Shown: positions 1-64,000 of the stretch, one piece after another
Position numbering within the stretch: position 1 is the stretch's first letter
Layout: each line of letters begins with the position of its first letter
Virus record (IMG/VR): IMGVR_UViG_3300037010_001702
Coordinates: 124,001-188,000 of that record
DNA length: 64,000 nt
Reading direction: 5' to 3' (one strand)
Made by a program: the position numbers and the translations under genes
The notes under the pieces: model-generated
The model's database searches: none
Told to the model about the DNA's origin: nothing
The model's input: only the letters and a program-made list of their open reading frames with translations

Positions 1-1
1 T

Positions 2-1411
2 TACATTTTCATACGTAAGAGAAGAGTCATTCCACTCAATGTACTTTGGCTGACCGGCAAAGGTTCTGTTAATTGTCTTAAGCTTAAGGATCGTAGAGTC
101 CTTAAGTGGGTAGGTGTTATAGTCTTGTCCATTTACCATTCTGTTCTGTGAATAGTAAGTCGAAGGAGCTGACTGACGAATGTGTTCGATGTTCTCAGAC
201 GCGGCATTGTTTTGAATTGCCGCAGTTAGTGAGAATGTAAATCCGAATGTCTGTCCAACATTTACTTGGTTGACATAAGAGAAGCTGACTGGCTGGCCAA
301 CGATTGTGTTCTTTGGAATATTAACGTCTTGGTTAAGTGAGACACGAGTCCAAAATTGAAACGTTCCAACGGGCATGTCGCTAAAGTTACCATCCCCAAA
401 CAACAAAGCAATTGCATCATTTTCAAGAGTTGAAATTTCATACTTTTTGCGGGTTGATGTAACATCATTGAAGTAAAGGTTCTGCTCATTAAGAGCTTCA
501 ACACGAAGCCAATTCTCGAGGATGGTTCCATTGTCATCAACACGATATACCCAGACGTCGGTGTCATTTACATTAATTGGGTCAAGCTCAATTCTACGGT
601 TTGCAGTGGGAGATGCGATTAAGTAGTTAGTAAGGACCATTGACCCCTGCTTTACGAACCCCAAGAAGCCAGTAAAGTCAGAGCCATCACCCTTGCCATC
701 AGAAGCGTAGATGATATTGAACTGAGCGTTAGCATCAGGAGCCCGCTCGAACGGACCATTTGAATCAATGTCAGCTGGAACAAGTTCCATTTGAACTTGA
801 GAAGAATTACCTGCAACGCTGAAGGCGAGCACACCGTTTCTGAAAGCGTTAAGGTCATTGTTCAGCGTGTAGAGCTGCATCGACACGTCGCCAATCTGGA
901 ACGCCTTTGATGGATTACCAAACTTAGATGTCAGGGCCTTGTTCATAACAAGGAAGAACTGTTCCTTCCAGTTACTGTTGTTTGGATCATTCCACGTGAT
1001 AGTGGTGTTAGCAAGGTTGTTACCAAGAGAGTCATAAACTGCTTCTGAAGTAACTACAGTGTTAATCTTTACCAAACCTCTACCAGGAATGTTACGCGCT
1101 GCTGTGTAGGAAATAAGTCTTGCGAGCTTAAGGACAGACTGCTTGCGCTGAGCTGTAGTGATGAAATTTTCATGTACCATCGTATCAACGCGGTATGCCA
1201 AAAGTTCAGCAACGTACGCGAACATTTCAAGAACAGCGATAAGTTCAGAGCTTTCAATGAAGTCATTGAAGTGTTCAGCGTGATAAATTTTCAGGTACTG
1301 AAGAAGAGATTCCTTAACAGTATCGTAATCATATGACGTGAAATTAATCTGAGAAAAAGCATCATAAACCTTATCCCATGCTTCAGCTGCGTATGTGGTT
1401 CTAATGGTCAT
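2..1411 (-). CDS. gp6: Baseplate wedge subunit (T4 gp6-like), truncated by window edge
   Basis: Missing from the ORF track. ATG at 1411 overlaps the gp25 stop. Hand translation MTIRTTYAAEAWDKVYDAFSQINFTSYDYDTVKESLLQYLKIYHAEHFNDFIESSELIAVLEMFAYVAELLAYRVD..ENFITTAQRKQSVLKLARLISY is a typical gp6 N-terminus. Confidence 0.85.
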   Translation of the reverse strand, partial: MTIRTTYAAEAWDKVYDAFSQINFTSYDYDTVKESLLQYLKIYHAEHFNDFIESSELIAVLEMFAYVAELLAYRVDTMVHENFITTAQRKQSVLKLARLISYTAARNIPGRGLVKINTVVTSEAVYDSLGNNLANTTITWNDPNNSNWKEQFFLVMNKALTSKFGNPSKAFQIGDVSMQLYTLNNDLNAFRNGVLAFSVAGNSSQVQMELVPADIDSNGPFERAPDANAQFNIIYASDGKGDGSDFTGFLGFVKQGSMVLTNYLIASPTANRRIELDPINVNDTDVWVYRVDDNGTILENWLRVEALNEQNLYFNDVTSTRKKYEISTLENDAIALLFGDGNFSDMPVGTFQFWTRVSLNQDVNIPKNTIVGQPVSFSYVNQVNVGQTFGFTFSLTAAIQNNAASENIEHIRQSAPSTYYSQNRMVNGQDYNTYPLKDSTILKLKTINRTFAGQPKYIEWNDSSLTYENV

Positions 1412-1779
1412 TTTGTAGGTACTTCAATATTGAGGACATCACGTACGTTGAACTCAACATACAAAAGATCGGCCATCGCTAGAATGGCATTGTTGTTTGG
1501 AAGGGAGAGCACTTGAAGTGAAATAACGCTAACACGTGGATCGTAGTTAAACACTTCTGTCAGATCTGTTTCAATAATCTGGCGCGTATTATCGTCATTT
1601 GGCTCAAACACCATCATTGGAATTCTTGTGCCATAGTTAGGCATCATGAGGCGCTGACCCTTAATCGTGTAGATATGGTTCAACAAGTCTTGCTTCACAA
1701 GCTCTATATCCTTCAAGCCGAACGTTCTGTTCGCCATCCAGTTTGCAGTAGAAAAGCCATTGTAGAGTGATGTTGCCAT
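1408..1779 (-). CDS. gp25: Baseplate wedge subunit gp25-like
   Basis: T.KGQRLMMPNYGT, FEP and YDPRV motifs; lies between gp5-like and gp6-like genes. Confidence 0.9.
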   Translation of the reverse strand: MATSLYNGFSTANWMANRTFGLKDIELVKQDLLNHIYTIKGQRLMMPNYGTRIPMMVFEPNDDNTRQIIETDLTEVFNYDPRVSVISLQVLSLPNNNAILAMADLLYVEFNVRDVLNIEVPTK

Positions 1780-1800
1780 GGTATGATCGGAGTAATGAAT

Positions 1801-1808
1801 TATTTATC
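1801..1808 (-). promoter_or_regulatory. Putative T4-type late promoter (GATAAATA)
   Basis: Near match to TATAAATA about 20 nt upstream of gp25. Confidence 0.55.
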
Positions 1809-1829
1809 AGAAAAATCGACTACCGTAAA

Positions 1830-3089
1830 TCACTCCTTCCAGTTAGCTCCGCGGGTACCAGAAGTTACTGGCCGCGTCCATGGCTCATGACCTGGGATTA
1901 CAGAAGGTGAGTCTGGAAGGTCTGGGCATGAAGCATCTGAAGCTACTGCAGCTGGAGGTCCGTTAAGCTGAATGCTTGCACCTGATTGCTTGATATCCCC
2001 GCCTGCGCTGATGTTTGTATCGCTTGAGCTAGAGATAATCATCGTAGCTTTTGCCTTTAGTTCCATGTTTGAAGCCGCTGTAACCTTGATGCTTGACTCA
2101 CTGTCAATATCAAACACCCCACAAGCTGACTGCTTGATGTCCTTGTTAGCCTTTAAGTGGAATGAACCGCTTATGCCAACCTTCATGTTACCAGTCAGAG
2201 CCTTTACATTAATGTTCTTACCTGCTTCCAGGTTGATGCTTCCATCAGCTGTAAGGTTGATGTCCTTTCCAGATCTAAGACTGATGGACTCAGCTCCGAA
2301 TACGTGAAAGTGACCATCCTCGTCAAGTTCCATCCATGCTTTGCCCCTAGCTGTAGAAACGTAGATGCGTTCATTCGTGTCGTCAAAGATAACCTGATGA
2401 CCTCTACCTGTCTTAAAGCGCATTCTAGAACCTTTAGGATCATCCTGCATGATGATGGCGTGTCTGCCTGGGGTTACAATGCAGTATGTCTGTGGATCAA
2501 GATAGCTGTCAACTGGGCTGTTTGCGTAGCCATCAGTGCCATCCTTGTTCGTTTTGTTCTGCGCTGCCTGACGTTCAACCCCACCACGTGTCTTAGCTTG
2601 AGAAGTGGTCATCTTACCGTCAAACTGTTCGCGAAGGTTGTTGTACTCTGGCTGAATTGGGATGGCTTGTCCAGCATCATCTTCTGAATCACCAAATGGT
2701 CCAGGATTACCAGCATCGTCTGCATTTCTACCAGCCGGTAGTGATCTATTGCGGTGAAGGCGAAGAGTTGACGCGAAGTAAAAGCGTACTGATGGATTCG
2801 CGTTTAAGCAGAACACAAGGACAGTAGCACCGATCTTTGGTATAGCCCACATGCCATATGCAACTTGAGATTGATTTGCTACTCCACTCGTAGGATACTC
2901 AACTGTAAATCCCGCGAATGGCGAAGCATACTCTGCCCAAGGGAGAGAATCAATGTCAAAATTTTCTCCATCAAGAGTAGGTACCCACAGCTTACACCGC
3001 CCCATTTGATCAGGGTCATCTGTTGCTACGACCTGTCCTTCCATAATGAAAGGAATGCCATCATCAATGAAGTCTAGTGGGCCGCTCAT
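1830..3089 (-). CDS. gp5: Baseplate central spike (gp5/VgrG-like, no lysozyme domain seen)
   Basis: N-terminal OB-fold motifs (GQVVATDDPDQMGRCKLWVP, LPWA, PKIGATVLV), beta-helix-like C-terminus, ends PGHEPW. Confidence 0.85.
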   Translation of the reverse strand: MSGPLDFIDDGIPFIMEGQVVATDDPDQMGRCKLWVPTLDGENFDIDSLPWAEYASPFAGFTVEYPTSGVANQSQVAYGMWAIPKIGATVLVFCLNANPSVRFYFASTLRLHRNRSLPAGRNADDAGNPGPFGDSEDDAGQAIPIQPEYNNLREQFDGKMTTSQAKTRGGVERQAAQNKTNKDGTDGYANSPVDSYLDPQTYCIVTPGRHAIIMQDDPKGSRMRFKTGRGHQVIFDDTNERIYVSTARGKAWMELDEDGHFHVFGAESISLRSGKDINLTADGSINLEAGKNINVKALTGNMKVGISGSFHLKANKDIKQSACGVFDIDSESSIKVTAASNMELKAKATMIISSSSDTNISAGGDIKQSGASIQLNGPPAAVASDASCPDLPDSPSVIPGHEPWTRPVTSGTRGANWKE

Positions 3090-5137
3090 GGTTGTTTCAT
3101 TCCTTGTCCGTAGGTTATCATGTGCATGACATGATAGAACTCCCCATTTGCAAAGTGAGTGTCAATGTCTGTAATTCTGTAGATGCCCTTGTAGAAGAAC
3201 TCATCAGCAAACATGCTAGCACCATCCTTAAAGTTACCGACGTAATCAACATTGGGAGCTCTGATGTTTATCTTAGCGTAGAGCCCAAGAACAGTTGAGT
3301 CAATGCCATTTAGAAGTGGGTCGTATTTTGTCCCATTGTAGTGCGGCTTCATCACAGCATCTAAATTCTGAATTCTCTTGTTAACAAAGGTATCAATATA
3401 GCGCTGCTTTGCCGAAGCAACACCATTCTTAATAGCTGTCTGGGTTGCACCAGTGTTGTTAACATCAACATTCTTCATCAACGAGGTAAGCTCAGTCGAG
3501 GAGATGATGGTTGTGTGAGGAGGCATTCCACCGGTCGTATTCGCATCAGCTAGCTTCATGATGATATTTGGGTTACCTCTAACTGTCATTGACAGCTTTA
3601 GCGTGCTCATGTAGTTAAGGTAGGCCACGGTTTGGTTGTATTCTTGCTTTGCGCCAAGAGCTTCCTGTGATGCTCTTGAATCAATATTTTCATCTCGATG
3701 ATCAGAGTTGTTGATGCGCTGGACCTTTGTCTTCATGCCCATGAAGATAGGATCATTAGCTTGAATATCCGTTCTATCAGTTTCAGTTGAGCTTGGTTTT
3801 TCATCTGTAGCTTGTGAATCACCCTTAATAGTAGAGACCTTCTGACCACTCGCTGCTATCTCAGCAAATCTATTTCTACCAATGTGCAGTTTTTTGTCAA
3901 GTGATACTGCCGCAACTCTTCCATCAAATTCAACTCTTAGGTCCTTGATGTGAGTGTTCTTGCCAGTGAATAGGTAGTCATACGTGATAAAGTTTACCTT
4001 GTTCTCAATGATGTTTTTTGGAGACGGCATCACATGAGGATAGACATCAAAGTGAATAGTATACGTACTGTTATCGGATGTAATGACGGGACTAATTCTG
4101 AACTGTACGCCCTCACCAGCTATTCTTTTAGCGGAGCTTGACTCCTTTAGGAACTCTGATGAAAGCTCAAGGATGCTTGAGATAGCCTTGTCAATTGTAG
4201 TGCTAGCTGAGAATGCTATCTCATAGTCATCAACTATCTTATTGACTGGCTTGTAGAAGCCACGTTTAGGAAATTTCTTCTCCGTATTTCTAGCAACTGA
4301 AGCAAGGTTAGGAAGCAGTGCTCTCCATTTTGGTGGTACGGTGATCATGTACTGCACCAGCTTGCCTGGCTTTATATTTGACACTGCACTATCAGAAACG
4401 CCATTGTACTTAAGGAAGTAGGTAAGCGATTGTTCATTTAGCTGAGCTTCAAGAGAGTCAATTAGACCACCAACTGTCTTATCACGACCCTTAGTAGTGG
4501 CTGAACGGATGTCACCCATATTGAGCTGCTGATCTGAGCTAAGACCATTACCAGCTGCAACACCCTCATGATTAATGAACGCAATGTCAAACACAGAACC
4601 GGAGCTCGTGAACTCAAATGACAGGTTTGAAATCAAAAATGGTATATTGCAGGTAACTACGTGCTCTACGTTACCATTGTAGTGATGCCCGGAGAACATT
4701 ACAGTAAGCAAGAAGAACGTTGAAGATGCCGATGCATGAAGCTTGTCGGAGAACAAGTCCATAAGGTAGTTGTAAAACGTTAACCCGGTTGAATCGTGAA
4801 TCTTCATCGATCCCTGCTTACACAGCAGCATTGGGTTCTTTGGTTCTCCAACACCAGGAAAGTGGTTGAACGTTAAGTCAGTTACAGAGTACTGGGAATA
4901 CCGTCTAGTGTCAAGGACCAAGTAGGCATCTGATCCATCAATGTTCAAGCGCTGCCCAAGCTCAACGTCATGCACTCTAGCTAAGAGTGGAGAAACATTG
5001 TTGTCATCCTTACCAATAAGAGAGCGCAGGGATTCAGTGCTTGAACCAGCTGTGATGATGAAGTGATATGAGTATGTTCTAAAGTTATCCAGTGGATTTG
5101 GATAACCTGCAGCATTTGGATCAGCAGTAACTGTCAT
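3086..5137 (-). CDS. Putative baseplate hub protein (gp27-like)
   Basis: NPLDNFRTYSYH N-terminus, MTVRGNP and FYKGIYRITDIDTHFANGEFY C-terminus; adjacent to gp5. Confidence 0.6.
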   Translation of the reverse strand: MTVTADPNAAGYPNPLDNFRTYSYHFIITAGSSTESLRSLIGKDDNNVSPLLARVHDVELGQRLNIDGSDAYLVLDTRRYSQYSVTDLTFNHFPGVGEPKNPMLLCKQGSMKIHDSTGLTFYNYLMDLFSDKLHASASSTFFLLTVMFSGHHYNGNVEHVVTCNIPFLISNLSFEFTSSGSVFDIAFINHEGVAAGNGLSSDQQLNMGDIRSATTKGRDKTVGGLIDSLEAQLNEQSLTYFLKYNGVSDSAVSNIKPGKLVQYMITVPPKWRALLPNLASVARNTEKKFPKRGFYKPVNKIVDDYEIAFSASTTIDKAISSILELSSEFLKESSSAKRIAGEGVQFRISPVITSDNSTYTIHFDVYPHVMPSPKNIIENKVNFITYDYLFTGKNTHIKDLRVEFDGRVAAVSLDKKLHIGRNRFAEIAASGQKVSTIKGDSQATDEKPSSTETDRTDIQANDPIFMGMKTKVQRINNSDHRDENIDSRASQEALGAKQEYNQTVAYLNYMSTLKLSMTVRGNPNIIMKLADANTTGGMPPHTTIISSTELTSLMKNVDVNNTGATQTAIKNGVASAKQRYIDTFVNKRIQNLDAVMKPHYNGTKYDPLLNGIDSTVLGLYAKINIRAPNVDYVGNFKDGASMFADEFFYKGIYRITDIDTHFANGEFYHVMHMITYGQGMKQP

Positions 5138-5508
5138 ACGACGATGGGCGAAATTGTATTAACGTCTTGCTTAGCAGATGGAATACCGCCAAGCTTAGTT
5201 GAAAGCATAAGTGACAATCTATCCTTTGATGGAATGATCAACACTCTGCCCGCAGTTGTTTCGGTGAATGGGTTCAAGATATTGTTGTACTGAGCTATTA
5301 CCCACCAGTAACGAGGTTCATTGTAGAACGCACTGGCGATAAGATCCATTCTACCTTCATAAAAGTTCTCAACGGTGTAGGCTTGGTCAGTACTGCTAGA
5401 GTCAAACACTGTTCTTTCCCACCACTCAAGGCGACTATTTGCTACCTCTGTAACACCACCAGCTACGTAGCGAGAGTACTTGTTTTGAAGACTATCTGAA
5501 TTTGCCAT
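5134..5508 (-). CDS. gp53: Baseplate wedge protein gp53-like (LysM-like)
   Basis: GRMDLIASAFYNEPRYWWVIAQYN..GRVLIIP pattern. Confidence 0.8.
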   Translation of the reverse strand: MANSDSLQNKYSRYVAGGVTEVANSRLEWWERTVFDSSSTDQAYTVENFYEGRMDLIASAFYNEPRYWWVIAQYNNILNPFTETTAGRVLIIPSKDRLSLMLSTKLGGIPSAKQDVNTISPIVV

Positions 5509-5510
5509 TA

Positions 5511-6650
5511 TTAGATTCCTCCAGCGCCAGACTTATGTCCACCACCAGGAGACATTCCTAGGTTGGCTTTTACACCATGTAGTCCATTAGTGCCAACAGC
5601 TGAAACTGTTTTCTGAGCTGTCATCGTAGCATTAGAAGCGTACTGTTGATACTCAGCAATGGAGGCTGCGGCGCGTCTACCAACTATGGTAGGTTCATTA
5701 GTATTTACACCAACAGCATCAGGTGTTTGAGTAGCAGGTTGTTGAGCTTGCACCGCCATAAATGCATTCTGCATATCACCACTGCGATATGCGGTGATGC
5801 TAAAGCCACTGTACTCTGCTGGTGACCATGACTCTTCGAGCTGAATAGACACTGATTGAATAACTGGAAATGGTACTGCTGGTATGTCAGGTGTTGAAAG
5901 CGTTTGAATATAGTCAACATCATTTGGAAAACCCAAGCTGTACGACTTAAGCACGCACTTCACTGGTCCAATCATTTGATCGCCATAAGCGCTAAGAGTT
6001 AGAATTGGTGGAGGAGCACCAAGTAAGTCTGGGTTGGTTGATTCTGTACCTATGCCGTAGTATGGCATTACCCATGATCTAATCAGGTTAATGGCGTCCA
6101 AATTCTCAGAAGCTTCTTCTGGCGTTCTTGAGATAAGCTTAGCGCTAATGCTCCACGTTCTGCTGTCAGTGCTTCTGTACTTTAGGATTTGACCTGGGTG
6201 GTGAAGTGGTGAAAATGAATCGTATTGGGCTGTGTGGGATTCATCTATCGTGGGCATTACAGTGAAGACAACGCGTGGTTGAACACCACCAACTGGTATC
6301 GATTGCGTGATCGTAACCTTAAATTCCTCTGTTCTATCTTTCCAATTCTCATATGTTGCGGGAACGCCGCCCTGTGGATTGGAAAGAACTGGAACGAAGT
6401 TAGCCTGTGAAACGAGCGCTGAAGTAGTTGACGTGGTGATGCCTAGGTTGTCACCTACCTGAACAACTTTCACGTCGGGGGTAATCGTCTTGAATGAAAC
6501 TAGTTGTCCTGTATCCTTCAAGCACTGGACAGCCTCAGCCTTCAACTTAGAAAATGAAGCGGTAGAAAAATCTTGAATCGCGTTCAGCTCTGAACCAGCA
6601 GTTGATGATAAGCCGTCAATTGTTGGTAGGTTAAGTCCGCTAAATGCCAT
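5511..6650 (-). CDS. Putative baseplate/tail tube initiator (gp48/gp54-like)
   Basis: GAPPPILTLSAYG..PVKCVLKSYS..P.DVDY tube-fold motif; in baseplate operon. Confidence 0.6.
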   Translation of the reverse strand: MAFSGLNLPTIDGLSSTAGSELNAIQDFSTASFSKLKAEAVQCLKDTGQLVSFKTITPDVKVVQVGDNLGITTSTTSALVSQANFVPVLSNPQGGVPATYENWKDRTEEFKVTITQSIPVGGVQPRVVFTVMPTIDESHTAQYDSFSPLHHPGQILKYRSTDSRTWSISAKLISRTPEEASENLDAINLIRSWVMPYYGIGTESTNPDLLGAPPPILTLSAYGDQMIGPVKCVLKSYSLGFPNDVDYIQTLSTPDIPAVPFPVIQSVSIQLEESWSPAEYSGFSITAYRSGDMQNAFMAVQAQQPATQTPDAVGVNTNEPTIVGRRAAASIAEYQQYASNATMTAQKTVSAVGTNGLHGVKANLGMSPGGGHKSGAGGI

Positions 6651-6652
6651 TT

Positions 6653-7360
6653 TTATTCCTTTATCGCTGCTTCGATCTTAGCAAAGAGCTTCTTAGCTAG
6701 GACTGGCTTGTCAGTAAGATCCACGATCTCCGCGAACTCCTTCTCGTATCCAAGTTCAACAGCTCTACGAGCTAGTGATCCTGAGACGATGTCAGTGCCA
6801 GCGTATCCATTGCTCTTGATCTGAGAAAGAGCTGAATCCAGGGCGGCAGCTTTGTCATCCTGTTTCGTAAGAGTAGCGTCCTCATCTCTCTCAAGGTGAA
6901 TCTTGTAGTGCTTGATTTGCTGATTGTCAGGTGTCTTAAAGTTCTTATCGAGAATCTTAATGTAGTCCTCAATGCGATCTGTTCCCGCTGCAACTGCGAT
7001 AGGTTCCATTCCTTTCTCACGACATTCTGCAAGGGCGGCAAAAGCATTTACAGCTGTCATAAATGTAACACCATTTGCTTTTCCTGAACCCTTCATGAAT
7101 GAAATTCTCTCATCAACTGAGAGAGGGTTTCTCTTCTTATCAAGATCTGACTTGCTTCCGCCAATCACAACAACCACAGGTGATACATTAAGCCCAATCT
7201 GTGGATTAGCCTTGATGAACTTTTTTACAAGGTTTATAACAGCGTAGTGGCCTTTCGTGGGAGGGTTAAATCGACCAATGATGACTGCAACCTTGTTGGT
7301 GCCCATTGGTGCCAAATCTTCAAAAAGCGTTTGAATTTCAAGTTGTTCGTTAATGTCCAT
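6653..7360 (-). CDS. Cytidylyltransferase-family (HIGH-like) nucleotidyltransferase
   Basis: IIGRFNPPTKGH, NPLSVDER, AGTDR and VSGSLAR motifs. Confidence 0.8.
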   Translation of the reverse strand: MDINEQLEIQTLFEDLAPMGTNKVAVIIGRFNPPTKGHYAVINLVKKFIKANPQIGLNVSPVVVVIGGSKSDLDKKRNPLSVDERISFMKGSGKANGVTFMTAVNAFAALAECREKGMEPIAVAAGTDRIEDYIKILDKNFKTPDNQQIKHYKIHLERDEDATLTKQDDKAAALDSALSQIKSNGYAGTDIVSGSLARRAVELGYEKEFAEIVDLTDKPVLAKKLFAKIEAAIKE

Positions 7361-7386
7361 TGGATTATCCTGATGCAGTGTATGGA

Positions 7387-7394
7387 TATTTATT
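7387..7394 (-). promoter_or_regulatory. Putative late promoter (AATAAATA) for the leftward baseplate operon
   Basis: Near-consensus T4 late box about 27 nt upstream of 7360. Confidence 0.5.
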
Positions 7395-7423
7395 GGATGG
7401 GGTCAATCCAATTCTGGTCATCA

Positions 7424-7454
7424 GTTTACTAAATTACTAAGATTAGAGTATAAT
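7424..7454 (+). promoter_or_regulatory. Sigma70/T4 early-type promoter (GTTTACT...TATAAT)
   Basis: GTTTACT at 7424 and TATAAT at 7449, upstream of gp55. Confidence 0.6.
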
Positions 7455-7493
7455 ATCTTTAATCTCTATTGTTCAACATATGGAGAATTAAGT

Positions 7494-8288
7494 TTGATTA
7501 CAAAAACAATAAAAGAGAAGAAGTCTAAGCAGAAGAGAGAAAAATCTACTTCTACGAAGGGACATTATGTCACCAATGCTGTACTACTCCCAGCCGTTAT
7601 CGAAGCCAAAGCGCAAAATCTGGTAACGAACAAGCTAATCCGTATGATTCAAATGATTGCCGAGCGGTATTCCCGTAAGGCAAACTTTATCGGGTACTCA
7701 TTCAGAGAAGATATGGTGTCTGCGGCTGTAATGAACCTGTGCAATAATGCACTTAAGTTCAATCCCGAAAAGTACAACAATCCTTTCTCTTACTACACCA
7801 CTGCCATTCACAACTCCTTCCTCCAGTACCTAGCTGATGAGAAGAAGCACCGAAATCTACGCGATGCCTTGTTGATTGATGCAGGTTCGAACCCAAGCTT
7901 CAACTTTATGGACGATGAGAAGGATGAATCGTTCTTTGAAGTCAAGGAATCCGATGAGTACTTTCTTCCAGAGCTGGATGAAGATGGGCTTGCCACGCTT
8001 GATTCAGAAACTGCAGCTGAACTTGTCGTGCCAGCAGTTGAATCTATCGGTGAAGCGGACGTTGAATTCATTCCGAAGACACTGAAAGAAGCGAAGTACC
8101 GCTATCAGCACAGAATTCCTGGACCTGTTACACGTTACGGTCCGAAAGACATTGAAATTGATGCAGATGGAAACATTACAATCAAACCCAAACCTGAACC
8201 AAAGCCAAGAAAACCACGAGCACAGAAAGAAGATGTAGCACCAGTAAAGGCTGCTAAAAGGACTGCCAAAGTTGCTAAGGGTAAATAA
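7494..8288 (+). CDS. gp55: Late-transcription sigma factor gp55
   Basis: HYVTN, NFIGYSFREDMV, KFNPEK..NPFSYYTT.IHNSFLQYL..EKK; GGAG RBS with TTG start. Confidence 0.9.
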   Translation: MITKTIKEKKSKQKREKSTSTKGHYVTNAVLLPAVIEAKAQNLVTNKLIRMIQMIAERYSRKANFIGYSFREDMVSAAVMNLCNNALKFNPEKYNNPFSYYTTAIHNSFLQYLADEKKHRNLRDALLIDAGSNPSFNFMDDEKDESFFEVKESDEYFLPELDEDGLATLDSETAAELVVPAVESIGEADVEFIPKTLKEAKYRYQHRIPGPVTRYGPKDIEIDADGNITIKPKPEPKPRKPRAQKEDVAPVKAAKRTAKVAKGK

Positions 8289-8346
8289 TGAATTATACGA
8301 AAATATATAATTCATTAGTTGATAGAGCCCTGCAAAAGGAGGTCAA

Positions 8347-9369
8347 ATGAAAATAGCATTAATGACTGATATTCATTGGGGTGCTAAAAATAATTCTATT
8401 CAGCACAATCTTGATTGTGCTGAATATATAGATTGGTTTATTAAAAATTTAATTGAAAATAATTGTAAGGCTATTTGTTTTCTTGGGGATTGGTTCGAAA
8501 ATCGGAATAGTGTTAATATCCAAACACTTAATAAATCCTTTGATTCATTAGCAAAATTAGATGAACTGAATATTCCAATATATTTTTGTGTTGGCAACCA
8601 CGATTTGTTTCACCGCGAAAATAGAAATCAGTTTTCTACGTATCATTATTCTAAGTTTAAAAATATCATCTTGGTTAATGAACCTATGCAAGTTGGTAAG
8701 ATGATGTTTTTCCCATATTTGTTCAAGGACGAATATGCTAACGCTGCTAGTTTGATAGAGAAAGAAAAGCCAGATTATGTATTTGGACATTTTGAATTTA
8801 GAAATTTTGTGGTGACTGGAACTGATAGGAGAATGGACCATGGACCAGACCATTCGCTCTTTAAAATACCTAAATATCTTTTTTCTGGGCATTATCACAA
8901 ACGCCAAATGCAAGATAATGTCATTTACATCGGCAATACGTTTCCTACTAATTATGGTGATGTGTGGGATGATGCGCGAGGCATGTGTATTCTGGATGCA
9001 CAAGATGACGACGTTTCATTTATTGATTGGGGTGATTGCCCCAAGTATCGAAAGGTTAAATTGTCTGATGTGTTGAATGGTCAGCTAGATTTTCCTGCTA
9101 AGTGTCGTGTTCGTTGTTTGATTGACATCGACGTTGGTTATTCAGAAGCGCAAACACTACGAGAAGAAATGATTAAGACATTAGGACTTCGTGAATTCTC
9201 TTTAGAAGAAAACTCTGCTGAACGTAAGGAAGCAATTGCTGGTGAAGAGATGGAAGACTTTGATATGGGATCATTGAATGATGCTGTTATCAGAATGCTT
9301 CAAACAGGTATCTCCGGCACTACTACGATTAATGCTAGCAAACTTATTGAAATTTATGGCCAGCTTTAA
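8347..9369 (+). CDS. gp47: Recombination endonuclease subunit gp47 (SbcD/Mre11-like)
   Basis: Metallophosphoesterase motifs TDIHWG, LGDWF, VGNHD, GHFE, SGHYH. Confidence 0.93.
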   Translation: MKIALMTDIHWGAKNNSIQHNLDCAEYIDWFIKNLIENNCKAICFLGDWFENRNSVNIQTLNKSFDSLAKLDELNIPIYFCVGNHDLFHRENRNQFSTYHYSKFKNIILVNEPMQVGKMMFFPYLFKDEYANAASLIEKEKPDYVFGHFEFRNFVVTGTDRRMDHGPDHSLFKIPKYLFSGHYHKRQMQDNVIYIGNTFPTNYGDVWDDARGMCILDAQDDDVSFIDWGDCPKYRKVKLSDVLNGQLDFPAKCRVRCLIDIDVGYSEAQTLREEMIKTLGLREFSLEENSAERKEAIAGEEMEDFDMGSLNDAVIRMLQTGISGTTTINASKLIEIYGQL

Positions 9370-9757
9370 AGAACAATTTGATTCCGATATTACATGCTCG
9401 GACATAGAAGCGATTCATCAAGCACTACGAGTGTGTTGCTTCTATCCACACCAGAATGTTGCTTTTATAGTTCCTAAATTTTCTTTTGCTGCCCAAATAT
9501 CAAACAATATTTGGGCAGCGCATGCTACTGTTCCGGTGTGGATGGCATTTGCAAAATTAATTAGAAAAACTCGCATGATCACAGAGTTTGATAATGGAAG
9601 TAGGATACAATTCATTTATACTTCTAACCATCTAAAGGGTAGAGCACTTAGCTATGTGTTCATACATCGTTTAGTAGAGATGAATGAGGATATGGTAGGC
9701 GCTTTACTCCCGTCAATTTATCACAATAAGACACGTTCTATAGAATATTTTAAATGA
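9356..9757 (+). CDS. Degenerate terminase-ATPase-like protein
   Basis: Aligns by eye to the TerL ATPase in this window (EFDNGSRI shared); lacks Walker A; Walker B is altered. Confidence 0.6.
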   Translation: MASFKEQFDSDITCSDIEAIHQALRVCCFYPHQNVAFIVPKFSFAAQISNNIWAAHATVPVWMAFAKLIRKTRMITEFDNGSRIQFIYTSNHLKGRALSYVFIHRLVEMNEDMVGALLPSIYHNKTRSIEYFK

Positions 9758-11514
9758 GCACACCTTTTAAATTTAAATCTTTGTCTTTGCGAAATTTTTT
9801 ATCGTTTGGCAACGTGGCTATTGAAATTGATCTTTCTGATACCACGAGCACCCTTGTTCAGGGAGATAATGCAGATACTGGTGGAGCGAATGGATGCGGA
9901 AAAACAACTATTCTAAATGCAATCTGTTATGCTCTCTATAACAAACCATTCGATAACATCTCTCTGCAAAAGCTGATTAACACTACCAACAGTTCAAAGA
10001 ACACTTTGATGGAAGTTAGATTGACCTTTGAAAAGGGCAAAGATGTGTTTGAAATCCTCCGGCAACGTGGTGAAACTTTCAACATCAATATATCAATGAA
10101 TGGTGAAGATGTAACACTTGATAGTGTTACAGAGAATGATAGGTTCATATGCGAGATAGTTGGTATGAGCTACGAACTATTCACTAAGGTTGTTATCTTC
10201 TCTGGAAGTTCGACTCCATTCCTGCAAATGCCTGTCTCACAACAGCGTGCGCAAATTGAAGAGCTCTTCAACATCACCATGCTTACGGAGAAGGCGATTA
10301 AGCTAAAGGAAATCATCAAGACAACTGAAGGTAGCATTGCAATTCAAGAAGCTATCATCAAGGAACAAGAAGGCCAAGTAGCTCTCTACAATCGACAGCT
10401 AAAAGATGCGGCTGCTCGTGTATTTCGGTGGGATGAAGATCGTGAAAAGCAAGTTAACATTCTGCGCAGTGAACTTCATCGGGTGCAGCAAGTTAATATG
10501 GCTGAGGAAAAGGAACTCCACGCTCTGGTAGCTGACTTAGCAAAGCAAGAACGTGAGATAAATGCTCAGCTTCAAGTTCTTAGAACTGAAAAACTTGCAA
10601 TGTCAAATGATGCGAAGAAGCTTGATGGCGAATTAAAGCATCTGACAGAAGCTAAGTGTCCTTACTGTTTGCAAGCGTATGCAGGTGCTGCAGATAAGCT
10701 GGTAGAAAAGCAGAAGTTATTCGAGCGTAAGAAGAGCCAGCTTGCTGATCTTACTGCTAAGATTGATAACAAGACTACAGAATCTATCGAGCTAGAAGAT
10801 CAGCAGGCTGCAGCTAAAGAGGTTATGCAGTTTTCTAGCTTAGAAGCAGCAATCAAAGCAGAAAATTCTGCTCTCACCGCGCAGTCTAAGATCGATGATC
10901 TCGTTGCGTCTGCAAACCCTCACATTGAAGCTCATGAACAGCTGAAGTCGCAAGCAGTCAAGACTGTTTCGTACTCTGACTTGGATAACATTCGAAAGGA
11001 ATTAGAGCACCAGCAATTCTTGCTGAAGCTTCTTACAGATAAGAACTCGTTCATTCGTCGTAAGATTATCAGCAAGACAATTCCTTTCTTGAACAAGCAG
11101 CTTATGCTCTATACAAAAGAGACAGGTCTTCCTCACGTTGTAAAGTTTGATGATGACATGAGCTGCACAGTTTCTGAATATGGGCGTGAACTAGATTTCG
11201 GTAATCTATCTGGTGGTGAAAAGAAGCGAGTCAACCTTTCCCTATCATTAGCATTCAGAGATGTGCTTCATCACCTTCACTCATGGGTAAATTGTTTATT
11301 CATAGACGAGATTGATGCTTCATTAGACGGGTCTGGTGTTGAAAGTATTTTTAAACTACTAAAGACTAAAGCTAGAGATGAACATCTCGGGCTTTGGATT
11401 ATCTCTCACCGCCCAGAAGCAGTAGGAAGATTTGATAGAACGGTTATTGTTCGTAAAGAGAATGGCTTCTCTAGAATTCTAGATGAGAGTGGTTCTGAGT
11501 TAGGAGTAACATGA
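9754..11514 (+). CDS. gp46: Recombination endonuclease ATPase subunit gp46 (SbcC/Rad50-like)
   Basis: RNFLSFGN, Walker A GANGCGKTT, CPYC zinc hook, LSGGEKKR signature, FIDE, ISH. Confidence 0.95.
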   Translation: MSTPFKFKSLSLRNFLSFGNVAIEIDLSDTTSTLVQGDNADTGGANGCGKTTILNAICYALYNKPFDNISLQKLINTTNSSKNTLMEVRLTFEKGKDVFEILRQRGETFNINISMNGEDVTLDSVTENDRFICEIVGMSYELFTKVVIFSGSSTPFLQMPVSQQRAQIEELFNITMLTEKAIKLKEIIKTTEGSIAIQEAIIKEQEGQVALYNRQLKDAAARVFRWDEDREKQVNILRSELHRVQQVNMAEEKELHALVADLAKQEREINAQLQVLRTEKLAMSNDAKKLDGELKHLTEAKCPYCLQAYAGAADKLVEKQKLFERKKSQLADLTAKIDNKTTESIELEDQQAAAKEVMQFSSLEAAIKAENSALTAQSKIDDLVASANPHIEAHEQLKSQAVKTVSYSDLDNIRKELEHQQFLLKLLTDKNSFIRRKIISKTIPFLNKQLMLYTKETGLPHVVKFDDDMSCTVSEYGRELDFGNLSGGEKKRVNLSLSLAFRDVLHHLHSWVNCLFIDEIDASLDGSGVESIFKLLKTKARDEHLGLWIISHRPEAVGRFDRTVIVRKENGFSRILDESGSELGVT

Positions 11515-11661
11515 TAAGTAGAGTTCCAATGACACCAGGACAGCTGAATGACGCGATTTGGTTTCTGCCAACATGACAGTAAATGGACTGTAAGACTTGA
11601 TATGTGGTGGTTTGGCTACAGACTAACGTAGTCATCCTGTGCCCTTTTATTTCCCTATGCC

Positions 11662-11669
11662 TATAAATA
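11662..11669 (+). promoter_or_regulatory. T4 late promoter TATAAATA
   Basis: Exact consensus immediately upstream of the GIY-YIG gene. Confidence 0.7.
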
Positions 11670-11673
11670 CAGG

Positions 11674-12396
11674 ATGGGTGGAATATATTTTATTTTTTGC
11701 AAAACAAACAACAAGACTTATATTGGTTCAGCAAAGAACCTTCATACTCGGTGGGATGAGCATAGAGGAATGCTTATTAAGCAAACTCACTTTAACAGAA
11801 ATTTGCAAAGTGCATGGAACAAATACGGTGCGGAACAATTTGAATATTCTATTAAAGAAGAGCTGGGCGAGTATGACAAGAAATATTTCTTTCTTAGAGA
11901 GAATTATTGGATTGATTTGTATAGAGAAAGTAAAATACCGATTTTTAACATTGCTAGAGCTGAAGGTGGATGGGGCCCTGAAACATTCTTAAGAAAGAAT
12001 GAAATAGGGGCCAAGATTTCTACTTCACTTAAGGAGCATGCCAAATCCCTTACTCAAGAAGAGCGAAATGCTCTTTATGGTAAAGGGAAAAAGGGTATTG
12101 CACTTAGTGAAGAGCACAAAAGAAAAACATCTGAAGGTCTAAGGGGAATAAAGAAATCCGAAGAAACTAAAAAACGGATGTCCTTAGCTCAGCAAAATAC
12201 AAATCCTATGAGAGCAGAAAACATGGCTCACATAGGAAAACAAAATATCGGAAGAACTCCCATTAATGCAATACCAATAATTATAGATGGGGTTGAATAC
12301 AAATCCTGTCAACTAGCATCTATCGTTTTGGGAATTCCTTATAGGCAGGTAACTAAAATGAGAAAGGCTCAAAATGACAGTCGAAAAGACGGATAA
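11674..12396 (+). mobile_element. Free-standing GIY-YIG homing endonuclease with NUMOD3-like repeats (intact)
   Basis: GGIYFIFC..NKTYIGSA, RW.EH, LQSAWNKYG, RENYW, FNI; SEEHKRK and SEETKKRMS repeats. Confidence 0.9.
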
Positions 12397-12925
12397 GAAA
12401 AAGAGATTTAATTCCAAGGGGAAAGGCAATGGATTTGAATTAACAGTAGCAAAGAAATTATCAACTGCGCTTGCGCCTCTTACCTTTATACGCGCGCCCC
12501 AGAGCGGGGCGCGCGTAGGTGGTAAGAACTTCGAAATCTTTGGTAAGATGTTCGGTGAAGATGCTATGAAGCTTTTCGTGGGTGATGTTGTTCCTACAAA
12601 TGAAAAAGATACTCAAACAGTATTCCATTGGTCTATTGAATGCAAATCTTATGCTAAGTCAGATAGCTTTGAAACAATGGTTGCAGGCAACTCAAACATC
12701 TTCAAATGGTTTGAAGAATCAGTTATCGATGCTGCTAAGACTAACAAGAAACCTATCCTGGTGTTTAAATGGAACCATACACCTGTCTATGTTGCTGTTA
12801 GTGGTGAAGACAGCAGGCCCGAAAGAGAACGTATGACAATATCACAAGGTGCTCGGTCATTAGACATATTTTATCTTGATGATCTTTTGCAGGTCCCAAG
12901 CTTCTGGTATGGGAGCAGTGTATAA
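12374..12925 (+). CDS. PD-(D/E)XK nuclease, Holliday junction resolvase-like
   Basis: SKGKGNGFE..VAK, R.P.SGA, GD, IECK motifs. Confidence 0.75.
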   Translation: MTVEKTDKKKRFNSKGKGNGFELTVAKKLSTALAPLTFIRAPQSGARVGGKNFEIFGKMFGEDAMKLFVGDVVPTNEKDTQTVFHWSIECKSYAKSDSFETMVAGNSNIFKWFEESVIDAAKTNKKPILVFKWNHTPVYVAVSGEDSRPERERMTISQGARSLDIFYLDDLLQVPSFWYGSSV

Positions 12926-13584
12926 TGGATAATGCAAAGACAGTAGAGGATATTAACCGTTGGAATGCTAAACTTGATGTCTATCGTCCAACAACAGAGT
13001 TTTCAGATTTGCTTAAGATTGTCGCATGTTACTATGAACAGTATTCTCGTGCAGTAACATTCTTAGGACCATGGATAGCTAAGCAGTTCGGCAGCACGAT
13101 GTTCTTCTCACCTACGAAGGAGCAAATGGAAACAGCTTTGGGAACACAGAGACCGGCAATTAGCTTTAGAGCTAGGACAGCATTTATTGATGCGCTCATT
13201 AGTTATCTTTCTAAGAATAAAGGAAAGAAAACTTTGATCACTCCTAGCCCAAGCTCTCACCACTCTGCACAGTTCCCGTCTGGAACATTTGAGATTAGTG
13301 AAGTAAAGGATGCTCATCCTAGACTTAGAGATGATAAGATGATTAGGAAGGAAGTTAGAACGCTTCATAAGATTGAGTTTGCTAACGCGCAAGAACCAGT
13401 CTATGTAGAGAATTTGGTTATCCCTCCAGATCAAATCAGTTTTATCATCTTGCGGCCCAAGCTTGGTAAGTTAGGAACAGCAAGTGCTAATAGATGGGAA
13501 GTATTATTGTATAAGCGCCATCACGGGTATATTGTGGAGCATGTTGACTCCCATCTTAACCCTAAGTTTTCTGGCATTTTTTAG
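12925..13584 (+). CDS. Hypothetical protein
   Basis: 219-aa ORF translationally coupled to the upstream gene. Confidence 0.7.
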   Translation: MDNAKTVEDINRWNAKLDVYRPTTEFSDLLKIVACYYEQYSRAVTFLGPWIAKQFGSTMFFSPTKEQMETALGTQRPAISFRARTAFIDALISYLSKNKGKKTLITPSPSSHHSAQFPSGTFEISEVKDAHPRLRDDKMIRKEVRTLHKIEFANAQEPVYVENLVIPPDQISFIILRPKLGKLGTASANRWEVLLYKRHHGYIVEHVDSHLNPKFSGIF

Positions 13585-13586
13585 AT

Positions 13587-14014
13587 CTATTTTGAGCTGA
13601 TATTTTGAGTTTTGCTAAATGTTCTGGAGAAAATTTTCGCCCCTTTAGAGCTAAGGACTGTTTGTTTTTTTGTTTCTTCTGAAAGTTTTTTGCCTAGTTG
13701 TGCTTGAGACATATTGAACCGTGCTTCTTCTGATCTCTTTTCGCCTGTGCGTTTAAGTATGTTTTCTTCAGACATTCTTCTGCCTTTATTTGCTTTAGAT
13801 ATGCGGGCCTTAGTTTCGTCAGACGTGGCCGGCCTTTTTCTTAGTTTAGCAGATTCAGACATTTTGATTTTTGCATCTTCAGTATGAGTTTTCCCTTGCC
13901 ACCACATGATTTAGGTATGATGTGATGTTTTTCAAAAGGCTTTTGAATTTCACGGTGCTTAGCACGTTCTATTATCGAAGTGTACCAGGTAGAATATTTT
14001 GATTTATTAAGCAT
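13587..14014 (-). pseudogene. Decayed HNH/NUMOD3 homing endonuclease
   Basis: KYSTWY..II.RA..EKHHIIPKSCGG is followed, via a frameshift, directly by NUMOD3 repeats (HTEDAKIKMS, SDETKARIS); the rest of the HNH core is missing. TATAAATA lies on the minus strand at 14046-14053. Confidence 0.8.
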
Positions 14015-14062
14015 GATAAACAACGGATTAAAGTTAGAGTTAACTTATTTATAGGAAAAATA

Positions 14063-14284
14063 ATGAACAGTAAGAAAGCAAAGAAACTTCGTCAGCTCAC
14101 TAGAGTCATGCAAGACAAGGGTGTAGTAGATAAGGAATGGAAGGTGGGAGGAAGCATCTCGCATGATCGTTCTACCATGGATGATGTGGTGATGGGCACA
14201 ATGACTTCAGTAAAGCAAAGTGTGCTCAAACCAGAATGTGGTCAGGCAGTTTATAAAGCAATGAAAAAGAGGGCAATGCCGTGA
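14063..14284 (+). CDS. Hypothetical protein
   Basis: 73-aa ORF with AGGA RBS. Confidence 0.65.
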   Translation: MNSKKAKKLRQLTRVMQDKGVVDKEWKVGGSISHDRSTMDDVVMGTMTSVKQSVLKPECGQAVYKAMKKRAMP

Positions 14285-14772
14285 TCAAAGTTCTTCAACC
14301 ACCTGCAGCAGTTGAGGCGGTTAATCCAAATGTCTTGACAATATTCTTAGCTGGTTCTATTGAGATGGGAACTGCTGAAGATTGGCAGAAAAAGCTTATT
14401 TATGATCTTCATCAGTTAGTTGCAGTAGCATTTAATCCTAGACGAGATGACTGGGACCCGAAGTGGGCACAAACTATTGTGAATGATAATTTTAGAGCTC
14501 AAGTTATCTGGGAATTAGATGCACTTGACCGTGCTGATCTGGTTATATTTTATTTTGATCCTAAAACTACGTCACCCATTACTCTAATGGAACTTGGCAT
14601 GCAAGCAGAGCAGCAGCAGTTCCAACCAGATAAAACTGTAATCGTATGTTGCCCTGAAGGTTATTTTCGTAAAGGCAACGTAGATATTGTATGCAAGCGA
14701 TATGGTATACAATTAGTAGATGAATATTCAAAGCTTGTAAAAGCTATCAAGAAACATTACACTGAACTCTGA
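14281..14772 (+). CDS. Nucleoside 2-deoxyribosyltransferase-like protein
   Basis: IFLAGSI, DWQ, FNPRR, QV.WE, SPITLMELG, RKGNV. Confidence 0.85.
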   Translation: MIKVLQPPAAVEAVNPNVLTIFLAGSIEMGTAEDWQKKLIYDLHQLVAVAFNPRRDDWDPKWAQTIVNDNFRAQVIWELDALDRADLVIFYFDPKTTSPITLMELGMQAEQQQFQPDKTVIVCCPEGYFRKGNVDIVCKRYGIQLVDEYSKLVKAIKKHYTEL

Positions 14773-16028
14773 TGTTAGTATTCCACCCTGTAGAAGTAGA
14801 ACAAGATTTGAATCGTGATAATCCTCTGTTCGTCGGCAATTTCTTTAATCTTGATGGCATGTGGTGGAGAAAACGAAAGCAGCGGCAAGGTCTAATCTTA
14901 TCAATGGCTGTAGCTTGGTATCGATTAACTAAACGGAATTCTGCCGCTCCTGGTTTTATCGGCGAAGAAGTGCTAATTACCTCTTTGACTAAACAAGTCA
15001 AGGATGCGAAAGTTATCCTTGAGAAATTCTTCACGATAAACCAGATCGGTTACAATTTCGGTAATGGCAACAAGCAAGCAACTCAAATAAGCCCGAAGAG
15101 ATTGAGTGGTAAGATGATGGCAGCAATCATCAACATCATTGATGAAGTTCAATTTGCGCCAGGACTTCCACCGACAGATGAGAACCTAACTGTATCAACA
15201 GTCAAGATACAGCCAGGAATTTCAGTAGCTGTCATTCGACGCTTAGAGGATGAAGAACGTGAGGACCTTATCCCAGCTGTAAGATGGCTTCTAAAGCAAG
15301 AGACCCACAAGTTCTACTATGAACGAGCTGGCACTCTGCTTGCACGCGATAAGTCTGTTTGGCCTATCAAGGCAATTGAGATGTGGCCTGGTTGGTTGCG
15401 CACGATGCTATTTGGCAGAGTGATTGACATCGAAAATGCTTATTGCCAGTTCATTATCAAAACGATTGCACCAAAGTATAAAGACAATCCAGCAAAGATG
15501 ACGATGAAGTACCCAGACTTAGTTCGTTTGGATAAAGATAAAACAAACTATCGCGTTGAACTTTGTAGAGACCTAAAGTTAGAACCTACTGATGACAACA
15601 TTTCTCTTGTTAAAAGATTGATCATGTCCTTAGCAAATGGATCTAACGCAACCCCAGCACTCATGATGAACGGGTCTGGTAGATCTGAAGCAGTACGGAT
15701 TGTTCATGAAATGAATCCTGATTTACTACCTTCTGATCTAATCGTAATAGGGAATAAACTATCCTCTATCGCAAAGCAGTTTAAAAGCATTAAGAAAGAT
15801 TTATGCTTGCATGTGTTGAAAATTAAACCTTCACGTGAAAACCAAAAGAAAATCTTCAAGATGTATTTTGGCTGGGAGCGTGAGTGCAGATATAAAATAT
15901 GGAACATGGTTGGCCAATCTGGATTGCATTTACACGATGGAATAGATGGCGCGATTATGGTCAACCCTGAAAAAATCGTAGATGAAATATACGAGCTACA
16001 CCAATTACGCGTGAGTGTTGAAGCGTGA
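14772..16028 (+). CDS. Hypothetical protein with family-A-polymerase-like motifs
   Basis: VIDIENAY (motif A-like), VKRLIMSLANG (motif B-like), LHLHDGI (motif C-like). Confidence 0.5.
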   Translation: MLVFHPVEVEQDLNRDNPLFVGNFFNLDGMWWRKRKQRQGLILSMAVAWYRLTKRNSAAPGFIGEEVLITSLTKQVKDAKVILEKFFTINQIGYNFGNGNKQATQISPKRLSGKMMAAIINIIDEVQFAPGLPPTDENLTVSTVKIQPGISVAVIRRLEDEEREDLIPAVRWLLKQETHKFYYERAGTLLARDKSVWPIKAIEMWPGWLRTMLFGRVIDIENAYCQFIIKTIAPKYKDNPAKMTMKYPDLVRLDKDKTNYRVELCRDLKLEPTDDNISLVKRLIMSLANGSNATPALMMNGSGRSEAVRIVHEMNPDLLPSDLIVIGNKLSSIAKQFKSIKKDLCLHVLKIKPSRENQKKIFKMYFGWERECRYKIWNMVGQSGLHLHDGIDGAIMVNPEKIVDEIYELHQLRVSVEA

Positions 16029-16068
16029 CTGAAGTATTAAGGGAGGAAGAATCTTTTGACATAAATGA

Positions 16069-16236
16069 TTACTATTAGATTCACAAAATAATATTTGGCC
16101 GTTGTGCGGGAATAATTTAGACACTGAAGACGCAGTATTAGACCACTGCCATGATAGTGGTAATATTCGAGCCGTACTCCATGATCGGTGCAATAGAGCA
16201 TTAGGATTTACAGAATGGGCTATCATTCTTTCCTAG
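16069..16236 (+). pseudogene. Endonuclease VII-family (His-Me) endonuclease remnant
   Basis: Hand translation LLLDSQNNIWPLCGNNLDTEDAVLDHCHDSGNIRAVLHDRCNRALG; preceded by an in-frame stop, with no start codon. Confidence 0.7.
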
Positions 16237-16486
16237 AAGGGTGTTCAGCAGTCACTGACATGGGCCAAGTCAATGAATAGTTTATTGGTTATTGCCGGAC
16301 ACCGTCAAAAATCATTTCATCTAGACTTACAAGAGCAATGCTAACAGGCAGATATTGCCTGCCACGGTGAATTGACGTGGCATTGTGATCCCGCTAAGCT
16401 GCATGTTGAAAACACCAAATATAGAATTTATAAATTCTATAAGAACATTTACTATGCAACAATTGATTAGTATTAGTATGACGAAC

Positions 16487-16521
16487 AAAGGGCTCCTTAT
16501 TTAAGGGAGCCCTTTTCTTTT
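16487..16521. terminator. Bidirectional intrinsic terminator
   Basis: AAAGGGCTCCTTATTTAAGGGAGCCCTTTTCTTTT hairpin between convergent genes. Confidence 0.8.
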
Positions 16522-16552
16522 GCCTCTACAAGTGTCTGAATTCGAGGCGCGA

Positions 16553-16777
16553 TCAGAATACTGGGAACATTGTCTTTGAAGCTATCTTCAATCGTTCATT
16601 GATAAACTCAACGGCCATTTCACGTTCTCCTTGGGACATTAGGAGCACTTGGTGATAAGACCAAGCACCTCTTGAGTAGTATGAAATTTCAAGAGCTGAC
16701 TTAACGAGCATCTTGATCTCGGCGCCGAGCTTTACGATCAGGTTTTGCACGGCTCCAATGTCCCCCAGTCTAATCAT
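16553..16777 (-). CDS. Small baseplate assembly protein (gp51-like, tentative)
   Basis: Coupled to the gp26-like gene; YYSRGAWSY..LMS..ERE pattern. Confidence 0.5.
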   Translation of the reverse strand: MIRLGDIGAVQNLIVKLGAEIKMLVKSALEISYYSRGAWSYHQVLLMSQGEREMAVEFINERLKIASKTMFPVF

Positions 16778-17556
16778 TCGGTGAAAAAAGACACTGGGTT
16801 GATTGGAATTTCAACCTCAAAATCCTTTCCACAATCCTTGCAAGTGCACTTCCACTTAAGGTCTGGGCCCCAGCTGTTTATCTTCTCAACCTTCTCAGCA
16901 ATTCTAGCCACAAGCGGTGATGAGATGTGTCTAGCCCATTCTTCAATGTGCGCTCTGTCCGTAACACCATCAACTGACTCTATGACACCAAGCAACATCA
17001 TGATAAGGTTGGTTTGTTGGTCTTTAGGTGTAATTGCGGTTTTGTTTGTATTTGCCTTGATCAAGTTGAGAACTTCATCATAGCGATTTGGACGCAGTGT
17101 GACAACTTGTTTGTTTGGTAGCGTAATGGTGTACATCGACTGAATCATGGTTGGATCAACTGACGTCATGTTGTTTATGAGCGTGTCAATGTCAGCGAGG
17201 TAATTGTGGTTCTTTCCGTCAGTACAGAAGTGCTTAGCTGAAAATTCATAGCTTGGACCATATGTAACGACTCGAAGGAAAAGCATGATAGCATCTACAT
17301 CCTTTGACAGTAAGTCTTCAGGTTTATCGATCCCTGTAATACACTGCTTAAAGACTGTCTTAACAGCTTCACCTGAGAAAAGCTGATCAGGGTTCTTCAT
17401 GTTGATTTCGTCCAGCGCACTCATAGGGTGAACGTGAATTTCACCATCCTTTACACCTGGGGATAGTTCACCATTCTTGTAAAACATTCCTTTTGATGGA
17501 AGCTGAAAGATTCTGCCTGGTAGGCGTAGATTGGCTAAAAGTGGATTTTCTGACAT
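16774..17556 (-). CDS. gp26: Baseplate hub assembly chaperone gp26-like
   Basis: LPSKG.FY, PMSALDE, D.DAIMLFLRVVTYG, C-terminal CKDC..INPVSFF. Confidence 0.75.
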   Translation of the reverse strand: MSENPLLANLRLPGRIFQLPSKGMFYKNGELSPGVKDGEIHVHPMSALDEINMKNPDQLFSGEAVKTVFKQCITGIDKPEDLLSKDVDAIMLFLRVVTYGPSYEFSAKHFCTDGKNHNYLADIDTLINNMTSVDPTMIQSMYTITLPNKQVVTLRPNRYDEVLNLIKANTNKTAITPKDQQTNLIMMLLGVIESVDGVTDRAHIEEWARHISSPLVARIAEKVEKINSWGPDLKWKCTCKDCGKDFEVEIPINPVSFFTE

Positions 17557-17643
17557 CCTGTTCTCCTATTTTTTGTTATCTGATTATGTAATAAATAATT
17601 TGTTATTCTATATTTACATCAAACTGGACTCTTTCAGAATCAC

Positions 17644-20568
17644 ATGGCGACACTAGATCAATCAGATTTAAAACTACTAAGTAAGGCCTTCTCTGATGCT
17701 CTTCACTCTGCGGGGGCATTGGGCAAGTCTGGCTTTGGTGCTCCTTCGAAGCCATACATTGGCGATAAGGCTCGTCGATCCAACAGGGAAAATGATAGTG
17801 CTCAGGACAATGTAACAGATGGACTCAGGAAATCATTTAAGGCGCTAAAGCAATCTACGGCCAGTTTGACCAAACTAGCCGAGACGTACTACAAAGCAGA
17901 CGTTCTTTCACAAGAATATCAGAATGCCGAGAAAAAGTTCACCGAGGCAATAAAGGATTCAACTAACTACCTTGATGCATACACTACCAGGGTAGCTAAG
18001 ATGGCAAGTCTTGATCTACCAGCGCAAGCATGGGCTATCAAGCGGCTAGTCGACTCTTCCTCATCATTTTCATCTAAGCTTGCTAAGTCACAGCAGGCAG
18101 CGTCTCTTCTAAGCGCATCTCTTATTAGCAATCACAAGGGATTAGAAGAGGGCACTGGTGAATATGGTGTCTTTATTGAAAGATTATCCAATGCTGCTAA
18201 TGGAATGAGTGAGCAGTTCCTTAAGCAAGAACAGATGTGGGATGACTTGGCAGGTGGTATCAGGGATAACCTTGGACCAGAAGACTTTGCTAGACTTCGC
18301 ACTAGACTTGGCGAAGCTGGAACAACTCTCACCAAGAATTTTGAAGGACTTAGCGGACTTGGTATCAAGAACATTCATGACCTAGCTTCACTAGGTAGCA
18401 CTCAAGGCGCGACGTTCAGAGGATCAGCTGCAGCTGGGCATGAGGATGAACTCGGTAAAGTTCTTCTCGCAACGGTTAAGGAGCTTACCGTTAAGGGTTA
18501 TTCAATTAACGGTCTCAAGGCTTCTAATGGCATTGAAATTTCTGATACGGATATTAGACACTTTGTTGCTGATACAGCTACAGCAGCCGCAGCACTTTCT
18601 GACTTTGCAAAAACTGCTGAAGTAGATACTTTACGTCTTGACACTGCAGCGAAAGATGCGGCGACGGTTACTGGAAGGCTTGCCATGAAATTGCAAGGCT
18701 TTTCAAAGGATATCACTGGAACATTTTTACGGCATCTAGGATCCGATGCAGCAGCAGCAAAAGGCGCTGCAAGATTAAAGGATGGTTTAACGCAGACCTA
18801 TAATGAGTTGACATCATTCAATATGGCACAGGTGCCAGCTAGCTTTGGCCAAGTTGCAGAAATAGCTGTTAGAATGGGACTAAGCTTCGAACAAGCTACA
18901 AAGTTTCTTCAAGACAACCAGCACGCCCTAGCACTTCTTGGCCCGCAACAGTTTTCAGTTCTGCGCGCTTCTCTCGGCGAATCATTCCAAAAATTTGGCT
19001 ACAACCTTGAGCAGTCTTCAACCCTAATTGGTCCAGCTCTTCAGATGGCGATTGCTTCTGGTGGCGTTGACCTCCAAGATAAAAATGCTGTACGGGGTTT
19101 TGTTGATACAACATTAGAGTCATTCAGTAGAGTATCAGCTGCAACAGGTGCTACGGCAGATGAATTCTTCAAGGTACATACCGCGCTTCTAAATTCAGAA
19201 GGTGTATCAAGAACACTTCTTGGTCTAGGTAAGTCTCAAGCAGCTCAATATGCTAAGAGCATTACACTGGCCACCCAGGAAATTGCGGTTAGAACTGGTT
19301 CATTGGCACTTGCTCAACAGCTAGTTCAAGAACAGGAAAGTGCAAAGCGTGAGGACATTGACTCTCGTGTAACAGAAGCAGCTCAACTATCTCAACTTGC
19401 TCAACAACTGGGTTATGGTAGTGAAGACGCAAATAGACTTTACCAAACTATCCTTGCTGGTAATGCAGCCTCGCAGCAAGATCAGGAATGGATGAGAAAA
19501 ATTCTTCCTGAAATGTCAAAGCGCAATGCTGAAAATGCTAACCAATACGCCGGTACTGGAAATATTTCTGGACAGATTAGCACAGAACTTCTTCACAAGG
19601 CATTTGAACCTGATGGTGCATTTGGCAAGTTGTTGAAGGGTAATGAAGAAGTTGCGCGTCTTGGACAGTCCAACGCTCTTCTAAGTCAAGAGCAAGCTGC
19701 AGCTGCAGCTAAGGCAGCCCAAGGAAGCAAGATTGGCGCTGAAACATCATCCTTTATAAATTCAATTGGGGCATTCTTTAACAATGGCTTTGTAAAAATT
19801 ATCACTGGGACCGGCCTTGCTATTACTGCACTGGGCATTCAGTCTATCTTCGCAGCACGATCTCTTGGTAGTATGGCTGGTAGCGGACTTCTTAGCAATG
19901 TCAAATCACTTCTTGGTATGGGTGGTGCAGCAGCTACCACCGGAACAACTGTTGCTGGGTCTGCGGCAGGTGGTCTTGCTGCAGGTGGTGGGCTTCTTGC
20001 TACTCTAAAGGGCGGTGTGGGTAGTGCTGCTGCTGGAGTAGCTAATCGTGGTCCCGGTGCTCTTAAGATGGGACTTGGTGGCGCATTGCTTGGACTTGGT
20101 GGTGATCTTGCTACTGGAGCAGGATATAACAATGTTGGTGCCGTTGCAGGAATTGGAGCTGACGCTCTTTCAGGTGCAGCTCTTGGCGGTCTTCTTGGCC
20201 CAATTGGTGCAGTCATTGGTGGTCTTGCTGGAGCTGGTTACGGCCTTTACAGCCATATAGGTGAGTTTGGAAACTCAAACATACCATCTCCTAACTCTCC
20301 CTTAATCGCAGGTCAGCCTGACAATGGGTCACAAGCAGGAACAGTAAATAACCAGTCTGAACAACCAGCTCAAGCATCAGCTTCTGGAATCAATAATGTA
20401 TCTGATCCTGCGGCAATTCAACAGCTGACGATGATTGCTGAAAATACAGCTCTCTCAGCCAAGATTCTTCAGCAGATAATGGACAGCGGAACAAGAGGCA
20501 CCCAGCTCTCACCTATGGCGGCAGGTCAACGTACTACTGCTTATGATTATCAAACTGGGCGACGTTAA
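17644..20568 (+). CDS. Putative tape measure protein
   Basis: 974-aa Ala-rich helical protein with a Gly-rich hydrophobic C-terminal region; divergent from gp26-like; ATAAATA upstream at about 17591. Confidence 0.6.
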   Translation: MATLDQSDLKLLSKAFSDALHSAGALGKSGFGAPSKPYIGDKARRSNRENDSAQDNVTDGLRKSFKALKQSTASLTKLAETYYKADVLSQEYQNAEKKFTEAIKDSTNYLDAYTTRVAKMASLDLPAQAWAIKRLVDSSSSFSSKLAKSQQAASLLSASLISNHKGLEEGTGEYGVFIERLSNAANGMSEQFLKQEQMWDDLAGGIRDNLGPEDFARLRTRLGEAGTTLTKNFEGLSGLGIKNIHDLASLGSTQGATFRGSAAAGHEDELGKVLLATVKELTVKGYSINGLKASNGIEISDTDIRHFVADTATAAAALSDFAKTAEVDTLRLDTAAKDAATVTGRLAMKLQGFSKDITGTFLRHLGSDAAAAKGAARLKDGLTQTYNELTSFNMAQVPASFGQVAEIAVRMGLSFEQATKFLQDNQHALALLGPQQFSVLRASLGESFQKFGYNLEQSSTLIGPALQMAIASGGVDLQDKNAVRGFVDTTLESFSRVSAATGATADEFFKVHTALLNSEGVSRTLLGLGKSQAAQYAKSITLATQEIAVRTGSLALAQQLVQEQESAKREDIDSRVTEAAQLSQLAQQLGYGSEDANRLYQTILAGNAASQQDQEWMRKILPEMSKRNAENANQYAGTGNISGQISTELLHKAFEPDGAFGKLLKGNEEVARLGQSNALLSQEQAAAAAKAAQGSKIGAETSSFINSIGAFFNNGFVKIITGTGLAITALGIQSIFAARSLGSMAGSGLLSNVKSLLGMGGAAATTGTTVAGSAAGGLAAGGGLLATLKGGVGSAAAGVANRGPGALKMGLGGALLGLGGDLATGAGYNNVGAVAGIGADALSGAALGGLLGPIGAVIGGLAGAGYGLYSHIGEFGNSNIPSPNSPLIAGQPDNGSQAGTVNNQSEQPAQASASGINNVSDPAAIQQLTMIAENTALSAKILQQIMDSGTRGTQLSPMAAGQRTTAYDYQTGRR

Positions 20569-20584
20569 TAAAGAGAACAACTAA

Positions 20585-22201
20585 ATGGCATCTTGGACTA
20601 ATTACTGGAGAATTGTAACTCCGCCATCAAGAAAAACTTCCTATTCACAGCCAGCTACTGTGACAATGGATGATGGTATGAATTTGAATTCTGCAGGTTA
20701 CGCGGCCTTCTCAACGGTATCCTGGTTTACGAACCTCATGAAGGGAGCAACAGCTCGTCTTCAACGCTATAAGCAGTATGAAGCGATGGACCTTGGGGAT
20801 ATCTCCAGAGCGCTCGACATCATCGCTGAAGAAATGTCAAACCCAGACAAAAAGACCGGTTTGCCATTCATCATTGACTATCAGACTGAAGAGAATCAAG
20901 AAATTCCCGGCACGACAGTAACAACTCTTAGAGCTGCCCTCCGTCACTGGGCAAAGTTTCACAACCTTAACAAGCGCATCTTTAACACAGCTCGTGTCAT
21001 GGTTAAGTATGGTGACTGCTTCTTTCGCAAGACATCTGATACCAAGAAATGGGAATACGTTGATCCAACACGAGTGATCGGCATTGAAATTGACACTGAA
21101 GGTGAGAAGGTAGCTTATCATATCCGTCCATCAAGCTTCAGAAATACCGTCTCGGGAAATACTGGCAAGCAAGAGTCAGTTGAAATTACTCCTGCGGCAG
21201 CAATGATTCACTTCACCTTGTCAGATGACACTGGCGATTCGGCTCCATTCGGTCTTTCAGTACTTCAACCAGCATTCAAGGACTATCAAAAGTTATCCAT
21301 GCTGGAAGACTCATCGATTATTTACCGCATTGTAAGAGCACCAGAGCGCAGAGTGTTCTACATTGACGTTGGTAACATGCCACCTCAACGTGTCAAGCAG
21401 TACCTTGAACAGATTCGTAATGACATTCGCCAAAAGAGAATGCCAAGCCAGAACAATGCTAATCAAACTGATTCAACCTACAACCCAGAGTCAATTCAGG
21501 AAGACATCTTCTTCCCAACGACAGCAGCTGGACGTGGTTCACGAGTTGAAACTCTTCCTGGTGGTACTACGTGGGAAATTCCTGAGCTTGATTACTTCCA
21601 GAACAAGGTCTTCCGTGCTCTTCGAGTACCTACTTCCTACATGAAGGGCGCAGATGCAGCTACAGCTGGTGCAGCCTACACCGATGGTAAGACCGGTGTT
21701 GCTTACATGGAAGAACGTATCTTTGGTAACTTCATCCAGCGTCTTCAAACGTGTTTAGAAGAAGTACTTGATGAACAGTTCAAGATTTATCTTCAGGTTA
21801 CGGGTATCAACATCGATACCGACATGTTCAAGATCAAGCTTCCAGAACCACAGAACTTCGACCTTTACCGTCAAGCAGCTCTTGACACCGACTTGATTAC
21901 CTCGTTCAAGGCAATTGAAGATACGAAGTACCTGAGCCGTAGATTCATCTTGAAGCGTTACCTAGGTCTCACTGAAGATGACATCCAGATGAATGAAACG
22001 CTTCTTAAGCAAGAAACGAACATTAAGGACGCTACTGTCGGTGAACTACAACAAATTTATGACCCAGCAGTCTATGACAATCGTGAGAAGATCAGCGTAG
22101 AAGCTCCTCCAGAGGAGGAAGGTGGTGGGGCTGGAGAGGAGGAAGCTCCAGAAATCAATACAGAAGTATCCGGTGGTGAAGATGAAGCTCCAGCAACATA
22201 A
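20585..22201 (+). CDS. gp20: Portal protein gp20
   Basis: MLEDSSIIYRIVRAPERRVFYIDVGNMP, EDIFFP, VETLPGG, YFQNKVFRALRVP. Confidence 0.97.
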   Translation: MASWTNYWRIVTPPSRKTSYSQPATVTMDDGMNLNSAGYAAFSTVSWFTNLMKGATARLQRYKQYEAMDLGDISRALDIIAEEMSNPDKKTGLPFIIDYQTEENQEIPGTTVTTLRAALRHWAKFHNLNKRIFNTARVMVKYGDCFFRKTSDTKKWEYVDPTRVIGIEIDTEGEKVAYHIRPSSFRNTVSGNTGKQESVEITPAAAMIHFTLSDDTGDSAPFGLSVLQPAFKDYQKLSMLEDSSIIYRIVRAPERRVFYIDVGNMPPQRVKQYLEQIRNDIRQKRMPSQNNANQTDSTYNPESIQEDIFFPTTAAGRGSRVETLPGGTTWEIPELDYFQNKVFRALRVPTSYMKGADAATAGAAYTDGKTGVAYMEERIFGNFIQRLQTCLEEVLDEQFKIYLQVTGINIDTDMFKIKLPEPQNFDLYRQAALDTDLITSFKAIEDTKYLSRRFILKRYLGLTEDDIQMNETLLKQETNIKDATVGELQQIYDPAVYDNREKISVEAPPEEEGGGAGEEEAPEINTEVSGGEDEAPAT

Positions 22202-22234
22202 TTTATAAGGGAGCACAAGGTTCCCTTATAAATA
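22201..22234 (+). promoter_or_regulatory. Late promoter TATAAATA (22227-22234) inside an inverted repeat
   Basis: ATTTATAAGGGA..TCCCTTATAAAT arms; exact late box upstream of gp21. Confidence 0.7.
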
Positions 22235-22264
22235 ATTCATCAGAAATGCACAGGAGATTTCCCA

Positions 22265-22879
22265 GTGAAACAACAACTTCTAATTGAACACCTTACACCA
22301 GCCGCAGCGGCTCTTGTAGAATCACGCGATATGGAGAAGAATCTTTACTTGGCGGGCCGTATTATGGCTGCTGAGCAAAAGAATCTTAACCAGCGCGTGT
22401 ACCCTAAAGCTGAGATCGCCCGCGCCGTAAGTCTCATTGCTGAAAAAGCAAAGGAAGGTGCTTTCATTATGGGTGAACTTAACCACCCAGACAACCTTTC
22501 AGTTGACCTTAAAAATGTCTCTCATATTATCACAGAAGCTTGGATGGATGGCGCCAACGCTATCGGTAAGTGCAAGATTTTGAATACACCATCTGGTCTC
22601 ATCGTTCAGAATCTTATCTCCGGTGGTGTTAAGCTTGGCGTATCATCTCGGGGTACTGGCAATGTAACAACAGAGGGTGTAGTTGAAGATTTCGCTTTCG
22701 TTACTCTTGACATCGTAGCTCAACCTTCAGGCCCAGGCTGTTACCCAGATGTTGTCCGTGAATCTGTTGAAAACACAAAAATTCTTACTCTTGCAGAAGC
22801 AGTTCAGTACGACAAGAAAGCTCAGAAGTATTTGACTTCTGAAATTCAAAAGTTCATCTCTTCACTTACGAGAAAATAA
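22265..22879 (+). CDS. gp21: Prohead protease gp21
   Basis: N.NQRVYP, GELNHP, VSHII, GVSSRG.G, D.VAQPS. Confidence 0.95.
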   Translation: MKQQLLIEHLTPAAAALVESRDMEKNLYLAGRIMAAEQKNLNQRVYPKAEIARAVSLIAEKAKEGAFIMGELNHPDNLSVDLKNVSHIITEAWMDGANAIGKCKILNTPSGLIVQNLISGGVKLGVSSRGTGNVTTEGVVEDFAFVTLDIVAQPSGPGCYPDVVRESVENTKILTLAEAVQYDKKAQKYLTSEIQKFISSLTRK

Positions 22880-22881
22880 TC

Positions 22882-23145
22882 GTGCTAATTAAACAATTAC
22901 TTTGCATCAACGAAGCGTACCAAGAGTCTTCAGACTTTGATGCAGCTTATACTGCAATTCAAAAGCATCTTAAAGATGCTAAAGCTATTGTCCAGTCTGC
23001 TAATTGGAGAAAGCATATGCAAGATGCTGATAGCAATTTTGGTACATCAAGTATTCAATATTCTCAGGATGCACTTAAATCATTGAATGAAGCTATTGCT
23101 GCATTTGAAGAATTCTATAACCACATTGAAAAGGTAGCACAATGA
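22882..23145 (+). CDS. Hypothetical head-module protein
   Basis: 87 aa; N-terminus MLIKQLLCINE. Confidence 0.65.
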   Translation: MLIKQLLCINEAYQESSDFDAAYTAIQKHLKDAKAIVQSANWRKHMQDADSNFGTSSIQYSQDALKSLNEAIAAFEEFYNHIEKVAQ

Positions 23146-23744
23146 ACAACTTAAGAATTAGACAACTAGCAGGTCTTTCAACAGACCGCGCAGCCTTGGT
23201 CGAAGCAAAGAAGGCTAAGTTTATTGACACGGCAGAAACCAAGGAAGAACCACCAGAAGGTTTGTTCGCCACTGGTTCAAAGGCAAAGATCGTTAAGTGG
23301 TTGAAGTCCAACCACAAGGACCTTAAGAGCGCAATGTCTGCTCTTAACTTCTACATTAACCGTGCTGGTAAGAACCTTGATGAAGACCGTAAGGCAGTGC
23401 TTGACTCTTGCAAGGAAGCACTTGAAAAAGCATTTGCTGTTAAGGAAAGTTCAGAATTCCTTCGCAAGATTGCTGGTCTTTCACCTATCATTGAATCTGA
23501 TGAAGTTGAAGACACAGCAGATGGCGAGGGTGATGAGGGCGAGGGTGATGAGGGCGAAGAAGAACTTCCAGCCGTTATCAGGAAGATTGCCAAGGCCGCC
23601 GAAGGTAAGGAAGGCGAAGAGCTTGAAGAACTTCTTATGAAGGTCTATGAAGCTGGCCAGAAGGACGGTAAGAAGCAAGCTGAAGAAGCTGCAAGCAAGA
23701 GTGATTCGGTCGCCGATGCCGAAGATAAGCCAGCTAAAGAGTGA
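23142..23744 (+). CDS. Acidic head-associated protein with DUF3175-like segment
   Basis: PPEGLF..SAMSALNFYINRAGKNL motif; two R.(L/I)AGL motifs; GEGDE repeat. Confidence 0.65.
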   Translation: MNNLRIRQLAGLSTDRAALVEAKKAKFIDTAETKEEPPEGLFATGSKAKIVKWLKSNHKDLKSAMSALNFYINRAGKNLDEDRKAVLDSCKEALEKAFAVKESSEFLRKIAGLSPIIESDEVEDTADGEGDEGEGDEGEEELPAVIRKIAKAAEGKEGEELEELLMKVYEAGQKDGKKQAEEAASKSDSVADAEDKPAKE

Positions 23745-23984
23745 TGAAGCTTCATCAAGTCAAAGAAGGTATTAAGTCCGTTGAAGAGCTAAAAGGTCTT
23801 ACACGAGAAGCTTAGCTCTTCAACCAATAAATACCGTGCGCTCAAGACACCTGCCACTCTAAAGGGCGTGCAGAATGTCGAAGACAAGACCGAGAAAGCT
23901 CTCGATCAAAAATAATCAACGCCGTTTAAAGAGGTCGGCTAAACCTCTAAAACCCATTGGCTCATAGCCTAAGGAGATAACAAT

Positions 23985-24176
23985 ATGGATAAGCGCGAGG
24001 CCCTAAAAAGCATGCTCAACAATTTGATCAATGATAAGCCAGAAGAGGCAGCTCTTGATCTTCATGGTTACATGACAGTAAAGATGCAAGAAATTTCAGG
24101 AATTGGCAAATTAGCCACATCCGCTCCAACAGATGAAGAGCAAATTACTGTTGGTAATGAAAGTGAAACAGAGTAA
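23985..24176 (+). CDS. Small prohead core protein (gp67-like, tentative)
   Basis: Strong AAGGAG RBS; lies before the scaffold gene. Confidence 0.55.
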   Translation: MDKREALKSMLNNLINDKPEEAALDLHGYMTVKMQEISGIGKLATSAPTDEEQITVGNESETE

Positions 24177-24234
24177 GTTTGAAGTTTGATAGCATATAAA
24201 GTATGCTTGATTTTTATGGAATTTTACGCGTTTG

Positions 24235-24242
24235 TATAAATA
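24235..24242 (+). promoter_or_regulatory. T4 late promoter TATAAATA
   Basis: Exact consensus upstream of gp22-gp23. Confidence 0.75.
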
Positions 24243-24354
24243 AAATTGTACGTTTCACGCGATGTTTATTTTTAAATATTGAACGCGTTAAAGTTCTAAG
24301 CCATTAAAGACGGCTATTCAGTCTTTAATTCCCCCAACAATAAAGGAGAACTGC

Positions 24355-25233
24355 ATGGATTTAATCCTTCAGAAATTGCTAAACTCTGAGCTATTAAGCG
24401 AAGAGGCAAGAGCAGAAATCTCTACCCAATGGACAGCTTCCGTCGAACAGTATAAAACTACTGTTCGTGAAGAAGTTACCCTTGCAGTAAGAGGTGAAAT
24501 TGCTGAACAGTGGGCTAACGAACGCGACAGCTTGATTGAGAACGTCGAAACTTTCGTTGCTAAGAAACTTGAAGAAGAAATCGAAGAGCTTCGTCATGAC
24601 ATCGAACGCTTCCGCGACCTTGAAGCAGAATATGCTGAAAAGATCGTTGAAGAAAAGCATGCTATGGCTGAGACCCTTTCAGAAGAACTCGACCAATTAG
24701 TAGATAAGATGGACGCATTCTTTGACCTTCGTTTGACCGAAGAGTTCAAGGAACTTCGCGAAGATCTTGAAATCGTTAAGCAAAACGAATTTGGTCGCAA
24801 AATCTTCGAAGCATTCGCTACTGAATTCAACACTGCACATATCGACGAAGATTCAACTCAATCTAAGTTACAAGCGGCCGTAGCTAAACTAAGCGACGCA
24901 GAATCCACAATCGCTAAGCTTGAAGAATCTTCAGCTAAGTTGATTCGCGAATCTAAATTAGAAAAAATACTTGCTCCTCTTCAAGGAAAGAAACGCGAGC
25001 AAATGTCCTTCGTTCTTCAGAACGTAGAGACTGCGCGTCTTGAAGAAGCATTCAATCACTTCATTGGCCGTGTTCTAAAGGAAGAGCAATCTCCTGCAGT
25101 ACGCCAAGAAGCAGATGCTAAGGCTCTCACCGAGTCTGTTGTTGTAACTGGTGATGAGCTTTCTGCTCCAACCAAAACTGTAGCTAGCGATAAGCATTCT
25201 GAATTAAGAAGACTTGCTGGCATGAACTCTTAA
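24355..25233 (+). CDS. gp22: Prohead scaffold protein gp22
   Basis: Acidic coiled-coil protein with FGRKIFEAF; directly before the major capsid gene. Confidence 0.85.
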   Translation: MDLILQKLLNSELLSEEARAEISTQWTASVEQYKTTVREEVTLAVRGEIAEQWANERDSLIENVETFVAKKLEEEIEELRHDIERFRDLEAEYAEKIVEEKHAMAETLSEELDQLVDKMDAFFDLRLTEEFKELREDLEIVKQNEFGRKIFEAFATEFNTAHIDEDSTQSKLQAAVAKLSDAESTIAKLEESSAKLIRESKLEKILAPLQGKKREQMSFVLQNVETARLEEAFNHFIGRVLKEEQSPAVRQEADAKALTESVVVTGDELSAPTKTVASDKHSELRRLAGMNS

Positions 25234-25254
25234 TTAGTCCTAAGGAGAATTTCA

Positions 25255-26493
25255 ATGGAACTATATGAAAACTGGCAAGAAACCAAAGATACCCTTCTTG
25301 AAGGTCTATCAGAAAGCAAGAAGAGAATCTTAGCTCCGGTTCTTGACAACCAACTTCAGCACTTGCAAGAAACTGCAGCTGCTGGTACAAACACCGCTGG
25401 CGCAATCGGTAACTTCCAAAAGATCGTTATCCCTATGATTCGCCGTATTATCCCTGGCACAATTGCTACTGAACTTGTTGGTGTACAGCCAATGAGCGGT
25501 CCAGTTGGTCTTGTATACTCTATGCGTTTCTTGTTTGCAGAAACTGTAGCTACTACAGCTCTTGCAGGCACTCTTGACGGTGGTACAGCTGATGACATCT
25601 CCTCTGGCGATGAAATCTTCGGTAACAACAGCAAGACAAAGCGTTTCTACTCTACTTCTGACGTTGCTGCTCCTGCAGGTGGCCCAGCCGCTGGTACCTC
25701 TACTGGTGTTGCTGCTGCTACTTCCGACTTCGAAGCATTCGGTGGTCGTGCTCTTACTCTTGAAGTATTGAAGCAAACTGTTACAGCTGGCTCACGTAAG
25801 TTGCAAGCACGTTGGACCCCAGAAGCTATGCAGGATTTGAAGGCATCTCATGGTCTTGACCTTGAAGCTGAAATCACTGCATCTCTTTCTGCAGCAGTTG
25901 TTTCTGACGTTGACAATGAATTGATTAATGACCTTATCGCTCTTGCAGGTACAACTGCTTCCTTCGATATGGCTGGTTCATTCACTGGTGTGCCTAACTA
26001 CATTGGCGACCGTCACGCAGTTATTGGTGTTCTTATCAACAAGGTCGCTAACGAAATCGCTCGTAAGACACGTCGTGGACCAGCTAACTGGATCGTTGTT
26101 TCTCCACTTGTAGTTTCCGTTCTTCAGTCTGCTGCTAAGTCTGTCTTCGCACCAGCTGTTTCCGGTTCCTTCGATGGTCCAAACAACACGAAGCTTGTTG
26201 GTACTCTTAACGGTTCCATCAAGGTTTACACCTACATCTATCACGATCAAGGTACAGAACCAATCTTAGTGGGCTTCAAGGGTGGCTCTGGTGAAATGGA
26301 CGCTGGTTACTTCTACTGCCCATACATTCCTCTTATGTCTTCTGGTGTTGTTGTTGATCCTAATACGTTCAACCCACACGTTTCCTTGATGACACGTTAT
26401 GGTAAAGCTACCTTTACCTCAAGCGCAACGTCTCTTGGCAACTCTGCCGACTATTATGGCCGGATCAGCGTAGCTAACCTTTCATTCATTTAA
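25255..26493 (+). CDS. gp23: Major capsid protein gp23
   Basis: IRRIIP..IATELVGVQPMSGPVGLVYSMRF, SRKLQARWT.EAMQDL, YCPYIPL, MTRYG. Confidence 0.97.
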   Translation: MELYENWQETKDTLLEGLSESKKRILAPVLDNQLQHLQETAAAGTNTAGAIGNFQKIVIPMIRRIIPGTIATELVGVQPMSGPVGLVYSMRFLFAETVATTALAGTLDGGTADDISSGDEIFGNNSKTKRFYSTSDVAAPAGGPAAGTSTGVAAATSDFEAFGGRALTLEVLKQTVTAGSRKLQARWTPEAMQDLKASHGLDLEAEITASLSAAVVSDVDNELINDLIALAGTTASFDMAGSFTGVPNYIGDRHAVIGVLINKVANEIARKTRRGPANWIVVSPLVVSVLQSAAKSVFAPAVSGSFDGPNNTKLVGTLNGSIKVYTYIYHDQGTEPILVGFKGGSGEMDAGYFYCPYIPLMSSGVVVDPNTFNPHVSLMTRYGKATFTSSATSLGNSADYYGRISVANLSFI

Positions 26494-26521
26494 TCGAATA
26501 AAGAAGCTAGTAAGCTAAAGT

Positions 26522-26550
26522 AAAAAAGGAGGTCTTCGGATCTCCTTTTT
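26522..26550 (+). terminator. Intrinsic terminator with cUUCGg tetraloop
   Basis: AAAAAAGGAGGTC-TTCG-GATCTCCTTTTT after gp23. Confidence 0.9.
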
Positions 26551-26855
26551 CATGCCCCGGAACAGATAAATAATCCAGACTTTGGATTCAGGGCAAAAAT
26601 CTGCTGGTAAACCCGCTACAAGCCTGATGCCTACCACAAGAAGCATCCTAGAGAAAGACCTTACTTCAGGGGATACTCTCAAGCAACCTTTGGCAGAAGA
26701 AAGCAGATGAAGCTAGGCAGTCCTAAAGGGAGTCATGGCCTTCATTTTAAGCGTCGCAACCCACAGGTGATTAAGTACTTCAGCTGAGAGTCACCGAAGC
26801 ATCTCTACAGAGCCTTTAACCAATAAATAAAGTAATATCTTTTAGGGGTTCAAAC

Positions 26856-28253
26856 ATGCTCATCCATCAACTAACTACAATCCAAGAAGCAAAGCTTAAG
26901 CATGAAACCGCTGCTCAGGCGTTCGCGCGCTATGAAAAGCTTAAGAAGTCTAATGCTGATCCAAAAATGCTAGCTAACGTTCTTAAGCTAGCTAATGATC
27001 AGATGGATTTTGAAATGAAAGCTAAGATGAAGAACCTGGATGCTAAGTATGCAGGTGAAGATTGGTGGGAAACTGTGAAGACGTTCTACAAGGTTGAGGA
27101 GCGCAATCATGAATGGGCTATCATCTCTGATGCCAGGGATTGGAAAGAGCAGAAGGAATGGGTTTATCCTACTAAGTACGAAGCTGACGAGCAGCTCATG
27201 AAGCTAATCGGCTACAAGATAGCTGACCGCAAGAAGGGACATGGTAGCGAGGATAAGGACTTTGAACGCGCGGAAGAGCTAAAGAAGCGACGTGACGTTA
27301 AGGAAGAGTATGCTGTTGGTGACATTGTGAAGGTTTGCCAGTCAGTCAAGGGCGCTGACGATGGGCTGTACGGTAAGTTCAACATCGAGAAAATTACCCC
27401 AACAACCATCATAGTCTATGATCACAAGACAAAAGAAACAATGAAGTTTAATGCTAAGAGCCTTCGCGGCATTGGAGCATCAGACCACCTTATGATCAAG
27501 GAGTCTGAAGAAGTTTCAAAGGAAAATTCATCGTCAGAGGAAAAGGAAGAGCGCTACGCTGATGACATCGCAAAGCGCCTACCAGCTGATCTTAAAACAG
27601 AAAAGGATATCCTAGAAGCCGGAAAGAAGATGGCTGAGAAGGACATAGGCCGCAACTCAGCTAACTACTATTTTGATTACGATGAGAACTTCACTAAGGA
27701 CCTTATCGACGCATATATGGCAGTTCACCCACTTGGAGCTCTCGGAACACAGAAGCAGGAATCCTATGGTCGCAGAGTGATGAGCAAGGTCTTGGAAGCT
27801 AAGAATGAAAAGTATTCTGTACTTGCTGGTGATTTTGCCGCCAACGAGCAAGCTCAAAAGGAGCTTGACGACTGTCTTAAGCACAAGCTCCATACTGTTA
27901 GCGAGCAAAAGTGTGCTATCAAAAAGAATGAAGGCCTGAAGGAAAGTTTCCTTCAGCTGGCAGTTAAGAAGCTGCTGTGCGGGCGCCTTGATGAGGCAGA
28001 ACAGTTTAAAGGTACTAATGTCTCCCATGAGCCAGATGGGGTGATGGTACTTGTTATGGGACCAGATGCTGATGCGCAAGATGATTACTATTATGGCATC
28101 AATGTTGTTTTTGGTAAGCCGGGAACTAAGCCTGATCTCGTAACATTCGATGCACTTGGTAACAAGCAAGTGCATAAGTATAAGGCACAAATTATCGCAG
28201 CTGCGGAAAAGTGCTTGGGCAAGAAAGATAAAGAACACTTAGCGAGCCTGTAA
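26856..28253 (+). CDS. Putative internal head protein (modular, multiple xxE sites)
   Basis: ATAAATA upstream; N-terminus MLIHQLTTIQEA; highly charged. Confidence 0.55.
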   Translation: MLIHQLTTIQEAKLKHETAAQAFARYEKLKKSNADPKMLANVLKLANDQMDFEMKAKMKNLDAKYAGEDWWETVKTFYKVEERNHEWAIISDARDWKEQKEWVYPTKYEADEQLMKLIGYKIADRKKGHGSEDKDFERAEELKKRRDVKEEYAVGDIVKVCQSVKGADDGLYGKFNIEKITPTTIIVYDHKTKETMKFNAKSLRGIGASDHLMIKESEEVSKENSSSEEKEERYADDIAKRLPADLKTEKDILEAGKKMAEKDIGRNSANYYFDYDENFTKDLIDAYMAVHPLGALGTQKQESYGRRVMSKVLEAKNEKYSVLAGDFAANEQAQKELDDCLKHKLHTVSEQKCAIKKNEGLKESFLQLAVKKLLCGRLDEAEQFKGTNVSHEPDGVMVLVMGPDADAQDDYYYGINVVFGKPGTKPDLVTFDALGNKQVHKYKAQIIAAAEKCLGKKDKEHLASL

Positions 28254-28254
28254 C

Positions 28255-28650
28255 ATGGAAGACTTTTACGTGCCCCTAACAATCCTCGTATCGTTTGTCT
28301 CGGGTATGTCAGCGCTACTTGGCGGATGGGTTCTAATACCGTTCATCTCCTACTACCAAGAGTACATCTGGATAAAGTATAACCATGAGATTGACAGTGG
28401 TGTTCTCGCGCATGGTTACATTACCGCCTGCGTGGCTATTGTATCAGGCTTAAATTTCTTCTACCGTATCTACTTCATTTATACAAATGGACATGACTTT
28501 GCAGCAATGGACTGGTTGCTTCCTAATCTCTTCACTGGGGTGTTCATGTTCCTAAGCAGCTACTTCCTGCTTTCACTTTACCGTGAGCGTCGTAGGATAG
28601 AAAAGATAGTAGCAGACCGCAATGATGACCAGCTTTCAGAAATGTTCTGA
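28255..28650 (+). CDS. Membrane protein (about 3 TM segments; holin candidate)
   Basis: Three hydrophobic stretches and a charged C-terminus. Confidence 0.5.
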   Translation: MEDFYVPLTILVSFVSGMSALLGGWVLIPFISYYQEYIWIKYNHEIDSGVLAHGYITACVAIVSGLNFFYRIYFIYTNGHDFAAMDWLLPNLFTGVFMFLSSYFLLSLYRERRRIEKIVADRNDDQLSEMF

Positions 28651-28693
28651 TTGAAGTTTTTATCAGCTTGTCACTGGTTTATAATCAATCAAC

Positions 28694-28963
28694 ATGATGA
28701 ACTTCCTAAGGCGCTTGCTCGCCAGAAAAATAACCATAAAGGATAACTATATGCAGCACTTCTCACAAGAATACCTTGACAAGCTAATCGCGGAACATAA
28801 GCTTGTTTCCGCCAGCATTGGCCGCCTTCAAGGAGTTGATTACAGCCGTCAGACCCGCAGTCACGGGGTTATGAGGGTTGACAACACATTGGCTGCAATG
28901 GCAACCCGCAAGATTGAACTTGAAGCCTACATCGATACTCTAAACGAACATCTTAACGGTTAA
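28694..28963 (+). CDS. Hypothetical protein
   Basis: ORF preceded by TATAAT at 28680; start may be at 28751 (AAGGA RBS). Confidence 0.55.
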   Translation: MMNFLRRLLARKITIKDNYMQHFSQEYLDKLIAEHKLVSASIGRLQGVDYSRQTRSHGVMRVDNTLAAMATRKIELEAYIDTLNEHLNG

Positions 28964-29177
28964 AGACAGCATCGTGATGACGCACTAGAATTGGTATCAG
29001 GGCACTCATTCCTGGCTTAATAACACCAGGTGCATTTATCTGCTTGTACTCTTCAATCATAGCGTCCATCTCTTGCTTTGAGATGTCAAAGAGGTTGTAC
29101 TTCTTGATCACGCCTGATACGGTATCTCCTGGCATGTAAAGGTGCCTCTTTGCTTTTGTACGATCGTTGATGCTCAT
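28953..29177 (-). CDS. Small LysM-like protein
   Basis: H.YMPGDTVSGVIKKY...IN..GVIKPGMSALIP pattern; GGAG RBS. Confidence 0.6.
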   Translation of the reverse strand: MSINDRTKAKRHLYMPGDTVSGVIKKYNLFDISKQEMDAMIEEYKQINAPGVIKPGMSALIPILVRHHDAVFNR

Positions 29178-29292
29178 GAATGTTCTCCACTGTTTCTTTA
29201 TTTACTTGAAGTGATCCTTTAAATCTGAAAGACACCGTAATCCTGTTAGATAGCATAAATATGTGATAACAATTCACATTGTCAGGATATCA

Positions 29293-31164
29293 ATGTCAGA
29301 TCAGCTTCAACTCTCAACGCACGAGCTTTGGAATGATGGTAGAGCTATGACTCTAACCGTCATTAAGACAAACCCAACCACGCTTAGAATTTCCTGGGAC
29401 CTACCTGTTAATTCAGCAACCTATGCTGGCGCGGTAGTTCTTCTGTCAGAAGAGCGTTTTTCTGCTGTCAACTTTCCAACAGATGGTACCCGCTACATTG
29501 CATCATCAAACTGGGCAGCCCCTGCTGATAAGATCGACACAGCTCAAGTCGTTGCCGCCTTCTACGGTTTCTTCGGTGACAATATTCAACAGACGTACGT
29601 TGATGTTACTAATGTAGACCCAAATAAGATCTACTTCGCTTCGATCCATGCTGCCTCAAACATTCTTCAATACTACACGCTTGGTCAGCAATCATACCCA
29701 CTTGACTCAAACAGCGTTATTGAGAAGTCTTCTAACTCCTACGCGGGTTCGATCCCTTCTGCCATCCTCCCTCCAGACAATCCAGTCAACGGTCAAATCT
29801 ATTTTGACCCAACAGCTAACAGTGTGCTGGTATGGAATGATCAGATGTCAGCTTGGATTAAGAGTAATCAAGCTACAGTTCCAATCGGTGATTCCCTTCC
29901 AATTGAGAAGAGCATGCTGTTCTTCAACAGCATCGATCAACACCTTAAATACTTTGATGGTACGCAGTGGGTCATCTGTGACCCAACCAACACCCTTGTA
30001 AAGCTTGGAGCTGCATGGGCTCCATTCAACAGCATTGCGAGCGTTTCATCTCTTCCTACTTCAGCTGTCACTGGCGACTTTGCCTATTTATCCATCCAGG
30101 CAGTCATAGCAGCACCCGCCACCTACTCGCTTAAGTTCTACAGTCTTGGGCAGTGGTTTGATCCTTCACCTGACTTGGTTCACGTTTTCGCTGGTGGTAG
30201 CTTTGTAAGCATTGCCCAGTCTAACCTGATTGGTGGTACGTTTGACCCATACATACCGCAGATCGGTGACTTCTTCTACAATACCTCCACTTCATCCTTA
30301 ATGGTTTGGGTTGGAACGGGATGGTCTCGCGCAGACACATCTAGCGCTGGCACCCCGATCTCTGATAAGGTCGGAGTAGGTACAGACGGCTCATATGCCG
30401 AGCGTCTTCGCCTAATCAAGATTTTGAAGAACCAGCTTGGATGGCCAGCTGTCTGTAACGAGCTAAATGAAGATCACTTTAACGTTGCTATTGACAACGC
30501 GCTTGATGAATTCCGCCGTAGGGCCGACAATGCATACAGTCACCGTCACGTGTCTTACACGCTTAAGCGCGGTCAGACACTGTACTATCTAAATGATCCG
30601 CGTGACAAGACTGACAAGATCGTGAACGTGTTGAAGGTTCACCGGATTGGCCAGCTTGGCATTAGCTCCATCTCAGCTGAAAATGGTTTGTATGCTCAAG
30701 CATTCTTCAACCAGCTTTACCAGGGTTCGAACGTTGACATCCTTTCAATTCACTTGATGGCTCAGCTAGCTGAATCCTATGAGAAGATTTTCGCTGGTAA
30801 CATTGTCTTTACGTGGGATGAAGCTACTCGTCAGCTTCTTATCCTTCGCAACCTTAACCAGGAACAGGAACGCGTTGTACTTGAAGTCGTAATGGAACGT
30901 ACAGAGCAGGAACTTCTTCTTGATCGTTGGGCTAAGCAGTGGCTCCAAGGATGGGCACAGTCTGAACTTTGGGAAATGCTTGGCGAGATTCGTTCCAAGT
31001 ACACGAGCTCTCTTCCAGGTGCAAATGGTGGCATCACCTTGAATGGTGAAAGCCTGCTTCAGCGCTCCACCGAACAACAGACAGAGCTTCTTCGACAGAT
31101 CACCGACTATGAAGTTGGTAATGGTGGTCTTAATTTTGGTAACGCGGCACTTTTCTTTGGCTAG
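29293..31164 (+). CDS. gp13: Neck protein gp13-like with N-terminal extension
   Basis: C-terminal QLGWPAVCNEL...LGEIRSKY..LPGANGGITLNG; CATAAATA at 29254. Confidence 0.8.
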   Translation: MSDQLQLSTHELWNDGRAMTLTVIKTNPTTLRISWDLPVNSATYAGAVVLLSEERFSAVNFPTDGTRYIASSNWAAPADKIDTAQVVAAFYGFFGDNIQQTYVDVTNVDPNKIYFASIHAASNILQYYTLGQQSYPLDSNSVIEKSSNSYAGSIPSAILPPDNPVNGQIYFDPTANSVLVWNDQMSAWIKSNQATVPIGDSLPIEKSMLFFNSIDQHLKYFDGTQWVICDPTNTLVKLGAAWAPFNSIASVSSLPTSAVTGDFAYLSIQAVIAAPATYSLKFYSLGQWFDPSPDLVHVFAGGSFVSIAQSNLIGGTFDPYIPQIGDFFYNTSTSSLMVWVGTGWSRADTSSAGTPISDKVGVGTDGSYAERLRLIKILKNQLGWPAVCNELNEDHFNVAIDNALDEFRRRADNAYSHRHVSYTLKRGQTLYYLNDPRDKTDKIVNVLKVHRIGQLGISSISAENGLYAQAFFNQLYQGSNVDILSIHLMAQLAESYEKIFAGNIVFTWDEATRQLLILRNLNQEQERVVLEVVMERTEQELLLDRWAKQWLQGWAQSELWEMLGEIRSKYTSSLPGANGGITLNGESLLQRSTEQQTELLRQITDYEVGNGGLNFGNAALFFG

Positions 31165-31209
31165 GGCACATTTTTGCAATGTTCTATAAAAATTTCACAA
31201 GGAGAAATT

Positions 31210-31910
31210 ATGAATAGAGCTGAACAGAGAAAATATCATGCAATTTATAAAACGACGTGCATTGTCGCCAAGAAGTTTTATTTGGGCATGCACTCGACAG
31301 ATAATTTAGATGGTGGGTATTTAGGAAGTGGTTCAATTCTATCACGTTCAATAAAGAAACACGGTAGAGAGAAACATTTTATTGAAATTCTAATAAATCC
31401 TGAACTTAGATCAGACCTTATGTGTATGAATATTAGAAGCGGTGGGACGGGAAATCAGCACGGCTCTTCTCTAAAAGAAGAGACAAAGATAAAAGTTTCT
31501 GAAGGATTGAAAAAACGTGGGCACAAAGATTGGCAGATGGCTATATAGCTCCCAAACAATCTCCAGAACAGATCACAAACAGAGTTGCTAAGAATACTGG
31601 ACAGAAACGTAGCAAAGAAGTGAGACAGAAGATGCGGACTGCTCAGAAAGAAGTTAAAGCTAGATTAGCTAATGATGAAGAGTACAAAACAAAACTTTCC
31701 AAGATCACCAGTAATAGTCTAAATAATAGATCAGATGAAGAAAAAGAAAATCATCGTAAGAAGCTGTCAGCAGCAAAGAAAAAGGCACCTATGAGTTTGG
31801 AAACTAGAGCACAAATAGCTCTTTCAAATAAAGCAAAAATTGGAATGATACGTTCACAGGATTCCTGTGAACGTATGCGTCAAGCTGCTCTAAACAGAAA
31901 GGCCGCATAA
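31210..31910 (+). pseudogene. Decayed GIY-YIG (Seg-like) homing endonuclease
   Basis: AIYKTT..KFYLGMHST..GYLGSG. The segment after FIEIL that normally carries the catalytic Glu appears deleted; frameshift at about 31530-31548 into a NUMOD3 tail. Confidence 0.8.
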
Positions 31911-31911
31911 T

Positions 31912-33816
31912 ATGCCCCAGACATTACCTTGCGAAAATGGCGCTGGAAGTATTAACAATCCAGATGGTTCTCGCGCACAGACGGGATTAAACACCTCCGC
32001 GCTAGCAACATACGCAGCTCCTACTTTAGACTCTGGCACCTGGCAGATTTCTGGTTTAACCCAAGACGTCTGTGCTGCTAATGATCAGACACGCCAGGAG
32101 ACATACGTAGCTGAACAGCTCAACATCTCTGGAGCTCCAATCAATCTCTTCAAGATGCTTGGTGTCCACGAGCAGGGTAATGGTTCAGTTCTCAGTCAAG
32201 GAAGCTTGTTCTCGTCAACGTCCTACCCTGGCTATCCTCTGTCAGGTATTAATTCGGGTTCCTCATCTTGGAAATCATCTCAGGTGGGAAGTGCTATCGC
32301 CGGCTTTGCCTACATTGGTATTGACTTTGGCGTAAAGACAGTTTACAGTGGTGAGTCAGAATATGACCCACAAAAGTCAAAGTGGACCAGCATTGGTTCA
32401 ATTAGCATCACACAGGCAAATACTCCTAATGAGTATGCTCGCCAAGTAAAGGTTGAAATTTCAGATGGTTCATGTGAGGCAACTTCTCCTATCTTTACTG
32501 GAACTGGTGATGGCACGATAGCTATTACCGTCCTTGGTCCTAACGTAAGTCAGGGAATGGTCAGAGCTATCGCAACCTCTCCTACTTCATTTTCTGTATC
32601 TACCACTCTTGCAAATGGTTCTATCTTGAACCTTGGAGTAGCTACCATAGGTTCACCTTTCCAAACAACCTATGCATCATTTACAATCAATCAAGGCGTT
32701 ACTAGCTTCGCTTCTGGCGATATGTTTAGCTTCCAGATCAACTACGTTTGGAAGCGCCTTGGTATGTACAACCTTATTCAATCACCGCTTCCACAGACGT
32801 TGAACTTCAAGCACGTAGTGACGACAAGAGCTGTTAGAGTTACGCCTACAATGTTTACTGGTAGCGGTAGCTGGGAAGTTATTTCCTTTGACATTACCGA
32901 CACTGTTCCGACGGACATCAACAACATTCAAGACCTGTTCTTCAATGAGAACCGCGATCGTGACTACGCTCTCGAACCAACCTTCATGAAGGCGATGTAC
33001 TCTCCTGCTGACTCAATGTCTGACTTGAGCCGCTTTGGTTTGTCCATCCTTGACTCATACTCATTCACGGTCTCCTTTGCTACAATGGTCTCATTGATAG
33101 GTAGACCTATCGTTGTCGGTGACATTGTTGAGGTTATTCCTGAGCTTCAGTACGACCAAAATCTTCGTCCAGTTAGAAAGTTCCTTGAAGTTACAGACAC
33201 TGGTTGGGCATCAGAAGGATTCAGCACGTCGTGGAGACCAACTGTCTATCGCTTTTCTGCTGCTCAAGCTCTCCCATCTCAAGAGACACGCGACATCTTT
33301 GGAACAATTGATACTCAGAAGTACCTTGTTGCTGATTCCATTCTTTCAGATGGAATTGGTGAGCAGATAGATGACACACCGCTCACACAAACAGAAGAGA
33401 TTATTACTGCCGCTGCTAACAAGGTTCCAGAAACTGGTTCCGCAGATGGTAGAGAGCTTGATGCTGTCAAGCTTCACCCTATCATGCCACCATCAAATGC
33501 AAAAGGTCAGCCACCTGCTGCTGGTTCAAGCGCTAAGCCTAATCTCTACATCGAAGATGGCCTTCCAAAAGATGGTCAACCATTCACCGAGGGATACAAG
33601 CTGCCAGACGTTACAACGGCAACCGATGGTGAGTACTACCGTCTTAACTATCCAGCGCATCTTAAGCTACCACCACGCCTTTACCGCTTCTCAATGGTAA
33701 AGAACCGCTGGTTGTACCTTGAGACTGATCGTCGTGGTGACTACAGCTCGCATAAGCCATCTGTACGAAACATTCTTCAGTCACCTACTAACCAAGCTCT
33801 TAGCACTAAAGTATGA
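31912..33816 (+). CDS. gp14: Neck/head closure protein gp14-like with inserted domains
   Basis: IQDLFFNENRDRDY, DLSRFG, GRPIVVGDIVE, GWASEGFS..W.P. Confidence 0.75.
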   Translation: MPQTLPCENGAGSINNPDGSRAQTGLNTSALATYAAPTLDSGTWQISGLTQDVCAANDQTRQETYVAEQLNISGAPINLFKMLGVHEQGNGSVLSQGSLFSSTSYPGYPLSGINSGSSSWKSSQVGSAIAGFAYIGIDFGVKTVYSGESEYDPQKSKWTSIGSISITQANTPNEYARQVKVEISDGSCEATSPIFTGTGDGTIAITVLGPNVSQGMVRAIATSPTSFSVSTTLANGSILNLGVATIGSPFQTTYASFTINQGVTSFASGDMFSFQINYVWKRLGMYNLIQSPLPQTLNFKHVVTTRAVRVTPTMFTGSGSWEVISFDITDTVPTDINNIQDLFFNENRDRDYALEPTFMKAMYSPADSMSDLSRFGLSILDSYSFTVSFATMVSLIGRPIVVGDIVEVIPELQYDQNLRPVRKFLEVTDTGWASEGFSTSWRPTVYRFSAAQALPSQETRDIFGTIDTQKYLVADSILSDGIGEQIDDTPLTQTEEIITAAANKVPETGSADGRELDAVKLHPIMPPSNAKGQPPAAGSSAKPNLYIEDGLPKDGQPFTEGYKLPDVTTATDGEYYRLNYPAHLKLPPRLYRFSMVKNRWLYLETDRRGDYSSHKPSVRNILQSPTNQALSTKV

Positions 33817-34223
33817 TAATCTTTAAAAATTTCCTAAACGAAGCCACGAAGGTAGTTGAACCTTCGTGGGTAGATGACTATGCGTTAGGTTATGCTCATC
33901 TAAGGGACATTCAGCGATGCCTGTCTGAAAAGAACATTATGCAACAGCTCTTCGTGCCAAAGCACCGTGATCCAAAGCTGATGAAGAAAAGAGCTGATGG
34001 CACACTGTGGCGAGATATAAAGCTCGAGATTCCTGATGAGCTTAAAGAAGCTTCTATTCCAGTTTCAACGAGCTTCAGAGAAACTCCACCAGGTGATAGC
34101 AAACCAGCTCACGCATTCTGGACCTCTACAGCCATCAAACTGAAGGATGGAACGTACACTTGTGATACTACAAACCTTACGGAACAAGATAAAACAAACT
34201 TTAAACGAGCATACGGAATATGA
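33813..34223 (+). CDS. Capsid-targeting-signal protein, possibly internally deleted
   Basis: N-terminus MIIFKNFLNEA; KPAHAFWTST motif followed by an abrupt end. Confidence 0.5.
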   Translation: MIIFKNFLNEATKVVEPSWVDDYALGYAHLRDIQRCLSEKNIMQQLFVPKHRDPKLMKKRADGTLWRDIKLEIPDELKEASIPVSTSFRETPPGDSKPAHAFWTSTAIKLKDGTYTCDTTNLTEQDKTNFKRAYGI

Positions 34224-34966
34224 TCACCAGCTACTTTTACGAAGGTCAACTTCGTTCCTACCTCCTTCAGTTCTGCAACATCTTCGCAGGTCTTACTGTA
34301 AAGACAGGTAAGGGCGAGTGTGCTGAAGAAGAGTTCATTTCCGTTCCTATTGCCATTGGAAGCAGGGATAGGGTAGTTGCGGCTATTCAGGCTGGTAACA
34401 CGCAGAACAAACCATTCACGGTGCCGTCAATGGTTGCTAATATGGCTGGTCTTGAAATCTCATCGCAGCGCAAGGGTATCGGCGTAGTCGATCGTAGAAC
34501 ATTTCTACCTGCTGGTGGTGTCTATCCTGCTGACCTGAAGACTGTTACTCGTGTTATGCCTATCCCATACATCATGACAACAGAGCTTGCTATAATTGCA
34601 TCTAACACGCAGCAAATGCACCAAATTTTGGAGCAGCTTCTTGTTCTGTTTGATCCCATTCTTCAGATCCAAACCTCTGACGCTGCTCTTGACTGGACGA
34701 AGATAGCCTCAGTTGAGCTCACTGGAATCAACAATGAGGAAAACTATCCTCCTGGTGGTGAACGCCGTCTTCTCATGTGGACACTTACCTTTGCGACAAA
34801 CATCTGGCTTTCAGCCCCAGTTGATATGAAGGATGATGTGGTTCGAAAAATTACGCTTAGAATCGGTGACCTGTCAAGCTTCCAGATCAACGAGTACGAT
34901 GACGAGGGTAACCTTGTTCCCTTCACCAACGGTCCAGAGTATGGAACAATCGATATAACAGGTTAA
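34220..34966 (+). CDS. gp15: Tail sheath stabiliser/terminator gp15
   Basis: YFY..QLRSYLLQF.NIF, VPI, MPIPY, QILEQLLVLF.P. Confidence 0.85.
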   Translation: MITSYFYEGQLRSYLLQFCNIFAGLTVKTGKGECAEEEFISVPIAIGSRDRVVAAIQAGNTQNKPFTVPSMVANMAGLEISSQRKGIGVVDRRTFLPAGGVYPADLKTVTRVMPIPYIMTTELAIIASNTQQMHQILEQLLVLFDPILQIQTSDAALDWTKIASVELTGINNEENYPPGGERRLLMWTLTFATNIWLSAPVDMKDDVVRKITLRIGDLSSFQINEYDDEGNLVPFTNGPEYGTIDITG

Positions 34967-35084
34967 AAGAAGCTGTTGTTCTGGCCCCGAAACCTGGAAA
35001 GAACATAAATACATAGTCACAAACGCAAATGCAGCTCAACAACCCAAGATGCATTAAAAGAGATATATTAAGGAGATATTAAAT

Positions 35085-36926
35085 ATGGCAACCCTTGTTT
35101 CCCCAGGCGTGTCAGTTACAGTTATCGATGAATCATTCTTCATCCCAGCAGCGGCATCAACAGTTCCATTGTTCTTCGTTGCAACTGAAAAGAATAAAGT
35201 TCAACCAAATGGTCTTACTATTGCATCGGGTACTACAGAGCACTCGGTTGTTCGTACAGTAACCTCTATTGGTCAGAGCACGCAGCTTTATGGTATTCCA
35301 TCGTTCAGAGCTGATTCTGCCGGTAACCAATTCCATGGCGATGCTCGTAATGAGTACGGGCTTTTTGCTCTTAACCAGTTCCTTGGTTTGGCAAATCGCG
35401 CTTACGTTGTTCGCGCAAACGTCGACTTGACAGATGCTGCAGAAACGTTTATTGCAGTTGGTATCCCGCACGCTGGTCCAACTACTCGTGTGGGTGCTGG
35501 CAATGGTATCATGACTGGCGCTGATGTATCATCCAGCCAAGTTAAGCCTGAAACAATCAACGTGGTGTTCACAAGCCCAACTGGTTACACCGTAACTGGT
35601 TCTGACACTGGCATCATTGGTACTGGTACTGTTAACACCTTATTCACGTCTTCAAAGGTTACGTTCACAATTACTTCTGGTTCAGTTGCCTTTACAGCAG
35701 ATGACTACTTTACCTTCGACATCGTTTATACGCCAAACAGCTTCACCGGAACTGGCAATGGTACGATGACTGGCTTAGTAGCTGACGTTAACGCTACAGT
35801 TGAAACATGGGTTATCACTTTTACCAGTGCAACAACCTTCTCAGTAACAGGTACAGTATCTGGTCCATCTATCATGGGTCAAGTTGGTGTTCCTTATGAC
35901 AACAACTTCATTAACTTCTTGATTAGTGCTGGAACAGTTCCATTTGTTGCCGGAGATGATTTCACCGTTTCACTTGTGATGGTTAACCTTACGGCTCCTC
36001 TTGGTGCTAATGATGCTGCTAAGAGAGTTGCTATCGCTACAGCGCTGGCTGCTGAAATTAACAGCAACCAAGAAGTACGTTCTGAAATTTATGAGTATAA
36101 CTTGATCCTTGCCCCAGGTTACCCAGAAGTTGTTAATGAACTTGTAGCTCTTTCAAACTCCATCAATGATGAAGCGTTTGTTATTGCTGATGTTCCTCTC
36201 AATAAGACTCCTGAACAAGCTGCTACATGGGCACTTACTACAGAACGCGTTACATCATCTAATGCAGCTTACTACTACCTATGGGGCATGGCATCTAATC
36301 TTGATGGTACAAATATTGTTGTTGCTCCATCCGGGATTGCAGTTCGCACCTACGCATACAGCGACAATCAGGCATATGTTTGGTTTGCTCCAGCTGGTGT
36401 CCGCCGTGGTTCAGTTACTGGTGTTACTTCTGTTGGATACGTTTCAGGAACTCTTGGAACAGCTACAACATTCATTGAGACCAACCTTAACCAAGGTCAG
36501 CGTGATAACTTGTACGAGTACTTCAAGAACATCAACCCAATTGTATTCTTCCCAGGAAACGGTTTGATTGTTTGGGGCCAGAAGACTTCCTATGGTGCAG
36601 CTTCCGCTCTTGATCGTGTTAATGTAATGCGCTTGCTTATGTACATCAAGAGAGCTCTTCGCAAGGGTGCTTTCCCATTCGTCTTCGAACCTAACGACAA
36701 GATCACTCGCGACAACCTTAAGTCAGTCGCTGATGGATTCTTGAATGACATCATGGCTAAGCATGGCTTGTATGACTTCGTAACTCTTTGCGACGAATCA
36801 AACAACACTCCAACAGTGATCGACAATAACCAGCTGATTATGGACGTTGCTCTTAAGCCAATGGATGCAGCTGAATTTATCTACATTCCAATCCGCGTTC
36901 TTTCTACTGGCGCTTCAATGCCTTAA
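35085..36926 (+). CDS. gp18: Tail sheath protein gp18
   Basis: LVSPGVSVTVIDES, WFAPAG.RRG, INPI..FPG.G..VWGQKT, ALDRVNV.RL, CDESNNT; CATAAATA at 35004. Confidence 0.96.
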   Translation: MATLVSPGVSVTVIDESFFIPAAASTVPLFFVATEKNKVQPNGLTIASGTTEHSVVRTVTSIGQSTQLYGIPSFRADSAGNQFHGDARNEYGLFALNQFLGLANRAYVVRANVDLTDAAETFIAVGIPHAGPTTRVGAGNGIMTGADVSSSQVKPETINVVFTSPTGYTVTGSDTGIIGTGTVNTLFTSSKVTFTITSGSVAFTADDYFTFDIVYTPNSFTGTGNGTMTGLVADVNATVETWVITFTSATTFSVTGTVSGPSIMGQVGVPYDNNFINFLISAGTVPFVAGDDFTVSLVMVNLTAPLGANDAAKRVAIATALAAEINSNQEVRSEIYEYNLILAPGYPEVVNELVALSNSINDEAFVIADVPLNKTPEQAATWALTTERVTSSNAAYYYLWGMASNLDGTNIVVAPSGIAVRTYAYSDNQAYVWFAPAGVRRGSVTGVTSVGYVSGTLGTATTFIETNLNQGQRDNLYEYFKNINPIVFFPGNGLIVWGQKTSYGAASALDRVNVMRLLMYIKRALRKGAFPFVFEPNDKITRDNLKSVADGFLNDIMAKHGLYDFVTLCDESNNTPTVIDNNQLIMDVALKPMDAAEFIYIPIRVLSTGASMP

Positions 36927-36931
36927 TAGAG

Positions 36932-36959
36932 GGGGGGAGGACCTTAAGGTCCTCCCCCC
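36932..36959. repeat. Perfect 28-bp palindrome after gp18
   Basis: GGGGGGAGGACCTT/AAGGTCCTCCCCCC; no U-tract. Confidence 0.85.
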
Positions 36960-36966
36960 AAATCCT

Positions 36967-37323
36967 ATGGAAAATCTTATAGCACAACTATTTGCAGCTC
37001 GTGATCTAGCACATATGCTTCATCTTCGCACGCGTTCTTTTGCACAGCATTTAGCTCTAAATGATTTGTATGAAGGCTTGCTTGAGGGTGCTGACACTGT
37101 TGCTGAACTTTACCAAGGCAAGTATGGTATTCTAAATATCCCAGCGACGACTGCACTCGTGTTTCAAACACAAGATGCACAGACATTTATTCGTGAACTA
37201 GCTATATGGGCAGAATCTTCACGCTCAGTATTTAATCCAGCAGACACTAATCTCTTAAATGAATGGGATAATGTTCTTTCTATTATCTACCGTGCAAAAT
37301 ATAAATTAGAAAACTTGACATGA
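36967..37323 (+). CDS. Ferritin/Dps-like four-helix protein (DUF5856-like)
   Basis: AHMLHLRTRSFAQHLALNDLYE..D.VAE.YQG.YG, YKLENL. Confidence 0.75.
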   Translation: MENLIAQLFAARDLAHMLHLRTRSFAQHLALNDLYEGLLEGADTVAELYQGKYGILNIPATTALVFQTQDAQTFIRELAIWAESSRSVFNPADTNLLNEWDNVLSIIYRAKYKLENLT

Positions 37324-38195
37324 GACCAAGCTTTAAAGAATTCCTTAACGAGAGCGCGGCTGTGGTTCCTCTATTCGTGAGTCTGCCCCGTATTAAGAAC
37401 GAGTGCAAGTACTTTCTTAACGAGTCTGGGGATTCCCCACTTTTAAGAGGAATTCGCGGTATAAGCGAAGATCAAGCCACCTTCTCACCAGCCTCAAAGA
37501 ATAGAGCCCCCAAGGATTCTGGTCCAGGATTCAACTTCATGTTCAACATGGGCTATCAACTTGCTTTTGGCTATAAGTCTATTCGCGCAAACTGTCTTTA
37601 CGCGACTGGTTCACAGGCGATGGCGAAGGCTTACGGACCCACCCACTTTATCTTCCCTGCTGGTGATTTTAGCTTCACCTACTCTCCAGAGTACGCTGAC
37701 TCATACGAGGAATCCTCTTCCATGTTCAGTGAAATAGCTAAAGAGCTAGGTGGATCCGTTGACGTGTACCTCGTTCAGTCAATGTTTGAAGATTTTGCTA
37801 AGAAATTTACAGTTGACGAGTTCATCAAGGGCAGTCCCGAAGTTCAAGAATATATCACCGATGTTTTAGAACACAGTGTTTCAGATGAGAAAATGGAAAA
37901 GATTGATCTGAAAACCTTTAGAGCAGAAATAGTTATGGCTACCAAGTCACTCTTTAAGCATAACTATATTGAATCAAGAGACCTTGAACACGCTATCAAT
38001 TTAAAGCACGAGATCGGTTTCTTTGACTTTCCTGGATACTGGGCTATTCCGATGTCTAAAGTGTATGAAATCCTTAAGCAGGATCAAACGGACTATGGAA
38101 CCAGATACTATCATTCATTTGATACACCCGCTGAATTAAAAGGTGATGCTAAGGGGCTCTACGAGTACCTTCTTCGGCTTATAAAGAACGCTTAG
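37320..38195 (+). CDS. Putative capsid-packaged ADP-ribosyltransferase-like protein 1
   Basis: MRPSFKEFLNE; LLRG, R.PKDS, LYATGS..A..YG..FIFP, HEIGF. Confidence 0.55.
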   Translation: MRPSFKEFLNESAAVVPLFVSLPRIKNECKYFLNESGDSPLLRGIRGISEDQATFSPASKNRAPKDSGPGFNFMFNMGYQLAFGYKSIRANCLYATGSQAMAKAYGPTHFIFPAGDFSFTYSPEYADSYEESSSMFSEIAKELGGSVDVYLVQSMFEDFAKKFTVDEFIKGSPEVQEYITDVLEHSVSDEKMEKIDLKTFRAEIVMATKSLFKHNYIESRDLEHAINLKHEIGFFDFPGYWAIPMSKVYEILKQDQTDYGTRYYHSFDTPAELKGDAKGLYEYLLRLIKNA

Positions 38196-38286
38196 CCCCC
38201 GTCAATTTTACCGAGAAATCACGATTAAGTGATAAATAACCTATGAATGAGATTAACTCTTACGACTTATCAAACAAGGAGATACT

Positions 38287-38877
38287 ATGGCAACATTAAG
38301 TCAAATGGGGATTCCGGGTGCCGGCTTTGGCGTGTTGCATCCTAAGCAACAATATAGATGGCAGGTCACCTTCGTGAATCTTGCACGCTTAGTTTCAGGT
38401 GCTTCATCTCGCGAAATTACTCGTCAAGCTGTCAAGATGGACAGACCTAACTTGTCATTTGAAGAAATAAAAATTGAGCGCTATAACAGCACGGCTTACG
38501 TTGCTGGCAAGCACTCATGGGAAGCTATTAACATTACGGTTGAAGACGATATTACTGGTCTTGCAGCTTACGCTGTCCAAGGACAACTTGAAACTCAACA
38601 ACGCTTGATTGGCGCCGACCTTGCAGGCACATGGTTGAATTCAGCAGCTACTGGTTCTGACTACAAGTTTGGTACTATCCTTCAACAGTTGGATGGTAAC
38701 GAAGGTGTTGTTGAAACGTGGAAGCTTGAAGGTTGCTTCTTGCAGAAGGCTAGCTATAGTGGCCTTGACTACGGTTCAAGCGAAGCATTAACAATTGATC
38801 TTACGATTCGTTTTGACCATGCGCGTCAAGAGCTTACCGGTCAAGGATACGGTACAGCATTGGCTGGTAACCTTTAA
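38287..38877 (+). CDS. gp19: Tail tube protein gp19
   Basis: PKQQYRWQV.F, RPNLSFEE, Y.AGKHSWE.I, DYK, ETWKLEGCF, LDY, TIRFD; GATAAATA at 38231. Confidence 0.92.
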   Translation: MATLSQMGIPGAGFGVLHPKQQYRWQVTFVNLARLVSGASSREITRQAVKMDRPNLSFEEIKIERYNSTAYVAGKHSWEAINITVEDDITGLAAYAVQGQLETQQRLIGADLAGTWLNSAATGSDYKFGTILQQLDGNEGVVETWKLEGCFLQKASYSGLDYGSSEALTIDLTIRFDHARQELTGQGYGTALAGNL

Positions 38878-38895
38878 ACTTAGGAGAAACAAATT

Positions 38896-39045
38896 ATGGC
38901 AACATCACCAACCCCTATCAAGGATCTTTTTGATTCCGTTCCCGGGGTTAAGACGGATTGGAAGGAAGATTGGAAGGAAGACGCTATAGCTGATTGGAAG
39001 GAAGATTGGGTTCCTCCAGCTCCTCCAGCATCACCAGCTTCTTAA
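38896..39045 (+). CDS. 49-aa peptide with DWKE repeats
   Basis: Missing from the ORF track. TAGGAG RBS; MATSPTPIKDLFDSVPGVKTDWKEDWKEDAIADWKEDWVPPAPPASPAS; lies between gp19 and its terminator. Confidence 0.7.
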   Translation: MATSPTPIKDLFDSVPGVKTDWKEDWKEDAIADWKEDWVPPAPPASPAS

Positions 39046-39061
39046 TAGGATAGCAACTTTT

Positions 39062-39090
39062 AAAAGGGACCGAACGGTCCCTTTTATTTT
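39062..39090 (+). terminator. Intrinsic terminator
   Basis: AAAAGGGACCG-AA-CGGTCCCTTTTATTTT. Confidence 0.85.
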
Positions 39091-39183
39091 GCTTGGCTAA
39101 ATCATCTTCCTCATAAATCATCTTCCTCATCTTCCAAGTAGTGCAGGTCCTAATAAATAAGTCATCCACATTTAGGAAATGCA

Positions 39184-40464
39184 ATGTCAGATATCTCAGG
39201 TTTAATTGGTAGCACGGGCGTAGCTCTCGAGTCAGAAGCGTACCGCCAGTTCGGGGCTGCAGTTGAAAATCAGGTTAGTGGTGAGCTTGGAAAAATATTC
39301 ACGACTGCTTCTACTCAAATAGCTGGCCCGAATGACGCTGCATCTGTCATTAAAAATGTTCAGACTGGGGTCTGGGATCCTACTCCATACGCTTCAGCTC
39401 TTACAAACTTTTCTGGTGGCTTTGATCCTAAGAATAAGTTCCTCTTCAAGGTTGAATTTAAATTCCACCCAGAGCCAGCGCAAATGGCTTCATCACTTGG
39501 CTTCAATGTCAATGACATCAGCCGAGACCTTACGTTCGTAGTTAAGTCAATCGATCTGCCAAAGGTAAAGTTTGACTATGAAGAAGTGAATATGTACAAC
39601 TTCAAAACGAAGATTCTTAAGGGCATCGCCCATGAAAACCTTAACTTGGTCTTTTATGATGACGTTGCGAATCATGCTTTAGCTTTCGTTAATGCGTACA
39701 TGATGCTCTTCAGCCCAATCACACGCAACAAACAGCAAGATGATGACAACATGGAAAACCATGGCTTCGCCTTTAATCCAAACTATCAAGGGCTTGACAC
39801 TGGTAATCGCGGTGCTATTGCAAATGGTAATCGTGGTCGAAAGGACATCTTAAAGTCATTGACAATCGACCAGTTTTACGTGAACATGTCAGATAAGACT
39901 GCCTCAAGTCTTCCAAACTTGGTGCGCGTTAACAGCTTCATTTTCACAAATCCGCGTCTAGCAGAGTACAACACTCAAAACCAAGACCATGAAAGTGGTT
40001 CTGAAGCTGCAACAATTTCAGCCTCATTCGACTATGATGCTCTTCACATCACCCTTGGTGGTGATGGTATGGGAGCAACAACGGTGCTGGGCAACACATT
40101 CCCGGGTGGTGACATATTGAATGGCTACAGCGCTACTGAAGCCAACATCATTAGAGGCCAGTCTGGTTCTGCTGCTGGTAACAATCGCAATCCATTTATT
40201 GACATCCTCGCGCGCCAAGGTTCTAGAATGGCTCAGACGACTGTTAGCAATGCTCTTCGCGGAATGTTTGGTGATGTTGCGGGTGGAGCTTTATCAACTA
40301 CAATCTCTTCAGTAAGTGGTACCCTTGGACAAGCAACGGCAAAGACTCTTGCTAATGCAGCAAGTGGTGTATCCCAAGCTATTGCCCGCCCATCTCCTAC
40401 TCTTGTCACTGACAATGCTGGAGTTACAACACCACCTTCACAGGTAATTAGCAGTTCAGAATAA
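39184..40464 (+). CDS. Tail-tube-fold protein (baseplate-tube junction, gp54-like)
   Basis: PKNKFLFKVEF, VKSIDLPK.F..E.VNMYN, L.FYDD, SFDYD. Confidence 0.65.
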   Translation: MSDISGLIGSTGVALESEAYRQFGAAVENQVSGELGKIFTTASTQIAGPNDAASVIKNVQTGVWDPTPYASALTNFSGGFDPKNKFLFKVEFKFHPEPAQMASSLGFNVNDISRDLTFVVKSIDLPKVKFDYEEVNMYNFKTKILKGIAHENLNLVFYDDVANHALAFVNAYMMLFSPITRNKQQDDDNMENHGFAFNPNYQGLDTGNRGAIANGNRGRKDILKSLTIDQFYVNMSDKTASSLPNLVRVNSFIFTNPRLAEYNTQNQDHESGSEAATISASFDYDALHITLGGDGMGATTVLGNTFPGGDILNGYSATEANIIRGQSGSAAGNNRNPFIDILARQGSRMAQTTVSNALRGMFGDVAGGALSTTISSVSGTLGQATAKTLANAASGVSQAIARPSPTLVTDNAGVTTPPSQVISSSE

Positions 40465-40940
40465 TGGCCTTTAGAGCACGATTCATTCCTAAGAATGCTT
40501 CCAAGTACGTTGGAGACATTGAAAAAATATTTGCCCGCTCTTCATGGGAGCTAACAGTAATGAAATTCTTTGACTCATCTTCAGCTGTTATCAGATGGGG
40601 ATCAGAAGAGCAGGTTATACCATACCTTAGCCCCGTAGATAGTAGAGTTCATGAGTACTGGCCTGACTTCTTTGTTGAGTACGTCGATAAGACTGGAGCT
40701 ACTAAGAAGGAAGTCGTAGAGGTAAAACCACGTCATGAATCAGTAGAGCAGTATGCTAAGTCAGAACGATCAAAGGCGGCACTTGAAGTAAATGAAGCAA
40801 AGTGGAAGGCAGCCAATATCTTCTGTGAATCAAGAGGCTGGACGTTCAGGGTAATTACAGAGCACAGCATCTACCACCAAGGCGTTAAGCAGACTAAACC
40901 TCCGAAGGTTCGAAAGAAGAAGGAGCTAGTAAGTGGCTAA
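40464..40940 (+). CDS. gp4: Head completion nuclease gp4
   Basis: F.PKN..KYVGD, RSSWE, WGSEE..IPY.SP.D...H.Y.PDF, VEVKP, N.AKW.AA. Confidence 0.9.
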   Translation: MAFRARFIPKNASKYVGDIEKIFARSSWELTVMKFFDSSSAVIRWGSEEQVIPYLSPVDSRVHEYWPDFFVEYVDKTGATKKEVVEVKPRHESVEQYAKSERSKAALEVNEAKWKAANIFCESRGWTFRVITEHSIYHQGVKQTKPPKVRKKKELVSG

Positions 40941-41418
40941 CGTAACCAGACAGTCAATCGATCCACGGTTCGCTAAATACTCAGGTCATAAGATTCCTAC
41001 ATTCAGGTCATCCTGGGAAACAGCTTACGCTGGAGCTCTTGAAAGATCACCAGCCGTAAAGTCCTGGTCTTCTGAACCATTTAGCATCACGTACTACAAT
41101 CCAATCAAGAAGCGCAACACGCTTTACTGGCCAGACTTTGTAGTTGAGTATGCTAATGGCTTTGTGTTAATAGTGGAGATCAAGCCATTGAAAGAAGCTC
41201 TTGCTGAAAAGGCTAGAACGCTTTACGATAAGGCAATGGTCCTACAGAACACGGCAAAGTGGCAGGCAGCTGCAGCATTTGCTAAGACACAAGGATGGGG
41301 ATTCAGAGTCTATACTGAGAAGGACCTCGCTGGTCTTATTAACAAGAAGCAGACAGCAAGAACGAATCCTGCGAGACCAGGAAATAGAACCATTAGAACT
41401 AGAGGTATGAGAAAATGA
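40933..41418 (+). CDS. Second gp4/TnsA-like nuclease paralogue
   Basis: FRSSWE, WSSEP..I.Y, YWPDF, VEIKP, AKWQAA, F.V.TE. Confidence 0.85.
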   Translation: MANVTRQSIDPRFAKYSGHKIPTFRSSWETAYAGALERSPAVKSWSSEPFSITYYNPIKKRNTLYWPDFVVEYANGFVLIVEIKPLKEALAEKARTLYDKAMVLQNTAKWQAAAAFAKTQGWGFRVYTEKDLAGLINKKQTARTNPARPGNRTIRTRGMRK

Positions 41419-41882
41419 AACCTGTTACATCAATGTCCCACCCACTCGAATCCGTCTTTGGAATGGAAGATGGTACTATTGACATCGCGCAGGAATATAC
41501 GGTAGCTGAACAAGTTCCGCAAGGACAGCTTACTGAAGCTCCAGTAGATCACAAGGATGAGGATGACAAGGTCATTGAAGAACGTCTCGACTTGGTCTAT
41601 GAGACTGCACTCCAAACATTCCACCAACAAACAGCTTATACCGAGATCATTGAACCTCGATATGCAGCCAGAAATGCAGAAGTTGCTGCCAATTACTTAA
41701 ATATAGCTTTAGCAGCAGTGAACAGCCGCGCTAAGGTAAAGTCAGATCGTAAGAGAGCAAACCAAGTGTTCGCACCTTATTCACCAGGTGGAGGTAAGAC
41801 AACCAACAACTTGGTGATTGCCTCCAGGGAAGAAGTATTACGTATGATCAATATTGATGGAATTAGTAAAGAGGTAAAATGA
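41415..41882 (+). CDS. gp16: Putative terminase small subunit (gp16-like)
   Basis: EPRYAARNAEVA..YL.IAL and TTNNLVIASREE patterns. Confidence 0.55.
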   Translation: MKPVTSMSHPLESVFGMEDGTIDIAQEYTVAEQVPQGQLTEAPVDHKDEDDKVIEERLDLVYETALQTFHQQTAYTEIIEPRYAARNAEVAANYLNIALAAVNSRAKVKSDRKRANQVFAPYSPGGGKTTNNLVIASREEVLRMINIDGISKEVK

Positions 41883-42820
41883 TTTCGTTCAAGCAATTCC
41901 TGTCTGAGACAGCCATAAAGAAGTGGGATGTCGAACACATTGGCCTCGAGGGTCTGGTAACGCTTCTTAATGCCCAGTTTAAGTCTGGACTTGAGTCCAT
42001 TAAGAATGGTAGCATCTTGTTTCGTGGGCTGTCTGGTGGAAAGAACGAAGCAGATGGTTATAAAATAATCGACACTACTAAAGCGCACCGAACATCTAGA
42101 GATACAAACAATATTTACCAGCTGCTAATGGATAATTCAGCGGGCTTTAAGGATTATCCAAAGAGAAAGAATTCACTTATCTGTTCAACTGGATTAACAA
42201 CAGCTGAAAACTATGGCACTGTAAATGTTTTGATTCCGATAGATGGAACAAAAATAGCAGCACTTAAACATCCTGATATTTTTTCACAATCATTGCACAC
42301 CCCACTTGTCCAATCAGGAATTGGGGTGCAGGAGGTGAGTAATGAAATTGAAATGTTTCTGAGAGAACTAGGACTGCGTGGCAATAAGGTATTTGATGAT
42401 ATGCAGGTGCTTGATGATTTTTTAACTAATGTTGCCCCGGACAAAATTATAAAAGCTATAAGTGACAGTGAAACTGGTAATTGCTTTAACTACACTGAAT
42501 GCCTTAAGCTCTTCTCACGCTGTCTTGATGATAAAAAGATGACAACTCTCGCCAATGCGTTGTTCTCTCCTACCTCAATGGACATTAGACTGCTTACAGC
42601 GGGTGATGACATTCCACCTCACAATCAATTGGGGGTTGAAGCATGGTTCTCGGGCGTGGCAGTATCAATGCCACTGGCCACCTTTGCTGATATGCTTTAT
42701 GATTTGAAGAAGAGCGGATTCCCAGTGCATAAATCATTCGACAAGTATATGAAGTTGGAACTTAAGAAGGCTGCAGAACGCTATGATGCACAGCTACGCA
42801 GGGACCAGTCAAATGAGTAA
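41879..42820 (+). CDS. Putative capsid-packaged ADP-ribosyltransferase-like protein 2
   Basis: MISFKQFLSE; LFRG, R.SRDT, SLICST...A..YG...LIP, VEAWFSG. Confidence 0.55.
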   Translation: MISFKQFLSETAIKKWDVEHIGLEGLVTLLNAQFKSGLESIKNGSILFRGLSGGKNEADGYKIIDTTKAHRTSRDTNNIYQLLMDNSAGFKDYPKRKNSLICSTGLTTAENYGTVNVLIPIDGTKIAALKHPDIFSQSLHTPLVQSGIGVQEVSNEIEMFLRELGLRGNKVFDDMQVLDDFLTNVAPDKIIKAISDSETGNCFNYTECLKLFSRCLDDKKMTTLANALFSPTSMDIRLLTAGDDIPPHNQLGVEAWFSGVAVSMPLATFADMLYDLKKSGFPVHKSFDKYMKLELKKAAERYDAQLRRDQSNE

Positions 42821-43385
42821 TATTTCCTTTAAAGAATTCCTCGCTGATGCTGTCCTTAAGAAGCGGGACCAGCAAAACTTAAGCCTTAAGCTTGTTGAGT
42901 TTGGTAAGAAGCTTCCTCTTGATCGAGAGGTTTGGTTCTCAAGCAAAGCTATTTTGACTAAGGACGACAAGTTTGATAGTATTGACGACGCGACCAAACA
43001 GCAGAAGAAAATCAAGATCGAGGAAGAAGTTAATGACAAGATTTTCTACACTGACTTCAAGAAAGAAAAGGAAATCCTCGATGGTAAGTACAAGCTAGTT
43101 GCTACTTGTGGTTGGGTAAAGATGAATGCTAAGCCAGCACACAAGAGCGAACAGTTTAGAATAGTAGCTAAAACAGCAGGCGGCACTGAGTGTGGCTGGG
43201 TAAATTTCGAGAAGCATGGTGATCATCTAGAGGCTCTTGATCTTTCTGTGCAACCAGCTCACAGACGTAAAGGCATTGCTACTGAAATGTATAAGCTCGC
43301 ACGAGAGTGCGGCAATGACGTAGCACCTTCTAAACTTCAAACAGGAATGGGTAAGACATTCTGGAATAAGGATCATTCAAAATGA
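42813..43385 (+). CDS. GNAT acetyltransferase with capsid-targeting-like N-terminus (chimeric)
   Basis: MSNISFKEFLAD; acetyl-CoA-binding motif V.PAHRRKGIATEMY; QT.MGK.FW. Confidence 0.75.
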   Translation: MSNISFKEFLADAVLKKRDQQNLSLKLVEFGKKLPLDREVWFSSKAILTKDDKFDSIDDATKQQKKIKIEEEVNDKIFYTDFKKEKEILDGKYKLVATCGWVKMNAKPAHKSEQFRIVAKTAGGTECGWVNFEKHGDHLEALDLSVQPAHRRKGIATEMYKLARECGNDVAPSKLQTGMGKTFWNKDHSK

Positions 43386-44056
43386 GATTAAAAATGAGAT
43401 TCAAAGAATTCATAACAGAGTGGTCAAACACAGCCAGTGGTATCAGAAAATCCTTAGAAAAGAAGGGCTATAAGTATATTGGCAAAGGTGTTGATCAATC
43501 TGCATATCTTGAACCAAAGACTGGTAGGGTGCTGAAAGTATTTGGCACTGGTCATGGTGGCGATGATGCTGGATTTTCTAAAGATCAATACATGTTTAAA
43601 GCCTGGGCTGCTTATTGTAAAAAGAATAGCACTAATGAATTTCTTCCAAAATTTGATGGTTGGGAATCATTTAAGTGGAAAGAAGAAATGTATCTTCAGA
43701 TCAGAATGGAAAAATTACAGAAGCTTCCAGACGATCTTGCTAACGCTCTTGAAAATATCTCAGAAGAGATTGATCGATCACATAATAAAGCAAAGACAAT
43801 CAATGACATTGTAATGCACGTGCACGAGCTAGACAATGAGGATGAATCCCCCATTCATCTTTTAAGATCACAAGCGGAAGCAATTGAAGAATTAATGGTT
43901 CTTCTAGGAGAAAAGGATTTTAGACTTCTTCTAACAACTATTGGTGATCTATCTAGAATAGCTTATGACGATGGTTATAGGTTTGATCTTCATGGCGGCA
44001 ATTTCATGCATCGTAATGACGGTATTCCCGTCATCGTTGATCCTTGGGTAATATAA
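43382..44056 (+). CDS. Protein-kinase-like enzyme
   Basis: MRFKEFITE; IGKGV Gly-loop, VLKV, DLHGGNFM, IVDP. Confidence 0.75.
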   Translation: MRLKMRFKEFITEWSNTASGIRKSLEKKGYKYIGKGVDQSAYLEPKTGRVLKVFGTGHGGDDAGFSKDQYMFKAWAAYCKKNSTNEFLPKFDGWESFKWKEEMYLQIRMEKLQKLPDDLANALENISEEIDRSHNKAKTINDIVMHVHELDNEDESPIHLLRSQAEAIEELMVLLGEKDFRLLLTTIGDLSRIAYDDGYRFDLHGGNFMHRNDGIPVIVDPWVI

Positions 44057-44059
44057 ATA
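44052..44059 (+). promoter_or_regulatory. T4 late promoter TATAAATA
   Basis: Exact consensus upstream of the zeta-like kinase. Confidence 0.6.
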
Positions 44060-44134
44060 TCTTTACACTTAGCATTCTCTATGATAGAGAAATACCATCT
44101 ACTATATTTGTTCTGAAGTAACACAAGGACTACC

Positions 44135-44869
44135 GTGCAGTTATCTTTCAAAAATTATTTATTAGAATCTAGTTCGGACAAGGGCATCCTAAAGGCTATC
44201 TTTGTTATTGGAATACCTGGATCTGGTAAGTCTTACACTACTGCACAACTAAATGGGGTGGTATCCCCAAAGATTGTGAATACTGACAAAGCTTCAGAGT
44301 TTATGTCTGCAAAAATTGATAAGAAAATTAATTCTGAAACATGGGATGATTTTAAAGACTCTGCACACCGCATAACAAAGACTATGTTAATGAATTATCT
44401 GGACGGGGTATTACCACTATTCATCGATGGTACATCTAGTAATTTGAAAAATATCCATAGACGTATTGGCATTTTAAAATCGGTGGGCTATGATATCGGC
44501 ATTATTAATGTGACTACATCACTAGAAACGGCAAAGAAGCGAGCAAAGGAACGAGAAGAAAAAATTGGTAGAGCTGTTGATGTGTCATTTATCGAAGCTA
44601 ATTTTAAGAAGAGCGCTGAAAATGCAGCCGAATTAAAAAGTCAAGTTTCATTCTTTAGAGAAATCAATAATGATTCTGGCGTACTAGATGATGCTGCTAT
44701 GAAAAAATTATTCAATGAAGTGCAAGACTTCTATTCTAAGAAAGTATCTAACCTTACTGGCCGTAGGGTTCTAGAAGAAATGAATAGCAAGAAGACCAAG
44801 TATCTTGCTCCAGAAATAATGTCAAGAAAAGAGTTAGAACTTCTTTGCAATGGATGGTACCGAGAATGA
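44135..44869 (+). CDS. Zeta-toxin-like P-loop kinase
   Basis: MQLSFKNYLLE; GIPGSGKS, VNTD, IDGT, GY, TSLETAKKR..R. Confidence 0.75.
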   Translation: MQLSFKNYLLESSSDKGILKAIFVIGIPGSGKSYTTAQLNGVVSPKIVNTDKASEFMSAKIDKKINSETWDDFKDSAHRITKTMLMNYLDGVLPLFIDGTSSNLKNIHRRIGILKSVGYDIGIINVTTSLETAKKRAKEREEKIGRAVDVSFIEANFKKSAENAAELKSQVSFFREINNDSGVLDDAAMKKLFNEVQDFYSKKVSNLTGRRVLEEMNSKKTKYLAPEIMSRKELELLCNGWYRE

Positions 44870-45510
44870 TCTCTTTTAAACAATTCTTAAGCGAAGCATC
44901 TGAGTTTGACTTAGAAAAATTCAAGAAAGAGTGTTCTGTATATCTTGCCATGCTAAAGGGTACGCATGGCCGACAGATGCTATATCGCGGCACCCACAAT
45001 ATACCGAAAGACTATCAAGTAGAAACTTGGAAAGAACGTGAAGGACCCAGAGATTCTTCATTCACTATGCATGACGGTATTAACAAATACTTCGAAGACA
45101 AGTTTGGCGTAAAGGCTAGAGACTGGATGTTCTGCTCAGGTAGTCCTAATGATGCAGCAATCTACAGTGCAAGTCGTAAAGACCTTACTATCATTTTTCC
45201 AATAGGCAATTTTGAATGGCTTTGTGCAACTGACGATGATGCTCATGATATGACTGGTTTCTACAACCGGTGCGGTGGTCGTAATGATCCAACATATGAC
45301 AATCCTGAAATTGAAAAGAGTAATAAGCTTGCTGTAGAAATTATGAAAGATAAGATGGAAAAATGGCATTGGAAAGATAGTGAGGACATTGTTGGATGCA
45401 TAAAGTCTAATAACGAAATAATGTTCAGATGTGGTAAGTTTTATGCTTTCAATCATAATGGACCTACTGCAGAAAGCCCTGAGTTTCAAGACTTCTTTCT
45501 ATCAATCTGA
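44866..45510 (+). CDS. Putative capsid-packaged ADP-ribosyltransferase-like protein 3
   Basis: MISFKQFLSE; LYRG, R.GPRDS, MFCSGS...A..Y...IFP, NEIMF. Confidence 0.55.
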   Translation: MISFKQFLSEASEFDLEKFKKECSVYLAMLKGTHGRQMLYRGTHNIPKDYQVETWKEREGPRDSSFTMHDGINKYFEDKFGVKARDWMFCSGSPNDAAIYSASRKDLTIIFPIGNFEWLCATDDDAHDMTGFYNRCGGRNDPTYDNPEIEKSNKLAVEIMKDKMEKWHWKDSEDIVGCIKSNNEIMFRCGKFYAFNHNGPTAESPEFQDFFLSI

Positions 45511-45565
45511 TCTAACCTACTTCTTCTGGACATTCGATAAATAAGCTATCATATTGGAGACACTA

Positions 45566-47722
45566 ATGAAACTTACACAGCAACTTCTTTCTATTTCAGA
45601 AGAATCAGCAGTAGCAAAGTCAGCTCAGCTGCAAGCAGACTTACTAAAGGCTCACCAGAAAGCTAAGAAGGTCAGTGCAGATCAAGGCGTAGTTCAATAC
45701 ATCAATAAGGATAAGAACACAGGTCGCATTTATGCATCTGATTGGTATGATGACGATGAAACTATTGCATCATACAACAATGGTAAGCTAAAAGGTGCAG
45801 TCAAAGAAGAAATCGTTCCTTTATCAAAATTAAAACCAGGAATGAAGATTCGTTGGGTAGAAGACGGTGACGAAAAAATAGGCACTATTATTGCTGATCC
45901 AAAATATAATGGTGGGATGAGAATCGGGGGTCGTTCTGTTAAAAATATTTTCGATCAAGGTTCTACAACAGAATTAACAATCATAAAAGAAGCTTCCGAA
46001 CTGAATGATGCCACCATTAATTACATGGAAGATAAGAAGAAAGAGGGTGCTAATAAGAATGCTGATCTAATGGAGGAAGATGATGAAGATTATGAAGATG
46101 ATGAAGATTATGAAGATGATGAAGATGATGAAGACCCAAATACTTTCTATGTAGCATTCTGTTATGAAGATGAGCACCGCTCATGGATTGGTAAAGTCAC
46201 TAAGACAAATGGTGGTAAGTGGCGTGAAGAGAAGTATCAAGGTAAGCCCGACTATCATTGGGGCACTTCATACATGAGCTACTTGAAGCCACAAGACGTT
46301 ATGAACTGGATTCATAAAGACTATAGCTCTCGTCGTGGTTTGGAAATTGAAGGTCCATTCTTTACTCCAGCAGAAGCTATTGAGTATGCAGAACACAATG
46401 GGGGTTCTATTAAAGAATCAGTTGGGATGACGGAAGCCCAAGCTTATACTGACTTTGAAGATTGGAAGCAAGCAGTTTTGAATTCATATCCACGACAAGC
46501 TAAGAAGATTAAATTCAAGGGTCGCATGGAAGGTGGTAAGGATACTATCTCTGCTGAAGTTCCAGGAGAAGACCGTTGCTATGGCGTGTGGAGTCAAGAC
46601 AAAGAGAAGGGTGTTGTTCTTTCTGAAGCTGCAAAGGACATGATTGAAGCTTATGGAATTCGTGGTATGAAGCGTACTCCGTGGCGGCGTACCTTCAAGA
46701 ATGAGGATGCTCTCATCAAGTGGGCCGAGAAGAATGATGCTGAAGTATATGGCCAGCGTGAAACTGATTATGCTATCGAGCTCAACAAGAACAGCAAGCA
46801 TAAGGGTGAGAAGGTTTCAGAAGCGTTTAAGGGTAGCTTTAACGACGACGATTGGTATGAAGTAAATCCAAAAACAAATGAGGTTGTTAAGTACGCTGGT
46901 GGTAAGGATAGCTACAAAACTGTTTATGGCGGTGAGCACAAGCTTGGCAATGGAAATGTTGTAATGCGTGGTATGAAGGCTAAGCACCTTAAGCCAATTG
47001 AAGAAGCATTAGACCTTTCTAACTTCTCACCCGAGATTCAGTGGCGCAAGAATAAGATTGCTGTGCTTGAAAAGCAGATTGAGAAGAAACCATCCGTCGC
47101 AAAGCAGATTAAAGATCCGAAAAGACAAATAAAGGAAAAGGAACTTGCAATGACATTTAACGAAGCTAAGGTGCCACGCAAGGGTTCCATTGCCTATAAT
47201 GCAATGATGAAACGCAAGGAAGAAGAGAATAAGCCAGAGAATATCAAGAATACTGAAAAGATTGGTAACACGAACCATATGGTCGGGACAGCTAAGGTAG
47301 TGCATGACGAAGCTAATGAAGGTATATCTCCTTACAAGCCAAATGCGCGAGTAAAGATCATCTCTGGGCCTAAGGACTGCATTGGTAAGGAAGGAACGAT
47401 TGGCGAGGTAGTTACTACCAATGGTCAAAAATCCTACACCGTTGACTACGATCATGACTACAAGTCAAGCAAACCTAACTTCGGTGCTAAGTCAGTGAGA
47501 CTTCAACCAAGGGACATCAAGCTTATTCGTGGGCCAGTAAAGGAAGCAAAAGATACTCAGCTTGAGGTTATTAACAGATCTCACATAGAGCATGGCCTTC
47601 CTAAGAAAGTTCTCTTCACTGGCAACAAGGAAGAGTGCTATGAATTCATGCGTAAGCACAAGTCTCTTCTCATGGATCTTATGGATAAAGCTACGGGAAA
47701 GTTGGTGTCCTATGTCCTATAA
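45566..47722 (+). CDS. Large modular putative internal head protein
   Basis: GATAAATA and GGAG upstream; MKLTQQLLSISEE; many (V/I/L)xE-A/S sites; KOW/SH3-like modules. Confidence 0.6.
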   Translation: MKLTQQLLSISEESAVAKSAQLQADLLKAHQKAKKVSADQGVVQYINKDKNTGRIYASDWYDDDETIASYNNGKLKGAVKEEIVPLSKLKPGMKIRWVEDGDEKIGTIIADPKYNGGMRIGGRSVKNIFDQGSTTELTIIKEASELNDATINYMEDKKKEGANKNADLMEEDDEDYEDDEDYEDDEDDEDPNTFYVAFCYEDEHRSWIGKVTKTNGGKWREEKYQGKPDYHWGTSYMSYLKPQDVMNWIHKDYSSRRGLEIEGPFFTPAEAIEYAEHNGGSIKESVGMTEAQAYTDFEDWKQAVLNSYPRQAKKIKFKGRMEGGKDTISAEVPGEDRCYGVWSQDKEKGVVLSEAAKDMIEAYGIRGMKRTPWRRTFKNEDALIKWAEKNDAEVYGQRETDYAIELNKNSKHKGEKVSEAFKGSFNDDDWYEVNPKTNEVVKYAGGKDSYKTVYGGEHKLGNGNVVMRGMKAKHLKPIEEALDLSNFSPEIQWRKNKIAVLEKQIEKKPSVAKQIKDPKRQIKEKELAMTFNEAKVPRKGSIAYNAMMKRKEEENKPENIKNTEKIGNTNHMVGTAKVVHDEANEGISPYKPNARVKIISGPKDCIGKEGTIGEVVTTNGQKSYTVDYDHDYKSSKPNFGAKSVRLQPRDIKLIRGPVKEAKDTQLEVINRSHIEHGLPKKVLFTGNKEECYEFMRKHKSLLMDLMDKATGKLVSYVL
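46075..46135 (+). repeat. 18-bp tandem repeat encoding an EDDEDY acidic tract
   Basis: GAAGATGATGAAGATTAT repeated. Confidence 0.8.
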
Positions 47723-48014
47723 GCCATCATTTCGCCAGTTTATTGAAGAACAGACTCTTCAAGCGACCATTAATAATGTTGCGATGCAGATGGTCGGAGG
47801 ACCGATTCAAAAGATTGACTCCATCAAGGAAAGAGATATTGAAACAGCAAGAGAACTTCTGCACCGCTTTGTAAAGGCAGCAGATGGTTCTTGGATAATC
47901 AATGTGTTCAAAGCGACATGGGGTAAGTTCATTCGAATTGACCCACCTAAGGGTTCTCCTGCACCACAGGAGTTCTATGTTCCAGTTAATAAAGAGGAAG
48001 AATATGCTACTTAA
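47712..48014 (+). CDS. Hypothetical protein with capsid-targeting-like N-terminus
   Basis: MSYKPSFRQFIEE. Confidence 0.6.
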   Translation: MSYKPSFRQFIEEQTLQATINNVAMQMVGGPIQKIDSIKERDIETARELLHRFVKAADGSWIINVFKATWGKFIRIDPPKGSPAPQEFYVPVNKEEEYAT

Positions 48015-48507
48015 ACAACTAATGGAAGTTAAGACCATCAAAGAAGGTCAGATGAAGAATGCAATTATGGATACGGTTGAAGACCAGTGCCGCAATGCAG
48101 ATATTCCAAAGGGCGCATCATATGATCAAGCAGTTGCTGCTATCGTAAAGAGCATTCGCAAAACAGACACCATAGCTGCTGAGTGCTCAGTATCAGAACT
48201 AACTGGCTATGTAAAGGAATACTTTACTGAGGACGAGTATGTTGCAGAATCTGCAGACCTTGCTAAGCAACTTGTTTGTGGCGAAGACGCGTCAATGAAT
48301 CCTAACTTTGCTTCTACTCAAGGTGAGCAACCTTCCGACGTAGCTCAAGCACCAGCTCAAGCACCACTTCCACCAGAACAAATTGGTAAGGCTGGTGATT
48401 ACCTCGTCATGCTTGATCAAAAGTCTGAAATTGTTACGATCACGAAAGGCGGACAGGTTATTACCAGCATGCCACTTGTTATTTGGACTCAACTTAAGAG
48501 AAGCTAA
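48004..48507 (+). CDS. Hypothetical head-associated protein
   Basis: GAGG RBS; MLLKQLMEVKTIKEG. Confidence 0.6.
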   Translation: MLLKQLMEVKTIKEGQMKNAIMDTVEDQCRNADIPKGASYDQAVAAIVKSIRKTDTIAAECSVSELTGYVKEYFTEDEYVAESADLAKQLVCGEDASMNPNFASTQGEQPSDVAQAPAQAPLPPEQIGKAGDYLVMLDQKSEIVTITKGGQVITSMPLVIWTQLKRS

Positions 48508-48814
48508 ATATTATCATCCAGAGAATTTCTTGCAGAAGCTGTCATTAGTAAGATGCCGGACTTTGAGGTGGTGAATGTGAAGAAAGCTATTAAAGCTTTC
48601 TTCATAAAAACTACGGAGCGCACCCACGGTGGTGGGTGCTTACAGTCCTGAAAAGACTGGTTTTAAGGTTCTCACCACTAAAACGCTCCATACCGTCTCA
48701 GAAACAACTGAAGTTTGGGTTGGTGGTAAAGTAGTTTTTATCAGACCTGACCTACTGCAAGAAGTAAAGGAAGCTCTTAACGAGCACCGATTGCCTTCCT
48801 GTCACTATAAATAA
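48508..48814 (+). pseudogene. Remnant of an ART-like paralogue
   Basis: ILSSREFLAEAVISK (eroded MLSFREFLAE) plus frameshifted YSPEKTGFKVLT..TEVWVGGKVVFI, resembling the C-terminus of 41879. Confidence 0.6.
48806..48813 (+). promoter_or_regulatory. T4 late promoter TATAAATA
   Basis: Exact consensus upstream of terL. Confidence 0.7.
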
Positions 48815-48868
48815 ATTGCAGGTTATTAAAACGTCTCACGTGTCCCTGCGATATTATAGGAGATAATT

Positions 48869-49753
48869 ATGGCAGGAAATGAGCTCATTAAACGAGCATA
48901 TACGGAATCGGAATATACCCCCGAGCTTATTCAAGAGCTCGTAAGGTGTCAAAAGGACCCCGTCTACTTTATTAGAAAGTACGTCTGGCTCCAGCACCCA
49001 AAGCGCGGTAAAATTCTATTTGACTTGTATCCCTATCAAGAGGAGCTTATTCACGCGTGTGAGAACAATACCCGTGTTATCGCTCTTATCTCCCGTCAGA
49101 TGGGTAAGACGCAGACCATCTCCATGTACCTTTTGTGGTATGCGATGTTCCACCGAGATCAAACGATTGTCATCGCTTCTAAGAACAATAGCCACGCTAT
49201 GGAAATTATGGATCGTATCCGCTTCGCGTACGAAGAACTTCCGCACTGGCTAAAGGCAGGTTGTAAGTACTATAACAAGCACAACATTGAATTCGACAAT
49301 GGTTCCCGCATTAAGTCTGAAGCTACTACCGAAAAGACTGGTCGGGGATTGGCAATTTCAAAGCTTTACCTTGACGAATTGGCCTTCATCTCACCACGCG
49401 TTCAAACTGAAATGTGGCGCTCACTATCGCCAACTCTTTCAACTGGTGGTTCTGCTATCATCTCATCTACTCCTAATGGTGATACTGACCTGTTTGCTAC
49501 TCTTTGGCGTGGTGCTAAATCAGGTGAGAACAACTTCAAGCCAGTGTTCTTCCCGTGGCACCTTCACCCTGATCGCAAGGAAGAGTACATTAAGCAGATG
49601 CAGGGCGAACTTGGTCCTGTAGGTTTCCGACAGGAAGTTCTGTGTTGCTCAAGTTGGGCCTCTATAAATACTTCTATTGGTAAAACCACTTTAGAAGAAC
49701 TTTATGAATGCCTATTAGAAGGGCAAGAGCAGGTGTATCACATCAATGTTTGA
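48869..49753 (+). CDS. gp17: Terminase large subunit, N-terminal part plus 36-aa split IntN
   Basis: DPVYF, YPYQ, Walker A SRQMGKT, LYLDE, SSTPNG; then FRQEVL|CCSSWASINTSIGKTTLEELY (IntN starts at 49643). Confidence 0.93.
   Translation: MAGNELIKRAYTESEYTPELIQELVRCQKDPVYFIRKYVWLQHPKRGKILFDLYPYQEELIHACENNTRVIALISRQMGKTQTISMYLLWYAMFHRDQTIVIASKNNSHAMEIMDRIRFAYEELPHWLKAGCKYYNKHNIEFDNGSRIKSEATTEKTGRGLAISKLYLDELAFISPRVQTEMWRSLSPTLSTGGSAIISSTPNGDTDLFATLWRGAKSGENNFKPVFFPWHLHPDRKEEYIKQMQGELGPVGFRQEVLCCSSWASINTSIGKTTLEELYECLLEGQEQVYHINV
49663..49670 (+). promoter_or_regulatory. Late promoter TATAAATA inside IntN coding sequence
   Basis: Exact consensus overlapping codons S-I-N-T. Confidence 0.6.
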
Positions 49754-50238
49754 CACGAAGGATTACAACCTGACGACTGGGGGGCATTTCAAGCATGTGG
49801 TGACCCCAGGGCGCACCTCTTCCGCACTACGGAAAACTGGACTGCTTCTTCTGATAAGTATAGAAAACATTCGAAGAACATCCGAATGTTCTTGCAGCAA
49901 GAACTAAGATAATTCACGAAGCTAACTTAAAAGCAGGTGAGGATGGTTAACGGTTACAAGCGCACTGCAAAAGGACGAAATCTATGTTCTGACGCGTGTT
50001 GAAAACAAAAAGATTATAGAGTTCTATGGTAACTATTGGTATGCTTGCCTAAAAAGTACAGACCTGATGAAGTGGTAGGTTGTAAAGGCCAAACATCACG
50101 GCAAATCTGTGACGCGGATGCCACCAAGATCAAGTTGGCAGAAGATGCATGGTATCAAGTTAAGATAGTATAAGAACCGGAATACAAGAAAAACCTAAGA
50201 AGGTGGTAGATGAATGCATAGCATGGCTCAAACAATAA
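49700..50238 (+). pseudogene. Decayed Vsr-like homing endonuclease between the terL halves
   Basis: Fragments ENKKIIEFYGNYWYA / KKYRPDE..TSRQICDADATKIKLAEDAWYQVKIV*EPEYKKN / KVVDECIAWLKQ*, broken by stops and frameshifts; start approximate. Confidence 0.7.
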
Positions 50239-51353
50239 AGAACACAAAGGGCGTTAAAGTTCAAACTCCAACTGGGATGAAGAATTTTAGCGGTATGTCT
50301 AAAAGCTGGCATGAGCAAGTTGTTGAAATAGTATCAGCAACAAGAAAAATAACGTGCGGGATGAAGCATAAATTTCTTGTTGAGCCAGGTTGGGTTGATG
50401 CTGAGCACATTGAGCCGGGTATGTCATTTACGACAATTGATGGCAAGGATGATCCTATCCTTAGTGTTCAGGTTAAAAATGATCCACAGTGGTTGTATGA
50501 TCTACTTGATGTTGAGGGTGGTAGTGCCTACATAACAGAGGGGGTCATATCGCACAACTGTGAATTTATTTCATCAGACGCGCTGTTGATGGACTCACTT
50601 AAACTGTCCTACATTAAGGCCACACCTCCGGTTACCCAGAACATGGGCTTTAACTTCTGGCGAGAGTCAATAGGTGGGCGAGGTAAGACGTACTTAGTAG
50701 GTGTAGACCCGGCTACTGGTAACAGTAAGGACTTTACTGTCATTGAAGTTATCGAGTACCCGTCAATGGAGCAGGTGGCAGAATTCAGAAGCAACACCGT
50801 TCACATTCCACTGATCTATGCTAAGCTCAAGTGGTTGTTTAAGTTCCTTCATCAACCTGATCCAAACAGGGGTAGAGCTGAAATTATCTGGTCATTTGAG
50901 CGCAACGGTGTTGGTGAAGCTCTTGTTGCAATGATTCAAAATGACGACTCTATGGATGGTGGTATCTACCTTGACGGTGTTGAACTGTACAATGAGAGCT
51001 CAACCAGTCAGCGCCTTGGTTGCTACACTACTGGTAAGTCAAAGCTTCTTGCCTGTATGCAGCTTAAGAACCTTTTGGAAAAGGGAGATGGTATCAAGAT
51101 CAACTCAGAACACTTGCTATACGAGCTTCAGAACTTCGTGGCAGTTAATGGCACCTACCAAGCTAAGCAGGGTTGTACTGATGACACGATCATGGCAATG
51201 GCGGTTGTTATGAAGGTTCTCGGCAGACTCGCATCATACGATGACAAGGCAAGAAAGCTTGTGTATGAGTCAGTTGACCCGGACTCTGACAAGCTTCCGG
51301 AGGAAAACCCAGATCAATTTGGAGATGACTACGTTCCGTTTGCAATAGTCTGA
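50223..51353 (+). CDS. gp17: Split IntC (about 112 aa) plus terminase large subunit C-terminal nuclease part
   Basis: KVQTPTG.KNF.G, TCGMKHKF, LYDLLDV..YITEGVISHN|CEF; then YLVGVDPA.G..KDFT, ERNGVG, DD.IMA. Alternative start at 50214. Confidence 0.93.
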   Translation: MAQTIKNTKGVKVQTPTGMKNFSGMSKSWHEQVVEIVSATRKITCGMKHKFLVEPGWVDAEHIEPGMSFTTIDGKDDPILSVQVKNDPQWLYDLLDVEGGSAYITEGVISHNCEFISSDALLMDSLKLSYIKATPPVTQNMGFNFWRESIGGRGKTYLVGVDPATGNSKDFTVIEVIEYPSMEQVAEFRSNTVHIPLIYAKLKWLFKFLHQPDPNRGRAEIIWSFERNGVGEALVAMIQNDDSMDGGIYLDGVELYNESSTSQRLGCYTTGKSKLLACMQLKNLLEKGDGIKINSEHLLYELQNFVAVNGTYQAKQGCTDDTIMAMAVVMKVLGRLASYDDKARKLVYESVDPDSDKLPEENPDQFGDDYVPFAIV

Positions 51354-51426
51354 TAAATAGATTCAAGATCAGTAAGGCCGGAAAGCTGTTCTGAATTTTT
51401 AATGCGACCCGGCGCATGGAGTAAAA

Positions 51427-52770
51427 ATGTCAAATAATATCACTTGGACAAGTGGTGGTACAGAAGGTATTCTCGGGAAGTCAACAATTGTTCTTCCACC
51501 TAAGACCCTTAACCAATCTTCCACATCCCTATCCCTTACTGGCAAGGGGGTCTTCAACTATGGTGAGTATCAGCAGGAAAATTTCCTGCGCATCCTCGAA
51601 AGCTTTGCATCTGCAAACATACCAGCAAACCCAACGATAGGTCAAATTTGGTTTAACACGACTGAGAGCACTCTCTATGTCTGTGCCGACTCCCAAACCG
51701 TTCCAGCTACCATGCAGCAGTACCATATAAATGGTCGCTACGTTTGGCTTAAGGCTGGTAGCTCAACTGCAATTGGGGATATTTCTGTAGGTCTAGGCTA
51801 TATCCCAGCTCCACCCGTTGCAATCGCGTCCGATTCTCAGACAGCAATGTCAGTTGCTATTACGGGTGGCGGCACCCAAACAACTCTTCACATCAACAAG
51901 TCAGATGGTACGCACGATGGTTACCTAGCAGCTGCGGACTGGTCTCGCTTTGACACCGTGCAAAGCAAGTTTCCAACAACAAGCACTGGAACCATCATGG
52001 TGACTGATGGTGACACGATGACTGGGCCACTGATCCTCGCAGGTGATCCAACTAATTCAAATGGCGCTGCTACCAAAAATTACGTTGACAACCACAGTGT
52101 ATCGAGCATCATAGCTGGAAGTAACATTACGATTGACCACAGTCAGGGTAACGTAACTATTAGCGGTATGCCGGGAACGGTTACTAGTGTTACAGTTGGT
52201 GGTACAGCTGGCAGAATTACTGGTTCTGGAACGATTACATCATCAGGCTCAATCGCTCTTGACCTAGCAACTTCTGGAGTATCCGCTGGTTACTACGGAA
52301 TGGCAAACGTAAATGTTGACGCCTACGGTAGAATCACAAGCGCAGTTCCCGGCACTCTAACAGTTCAAGGTACTGGTGCTCTTAGTGGGGGCGGAACTAT
52401 TGGATCTGGTGGCACTGCTACCCTTGACATGGCAGTAATCCATGGCGGTGGTTACTTCACTAATGCGAGCGTTCAGCTTGACGGATATGGTAGAGTAATC
52501 GGGGCTTCTTCTGGCACAAATACAGCAACAGCTCCAAATAATAGTGGTGGTATTGGATCATGGGTTGTTCTTGGTAGCGGACCGAGTGGTGATGGCGTTC
52601 CAGCCCAACTACCCCCAGGTGGAACATGGGCTTACTTTGTGATGAATATCGTGGATGATGGTAACGTAACTGATATTGAAAGTCTCGCTGGTGTTGCGGC
52701 TGGTGGTACACTTCTGGTTGGTAGCGCTGTCTTCCACTCAGGTCAAGGATTTGCTTGGAGAATTGCATAA
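51427..52770 (+). CDS. Tail fibre protein
   Basis: GKG..NYGEYQQENFL.ILE.FA, PTIGQIWF, GDTMTGPL, AATKNYVD, VDAYGRITSA; GATAAATA at 51352. Confidence 0.8.
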   Translation: MSNNITWTSGGTEGILGKSTIVLPPKTLNQSSTSLSLTGKGVFNYGEYQQENFLRILESFASANIPANPTIGQIWFNTTESTLYVCADSQTVPATMQQYHINGRYVWLKAGSSTAIGDISVGLGYIPAPPVAIASDSQTAMSVAITGGGTQTTLHINKSDGTHDGYLAAADWSRFDTVQSKFPTTSTGTIMVTDGDTMTGPLILAGDPTNSNGAATKNYVDNHSVSSIIAGSNITIDHSQGNVTISGMPGTVTSVTVGGTAGRITGSGTITSSGSIALDLATSGVSAGYYGMANVNVDAYGRITSAVPGTLTVQGTGALSGGGTIGSGGTATLDMAVIHGGGYFTNASVQLDGYGRVIGASSGTNTATAPNNSGGIGSWVVLGSGPSGDGVPAQLPPGGTWAYFVMNIVDDGNVTDIESLAGVAAGGTLLVGSAVFHSGQGFAWRIA

Positions 52771-53168
52771 TGTCTAAACTAACCAATCTTGGATTTTCTG
52801 GTCCATACAACTTAAATGCTGATGGTAGCGTTAACGCAATCTTCAAAACCTACCCATATCACATTCATGAGACTGCTACTCCTGAAGCGTGGATGGCTCT
52901 TCAAGCAGATCTTGCTGACGCTTCTTCAGGAGTGGTTCTGGTTCCTTACGTAGAACCAGTTATTAATCCTGCTGAGCAGCTTCGCATTTTAAAGTCGGCA
53001 GCAAGTGCAGCTCTCAACCAATCTGACACTGTGGTTATCCGATGTGCAGAAGCCGGTGTGGCTGTTCCTCAGGACTGGAAGGACTATCGTTCAGCTCTTA
53101 GAGCGATTATCTCTGGAACAGCAATCGTTGCTCTTCCTGTAAAACCAGCCTATCCTGCTGGAACATAA
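52770..53168 (+). CDS. Tail fibre assembly chaperone
   Basis: C-terminal WKDYRSALRAI..LPVKP.YP; coupled to the fibre gene. Confidence 0.75.
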   Translation: MSKLTNLGFSGPYNLNADGSVNAIFKTYPYHIHETATPEAWMALQADLADASSGVVLVPYVEPVINPAEQLRILKSAASAALNQSDTVVIRCAEAGVAVPQDWKDYRSALRAIISGTAIVALPVKPAYPAGT

Positions 53169-53222
53169 GATTACTTTCGGTCTGACATTGTAATATAATC
53201 TAACTTAGATTAAGGATCAGAC

Positions 53223-53441
53223 ATGTACAAATTTGCAGGATATGGTATCAAGATTGGTGGCGACATTGCTCAATTCGCCCGCAACTTTGAAATTGCCACG
53301 ACGATTAAGCAGCAAAAACATTTAAACGATGATGCTGTTGTCATGCTTTACGTCTTTGAACAGCTCAAGGAAATGGCTCCTGTTAAAACGCAAACCGACG
53401 ATGCGATAGACCTTACAAAAGAAGATGATGGAACAAATTGA
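53223..53441 (+). CDS. Hypothetical protein
   Basis: AAGGA RBS; TATAAT at 53194. Confidence 0.6.
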   Translation: MYKFAGYGIKIGGDIAQFARNFEIATTIKQQKHLNDDAVVMLYVFEQLKEMAPVKTQTDDAIDLTKEDDGTN

Positions 53442-53736
53442 AGGATTTATGGTATTTTGGATCGATGTTACTGACATCGGTTCGCGTAGTGCATTTTTCA
53501 GCCACGAAGATTATGCTGACCCAATGGGTGAAGCGATGAAGCTTATGGCTGAACTTCGTATTGAACCTCAGAACCAATTTGTTACGATGGCATCACAGAA
53601 CAAGAATTCTGTCGGTAAGTCAGGAGTTGATTCCATTGTTGATGGGAAGACTCCAGACGGTTATGCATATGAATGGTCCAAGGCGGGAAGGGCCGGTAAA
53701 ATGAAGCGTTCTCGCCACGCTGCAAGTTCCAGTTAG
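53425..53736 (+). CDS. Hypothetical protein
   Basis: 103-aa ORF overlapping the upstream gene. Confidence 0.6.
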   Translation: MMEQIEGFMVFWIDVTDIGSRSAFFSHEDYADPMGEAMKLMAELRIEPQNQFVTMASQNKNSVGKSGVDSIVDGKTPDGYAYEWSKAGRAGKMKRSRHAASSS

Positions 53737-53913
53737 AACTGCAGATCCAGCAGCGATGTCAGAAATGCTAACTGATCCGACTATTTCTACCACTTTAGAG
53801 TTCAAGTTGTAACAGAGTAACATAAAAGTAACCTTAATTTGGTTACTTTGTTACACAAATAACTGTGTTCATTTATCAGGTTCTGTTGTATAATAACTTA
53901 TCAACGGAAACAA

Positions 53914-54228
53914 ATGATGAATCTGCCTTTTAACTTTATCGGTCATTGCTACTCTTCAGACAATTTCCTTTGGAGTAAGGAATACGGTCATTTCTCCGCC
54001 AATATTGCTGAAGTTCCCTCAGTTCTCCGTCAAATGTTCAATGATTCGATGGACCTTGGTTTCGCGATGCGTTCCTCGAAGACAGGCAGCATTGTTTACT
54101 TCACTCTTGAAGATGTTTTTCGTAACTCAGATGGTGATGTTATCCGATGGGATTTTGTTCCTACTGCTGCTACAGTGAATGCACATCCAGCATTACGTTC
54201 TGTTAAGGTTACCATCTATAACGACTGA
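53914..54228 (+). CDS. Hypothetical early protein
   Basis: TATAAT at 53889 upstream. Confidence 0.65.
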   Translation: MMNLPFNFIGHCYSSDNFLWSKEYGHFSANIAEVPSVLRQMFNDSMDLGFAMRSSKTGSIVYFTLEDVFRNSDGDVIRWDFVPTAATVNAHPALRSVKVTIYND

Positions 54229-54237
54229 AAGAGGAAA

Positions 54238-54678
54238 ATGGAATTCTCAGTTGAAGGAAGCGCCAAGAATAGCAAGTTTGCAAATGCTTTGATGCCCTCG
54301 ATTATCAAGCAACTCAAGATCGAAAACAGTGTTTCTGCGGTTTGTGTGATCATTGATGATGGCTTTGGTGACAATGAGGGTATTACGGTTAACATGGGTA
54401 TTAGTGGTGTTGATTGCATCTTGGTTGTGATCAAGCCCCAACTTCTTCGTGGCAATAAGTTCTTGATTGCTCACAAGGAACTCGCTTTGTCTTTAGCACA
54501 CGAGATGGTTCATGTAAAGCAATTGGTAAAGGGTCAGTTAAAGAGTATGGCTGATGGTTCTCAGACCTGGTTAGGAAAGAGTTATCCAGCAGATACACCA
54601 TATTTGGATCGTCCATGGGAGATTGAAGCATTCTCCCGTCAAGAATTGATTATGCGGCGGGCCATAGAATTGATGTGA
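54238..54678 (+). CDS. HExxH metallopeptidase-like protein
   Basis: LAHEMVHVKQ..G.L, PYLDRPWEIEA. Confidence 0.75.
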   Translation: MEFSVEGSAKNSKFANALMPSIIKQLKIENSVSAVCVIIDDGFGDNEGITVNMGISGVDCILVVIKPQLLRGNKFLIAHKELALSLAHEMVHVKQLVKGQLKSMADGSQTWLGKSYPADTPYLDRPWEIEAFSRQELIMRRAIELM

Positions 54679-54859
54679 TTACGAAAGTTCAAGATCGTTA
54701 TAAGCACCGCGAAAGTAAGGCACCAGTGGTTGAGGTTGAATTTGGCTATGACATGATTAATTATGCATTCCTCTGTGATGCTGGTAATGGTTTCATTTAC
54801 ACTGCTCCAATTGCCGATTTTCTCAAATAGTATACCACCTATGCTAAGGTGAAATGTAA

Positions 54860-55045
54860 ATGTGGACTCTTCTTCTAGTCATTCTGATAAATGGTGGAGA
54901 ACAAACTAAATTTGAAACCCACGTTTACCAAACAGAAGAGCAGTGTATAATAGCTCAACACAGGTTTGAAACAGCAAGTACTTATGGTTATTGCAAATTA
55001 ACAAAGGAAGAATCAGATGTGCATCACCACTTTTCTCCACGATAG
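54860..55045 (+). CDS. Small hypothetical protein (hydrophobic N-terminus)
   Basis: MWTLLLVILI; two Cys. Confidence 0.5.
   Translation: MWTLLLVILINGGEQTKFETHVYQTEEQCIIAQHRFETASTYGYCKLTKEESDVHHHFSPR
54923..54951 (+). promoter_or_regulatory. Early-type promoter GTTTACC...TATAAT
   Basis: Same architecture as 7424, 56138 and 57826. Confidence 0.5.
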
Positions 55046-55358
55046 TGAATTGAATGTTCCTACCTCTAATGAGGAGTTGAACAAGATATTAAAGACTGTT
55101 CGTGATGAGACCAAAGAAGATTGGCAGGTTATCGAACGCTCTTATGTTCAACGTAAGATTTTCAAGAAGCCTGTTGTTGTAAAGTATTTTGAACTTTACA
55201 AGTGGATTGGCGGATTCGGTCCTTGGCAGTTGATAAACTTTTATCGGGCCAATTCCGAAACATCAATCAATACTGAGAATTCTGCAGATGTCGTGGTATC
55301 GTTTCTGATGGGAATTCGTTCTGGCTTTTATACTAAAGGTGCAAAAAATGCAAGTTGA
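55017..55358 (+). CDS. Hypothetical protein
   Basis: AAGGA RBS; 113 aa. Confidence 0.6.
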   Translation: MCITTFLHDSELNVPTSNEELNKILKTVRDETKEDWQVIERSYVQRKIFKKPVVVKYFELYKWIGGFGPWQLINFYRANSETSINTENSADVVVSFLMGIRSGFYTKGAKNAS

Positions 55359-55677
55359 TCAAATCAAGACCCAAATCGAACTAGCTCTTCAAGCTGCACG
55401 GGCTGCAGCTCAAAAGATGATCAATGATAATCCAGATGTCTGGTATCCTTGCGGTTTTGCATGGGTAAAGATTCGTCCAGCTCGTGGTCCAGTTGTAAAG
55501 GCTCTCAAAGAGATGGGTCTTGGAAAGGTAGATAGCTACGCTGGCGGATACATGGTTTATAACCCAAGTGGTAATGCTACTCAATGGATGGATGCAAAGA
55601 TTGAAGGGGCCCGTGCTTTTGCTGGTGTGCTCAAGAAGATGGGAGTCAATGCAACTGTACAATCTAGAATTGATTGA
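55348..55677 (+). CDS. Hypothetical phage protein
   Basis: CGFAWV..K..GARAFA.VL...SRID. Confidence 0.65.
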   Translation: MQVDQIKTQIELALQAARAAAQKMINDNPDVWYPCGFAWVKIRPARGPVVKALKEMGLGKVDSYAGGYMVYNPSGNATQWMDAKIEGARAFAGVLKKMGVNATVQSRID

Positions 55678-55886
55678 TGGAGCAGCATTTCAAGCACATG
55701 GCTCCAGAGGCATCGAGATTTTATACTCGATGTGTAAATGAGATTTTACTGAACATCTTTGCTGTTCGAGCTGGTCATTATGGACGATACATGCAAGAGA
55801 TGAAGGATGATGAAGACCTCCAAGAATGGAGGGAATGTTTACCTTTAGTAACAGCCATTATGGCATATAGAATGGGACAAATATGA
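55674..55886 (+). CDS. Hypothetical protein
   Basis: Coupled ORF in the early cluster. Confidence 0.5.
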   Translation: MMEQHFKHMAPEASRFYTRCVNEILLNIFAVRAGHYGRYMQEMKDDEDLQEWRECLPLVTAIMAYRMGQI

Positions 55887-56155
55887 TGAAAAACATAGCA
55901 AGGCAAGTCAAGATTTATCCGAAGTTTTCTGCTGGAGAGTGGCAGCTGAACACTGCTTCCAGGGATTGTAAACCTGCTGCAGATGCTTTGAATAAAGCTC
56001 TCAGGCTGGCAGTGAATACTGATGGTAGCACCAAAGACACTGCCCAAGAATACATGATGAGCATCATGCGACAGTTTGCTGAGTATGGTGCTTATGATTC
56101 AGAACCTATCTGGTTTTTGCGGGATGTTCTAACTCAAGTTTACAAACGACCCTAA
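55883..56155 (+). CDS. Hypothetical protein
   Basis: Coupled ORF with GAYDSEP motif. Confidence 0.6.
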   Translation: MMKNIARQVKIYPKFSAGEWQLNTASRDCKPAADALNKALRLAVNTDGSTKDTAQEYMMSIMRQFAEYGAYDSEPIWFLRDVLTQVYKRP

Positions 56156-56167
56156 TAAGATTATAAT
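56138..56167 (+). promoter_or_regulatory. Early-type promoter GTTTACA-N17-TATAAT
   Basis: Canonical spacing upstream of the HD gene. Confidence 0.65.
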
Positions 56168-56182
56168 GGAATTTTGGAGATA

Positions 56183-56791
56183 ATGTTGTCTGATGTACAA
56201 GAACGTTTCGATGCTTTCTTTAAGCGTTTTCGAATGACTCAAATGTGGCGCGACATGGTTAACACTCGTGAAGATAGCACATGGCATCGTGAAGAGAACG
56301 TGTCAGTGCATACGCGCATGTTGCTGGATTGGTACAAAGATAACCTGTTCAACTATCGTAATGATGTGCAGCGTGTTTTGACAATGGTAGCCTGTCTGTT
56401 TCATGATGTGGGTAAGCCACCAGCTCAAGTGGTAAAGACCTCTGCCGAGCGTGGTGAGTATCGTTCCTACCATGGTCATGAGCAATTGTCTGCTCGCATG
56501 TGGATAGATTATGCGATGTCTAACCAAGAGATGGTAAAGGAAACCCTGAGACTGTCCAACTTAGATATCTCCAACATAGCGCTGATGATCGAGTATCACG
56601 TTCCATTTATGCTGAAGGATAAGAAGAAGCGTAAGGCTCTAAAGGAATCTCTGATTAATCGAATGGGTAATGCTGGGCATCAAGCGTGGCTGGATATGCT
56701 GCTGTGTGATACCCATGGCCGTAACTCTGATGATCAAGCTGAAAATCTGGCCGCTGTAGATGCCTGGATGAAGGGCTGGGAAATAGTATAA
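56183..56791 (+). CDS. HD-domain phosphohydrolase
   Basis: WHRE.NV.VHT, LFHDVGKP, YHGHE..SA, IEYH, CD..GR. Confidence 0.85.
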   Translation: MLSDVQERFDAFFKRFRMTQMWRDMVNTREDSTWHREENVSVHTRMLLDWYKDNLFNYRNDVQRVLTMVACLFHDVGKPPAQVVKTSAERGEYRSYHGHEQLSARMWIDYAMSNQEMVKETLRLSNLDISNIALMIEYHVPFMLKDKKKRKALKESLINRMGNAGHQAWLDMLLCDTHGRNSDDQAENLAAVDAWMKGWEIV

Positions 56792-56962
56792 TACAAGATC
56801 AAGAGACGGCTGAATTGAAGCTTCAGCTTTACTCGCTCACTAGTAGATGTAAAATCGAATGGCGAAGGAGCTATTGAATTAGCGTGAGCACATAGCGTTT
56901 CATCTCTACTAGTACAACATCATTAATGGGGCTGGAATTACCAGTCAAGTCTGGAGAAGAGA

Positions 56963-57523
56963 ATGGCTAAGGTTTGTTTTGTCATGGTTGGTGTATCTGG
57001 TTCGGGCAAGTCCACGACCATATCGCGCATCAAGAAGATTGCTGGTGATGGACTACACATGGTCTTCTCCCTGGATAACTGTCGTATTCGTTTCCTGATG
57101 TCAAAGACTGGAATGGTTTCTGACCTGGATGATGAGAAGTCCATCTACGAGATGGCTTTCCAACATGCAAATGATAATCAGAAGGAGTTCGACGCATTCG
57201 TAAATGAATTGTGGGCTAAGTGCCTGGCTGCAGATATTCTGTTTGTCGACAACATGAACCTGACTCGTAAGTCTCGGGCTCGTTGGATTCAAGATGCACG
57301 TTCGAAGAAGTTTGCGATTTGGGGTGTTGAGATGATGACTCCTCTGGATACCATCCTCTCTCGTCAGTCAACTCGTACTGATAAGACTGTGCCTGAATCT
57401 ATGGTACGTGATATGTACATGCGCCAGCAATCTCTGATGGTTGGTGATGAAGTAGATTTTCTGGTTGTTGTAGACGGCTCCAAAGATCGAACAGCAACTG
57501 AAAGGTATCCTGTTCCGGGCTGA
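56963..57523 (+). CDS. Polynucleotide-kinase-like P-loop protein (AAA_33)
   Basis: MVGVSGSGKST, FSLD..R, VDNMNL..KSR, R...R.DK.VP. Confidence 0.8.
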   Translation: MAKVCFVMVGVSGSGKSTTISRIKKIAGDGLHMVFSLDNCRIRFLMSKTGMVSDLDDEKSIYEMAFQHANDNQKEFDAFVNELWAKCLAADILFVDNMNLTRKSRARWIQDARSKKFAIWGVEMMTPLDTILSRQSTRTDKTVPESMVRDMYMRQQSLMVGDEVDFLVVVDGSKDRTATERYPVPG

Positions 57524-57825
57524 TTGATATCCTGAACACTCCAAATCCTATTACTAAAACGGTGTACCTGGATGTGTTCAAAGACAAGGGTTACTACTCT
57601 AAAAGCAGCCTCATTACAAGTGGAGCTTTGCTCATACTCCTGCTGAGGCTATGTAATATGCAACTGAAAAGCGGGTACTAGAGCAAAGTGGGGTAATTCT
57701 GCATTGTCAAATTTGCTCGTCAAGGCTGAAACAAAGTCACCAATACTTCTGAAACTTGGCGAGAAGAAAGCAGCACAGGGACCCATCGAGAAGATCACTC
57801 TGACTTCTTTAATTGCAAAATAAGA

Positions 57826-57855
57826 GTTTACTACACCGCCAGCGCAGTGTATAAT
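57826..57855 (+). promoter_or_regulatory. Early-type promoter GTTTACT-N17-TATAAT
   Basis: Upstream of gp32; a late TATAAATA box also lies at 57965-57972. Confidence 0.65.
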
Positions 57856-58033
57856 AACCTTTACAGACAATGCAATGTTGTCTAGATGATGACTTTGTTC
57901 AAGAGTTCTTCTTGAACCACCCATGATGAATTTAATGTCTTAACTACATACTGGTTGAGCGTACTATAAATATTTTGTGCAATTCAATTGCACAGTTTAT
58001 TTTACTTTGATTTTTAATTTTTAGGAGAAATTT

Positions 58034-58909
58034 ATGTCCAGCGCAAAAAACAAACTTGAAGCTCTAAAGAGCGCCTTTGATAAGAAGGCCTCCACTACAG
58101 GTGGAGGCGACCAATCTTGGAAGCTTAAGTATCCCTTCTGGAAAATGCCAGATGACTCTACAGCAGTTGTTCGTTTCCTCCCCGACCTTGACGACGAAAA
58201 CAGCCTCGGATTCCTTGTTGAAAATCTTCAGCACGAGTTGATTATTAATGGGCAGAAAAAGACTGTTCCTTGCCTTTCCATGTATGGTGAAGATTGCCCA
58301 ATCTGTGCTCTTTCACGTAAGTACTACGATGAGAAGAATGAAGAGATGGGTAAGAAGTATTACCGCAAGAAGTCCTACATCGGACAGGTAATTGTTATCG
58401 AGTCCCCAATTGAACATGACCAATCTCAACTTGTTAAGTTGATCGAATTTGGACCAGCAGTGTTCAAACAAATCCAAGCTGCATTCCAGTCTGGAGACTT
58501 GGAAGTACCTCCTTACGAGCTTAAGGGTGGATACAACTTCCGCATCAAGAAGACAAAGAATGGTCAGTACGCTTCTTACACCACATCCAGCTTTGCTCCT
58601 AAGCAATCTGATTTGGAAGATGAGATTCTTGAAGCCATCAATCTTTACAACCTTGCTGACTACCGTGGTGCCAAGATGGACCGTGCTACAGTTGAAGCTC
58701 TGCTTACAGCAGACCAAACTGGTGCAGCATTCAAGGAAAGTAGTCATGATGAAGATGAAGCTCCTGCTGCAAAGCCAGCTCTAGTAGCTAAGCAAGCTCC
58801 AGCACCTACTCCTGTAGAAGAGGAAGCACCTACACCAGCTAAGACTGGTTCTGTCCTTGAACAACTCAAGGCTCGCGCTAAAGCTAAAGCAGCAGCTGAA
58901 GCTCAGTAA
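58034..58909 (+). CDS. gp32: Single-stranded DNA-binding protein gp32
   Basis: VRFLPD, CL..YGEDCPIC, FG..VFKQI, GYNFRIKK, Y.SY..S.F; T-rich leader. Confidence 0.9.
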   Translation: MSSAKNKLEALKSAFDKKASTTGGGDQSWKLKYPFWKMPDDSTAVVRFLPDLDDENSLGFLVENLQHELIINGQKKTVPCLSMYGEDCPICALSRKYYDEKNEEMGKKYYRKKSYIGQVIVIESPIEHDQSQLVKLIEFGPAVFKQIQAAFQSGDLEVPPYELKGGYNFRIKKTKNGQYASYTTSSFAPKQSDLEDEILEAINLYNLADYRGAKMDRATVEALLTADQTGAAFKESSHDEDEAPAAKPALVAKQAPAPTPVEEEAPTPAKTGSVLEQLKARAKAKAAAEAQ

Positions 58910-58919
58910 TCCACAAATA

Positions 58920-58959
58920 GGAATGCTTGGGGGATAATTACCCTCCAGCATTTCCTTTC
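58920..58959 (+). terminator. Putative terminator/hairpin after gp32
   Basis: GGAATGCTTGGGGG..CCCTCCAGCATTTCCTTTC. Confidence 0.5.
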
Positions 58960-58971
58960 ACGAGGAAAAAT

Positions 58972-60048
58972 ATGGCCGGATTATCATTTCTAAAAGATTT
59001 CCAAAAGGCTGCTAAGAAAATCAGTACGATCTCTATTGGGGTTCGACAGGTTAATGAGTGGCTTTCATCTGGAAATTATGCATTAAACTACTCGCTCACT
59101 GGCGACTGGAATAAATTTGTACCACTTGGCCGCTCTACAGCTCTTGTAGGCCCATCTGGTTCAGGCAAATCATTTCTAGCAACCTCTGCTATTCGTGAGG
59201 CACAGCGATCGGGCTGGCACGTATTGCTTCTTGATTCTGAAAATGCTCTTGACATTACTTATCTTCAAAAGATTGGTGTTAAGATTGACGAAGACTCAAT
59301 GACGTATGTCAAGGTCACCATGATTGAAGATGTGAACCAAGTTCTCTCTGAGTTCTTTAGTTCATACATCAAGAGCTATGGCACTAATAATTATGATGCC
59401 CCTCGTGTTCTTATTGTTATTGATTCTTTGGCTATGCTTGCATCTACCACTGAATTGGAAAACTATGAACGCGACGGCACTGTTAAAGGTGACCTTGGTC
59501 AGCTAGCAAAACGTCGTAAGGCAATGTTGAAGATGCTTCATGGCAAAATTGCAATGCTTCCAATGGCACTCGTGTTTACCGACCACGTCTACCCGCAAGA
59601 CATCATGATGGGAGATGGCGCATGGGCAATGACTAACAGCGTTAAGTTCTTCCCGTCTATTACTGCTTTGGCTACCAAGCTTAAGTTGAGGGAAGGTACT
59701 GACATTGTCGGTATCAGAATGCGAGTTGAAACATACAAATCGCGCTTTGCGAAAATCGGAAGTAAAGTTGAACTTGAACTTCCATACAGCACTGGATTAT
59801 CTCCATTCTCTGGTCTAGCAGAGCTTTTGGAAGATCTTGGTGTGATTACAAAATCTGATGTTCCTGGTAAGAAACAGGGATGGATGATGTCCGTTGGGCC
59901 TATTGATGGTGAAACATATTTCTTTAAGCCTGACAACATGACGCACGAAGATGCAGCAAAGCTCTTCAAGCACCCTAAGGCACAACCAACAATTGCAGCA
60001 GATGAGATGCCAGAACTTCCTGATCTCGATGCTGAAGAAGGAGAATAA
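58972..60048 (+). CDS. uvsX: RecA-like recombinase UvsX
   Basis: SSGNYALN, GPSGSGKS, LDSENA, IVIDSLAML, KSRF. Confidence 0.93.
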   Translation: MAGLSFLKDFQKAAKKISTISIGVRQVNEWLSSGNYALNYSLTGDWNKFVPLGRSTALVGPSGSGKSFLATSAIREAQRSGWHVLLLDSENALDITYLQKIGVKIDEDSMTYVKVTMIEDVNQVLSEFFSSYIKSYGTNNYDAPRVLIVIDSLAMLASTTELENYERDGTVKGDLGQLAKRRKAMLKMLHGKIAMLPMALVFTDHVYPQDIMMGDGAWAMTNSVKFFPSITALATKLKLREGTDIVGIRMRVETYKSRFAKIGSKVELELPYSTGLSPFSGLAELLEDLGVITKSDVPGKKQGWMMSVGPIDGETYFFKPDNMTHEDAAKLFKHPKAQPTIAADEMPELPDLDAEEGE

Positions 60049-60049
60049 C

Positions 60050-60250
60050 ATGGCAAAAAATACATACGGTGAATCAATCACAATCGAAATCGTTTCAGGC
60101 GGTTTCATTCTTACTTACCCAGTTAAGAGCGATCAAGCATCTGACTCTTATGACAGCGCTCAACGTGAAGTATTTGCTTCACCCCGCAAACTAAATAAGA
60201 AAATCCAAGAGGTTATCAAGGACATTGGGCTTGTAGCTGACGAAGACTAA
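60050..60250 (+). CDS. Hypothetical protein
   Basis: GGAG RBS; 66 aa. Confidence 0.7.
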   Translation: MAKNTYGESITIEIVSGGFILTYPVKSDQASDSYDSAQREVFASPRKLNKKIQEVIKDIGLVADED

Positions 60251-60262
60251 GTAACCAAACCA

Positions 60263-60288
60263 GGAGAGGGCTAAATTTAGCCCTCTCC
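60263..60288. terminator. Perfect 26-bp palindrome, probable terminator
   Basis: GGAGAGGGCTAAA/TTTAGCCCTCTCC followed by CTTTC. Confidence 0.7.
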
Positions 60289-60295
60289 CTTTCAA

Positions 60296-60583
60296 ATGAA
60301 TAATTTTTTGACGTATTGCGCTCTAGCAAAATTCAAACATCTAATTGAGTCTACGCCCGGGTGTGTAGCTGTTGCTCTCACTGCTGGTAAAGGTGGTGGG
60401 TTTGAAATAGAATTTTTGTTTTCTTCCGGGTCAAAGAGTGATATAATGATCTCTAATTCACCCAGAGTCTTTACTGATGTTCCAACCCTTCAACTCATGA
60501 AGGAAGATTCAGTAGATTTCAGTTATGATTCAGGGGAATTCATAATAACAAAGGATTCAAATGTCATTCCTGCTTTTGCTTGA
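60296..60583 (+). CDS. IscA/HesB-like fold protein lacking conserved cysteines
   Basis: VALTAGKGGGFEIEFLF..VFTD..TLQLM..SVDF..F.I resembles IscA GGCSGF..VD..SL..VD. Confidence 0.5.
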   Translation: MNNFLTYCALAKFKHLIESTPGCVAVALTAGKGGGFEIEFLFSSGSKSDIMISNSPRVFTDVPTLQLMKEDSVDFSYDSGEFIITKDSNVIPAFA

Positions 60584-61022
60584 AGAAGATAAATTAGGCG
60601 CGGTGTTGGATAGATTACCGGCCTATGAAAAGAAACTTCAAGACGCTGAGCCAATCTTCAAATTAGAAGGCAGACGTCTTGAAGAGATTGCTAGAACACT
60701 TCCACACTATCAGGCCTCTTATGATCAAACTCTTCAAGAGTTGAGAGCTCTTGAAGAGTGGTTGAACAATTTAAAAGAGAAACGTGTTGCTAAATACTGG
60801 AAAAAGTATCTGGAAGGTTATCAGCGCACACTTACCTCTCGCGATATCCAAGCATACATTGCTGGCGAAAAAGAAATTGTTGAGCTCAATCAAATCATCA
60901 TTGAAGTTGCTCTTATGAAGAGTAACGCTTTATCTATTGTAGAGGCTATTAAGAATCTTGGATGGATGGTAGGTCATATAACTAAATTGAGAGTTGCAGA
61001 AATGCAAGATGCTGTACTATGA
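60561..61022 (+). CDS. uvsY: Recombination mediator UvsY
   Basis: KKYLE.Y.R.LTSRDI..YI.GE, GW.VG.I.KLRVA; lies between uvsX and uvsW. Confidence 0.85.
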   Translation: MSFLLLLEEDKLGAVLDRLPAYEKKLQDAEPIFKLEGRRLEEIARTLPHYQASYDQTLQELRALEEWLNNLKEKRVAKYWKKYLEGYQRTLTSRDIQAYIAGEKEIVELNQIIIEVALMKSNALSIVEAIKNLGWMVGHITKLRVAEMQDAVL

Positions 61023-61161
61023 ACACACCAGGATTTACAGGAAAATTTAAAGTTGATGAAGATCTTCTTAGCTAGATTGCTGGTCTAGAAGATAAAGAGT
61101 TGTCAAAGTATTCATACACTTTTGCTGCATAACACAAACTAGAACGGCACTTCTAAATCAC

Positions 61162-62220
61162 ATGAAATGTATTCTGCGAATAACCGATGAAGTATGGTGC
61201 CAGATATCTGGTATAATGCCTGGGCATGTAGAGACATTAGTAAAAGCATTTTCTGTTCACCCAGAAGGTTATTTTTTTATGCCTGCCTTCAAGCTTGGGA
61301 GATGGAACGGATATATCCAATTTTATTCTCCAACAGGTAAGACCTATGTCCGTCTATTAGATCAGGTTATCCCTTACTTAGAGAAGTGGGGATATGACAT
61401 TGAGCTGATAGATAATCGAAAGTACTTTGAACCTCCTGTAGTTGGCGGTAAGCTTTTGACTATTGACCCTGCGGGCATTGCTCTCACTGCTTCTGGGACT
61501 AACATAATGGGCGATGATGTTGTCGTTGGCGGAAAGGTATTCAATCTCCGCCCATACCAATTACAGTGTGTTCAGATTGCTGTAGAGAATGGAAGTGGTT
61601 TCATTATCGCAGGAACTGGTGCAGGCAAAACCTCCATCACAGGTGCTCTCTCCTACTACTATGCCAATGCCGGCTATAAAGTAATCACGATTGTTCCATC
61701 CGGTGATCTTGTAGACCAAACAGCTGAGTGGTATGAACTCCTAGGTCTAGATGTAGGCACCTATTCTGGTACAGAGAAGGACCTTGACCACATGCACATC
61801 GTTGCAACGTGGCAGGCAGTACAGTATAATCCTACAATCATGCATGACTTTCAATGTCTGATTTGGGATGAGTGTTTTTGTGGTGAGACTCCTGTATTGA
61901 TGTCTGACATGACGGAAAAGAAAATAAAAGACGTTCGGGTCGGTGATTATGTTTTATCAATGGACGCAAACGGAAATTTCGAGCCTTGTAAAGTGTTAAA
62001 AACTCACATTAATTTACCAAAATCTAAGGTAAAAATGCTTCGGCTAACGTTTGATAATGGACGTTATTTAGATGTTACCGAAAATCATATTTTCTATCTA
62101 AAAGATGGTAGAAAGGTTATGGCAAAAGATTTAACTGAGCGTGATGATATATGTGAATTCTCCTTAAATAAAATGAAAGCTCATGGAGATAAAGTGAATG
62201 AAGAAGAAAATCATAAATGA
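61162..62220 (+). CDS. uvsW: UvsW helicase N-terminal part plus split IntN (115 aa)
   Basis: LRPYQ, GTGAGKT, ATWQ, IWDE|CFCGETPVLM (IntN starts at 61873), block B VTENHIF. Confidence 0.93.
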   Translation: MKCILRITDEVWCQISGIMPGHVETLVKAFSVHPEGYFFMPAFKLGRWNGYIQFYSPTGKTYVRLLDQVIPYLEKWGYDIELIDNRKYFEPPVVGGKLLTIDPAGIALTASGTNIMGDDVVVGGKVFNLRPYQLQCVQIAVENGSGFIIAGTGAGKTSITGALSYYYANAGYKVITIVPSGDLVDQTAEWYELLGLDVGTYSGTEKDLDHMHIVATWQAVQYNPTIMHDFQCLIWDECFCGETPVLMSDMTEKKIKDVRVGDYVLSMDANGNFEPCKVLKTHINLPKSKVKMLRLTFDNGRYLDVTENHIFYLKDGRKVMAKDLTERDDICEFSLNKMKAHGDKVNEEENHK

Positions 62221-63115
62221 TTTACTAGGAGATGAATTTTTAATAGATATTAAGTTTTTACCTAGAACCGGATCAGTCAGATTGCCTTTTGATTCAGCTG
62301 TATTTTCATGTGGTCGCAAGCTTAATAAAAAAGAGTTTGGTAAATTTTATAGACTATTAATGCAAGGTCATCTTGAAGAAGCTAGGACTTTTGTAGCAGC
62401 TCCACAAGAATTTGAAAAATTAAACAAACAACGAAGGCAGATTGCTGCTTCTAAAGGTGGTAGGGCTGCCATGTTAGATCCGAAAAATTATGTTTGTAAT
62501 AAAAATGGTACGCATTGGAATAGAGGGACAGTTGGATTAGTTAAGGCATGGAACAAAGGATTAACTAAAAATACTGATGTTCGATGCAAAAACATCTCTA
62601 TCGCTAAAATGGGAGCAAAAAACCCAATGTATGGTAGACCAGTATCAGCTTTAACGCGTGAAAAGTTATCATTAAAAGCAAAGCAAAATATTGAATCAGG
62701 TAAATGGACCCCTAATACGTTTAATTCTAGAACAAGAAAGCAACTTAAATTTAGAGATAAACTTTTCAGAAGTAGCTGGGAGGCTCTTTTTTATCAAGCA
62801 TTTCCACAAGCAGAATACGAAAAGATTAGAATACCGTATTTTACTGATAAGCATCACGTTTACATTACCGATTTTAAAGTTGGTAATGTAATTTATGAAA
62901 TAAAACCTGAGAAGTACGTAAAATTAAAACAACCCATTCTTGATATAGTAGCACGCTGGTGTGTTAGCAATGGATTTGAATTTGTTATATTAACTGAATT
63001 TTCTTTAACAGAACTAATACCAAAACACACTGTTAATTTTAGTGAATTTGATGAAAATACTGAAAAACTATTAAGAGGATTATATGCATCTGTTGAAAAA
63101 AGAAGAAATAGATAA
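62198..63115 (+). mobile_element. Free-standing endonuclease (NUMOD-like plus PD-(D/E)XK) between the uvsW halves
   Basis: AWNKGL, KNPMYG, FRSSWE, YE..RIPY, Y.TDF, YEIKP; AT-rich; GGAG RBS. Confidence 0.8.
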
Positions 63116-63941
63116 GCCAGAAAAAGTTTATGATTTAACTGTTGATAAACACCACAACTATATTGTTAATGGTGCTGTTGTTTCGAATTGTCACGGTATC
63201 AAAGCTACTGTTGCGCAGAAACTTGTCAATGATAATGGTAAGCACATTGCATTCCGCTTTGGCGTAACAGGAACATTCCCTAAACCAGAGTCTGAAAAGC
63301 TTTCTCTTATTACTTCAATTGGGCCTATCCTCAAAGAGATTCCTGCTGCGTGGTTAATTGACCATGGTTATCTTGCTAAGGTTCAGATTCAGCCTGTTGA
63401 ATTGAATGAGAGTTATATCGATGAAGACTTTCCTGACTATGCTGCTGAGAAATCCTTCTTAGCTAAGAGCACTAATCGAATGGAGATCATTGCTGATTTG
63501 ATCATCTCTCAATGTGCAGCGCATGGCAATACTCTTGTCCTGGTTAACTCTATTCCATTTGGTGAAAAGTTAGCTAAGCTGATTAAGGGTGCTGTCTTTC
63601 TTTATGGCGAATCACCAAAAGACTTGCGCCGCGAACATTATGATATGTTTGAAGAGAATGATGATATAATAGTAATAGCCTCAGCAGGTATTGCTTCAAC
63701 AGGCCTCTCGATTGACCGTATTTTCTGTATGATGTTTGTAGATGCAGGTAAATCCTTCATCAAAGCTATTCAATCAGTAGGGCGCGGTCTTCGTATTGGA
63801 CATGACAAAGATTCTGTTATGGTTGTCGATGTTCACTCTAAACTAAAATGGGCAGTGAGGCACTTTAAGGAACGAGTGAAGCACTACAAAGAAGCTGGAT
63901 ACCCAATAAACAAGAAACAAACTTTGAAAGTAAAAGGTTAA
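63084..63941 (+). CDS. uvsW: Split IntC (35 aa) plus UvsW helicase C-terminal part
   Basis: VYDLTV..HNYIVNGAVVSN|CHG; RFGVTGT, STGLSI, IQSVGRGLR. Confidence 0.93.
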   Translation: MHLLKKEEIDKPEKVYDLTVDKHHNYIVNGAVVSNCHGIKATVAQKLVNDNGKHIAFRFGVTGTFPKPESEKLSLITSIGPILKEIPAAWLIDHGYLAKVQIQPVELNESYIDEDFPDYAAEKSFLAKSTNRMEIIADLIISQCAAHGNTLVLVNSIPFGEKLAKLIKGAVFLYGESPKDLRREHYDMFEENDDIIVIASAGIASTGLSIDRIFCMMFVDAGKSFIKAIQSVGRGLRIGHDKDSVMVVDVHSKLKWAVRHFKERVKHYKEAGYPINKKQTLKVKG

Positions 63942-64000
63942 ACTATAACTTTGCAGCATCAAATTCTAAATGCACTTTTTAGTGGTGAGTTTTGTTATCT

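Follow-up and report, generated by a model that had tools for sequence, protein, structure and literature searches.

In the window, by which we mean the whole 64,000-nucleotide stretch of DNA analyzed, the terminase large subunit (TerL) of an uncultured jumbo phage is encoded by two open reading frames (ORFs), both on the plus strand, that are split by an intein element. This locus is very probably a fractured TerL gene with an S2-type trans-splicing split intein, the accompanying endonuclease having since decayed. The evidence consists of the anatomy of the locus, the homology of both intein halves to the Cat intein, sequence conservation, purifying selection, the decay of the endonuclease gene, and the patchy distribution of the intein, all of which were observed here, and sequence comparison confirmed that the match of the locus to TerL plus a split intein is far beyond chance. 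An earlier note on this DNA had described TerL as two ORFs, with a 36-aa IntN at 49643-49750 and a long IntC in ORF2, and the coordinates proved to be as it gave them. The features of the locus are as follows, numbered from the first letter of the window.

48869-49753, plus strand: ORF1, 294 aa, TerL ATPase half and 36-aa IntN
48869-49642, plus strand: N-extein, the TerL ATPase half, 258 aa, ending ...GFRQEVL
49643-49750, plus strand: IntN, 36 aa, followed by the stop codon at 49751-49753
49704-50235, plus strand: Vsr-like endonuclease pseudogene, from tblastn and DNA alignment to relatives
50200-50206, plus strand: Shine-Dalgarno sequence AAGGTGG for ORF2, read from the sequence
50214-51353, plus strand: ORF2, 379 aa, IntC and TerL nuclease half
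50214-50558, plus strand: IntC, 115 aa, matching 6dsl_B
50559-51353, plus strand: C-extein, 264 aa and a stop codon, forming the nuclease half of TerL, with Cys+1 at 50559-50561

A terminase and an intein, each in two parts

The two halves lie in different frames, and the 460 nt that separate them hold stops in every frame. The Shine-Dalgarno sequence is 7 nt upstream of the ATG at 50214 and 16 nt upstream of a second ATG at 50223, which is the start chosen by public gene callers and gives an ORF2 of 376 aa and an IntC of 112 rather than 115 aa. A scan of the locus for promoters and terminators returned nothing exceeding shuffled expectation. A 9.1-kb region was recovered in three contigs from different metagenomes with 0 to 1 mismatches, none of them in the TerL locus, and the contigs carrying this genome segment are 87 to 239 kb long. 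A megablast search for a known phage similar at the DNA level gave no match.

ORF1 matches the ATPase of T4 gp17 (E 3e-37), and its N-extein matches Pfam Terminase_6N (4.7e-14), carries Walker A (SRQMGKT) and Walker B (LYLDE) motifs, and is 55% identical to residues 1-261 of the intein-free RsoM2USA TerL and 94% identical to the intein-free relatives L015 and L018. ORF2 residues 138-331 match the gp17 nuclease domain (3c6a, E 1e-7), and the C-extein is 41% identical to residues 259-523 of RsoM2USA TerL and 84 to 86% identical to the intein-free relatives. Both halves are open over their full length, and the Walker and nuclease domains are intact. Joining QEVL to CEF would yield a TerL of 258 + 264 = 522 aa, the length and junction that the earlier note had predicted, and both agree with the intein-free alleles: the TerLs of L015 and L018 are 522 aa long and read GPIGFRQEVL/CEFISSDAL (here and below, a slash in a sequence marks the insertion point or an extein-intein boundary). 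The intein-free site in L015 is ...CGACAAGAAGTTTTA/TGCGAGTTCATT..., and the RsoM2USA TerL (525 aa) can be aligned across the predicted junction. The junction peptide predicted for the spliced TerL is QEVLCEFISSDALLMDSLK.

The IntN sequence, CCSSWAS...VYHINV, lies directly after GFRQEVL and before the stop, and its Cys1 codon (49643-49645) is immediately past the last extein residue, as set by the intein-free alleles. Its core is residues 1-25 (49643-49717), comprising Cys1, strands beta1-beta2, and helix alpha-1 (...LEELYECLL), and the remaining 11-aa tail (49718-49750) is probably dispensable. Natural IntNs in relatives are 25, 27, and 29 aa long, and these lengths support the truncation to about 25 aa that the earlier note had proposed. 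A family profile of 14 IntN sequences matches CatN (6dsl_A, E 3.2e-5); the profile was required, the single peptide giving only a chance match against the PDB. The core aligns end to end with CatN, ...EELYECLL lying opposite the last CatN residues, ...EDLYQRLA, and IntN is colinear with the N termini of TerL inteins that are contiguous and occupy this site. Block A reads CCSSWAS and is degenerate: residue 2 is not the usual hydrophobic one and Asp-Thr is missing. Residue 6 is Ala in the window only and Thr in relatives. Cys1 is kept in every relative N-half seen, and a search among N-halves for a relative with Ser1, as in GOS-TerL, returned five matches, all five carrying Cys1. Redox control through a Cys1-Cys2 pair was considered and set aside; residue 2 is not conserved, being C, G, L, S, or Q in relatives.

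All of the IntC motifs listed in the earlier note are present: TCGMKHKF (block B, His52 at 50367-50369), LYDLLDV (block F, Asp96 at 50499-50501), and SHN/CEF (block G, His114-Asn115 at 50553-50558, followed by Cys116 as the +1 residue). Block B usually reads TxxH, in which the His is essential and the Thr usual, and the window IntC has Gly49 at the usual Thr position. As a single sequence, ORF2 residues 10-117 match CatC (6dsl_B, E 7.5e-9), the alignment starting with IntC residue 10 at residue 13 of CatC, and IntC also matches VidaL (6vgv, E 2e-3; TM 0.61 by Foldseek). The Pfam Intein_splicing match (2.4e-5) scores 24.6 bits, under the curated cutoff of 35.8, as expected for an intein fragment. 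An AlphaFold model of IntC is all beta (pLDDT 74), with 6dsl_B as its best PDB match by Foldseek (TM 0.66/0.70), and each of the 15 PDB entries matched at E ≤ 0.001 is an intein or an intein-like (BIL) HINT domain; the fold predicted for IntC is thus the HINT fold.

The spacer between the halves

Judged by its sequence, the 460-bp spacer is what remains of a Vsr-like (EDxHD / I-Bth0305I-type) free-standing homing endonuclease gene, an origin that was absent from the earlier note and is new here. At its two ends the pseudogene (~500 bp) overlaps the last part of IntN and the first part of IntC. About 150 of 345 codons remain, scattered across three frames; there are two large deletions and no fewer than four single-base indels, and ~55% of the endonuclease length is deleted. 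A premature stop lies just past the pseudogene start (MNAY-stop), and the invariant endonuclease motif EFNGDxWH has become EFYGNYWY, the catalytic Asp and His being replaced. With the intact endonucleases of L091 and L005 as queries, tblastn found six colinear pieces in the spacer (E 1e-14 to 1e-3), and in a DNA alignment to L091 the spacer is colinear but deleted and frameshifted. Against Rfam, the spacer had no match at E ≤ 1, be it to a group I intron, a recoding element, or any other RNA element.

An intact ORF of ~345 aa lies between the TerL halves in four relatives (L005, L007, L031, and L091). These endonucleases match PHROG 3339, "homing endonuclease" (1e-8 to 3e-9), and two homologues are labeled Vsr endonuclease by JGI. 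Pfam returned DUF559, MTES_1575, and DUF7487 only, all below threshold, and searches of PDB sequences with the endonuclease alone or with profiles of 4 and 28 sequences gave no match. An AlphaFold model of an intact relative's endonuclease (pLDDT 87.6) had Vsr (1cw0), I-Bth0305I (3r3p, TM 0.68 of target), and 1vsr as its top PDB matches by Foldseek, and on this model the intact relatives' endonuclease is predicted to carry a Vsr-type catalytic domain. Within one clade, the endonuclease forms a graded series, being intact, interrupted by one stop, a wreck, or gone; in L013, L014, and L008 it is wholly lost and TerL is still split, and L014 has its halves in frame with one TAA between them. An intact endonuclease ORF between the intein halves was not found at the TerL locus of the window, which, unlike the four relatives named above, holds a pseudogene only. 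This locus shows the fractured-gene arrangement in a derived form whose endonuclease is dead, late in the homing cycle. A second fractured gene lies within the same 64-kb window, and its endonuclease is still intact.

Relatives and known split inteins

The architecture of IntC followed by the C-terminal half of TerL is common to 22 clusters at 90% identity. His52, Asp96, His114, Asn115, and Cys116 are invariant in all 22 homologue sequences, and the block B Thr position is occupied by Gly in 20 of the 22 and by Ser in the other 2. The earlier note had called this intein divergent on two counts, of which the Gly-for-Thr exchange in block B is real and clade-wide, but the "CC" start is not a clade feature. 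Nonsynonymous divergence (dN) in IntC is 0.11 to 0.26, not above the 0.19 to 0.30 of the C-extein; synonymous sites are saturated, so that dN/dS ratios are only rough and it is the dN comparison that is usable. By this measure IntC evolves no faster than the essential extein, showing purifying selection. The closest IntC homologue is P0002 (86%), and the nearest cluster beyond IntC's own is at most 38% identical. The earlier note's description of such inteins as rare holds for characterized ones, the natural atypically split inteins being few (AceL-TerL, GOS-TerL, VidaL, and PolB16; PMC13014065), but not for metagenomes, in which a long IntC precedes a TerL C-half in at least 38 clusters at 50% identity. 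In the extein tree the window TerL is surrounded by five TerLs free of inteins; the distribution of the intein is patchy.

AceL-TerL and Cat (PDB 6DSL) are atypically split TerL inteins, reportedly described by Thiel in 2014 and Stevens in 2018. The earlier note had placed the window intein in the AceL/GOS-TerL type and suggested alignment with known TerL split inteins; both chains matched those of Cat, with the same insertion and split sites. Cat also shares with the window its host protein, TerL, the split after helix alpha-1, and the Cys1 and Cys+1 of class-1 chemistry. A split after helix alpha-1 is the "S2" site (PMC13014065). The native extein residues in the Cat chains are EFE/ and /CE, and those in the window QEVL/ and /CEF. 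Identity between CatC and the window IntC is ~29% by Foldseek to about one-third by hand count on the alignment, and that between CatN and the IntN core is ~36% by hand count. CatN has a five-residue insert between the first two strands that is absent from the window clade; the window clade, unlike Cat, is without the block A Asp-Thr; and three residues before the block B His, Cat has Ser, whereas the window has Gly. The window IntN has 36 aa against 25 in AceL and 30 in Cat, and its IntC 112 to 115 aa against 104 in both (PMC11766414). The comparison with AceL-TerL was made only through Cat, its consensus derivative.

GOS-TerL is a further split intein, reportedly described by Bachmann and Mootz in 2015. 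It corresponds to the Lake Gatun terminase locus of Dassa et al. 2009 (PMC2677866). Compared by description, both are TerL fractured-gene loci, with fragments of 37 and 115 aa in GOS-TerL and 36 and 115 aa in the window. GOS-TerL has Ser1, whereas every member of the window clade seen has Cys1. The GOS-TerL IntN can be shortened to 27 aa (PMC11766414), in parallel with the natural 25- to 29-aa IntNs of the window's clade. In fractured genes (Dassa et al. 2009, PMC2677866; Taylor et al. 2011, PMC3239194), the host halves lie on one strand, each with an intein half, as here, and an endonuclease ORF lies between and overlaps both halves; this ORF is intact in L005, L007, L031, and L091 but a pseudogene in the window. 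Loci without the endonuclease were already noted by Dassa et al. 2009 (PMC2677866). VidaL and PolB16 resemble the window in their short IntN, long IntC, and HINT fold but are split earlier, after strand beta-2 (S1, IntN of 15 to 16 aa), and reside in other host proteins (PMC13014065). Among cultured phages, Vibrio phage EniLVp02 (PP209424.1, Straboviridae) has TerL as two overlapping coding sequences with the same site and split type. The first ends FAQEHN/CLAGHTHV...LEELYQYEQEQADPDA, and the second, recorded as a hypothetical protein with no mention of an intein, begins with an IntC of ~110 aa that ends THN/CSF and is only 26% identical to the window IntC; the locus has neither spacer nor endonuclease.

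Proposed assembly of the terminase and its meaning

We propose that a mobile intein with a free-standing Vsr-like endonuclease gene invaded TerL between its ATPase and nuclease halves, at a point corresponding to FRQEHT/AAF in T4 gp17. The endonuclease gene would have come to lie in the loop past the intein's first helix, and the intein would therefore be made as two polypeptides, IntN (36 aa, functional core ~25) on the ATPase half and IntC (112 to 115 aa) on the nuclease half. ORF1 and ORF2 would be carried on one transcript and translated separately, ORF2 from its own Shine-Dalgarno sequence. Docking of IntN onto a partly folded IntC would complete the HINT fold, and the class-1 steps would follow: N-S acyl shift at Cys1, transesterification to Cys+1, cyclization of Asn115, and S-N shift, giving a single 522-aa TerL with the junction ...RQEVL-CEFISS.... 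With the decay of the endonuclease, the intein would no longer be mobile in the window phage, and it would be retained because the split gene yields whole TerL only by trans-splicing.

A reading as one contiguous cis-splicing ORF, disrupted by an assembly or sequencing artifact or bridged by programmed read-through or frameshifting, could draw on contiguous inteins at the same TerL site in other phages (P0100, P0154, P0044, P0079, and L036), which share the site QEF(L/E)/C...HN/CEF with the split relatives, and on the single in-frame TAA of L014. Against it, the window halves are out of frame and 460 nt apart with every frame stopped, three independent assemblies agree, ORF2 has its own ribosome-binding site, and Rfam finds neither an intron nor a recoding element, so that this reading is effectively refuted. 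Nor is the split at all likely to be mere damage, with TerL a pseudogene and the phage genome defective or decaying: the adjoining endonuclease gene has clearly decayed, but both TerL halves are full length and open with their domains intact, the segment is unchanged in three metagenomes on contigs of 87 to 239 kb, and many lineages conserve the split architecture under purifying selection.

It is also conceivable, though we consider it improbable, that the HINT halves are splicing-dead and serve only as a non-covalent dimerization module, DNA being packaged by a two-chain TerL. In TerL, ATPase and nuclease are domains with folds of their own, blocks A and B are off consensus (Gly for Thr; Asp-Thr absent), and the chemistry is beyond the reach of computation. 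Yet the residues needed for chemistry only (Cys1, His52, Asp96, His114, Asn115, and Cys+1) are invariant over 22 diverged sequences, the same block departures occur clade-wide, and the fast-splicing Cat (PMC11766414) likewise lacks the Thr, having Ser.

A trans-splicing fractured TerL gene thus remains the reading that we favor, and the locus is a well-supported divergent member of a known arrangement, ~30 to 35% identical to Cat, which leaves the understanding of how such elements work unchanged. Atypically split inteins are in demand, a short IntN being accessible to peptide synthesis, and the relatives supply ready natural IntN truncations of 25, 27, and 29 aa. More tentatively, and with more doubt than confidence on our part, the window clade, with its natural 25-aa IntN core, its block B Gly where others have Thr or Ser, and its degenerate block A, may form a functionally distinct S2 subfamily that splices efficiently and is orthogonal to AceL/Cat; if so, it would provide a new semisynthesis tool, and its natural series would show the fixation of a split intein in an essential phage gene, with L014 nearly re-fused. 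The locus stands late in the homing cycle: the endonuclease is dead, and the split intein would be locked into the essential packaging enzyme of a jumbo phage.

A terminase gene divided by an atypically split intein

The large terminase subunit (TerL) of the window is encoded in two pieces, ORF1 and ORF2, whose placement agrees exactly with that proposed in the earlier note. They lie in different frames and are separated by 460 nt with stops in all frames.

TerL ORFs and flanking ORFs
45554-47722: ORF just upstream of TerL, 722 aa, with an acidic DEDYEDDEDYEDDEDDED run; no match in a Pfam search
48869-49753: ORF1, 294 aa, T4-type TerL ATPase domain (Pfam Terminase_6N; gp17, E 3e-37)
50214-51353: ORF2, 379 aa; residues 1-115 intein-like, residues 116-379 TerL nuclease domain
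51427-52770: ORF downstream of TerL, 447 aa; no match in a Pfam search

Behind ...GFRQEVL, ORF1 carries 36 additional residues, CCSSWASINTSIGKTTLEELYECLLEGQEQVYHINV, forming the N-terminal intein piece (IntN). ORF2 is preceded, 7 nt from its start, by a good Shine-Dalgarno sequence, and public gene callers picked an alternative ATG three codons downstream, giving a 376-aa protein (P0001). The TerL locus is identical in three contigs (87-239 kb), each from a different metagenome, and the single mismatch in a 9.1-kb comparison of them, at 47221, lies upstream of it. The split is therefore not an assembly error, and none of the three contigs has the contiguous cis-intein ORF that the earlier note had named as refuting its reading. 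No tRNA genes were found within the 64-kb window.

Ralstonia jumbo phage RsoM2USA has an intein-free TerL of 525 aa. Its alignment with ORF1 covers residues 1-259 of that ORF at 55% identity, its alignment with ORF2 covers residues 114-376 at 41%, and the two meet at one Cys. Far nearer to the window are uninterrupted TerLs in uncultured relatives (L015, L018, L016, L020, and L021), with 90-94% identity in the N-extein and 81-86% in the C-extein. In L015 and L018, TerL is 522 aa long and reads GPIGFRQEVL/CEFISSDAL across the junction; joining the window exteins would thus give exactly the product of these relatives, as had been predicted (522 aa, junction QEVL-CEF). In T4 gp17 the position corresponding to the insertion site is FRQEHT/AAF, where the ATPase domain gives way to the nuclease domain.

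Used as a single query, the C-terminal intein piece (IntC) matched chain B of the consensus atypical split TerL intein Cat (PDB 6DSL; E 7.5e-9), and VidaL was also matched. The best PDB match of its AlphaFold model (pLDDT 74) was likewise 6dsl_B (TM 0.66/0.70), the remaining matches at E <= 0.001 being inteins or intein-like HINT domains. The IntN peptide alone was too short to score as a query, and a profile built from 14 tails and contiguous homologues matched 6DSL chain A, CatN (E 3.2e-5). CatN has the native extein EFE ahead of residue 1, and its C-terminal ...EDLYQRLA aligns with ...EELYECLL of the window, implying that insertion site and split point are common to both. Alignment with contiguous same-site inteins (P0100, P0154, P0044, and P0079) assigns IntN residues 1-25 to strands beta1-beta2 and helix alpha-1 and places the split in the loop after that helix, a position termed S2 and attributed to AceL-TerL and GOS-TerL (PMC13014065). 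In length, the GOS-TerL fragments (37/115) resemble those of the window (36/115), whereas residue 1 is Ser in GOS-TerL and Cys in the window. The reading in the earlier note holds, and the AceL/GOS/Cat type of atypically split TerL intein, already known, gains a new and divergent member in this locus.

Conservation of the intein

The IntC plus TerL-C architecture was found in 22 clusters (90% identity level) with IntC identity of 47-100%, in all of which His52, Asp96, His114, Asn115, and Cys+1 are invariant; Cys1 is invariant across all N-halves examined. Between lineages, where synonymous sites are saturated, dN is 0.11-0.26 for IntC and 0.19-0.30 for the essential C-extein. That amino acid change is no higher in IntC indicates purifying selection on the intein. 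Two features had been singled out as divergent. Replacement of the block B Thr by Gly is real but clade-wide, not damage particular to the window phage (Cat has Ser), and the "CC" start is variable, its second position being occupied by C, G, L, S, or Q. The sole window-specific oddity is Ala6, which is Thr in relatives. On sequence grounds, trans-splicing by the ordinary class 1 route is most likely for this intein. The 11-aa IntN tail (49718-49750, EGQEQVYHINV) recurs in conserved form in four other lineages (e.g., EGQVQIHHISD and KRQEQIHHVDA), and shorter natural IntNs (25-29 aa) exist among relatives. Where relatives bear an endonuclease gene between the halves, the region around the start codon of that gene runs through this stretch in another frame, and the overlap may account for the conservation.

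Distribution of split TerL inteins

On a concatenated-extein tree the window groups, with good support, with five intein-free TerLs. The closest intein, that of L091 (82% in IntC), lies elsewhere, adjoining an intein-free TerL. In L031 and L036 the exteins are almost the same and the intein alleles at one site differ: L031 carries a split intein of the window type together with an intact Vsr-like endonuclease, and L036 carries one continuous ORF in which ~230 aa of low-complexity sequence are inserted at the split position. This intermixing fits horizontal homing and loss.

Across the wider group, TerL is a hot spot for inteins (L004 2290-4365, from Desulfovibrio phage 7757; L037-L040, L070, L042, L085, and L028). 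Related mini-inteins or split inteins, some atypically split, occur at two further sites, after Walker A (query residue 80/81) and after Walker B (FIDE/C), and L085 has two inteins. In P0097 and P0051, for example, an atypically split IntC precedes TerL pieces starting at the Walker A/Walker B sites. Another allele at the window's own TerL site (L022 [= L076] 3333-4325; L085 3326-4325) has a 31-aa IntN (CLAGESIVTVRNKKTG...) and block B TPDH (L022) or TLDH (L085); the L022 IntC carries at its front an in-frame HNH-type endonuclease fusion, so that the C-terminal ORF comprises HNH, IntC, and TerL-C. In many relatives the true TerL is also directly preceded by a second ORF that resembles the TerL ATPase but has diverged (21-39% identity, Pfam Terminase_6N; L008 1093-1869, L044, L047, L049-L053, L056, L059, L060, L064-L067, L069, and L073); none was found upstream of TerL in the window.

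The only atypically split TerL inteins studied are AceL-TerL, GOS-TerL, and the consensus Cat (PMC11766414, PMC13014065), and the earlier note had called the type rare. A search with IntC against 1.84 billion cluster representatives (50% identity level) gave 208 hits, the window's entire clade being one representative and the next best hit only 36-38% identical. Among the best 149 of the 208, 38 have an N-terminal long IntC on a TerL C-half and in a further 39 an N-terminal IntC is followed by a part that was not recognised, so the architecture is little studied yet common in metagenomes. There is a cultured example, Vibrio phage EniLVp02 (Straboviridae; PP209424.1), in which TerL is two overlapping CDSs (1896-4182) and the window's site is occupied by an atypically split intein (IntN ~36 aa from CLAGHTHV; IntC ~110 aa, ending THN/CSF). 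It is without an endonuclease gene, and its second CDS is annotated as a hypothetical protein, the intein being unannotated. The conceptual novelty of the window intein is modest; it is a candidate for semisynthesis tools, for which its relatives offer natural 25-29-aa IntN variants.

A decayed homing endonuclease between the halves

"Fractured genes," one at a terminase locus, have been described alongside a Vsr-like endonuclease type (PMC2677866). Four relatives have an intact 345- to 347-aa ORF between the TerL halves, overlapping both. It matches PHROG 3339 "homing endonuclease" and has about 25 full-length homologues, two of them named Vsr endonuclease by JGI; the first hits of its AlphaFold model (pLDDT 87.6) were Vsr (1cw0, 1vsr) and the I-Bth0305I catalytic domain (3r3p). 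The window spacer aligns colinearly at the DNA level with the L091 gene, relative to which it has lost ~180 and ~365 nt in two deletions, meets a stop early, and carries at least four indels of a single base, and the invariant motif EFNGDxWH has become EFYGNYWY. By this comparison the spacer is an endonuclease pseudogene, and no further copy was found within the 64-kb window. The window TerL belongs to the fractured genes, with a Vsr-like homing endonuclease that has decayed.

A second fractured gene lies at 61162-63941, a UvsW-like SF2 helicase in which a canonically split intein interrupts motif II; splicing would restore DECH.

Helicase locus
61162-62220: N-half, ending ...LIWDE/CFCGETPV plus ~115-aa IntN (Pfam Hint, 5e-11)
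62198-63115: ORF of 305 aa, apparently intact, overlapping both halves; weak NUMOD3 and TnsA-like endonuclease hits
63084-63941: C-half, ~36-aa IntC ending ...VVSN/CHGIKA, then Helicase_C

State of the endonuclease gene at the TerL locus
Intact: L005, L007 (= L074), L031, L091
One internal stop: L006 and its duplicates
Wreck: window
End fragments only: L013
Absent: L008, L014

The split is minimal in L014 (1620-1800), where a 27-aa IntN is followed by TAA, 13 in-frame codons with AGGAG, and the IntC ATG, and a contiguous ORF across the intein needs one stop codon change. TerL is still split at every stage, from endonuclease intact to absent; the gene, once split, seems to be locked into dependence on trans-splicing.

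Follow-up and report, generated by a model that had tools for sequence, protein, structure and literature searches.

Organization of the locus

The window, a 64,000-nucleotide stretch of an IMG/VR virus record, contains a uvsW helicase gene whose coding sequence is distributed over two open reading frames (ORFs), with a nuclease ORF lying between them (Table 1). ORF1 (61162-62220) encodes the N-extein joined to IntN, and ORF2 (63084-63941) encodes IntC joined to the C-extein, so that the intein halves are separated by 866 bp. The nuclease ORF shares 23 nt with ORF1 and 32 nt with ORF2, the 19-aa tail of IntN overlapping its Shine-Dalgarno (SD) sequence and start codon. The three ORFs occupy three different frames (start positions modulo 3 = 1, 2, 0), and the length of the whole element, 1316 bp, is not divisible by 3. 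At 32.2% GC versus a window mean of 42.7%, the element is the lowest in GC among all segments of that length in the 64 kb. An earlier note on this DNA had read the ORFs, junctions, and frames in the same way, with IWDE followed by CFCGET at 61873 and VVSN followed by CHG at 63189, and its intact endonuclease ORF overlapping both halves in a different frame was likewise recovered (62198-63115).

Table 1. Features of the fractured uvsW locus, in window coordinates
Feature	Position	Strand	Remarks
UvsW N-extein, 237 aa	61162..61872	+	Motif I GAGKT; Walker B through ...IWDE; weak UvsW_N match
IntN, 115 aa	61873..62217	+	Cys1 (CFCGET), block B VTENH, 19-aa tail; stop TGA 62218-62220
Shine-Dalgarno GGAG for nuclease ORF	62185..62188	+	Within IntN coding tail; 9 nt 5' of ATG 62198
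Nuclease ORF, free-standing, homing-endonuclease-like, 305 aa	62198..63115	+	N-terminal domain, NUMOD3, C-terminal PD-(D/E)xK (TnsA-like)
Shine-Dalgarno AAGAGGA for ORF2	63073..63079	+	Within 3' end of nuclease gene
IntC, 35 aa	63084..63188	+	Block F VYDLTVDKHHNY; block G IVNGAVVSN; terminal Asn, penultimate Ser
UvsW C-extein, 250 aa + stop	63189..63941	+	Starts CHG; +1 nucleophile Cys of DE-CH; helicase motifs III-VI (Helicase_C)
Whole element, IntN + nuclease gene + IntC	61873..63188	+	1316 bp, 32.2% GC; precisely missing from sister allele P0004

The translation signals of both downstream ORFs can be followed through related loci. The ATG of the nuclease gene is invariant in all five. Its SD sequence GGAG is retained in three, reads GGGG in L007, and is absent from L008. 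ORF2 likewise starts at an ATG that is invariant in five of five, preceded by AAGAGG in four and by AAAAGG in L008. A scan of 60900-64000 for promoters and terminators gave counts not above those of shuffled sequence. Programmed frameshifting into a single cis-intein polypeptide was considered and rejected, as it would need two +1 shifts, the overlaps hold no recognizable slippery site, and each of the two downstream ORFs comes with a conserved SD and ATG.

The joined exteins correspond to an intact UvsW

Megablast of 61000-64000 against phage records gave no match, so protein-level searches were needed. In these, T4 UvsW (1RIF/2OCA) is the best PDB match for both halves, with the N-half match extending up to DEC and the C-extein matching 2OCA at E = 3.8e-11; T4 UvsW has DECH at the aligned position. 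The UvsW_N profile scores 22.4 bits, below its gathering threshold (GA) of 25.3, and ResIII, DEAD, and Helicase_C score above theirs. Both exteins retain all helicase motifs, and the gene is syntenic with gp32 and a UvsX-like RecA.

Joining the exteins gives 237 + 250 = 487 aa with a DECH box, and a sister phage carries an uninterrupted allele of exactly this length (P0004, L004:6001-7464) that aligns with the joined exteins without gaps, at 83% nucleotide and 90% amino acid identity. The N-extein is 86% identical to residues 1-237 of that allele and the C-extein 94% identical to residues 238-487, and the lone amino acid change adjoining the junction is Ala in P0004, giving DEAH, versus the +1 Cys here. 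The same allele matches the 487-aa length of the UvsW that splicing would restore according to the earlier note and supplies the uninterrupted relative that had been named as a check.

The intein halves come from one HINT domain

Profile searches support an intein half on either side of the break. Pfam Hint (PF01079) matches ORF1 residues 237-318 at 43 bits (GA 29.7), and TIGR01443 (intein_Cterm) matches ORF2 residues 14-36 at 33.3 bits (cutoff 15.6), with TIGR01445 (intein_Nterm) at 24.1 bits, slightly below its curated cutoff of 24.5. PDB matches are the hedgehog Hint domain and the gp41-1 intein. Among solved structures, the closest are split or mini inteins, namely Npu DnaE (4KL5, E = 8e-8), NrdJ-1, and gp41-1; a contiguous homologue, P0016, also has Npu DnaE as its best PDB match.

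Cys1 (61873-61875, directly after IWDE) and the block B Thr and His (VTENH) are invariant in an alignment of 11 homologues, cis forms included, and the terminal Asn and the +1 Cys are likewise invariant across split and cis homologues. The penultimate His, a common though not universal intein feature, is absent. The earlier note had correctly read Ser at this position, but the residue is no oddity: VVSN followed by CH ends the intein in five of five jumbo-phage relatives, several cis relatives end in SN or AN before CH, and Npu DnaE ends in ASN. When aligned with the contiguous mini-inteins P0016, P0142, and P0145, the break falls between the N- and C-terminal splicing regions; these homologues, which sit at the same DE/CH site, show that a single HINT domain, broken at the canonical loop, gave rise to both halves. 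All computable dN/dS values of IntN, IntC, and the nuclease are below 1, a result used only qualitatively because dS is saturated (1 to over 3, with several pairs not computable) and the values are rough.

The nuclease gene between the halves

The middle ORF carries a NUMOD3 profile match and, toward its C terminus, residues E195, D225, E234, and K236, which are invariant in 30 homologues. In the predicted model, these catalytic E...D...ExK residues lie on a helix (H193-201) and on and between strands (E219-235) of an alpha-beta-beta-beta core (pLDDT 88 for the full-length model and 92 for the nuclease domain). The Pfam TnsA-like_N profile (PF08722) scores 25.9 bits, slightly below its GA of 26.5, at E = 1.5e-5, and many homologues carry a precomputed tag for this family. 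Foldseek of the full-length and domain models against PDB gave no significant match, with TnsA (1F1Z, 1T0F) near the top at E values of about 0.1-0.2 and other PD-(D/E)xK nucleases at about 0.1-0.9; thus, the TnsA-like assignment rests on the motifs together with the borderline Pfam match. The nuclease had no phmmer match in PDB and none to GIY-YIG or Vsr profiles, and the top 50 fold matches contain neither a Vsr nor an I-Bth0305I structure. Homologues occur at the same position in L001, L002, L006-L008, and L010 and are always found inside fractured uvsW or TerL genes. Judged from this gene context, the middle ORF is presumably a homing endonuclease gene.

Allele states at the DE/CH site

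The same three-ORF layout at the same DE/CH site is found in the metagenomic loci L006, L007, L008, and L010 and in cultured Salmonella phage S16 and Proteus phage PM2, so that the architecture is conserved in seven independent phage lineages, and about 20 further clusters of N-halves at 50% identity end directly after IntN. In P0016, P0142, and P0145, the site holds a contiguous mini-intein of about 133-136 aa, and contiguous forms are also present in P0043 and P0022/24/26. In a two-ORF form (P0008, P0011), the nuclease is fused in frame to IntN and is followed by a separate IntC-C-extein ORF. Together with the uninterrupted sister allele and the further empty alleles P0080 and P0014, four states coexist at one site: empty, cis mini-intein, two-ORF, and three-ORF.

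The earlier note regarded UvsW as a less familiar host of split inteins. This holds for the literature, where none of the papers checked links UvsW to a split intein and nothing relevant emerged for S16 or Gelderlandvirus; in GenBank, however, the same uvsW allele is already present, unannotated, in S16, STP4-a, and PM2, and PHROGs keeps separate families for each half. A broader reading is that the DE/CH site of UvsW-family helicases harbors an undescribed intein allele coexisting in all stages of fracturing (empty, contiguous mini-intein of about 135 aa, two-ORF, and three-ORF) and fractured by an undescribed family of NUMOD3 and TnsA-like PD-(D/E)xK homing endonucleases, which also fractures TerL at Walker B IDE/C in T4-like coliphages. 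We offer this tentatively, as a proposal that could well prove right or wrong.

Proposed origin and function of the element

The locus is very probably a true case of a fractured uvsW, interrupted in motif II by a composite selfish element, in an uncultured jumbo myovirus (about 290 kb) that has recombination genes of the T4 type. The insertion lies between the Glu and Cys codons of this helicase motif, and the element is best interpreted as a mini-intein of class 1 with a free-standing nuclease gene that invaded its loop. Co-transcription of the three overlapping ORFs is probable, the SD of either downstream ORF lying inside the ORF before it, and ORF1 and ORF2 would yield the N-extein-IntN and IntC-C-extein polypeptides, respectively. 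The intein halves are predicted to associate and trans-splice through Cys1, the block B Thr and His, the terminal Asn, and the +1 Cys, which would give a 487-aa helicase with its DECH box intact. During co-infection, the NUMOD3 and PD-(D/E)xK protein would presumably cleave uvsW alleles that lack the intein and so spread the element by homing.

Two other explanations concern whether the gene is really broken and, if so, whether its product is repaired. Sequencing or assembly frameshifts could hide a cis-intein encoded in one continuous frame, with an endonuclease domain nested inside it, an idea that gains something from P0008 and P0011, in which IntN and the nuclease share one frame. The frame breaks, which the earlier note wanted confirmed by read mapping, are identical in Logan contigs of four runs from different studies (0 differences and 0 gaps over the stretch); this check draws on assembled contigs, not raw reads, with three runs covering the stretch in one piece and one in pieces, and some possibly representing the source sample. 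The frame pattern (+1, +1), both overlaps, and the SD and ATG are conserved in L006, L007, L008, and L010 at dS > 1, and errors would not be conserved across such diverged relatives. The finished genomes of cultured S16 and PM2 also have three ORFs, and even the in-frame forms P0008 and P0011 keep a separate, overlapping IntC-C-extein ORF, which leaves hidden frameshifts extremely improbable. That the halves do not splice, leaving a dead gene or polypeptides that associate only non-covalently through the intein halves, is also quite unlikely, though there is a precedent in a nuclease-fractured phage gene whose product assembles without splicing (PMC3045599), the fractured Aeh1 NrdA being reported to associate through other domains. 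The missing penultimate His, which aids Asn cyclization in many inteins, points the same way. The Npu DnaE intein, however, is a fast natural trans-splicer with the same lack, and the splicing residues of our element are invariant in split and cis homologues alike. Moreover, the exteins keep all helicase motifs at 86-94% amino acid identity to the intact sister allele, and because the break lies inside the catalytic DE-CH box, the active site of an unspliced complex would contain 150 aa of intein. The viability of S16 is no proof of splicing, since UvsW is dispensable for T4 growth.

A further question is when the element, taken as a fractured intein with its own nuclease, entered this lineage. 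The earlier note saw recent arrival in the AT-richness of the insert; the insert is indeed AT-rich, but element GC is lower than extein GC in every diverged copy (for example, 26% versus 52% in L008), and the elements of relatives belong to the same size class with the same AT bias. AT-richness is thus uninformative on timing, because all diverged copies are equally AT-biased against their own exteins, and the standing of the insert as the lowest-GC segment of the window adds little to the idea that it has only just arrived by homing from an AT-rich donor. Such an arrival would fit the lack of the element in the sister allele P0004/L004, the +1 codon that differs at all three positions (TGT here versus GCA in P0004/L004), and the clustering of substitutions from -28 to +51 around the junction, 19 in about 80 nt, which is compatible with a co-conversion tract. 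However, this patch cannot be polarised: the C-side states of the window are shared with other intein-bearing alleles, and conversion of L004 by an empty allele would explain the pattern equally well. Element copies differ by dS > 1, and the dS of about 1.6-2.0 between the endonuclease gene and its relatives is comparable in magnitude to the one extein value obtained among those pairs (2.5 for the C-extein of the window and L006). Such divergence is just as consistent with an element that has long resided in the clade and was lost or replaced in the P0004 lineage. We consider a very recent arrival doubtful. Within this phage clade, the element is an old one with a sporadic distribution, and it is not demonstrably a recent arrival.

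Relation to known systems

By its gene arrangement, the locus belongs to the "fractured gene" class of Dassa et al. (2009), which includes gp41-1, gp41-8, NrdJ-1, IMPDH-1, NrdA-2, and TerL (PMC2677866). It shares with that class the order N-extein-IntN, free-standing nuclease ORF, IntC-C-extein; phage origin; a host enzyme of DNA metabolism; a break at the canonical endonuclease-insertion loop; and inteins of the class (gp41-1, NrdJ-1) among its nearest solved structures. The nuclease gene also overlaps the downstream start by 32 bp, within the 6-69 bp range of fractured genes (PMC2677866). In contrast, uvsW is outside the eight hosts listed there (PMC2677866), and the nuclease is of the NUMOD3 and TnsA-like PD-(D/E)xK kind instead of GIY-YIG or Vsr-like, which is a descriptive and not a defining trait. 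An RNA hairpin, often with a late-promoter motif, precedes the endonuclease start in 15 of 16 fractured loci (PMC2677866). Here, no hairpin sequestering the ribosome-binding site was found upstream of the nuclease start (folding of 62140-62215 gave -7.1 kcal/mol, z = 0.03), and because ORF1 overlaps the nuclease gene, there is no 5' UTR before it; at the aligned position, L008 and L010 match the late-promoter motif TATAAATA exactly, and the window matches it at only 6 of 8 positions.

The closest cultured counterparts are Salmonella phages S16, STP4-a, and SEA1 and Proteus phage PM2 of the Straboviridae, which have the identical insertion site (NDE/CH) and three overlapping ORFs, with amino acid identities to the window of 39-44% for IntN, 49-51% for IntC, and 31-33% for the nuclease. 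Their exteins are just 24-30% identical to ours because these hosts belong to the true T4-like phages, with genomes of about 160 kb. Their copies differ in having a shorter IntN of 97-98 aa without the tail, a penultimate His, and N and C ORFs in one frame around an insert whose length is a multiple of 3.

The Npu and Ssp DnaE inteins resemble the present one in being class-1 HINT domains split at the same loop (here into 115-aa N and 35-aa C halves), with a +1 Cys and SN before it in place of the penultimate His. The DnaE halves, however, are encoded at loci far apart, and no nuclease gene separates them (PMC2677866), unlike the halves here, which flank one. The uvsW region is also a documented target of phage homing endonucleases, T4 SegE lying between inh and uvsW (PMC2988022); unlike the nuclease here, SegE is a GIY-YIG enzyme located outside the coding region of an uninterrupted gene. 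Thus, the less ordinary features of the locus are its uvsW host, its NUMOD3 and TnsA-like PD-(D/E)xK nuclease, and the four coexisting site states.

Protein ligation technology relies heavily on naturally split inteins, of which few are known. With this locus family, uvsW joins their host genes and the set grows by dozens of diverged pairs, with IntN of about 97-116 aa, IntC of about 35-36 aa, and ...DE/CH... as the junction, and the states coexisting at one site offer natural intermediates for testing the Dassa model, in which a nuclease gene invades the loop of a mini-intein. If the broader reading of the DE/CH site is true, it would provide a natural, testable series for the origin of split inteins and a panel of diverged Cys+1 split-intein pairs, many of them probably orthogonal. 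For annotation, the triplets in S16-like and jumbo phages, labeled "DNA helicase / hypothetical protein / DNA helicase" in the Straboviridae records, can be read as one gene, predicted to be spliced, plus a mobile nuclease. As a separate observation, S16 carries a homing endonuclease gene directly upstream of its uvsW N-half.

Anatomy of the fractured uvsW locus

Three overlapping plus-strand ORFs, in which an earlier note had recognized a UvsW helicase gene broken by a split intein, make up the region, and re-reading the ORFs and junctions from the window sequence found all of that note's coordinates correct. The three starts fall at 1 (ORF1), 2 (middle ORF), and 0 (ORF2) modulo 3, with overlaps of 23 nt between ORF1 and the middle ORF and 32 nt between the middle ORF and ORF2, and both downstream ORFs have their own ribosome-binding site within the preceding ORF. 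ORF1 reads ...LIWDE, then CFCGET...VTENH..., and ORF2 reads MHLLKKEEIDKPEKVYDLTVDKHHNYIVNGAVVSN, then CHG.... ResIII and DEAD profiles match ORF1 residues 127-238, and Pfam Hint matches residues 237-318 (43 bits versus cutoff 29.7); on ORF2, TIGR01443 intein_Cterm matches residues 14-36 (33.3 bits versus cutoff 15.6) and Helicase_C the remainder. In a structure-database search, both halves find their best match among solved proteins in T4 UvsW (1RIF, 2OCA), whose motif II at the aligned position is NDECHLA. This alignment and the profile matches place the predicted intein between E and C of DECH (DE/CH), with the motif's own Cys as the putative +1 nucleophile.

Upstream of the locus lie gp32-like, RecA/UvsX-like, and small ORFs. 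This gene context, a tail-sheath gene elsewhere in the window, and the 290,571-bp contig recorded as carrier of the ORF2 protein identify the source as an uncultured jumbo myovirus, which is found in sediment and microbial-mat metagenomes.

Features of the uvsW locus and T4-type late-promoter motifs in the window
Feature	Position	Strand	Remark
ORF1	61162-62220	+	352 aa
Middle ORF	62198-63115	+	305 aa
ORF2	63084-63941	+	285 aa
Element (IntN, nuclease gene, IntC)	61873-63188		1316 bp
GGAG	62185-62188	+	ribosome-binding site of middle ORF, 9 nt 5' of ATG at 62198
AAGAGGA	63073-63079	+	ribosome-binding site of ORF2, 5' of ATG at 63084
TATAAATA	11662, 22227, 24235, 44052, 48806, 49663, 57965	+	several of the eight just upstream of ORF starts
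TATAAATA	14046	-

Frame breaks, empty allele, and base composition

Several lines of evidence establish that the frame breaks read by the earlier note are genuine, from identical assemblies to an architecture kept in relatives and finished phage genomes. The stretch occurs without difference or gap in the Logan contigs of four runs, each belonging to a different study, although this check used contigs and some of the runs are possibly the source sample. All four related metagenomic loci (L006, L007, L008, and L010), at dS > 1 from the window, have the same three ORFs in the same +1, +1 frame pattern, with overlaps of 14-23 nt and 29-50 nt, and keep the aligned SD and ATG of ORF2. A matching arrangement at the same NDE/CH site is present in the finished genomes of Salmonella phage S16, the related STP4-a and SEA1, and Proteus phage PM2, where the annotation goes no further than DNA helicase, hypothetical protein, and DNA helicase. 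PHROGs holds separate families with end-to-end matches to each half, and a search covering all of 1.84 billion representatives returned ~20 further clusters of N-halves stopping directly after IntN.

An uninterrupted allele, which the earlier note had proposed to look for in relatives, was found in the 90% cluster of ORF2: a 487-aa protein, P0004, encoded at L004:6001-7464 in the same gp32/RecA/small-ORF context. Its gene can be aligned with the joined exteins (711 + 753 nt) without any gap; identity is 83% in nt and 90% in aa. Its motif is DEAH versus DECH in the window, and the +1 codon is GCA versus TGT, differing at all three bases. Within -28 to +51 of the junction (window 61845-61872 and 63189-63239 versus L004:6684-6762) there are 19 substitutions, flanked by difference-free stretches of 26 and 23 nt, and on the C side the window states are mostly those common to other intein-bearing alleles. 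This cluster fits a possible co-conversion tract, in either lineage. A tree of C-exteins joins the window and P0004 as sisters (SH-aLRT 100) within a clade of eight (SH-aLRT 96); since that clade mixes five split alleles with three empty ones, reading DEAH or DESH, the element is sporadically distributed, like mobile elements.

The insert is AT-rich, as the earlier note had seen (32.2% GC, the lowest of all 1316-bp windows in the 64 kb), but this is no evidence for the recent arrival read from it, because every relative, despite deep divergence, keeps the same contrast: 31% GC against 41-42% in the exteins in L006, 38.5% against 44-46% in L010, and an extreme 25.8% against 51.6% in L008. AT bias is thus a lasting trait of the element and does not date its arrival. 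The L008 element is diverged from other copies as much as its exteins are.

The intein and its contiguous homologues

Other UvsW-like helicases have, at this DE/CH site, contiguous mini-inteins homologous to IntN and IntC, of ~133-136 aa in P0016 (residues 222-354), P0142, and P0145, also in P0043, and, accompanied by a further insertion in the N-extein, in P0022, P0024, and P0026. When the IntN segments of split and cis forms are aligned, Cys1 and the block B Thr and His are invariant, and the break falls at the loop normally housing endonuclease domains; the terminal Asn and +1 Cys are present in all split copies and all cis forms examined. Among solved structures, the cis form matches the Npu DnaE split intein best (E = 8e-8), ahead of a bacterial intein-like domain, other DnaE inteins, Spl DnaX, Pho RadA, NrdJ-1, and gp41-1. 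The penultimate Ser (VVSN/CH), which the earlier note had pointed out, is no oddity: it is kept in 5/5 jumbo-phage copies, Ser or Ala is common among cis forms, and Npu DnaE likewise lacks the penultimate His, ending ASN; His occurs in S16 and PM2. Judged from these comparisons, Ser is a family trait rather than a defect. dN/dS of IntN, IntC, and the nuclease is ~0.1-0.7 where computable, of which only "below 1" is meaningful as dS is saturated.

The probable nuclease of the middle ORF

About ten full-length relatives share 47-68% identity with the middle ORF, besides others that are more distant, and the four whose context was examined (P0156, P0157, P0160, and P0163) all lie inside fractured uvsW. 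It is probably a TnsA-like PD-(D/E)xK nuclease, given a TnsA-like_N match (E = 1.5e-5, 25.9 bits versus GA 26.5) and its conserved residues. Residues R191, S192, W194, E195, E208, D225, F226, E234, K236, and P237 are invariant in 30 homologues and contain the E...D...ExK signature of PD-(D/E)xK nucleases. AlphaFold confidently predicts a helix then a beta-meander (pLDDT 88 for the whole protein, 92 for its nuclease domain), and Foldseek of the models against PDB gave nothing significant, with TnsA among the top matches (E ~0.1-0.2). A NUMOD3 match is weak.

Homologous nuclease domains lie between two TerL halves in HY03-like coliphages. In Escherichia phage HY03 (L011:1645-4497), TerL consists of two ORFs (297 + 461 aa) separated by a 199-aa endonuclease that shares homology with the nuclease domain in the window; in the N piece, IYIDE is followed by a terminal Cys-initiated tail of ~41 aa, apparently another Walker-B DE/C site with an atypically short IntN.

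Comparison with fractured genes and proposed mechanism

In its layout the locus agrees with the fractured genes of Dassa et al. 2009 (PMC2677866), in which split intein halves on adjacent ORFs surround a free-standing nuclease gene whose 3' end overlaps the downstream gene by 6-69 bp. The hosts named there are gp41, IMPDH, DnaE, NrdA, NrdJ, DNA ligase, and terminase; uvsW, the host here, is missing from that list, and no paper in the literature collection searched was found to pair UvsW with a split intein; those examined among the papers mentioning both UvsW and intein make no link between them. Two nuclease kinds have been described in fractured genes, GIY-YIG and Vsr-like/EDxHD, whereas the window's middle ORF is neither. 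The upstream RNA hairpin typical of Dassa fractured genes is absent at the window locus. The observation of the earlier note is confirmed and its interpretation supported, apart from its remarks on the Ser and on recent arrival; the extra interest is moderate, residing in an undescribed host gene, a different nuclease family, and a natural series of intermediate states.

Anatomy, precise junction, conserved catalytic residues, and conserved translation signals are direct observations. Building on them, we propose that the three ORFs are co-transcribed, that the intein halves would bring the ORF1 and ORF2 products together and trans-splice them into a 487-aa DECH helicase, and that the nuclease would cut element-free alleles in mixed infections, driving homing. 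Homing would have to co-convert the +1 codon to Cys, since splicing is not possible with Ala at +1.

The T4 free-standing endonuclease SegE is known to target the uvsW region. S16 carries a gene annotated as a homing endonuclease (gp113, L001:2279-2914) directly upstream of the uvsW N-half, where T4 has SegE (between inh and uvsW). Its uvsW thus has one mobile nuclease beside it and a different one within it.

Related variants and late-promoter motifs

In two-ORF variants (P0008, P0011, P0025, P0060, P0128, and P0111), N-extein, IntN, and nuclease share one frame of 537-798 aa, and an overlapping IntC-C-extein ORF follows in both contexts checked (P0008 and P0011). These variants are possible intermediates between cis-intein and three-ORF forms, in which the N fragment of the split intein would bear the nuclease domain.

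A contiguous P-loop intein (GAGK/...HN/T), from ~155 aa (P0007) to ~430 aa (P0020), is found in many UvsW-like helicases (also P0022, P0024, P0026, and P0070), often together with the DE/CH intein in one protein; in the window itself the P-loop (GAGKTS) is intact. In L007 (408-3014), uvsW is fractured twice: a 189-aa ORF ends GTGAGK plus a 31-aa Cys-initiated tail, a 362-aa ORF has a weak MTES_1575 match and a Vsr-like ...EFFGDYWH... motif, and a 334-aa ORF opens with ~140 aa ending ...VVHHN/TSIT. This looks like an atypically split P-loop intein, with a very short IntN and a long IntC, which would carry an additional nuclease of another type and comes on top of the DE/CH split intein.

Eight copies of the T4-type late-promoter motif TATAAATA are present in the window versus 2.5 expected, a count reached in 2/100 shuffles. 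L008 and L010 have it exactly within the IntN coding tail, ~30 nt 5' of the nuclease ATG; the window at 62164-62171 has only 6/8 matches.
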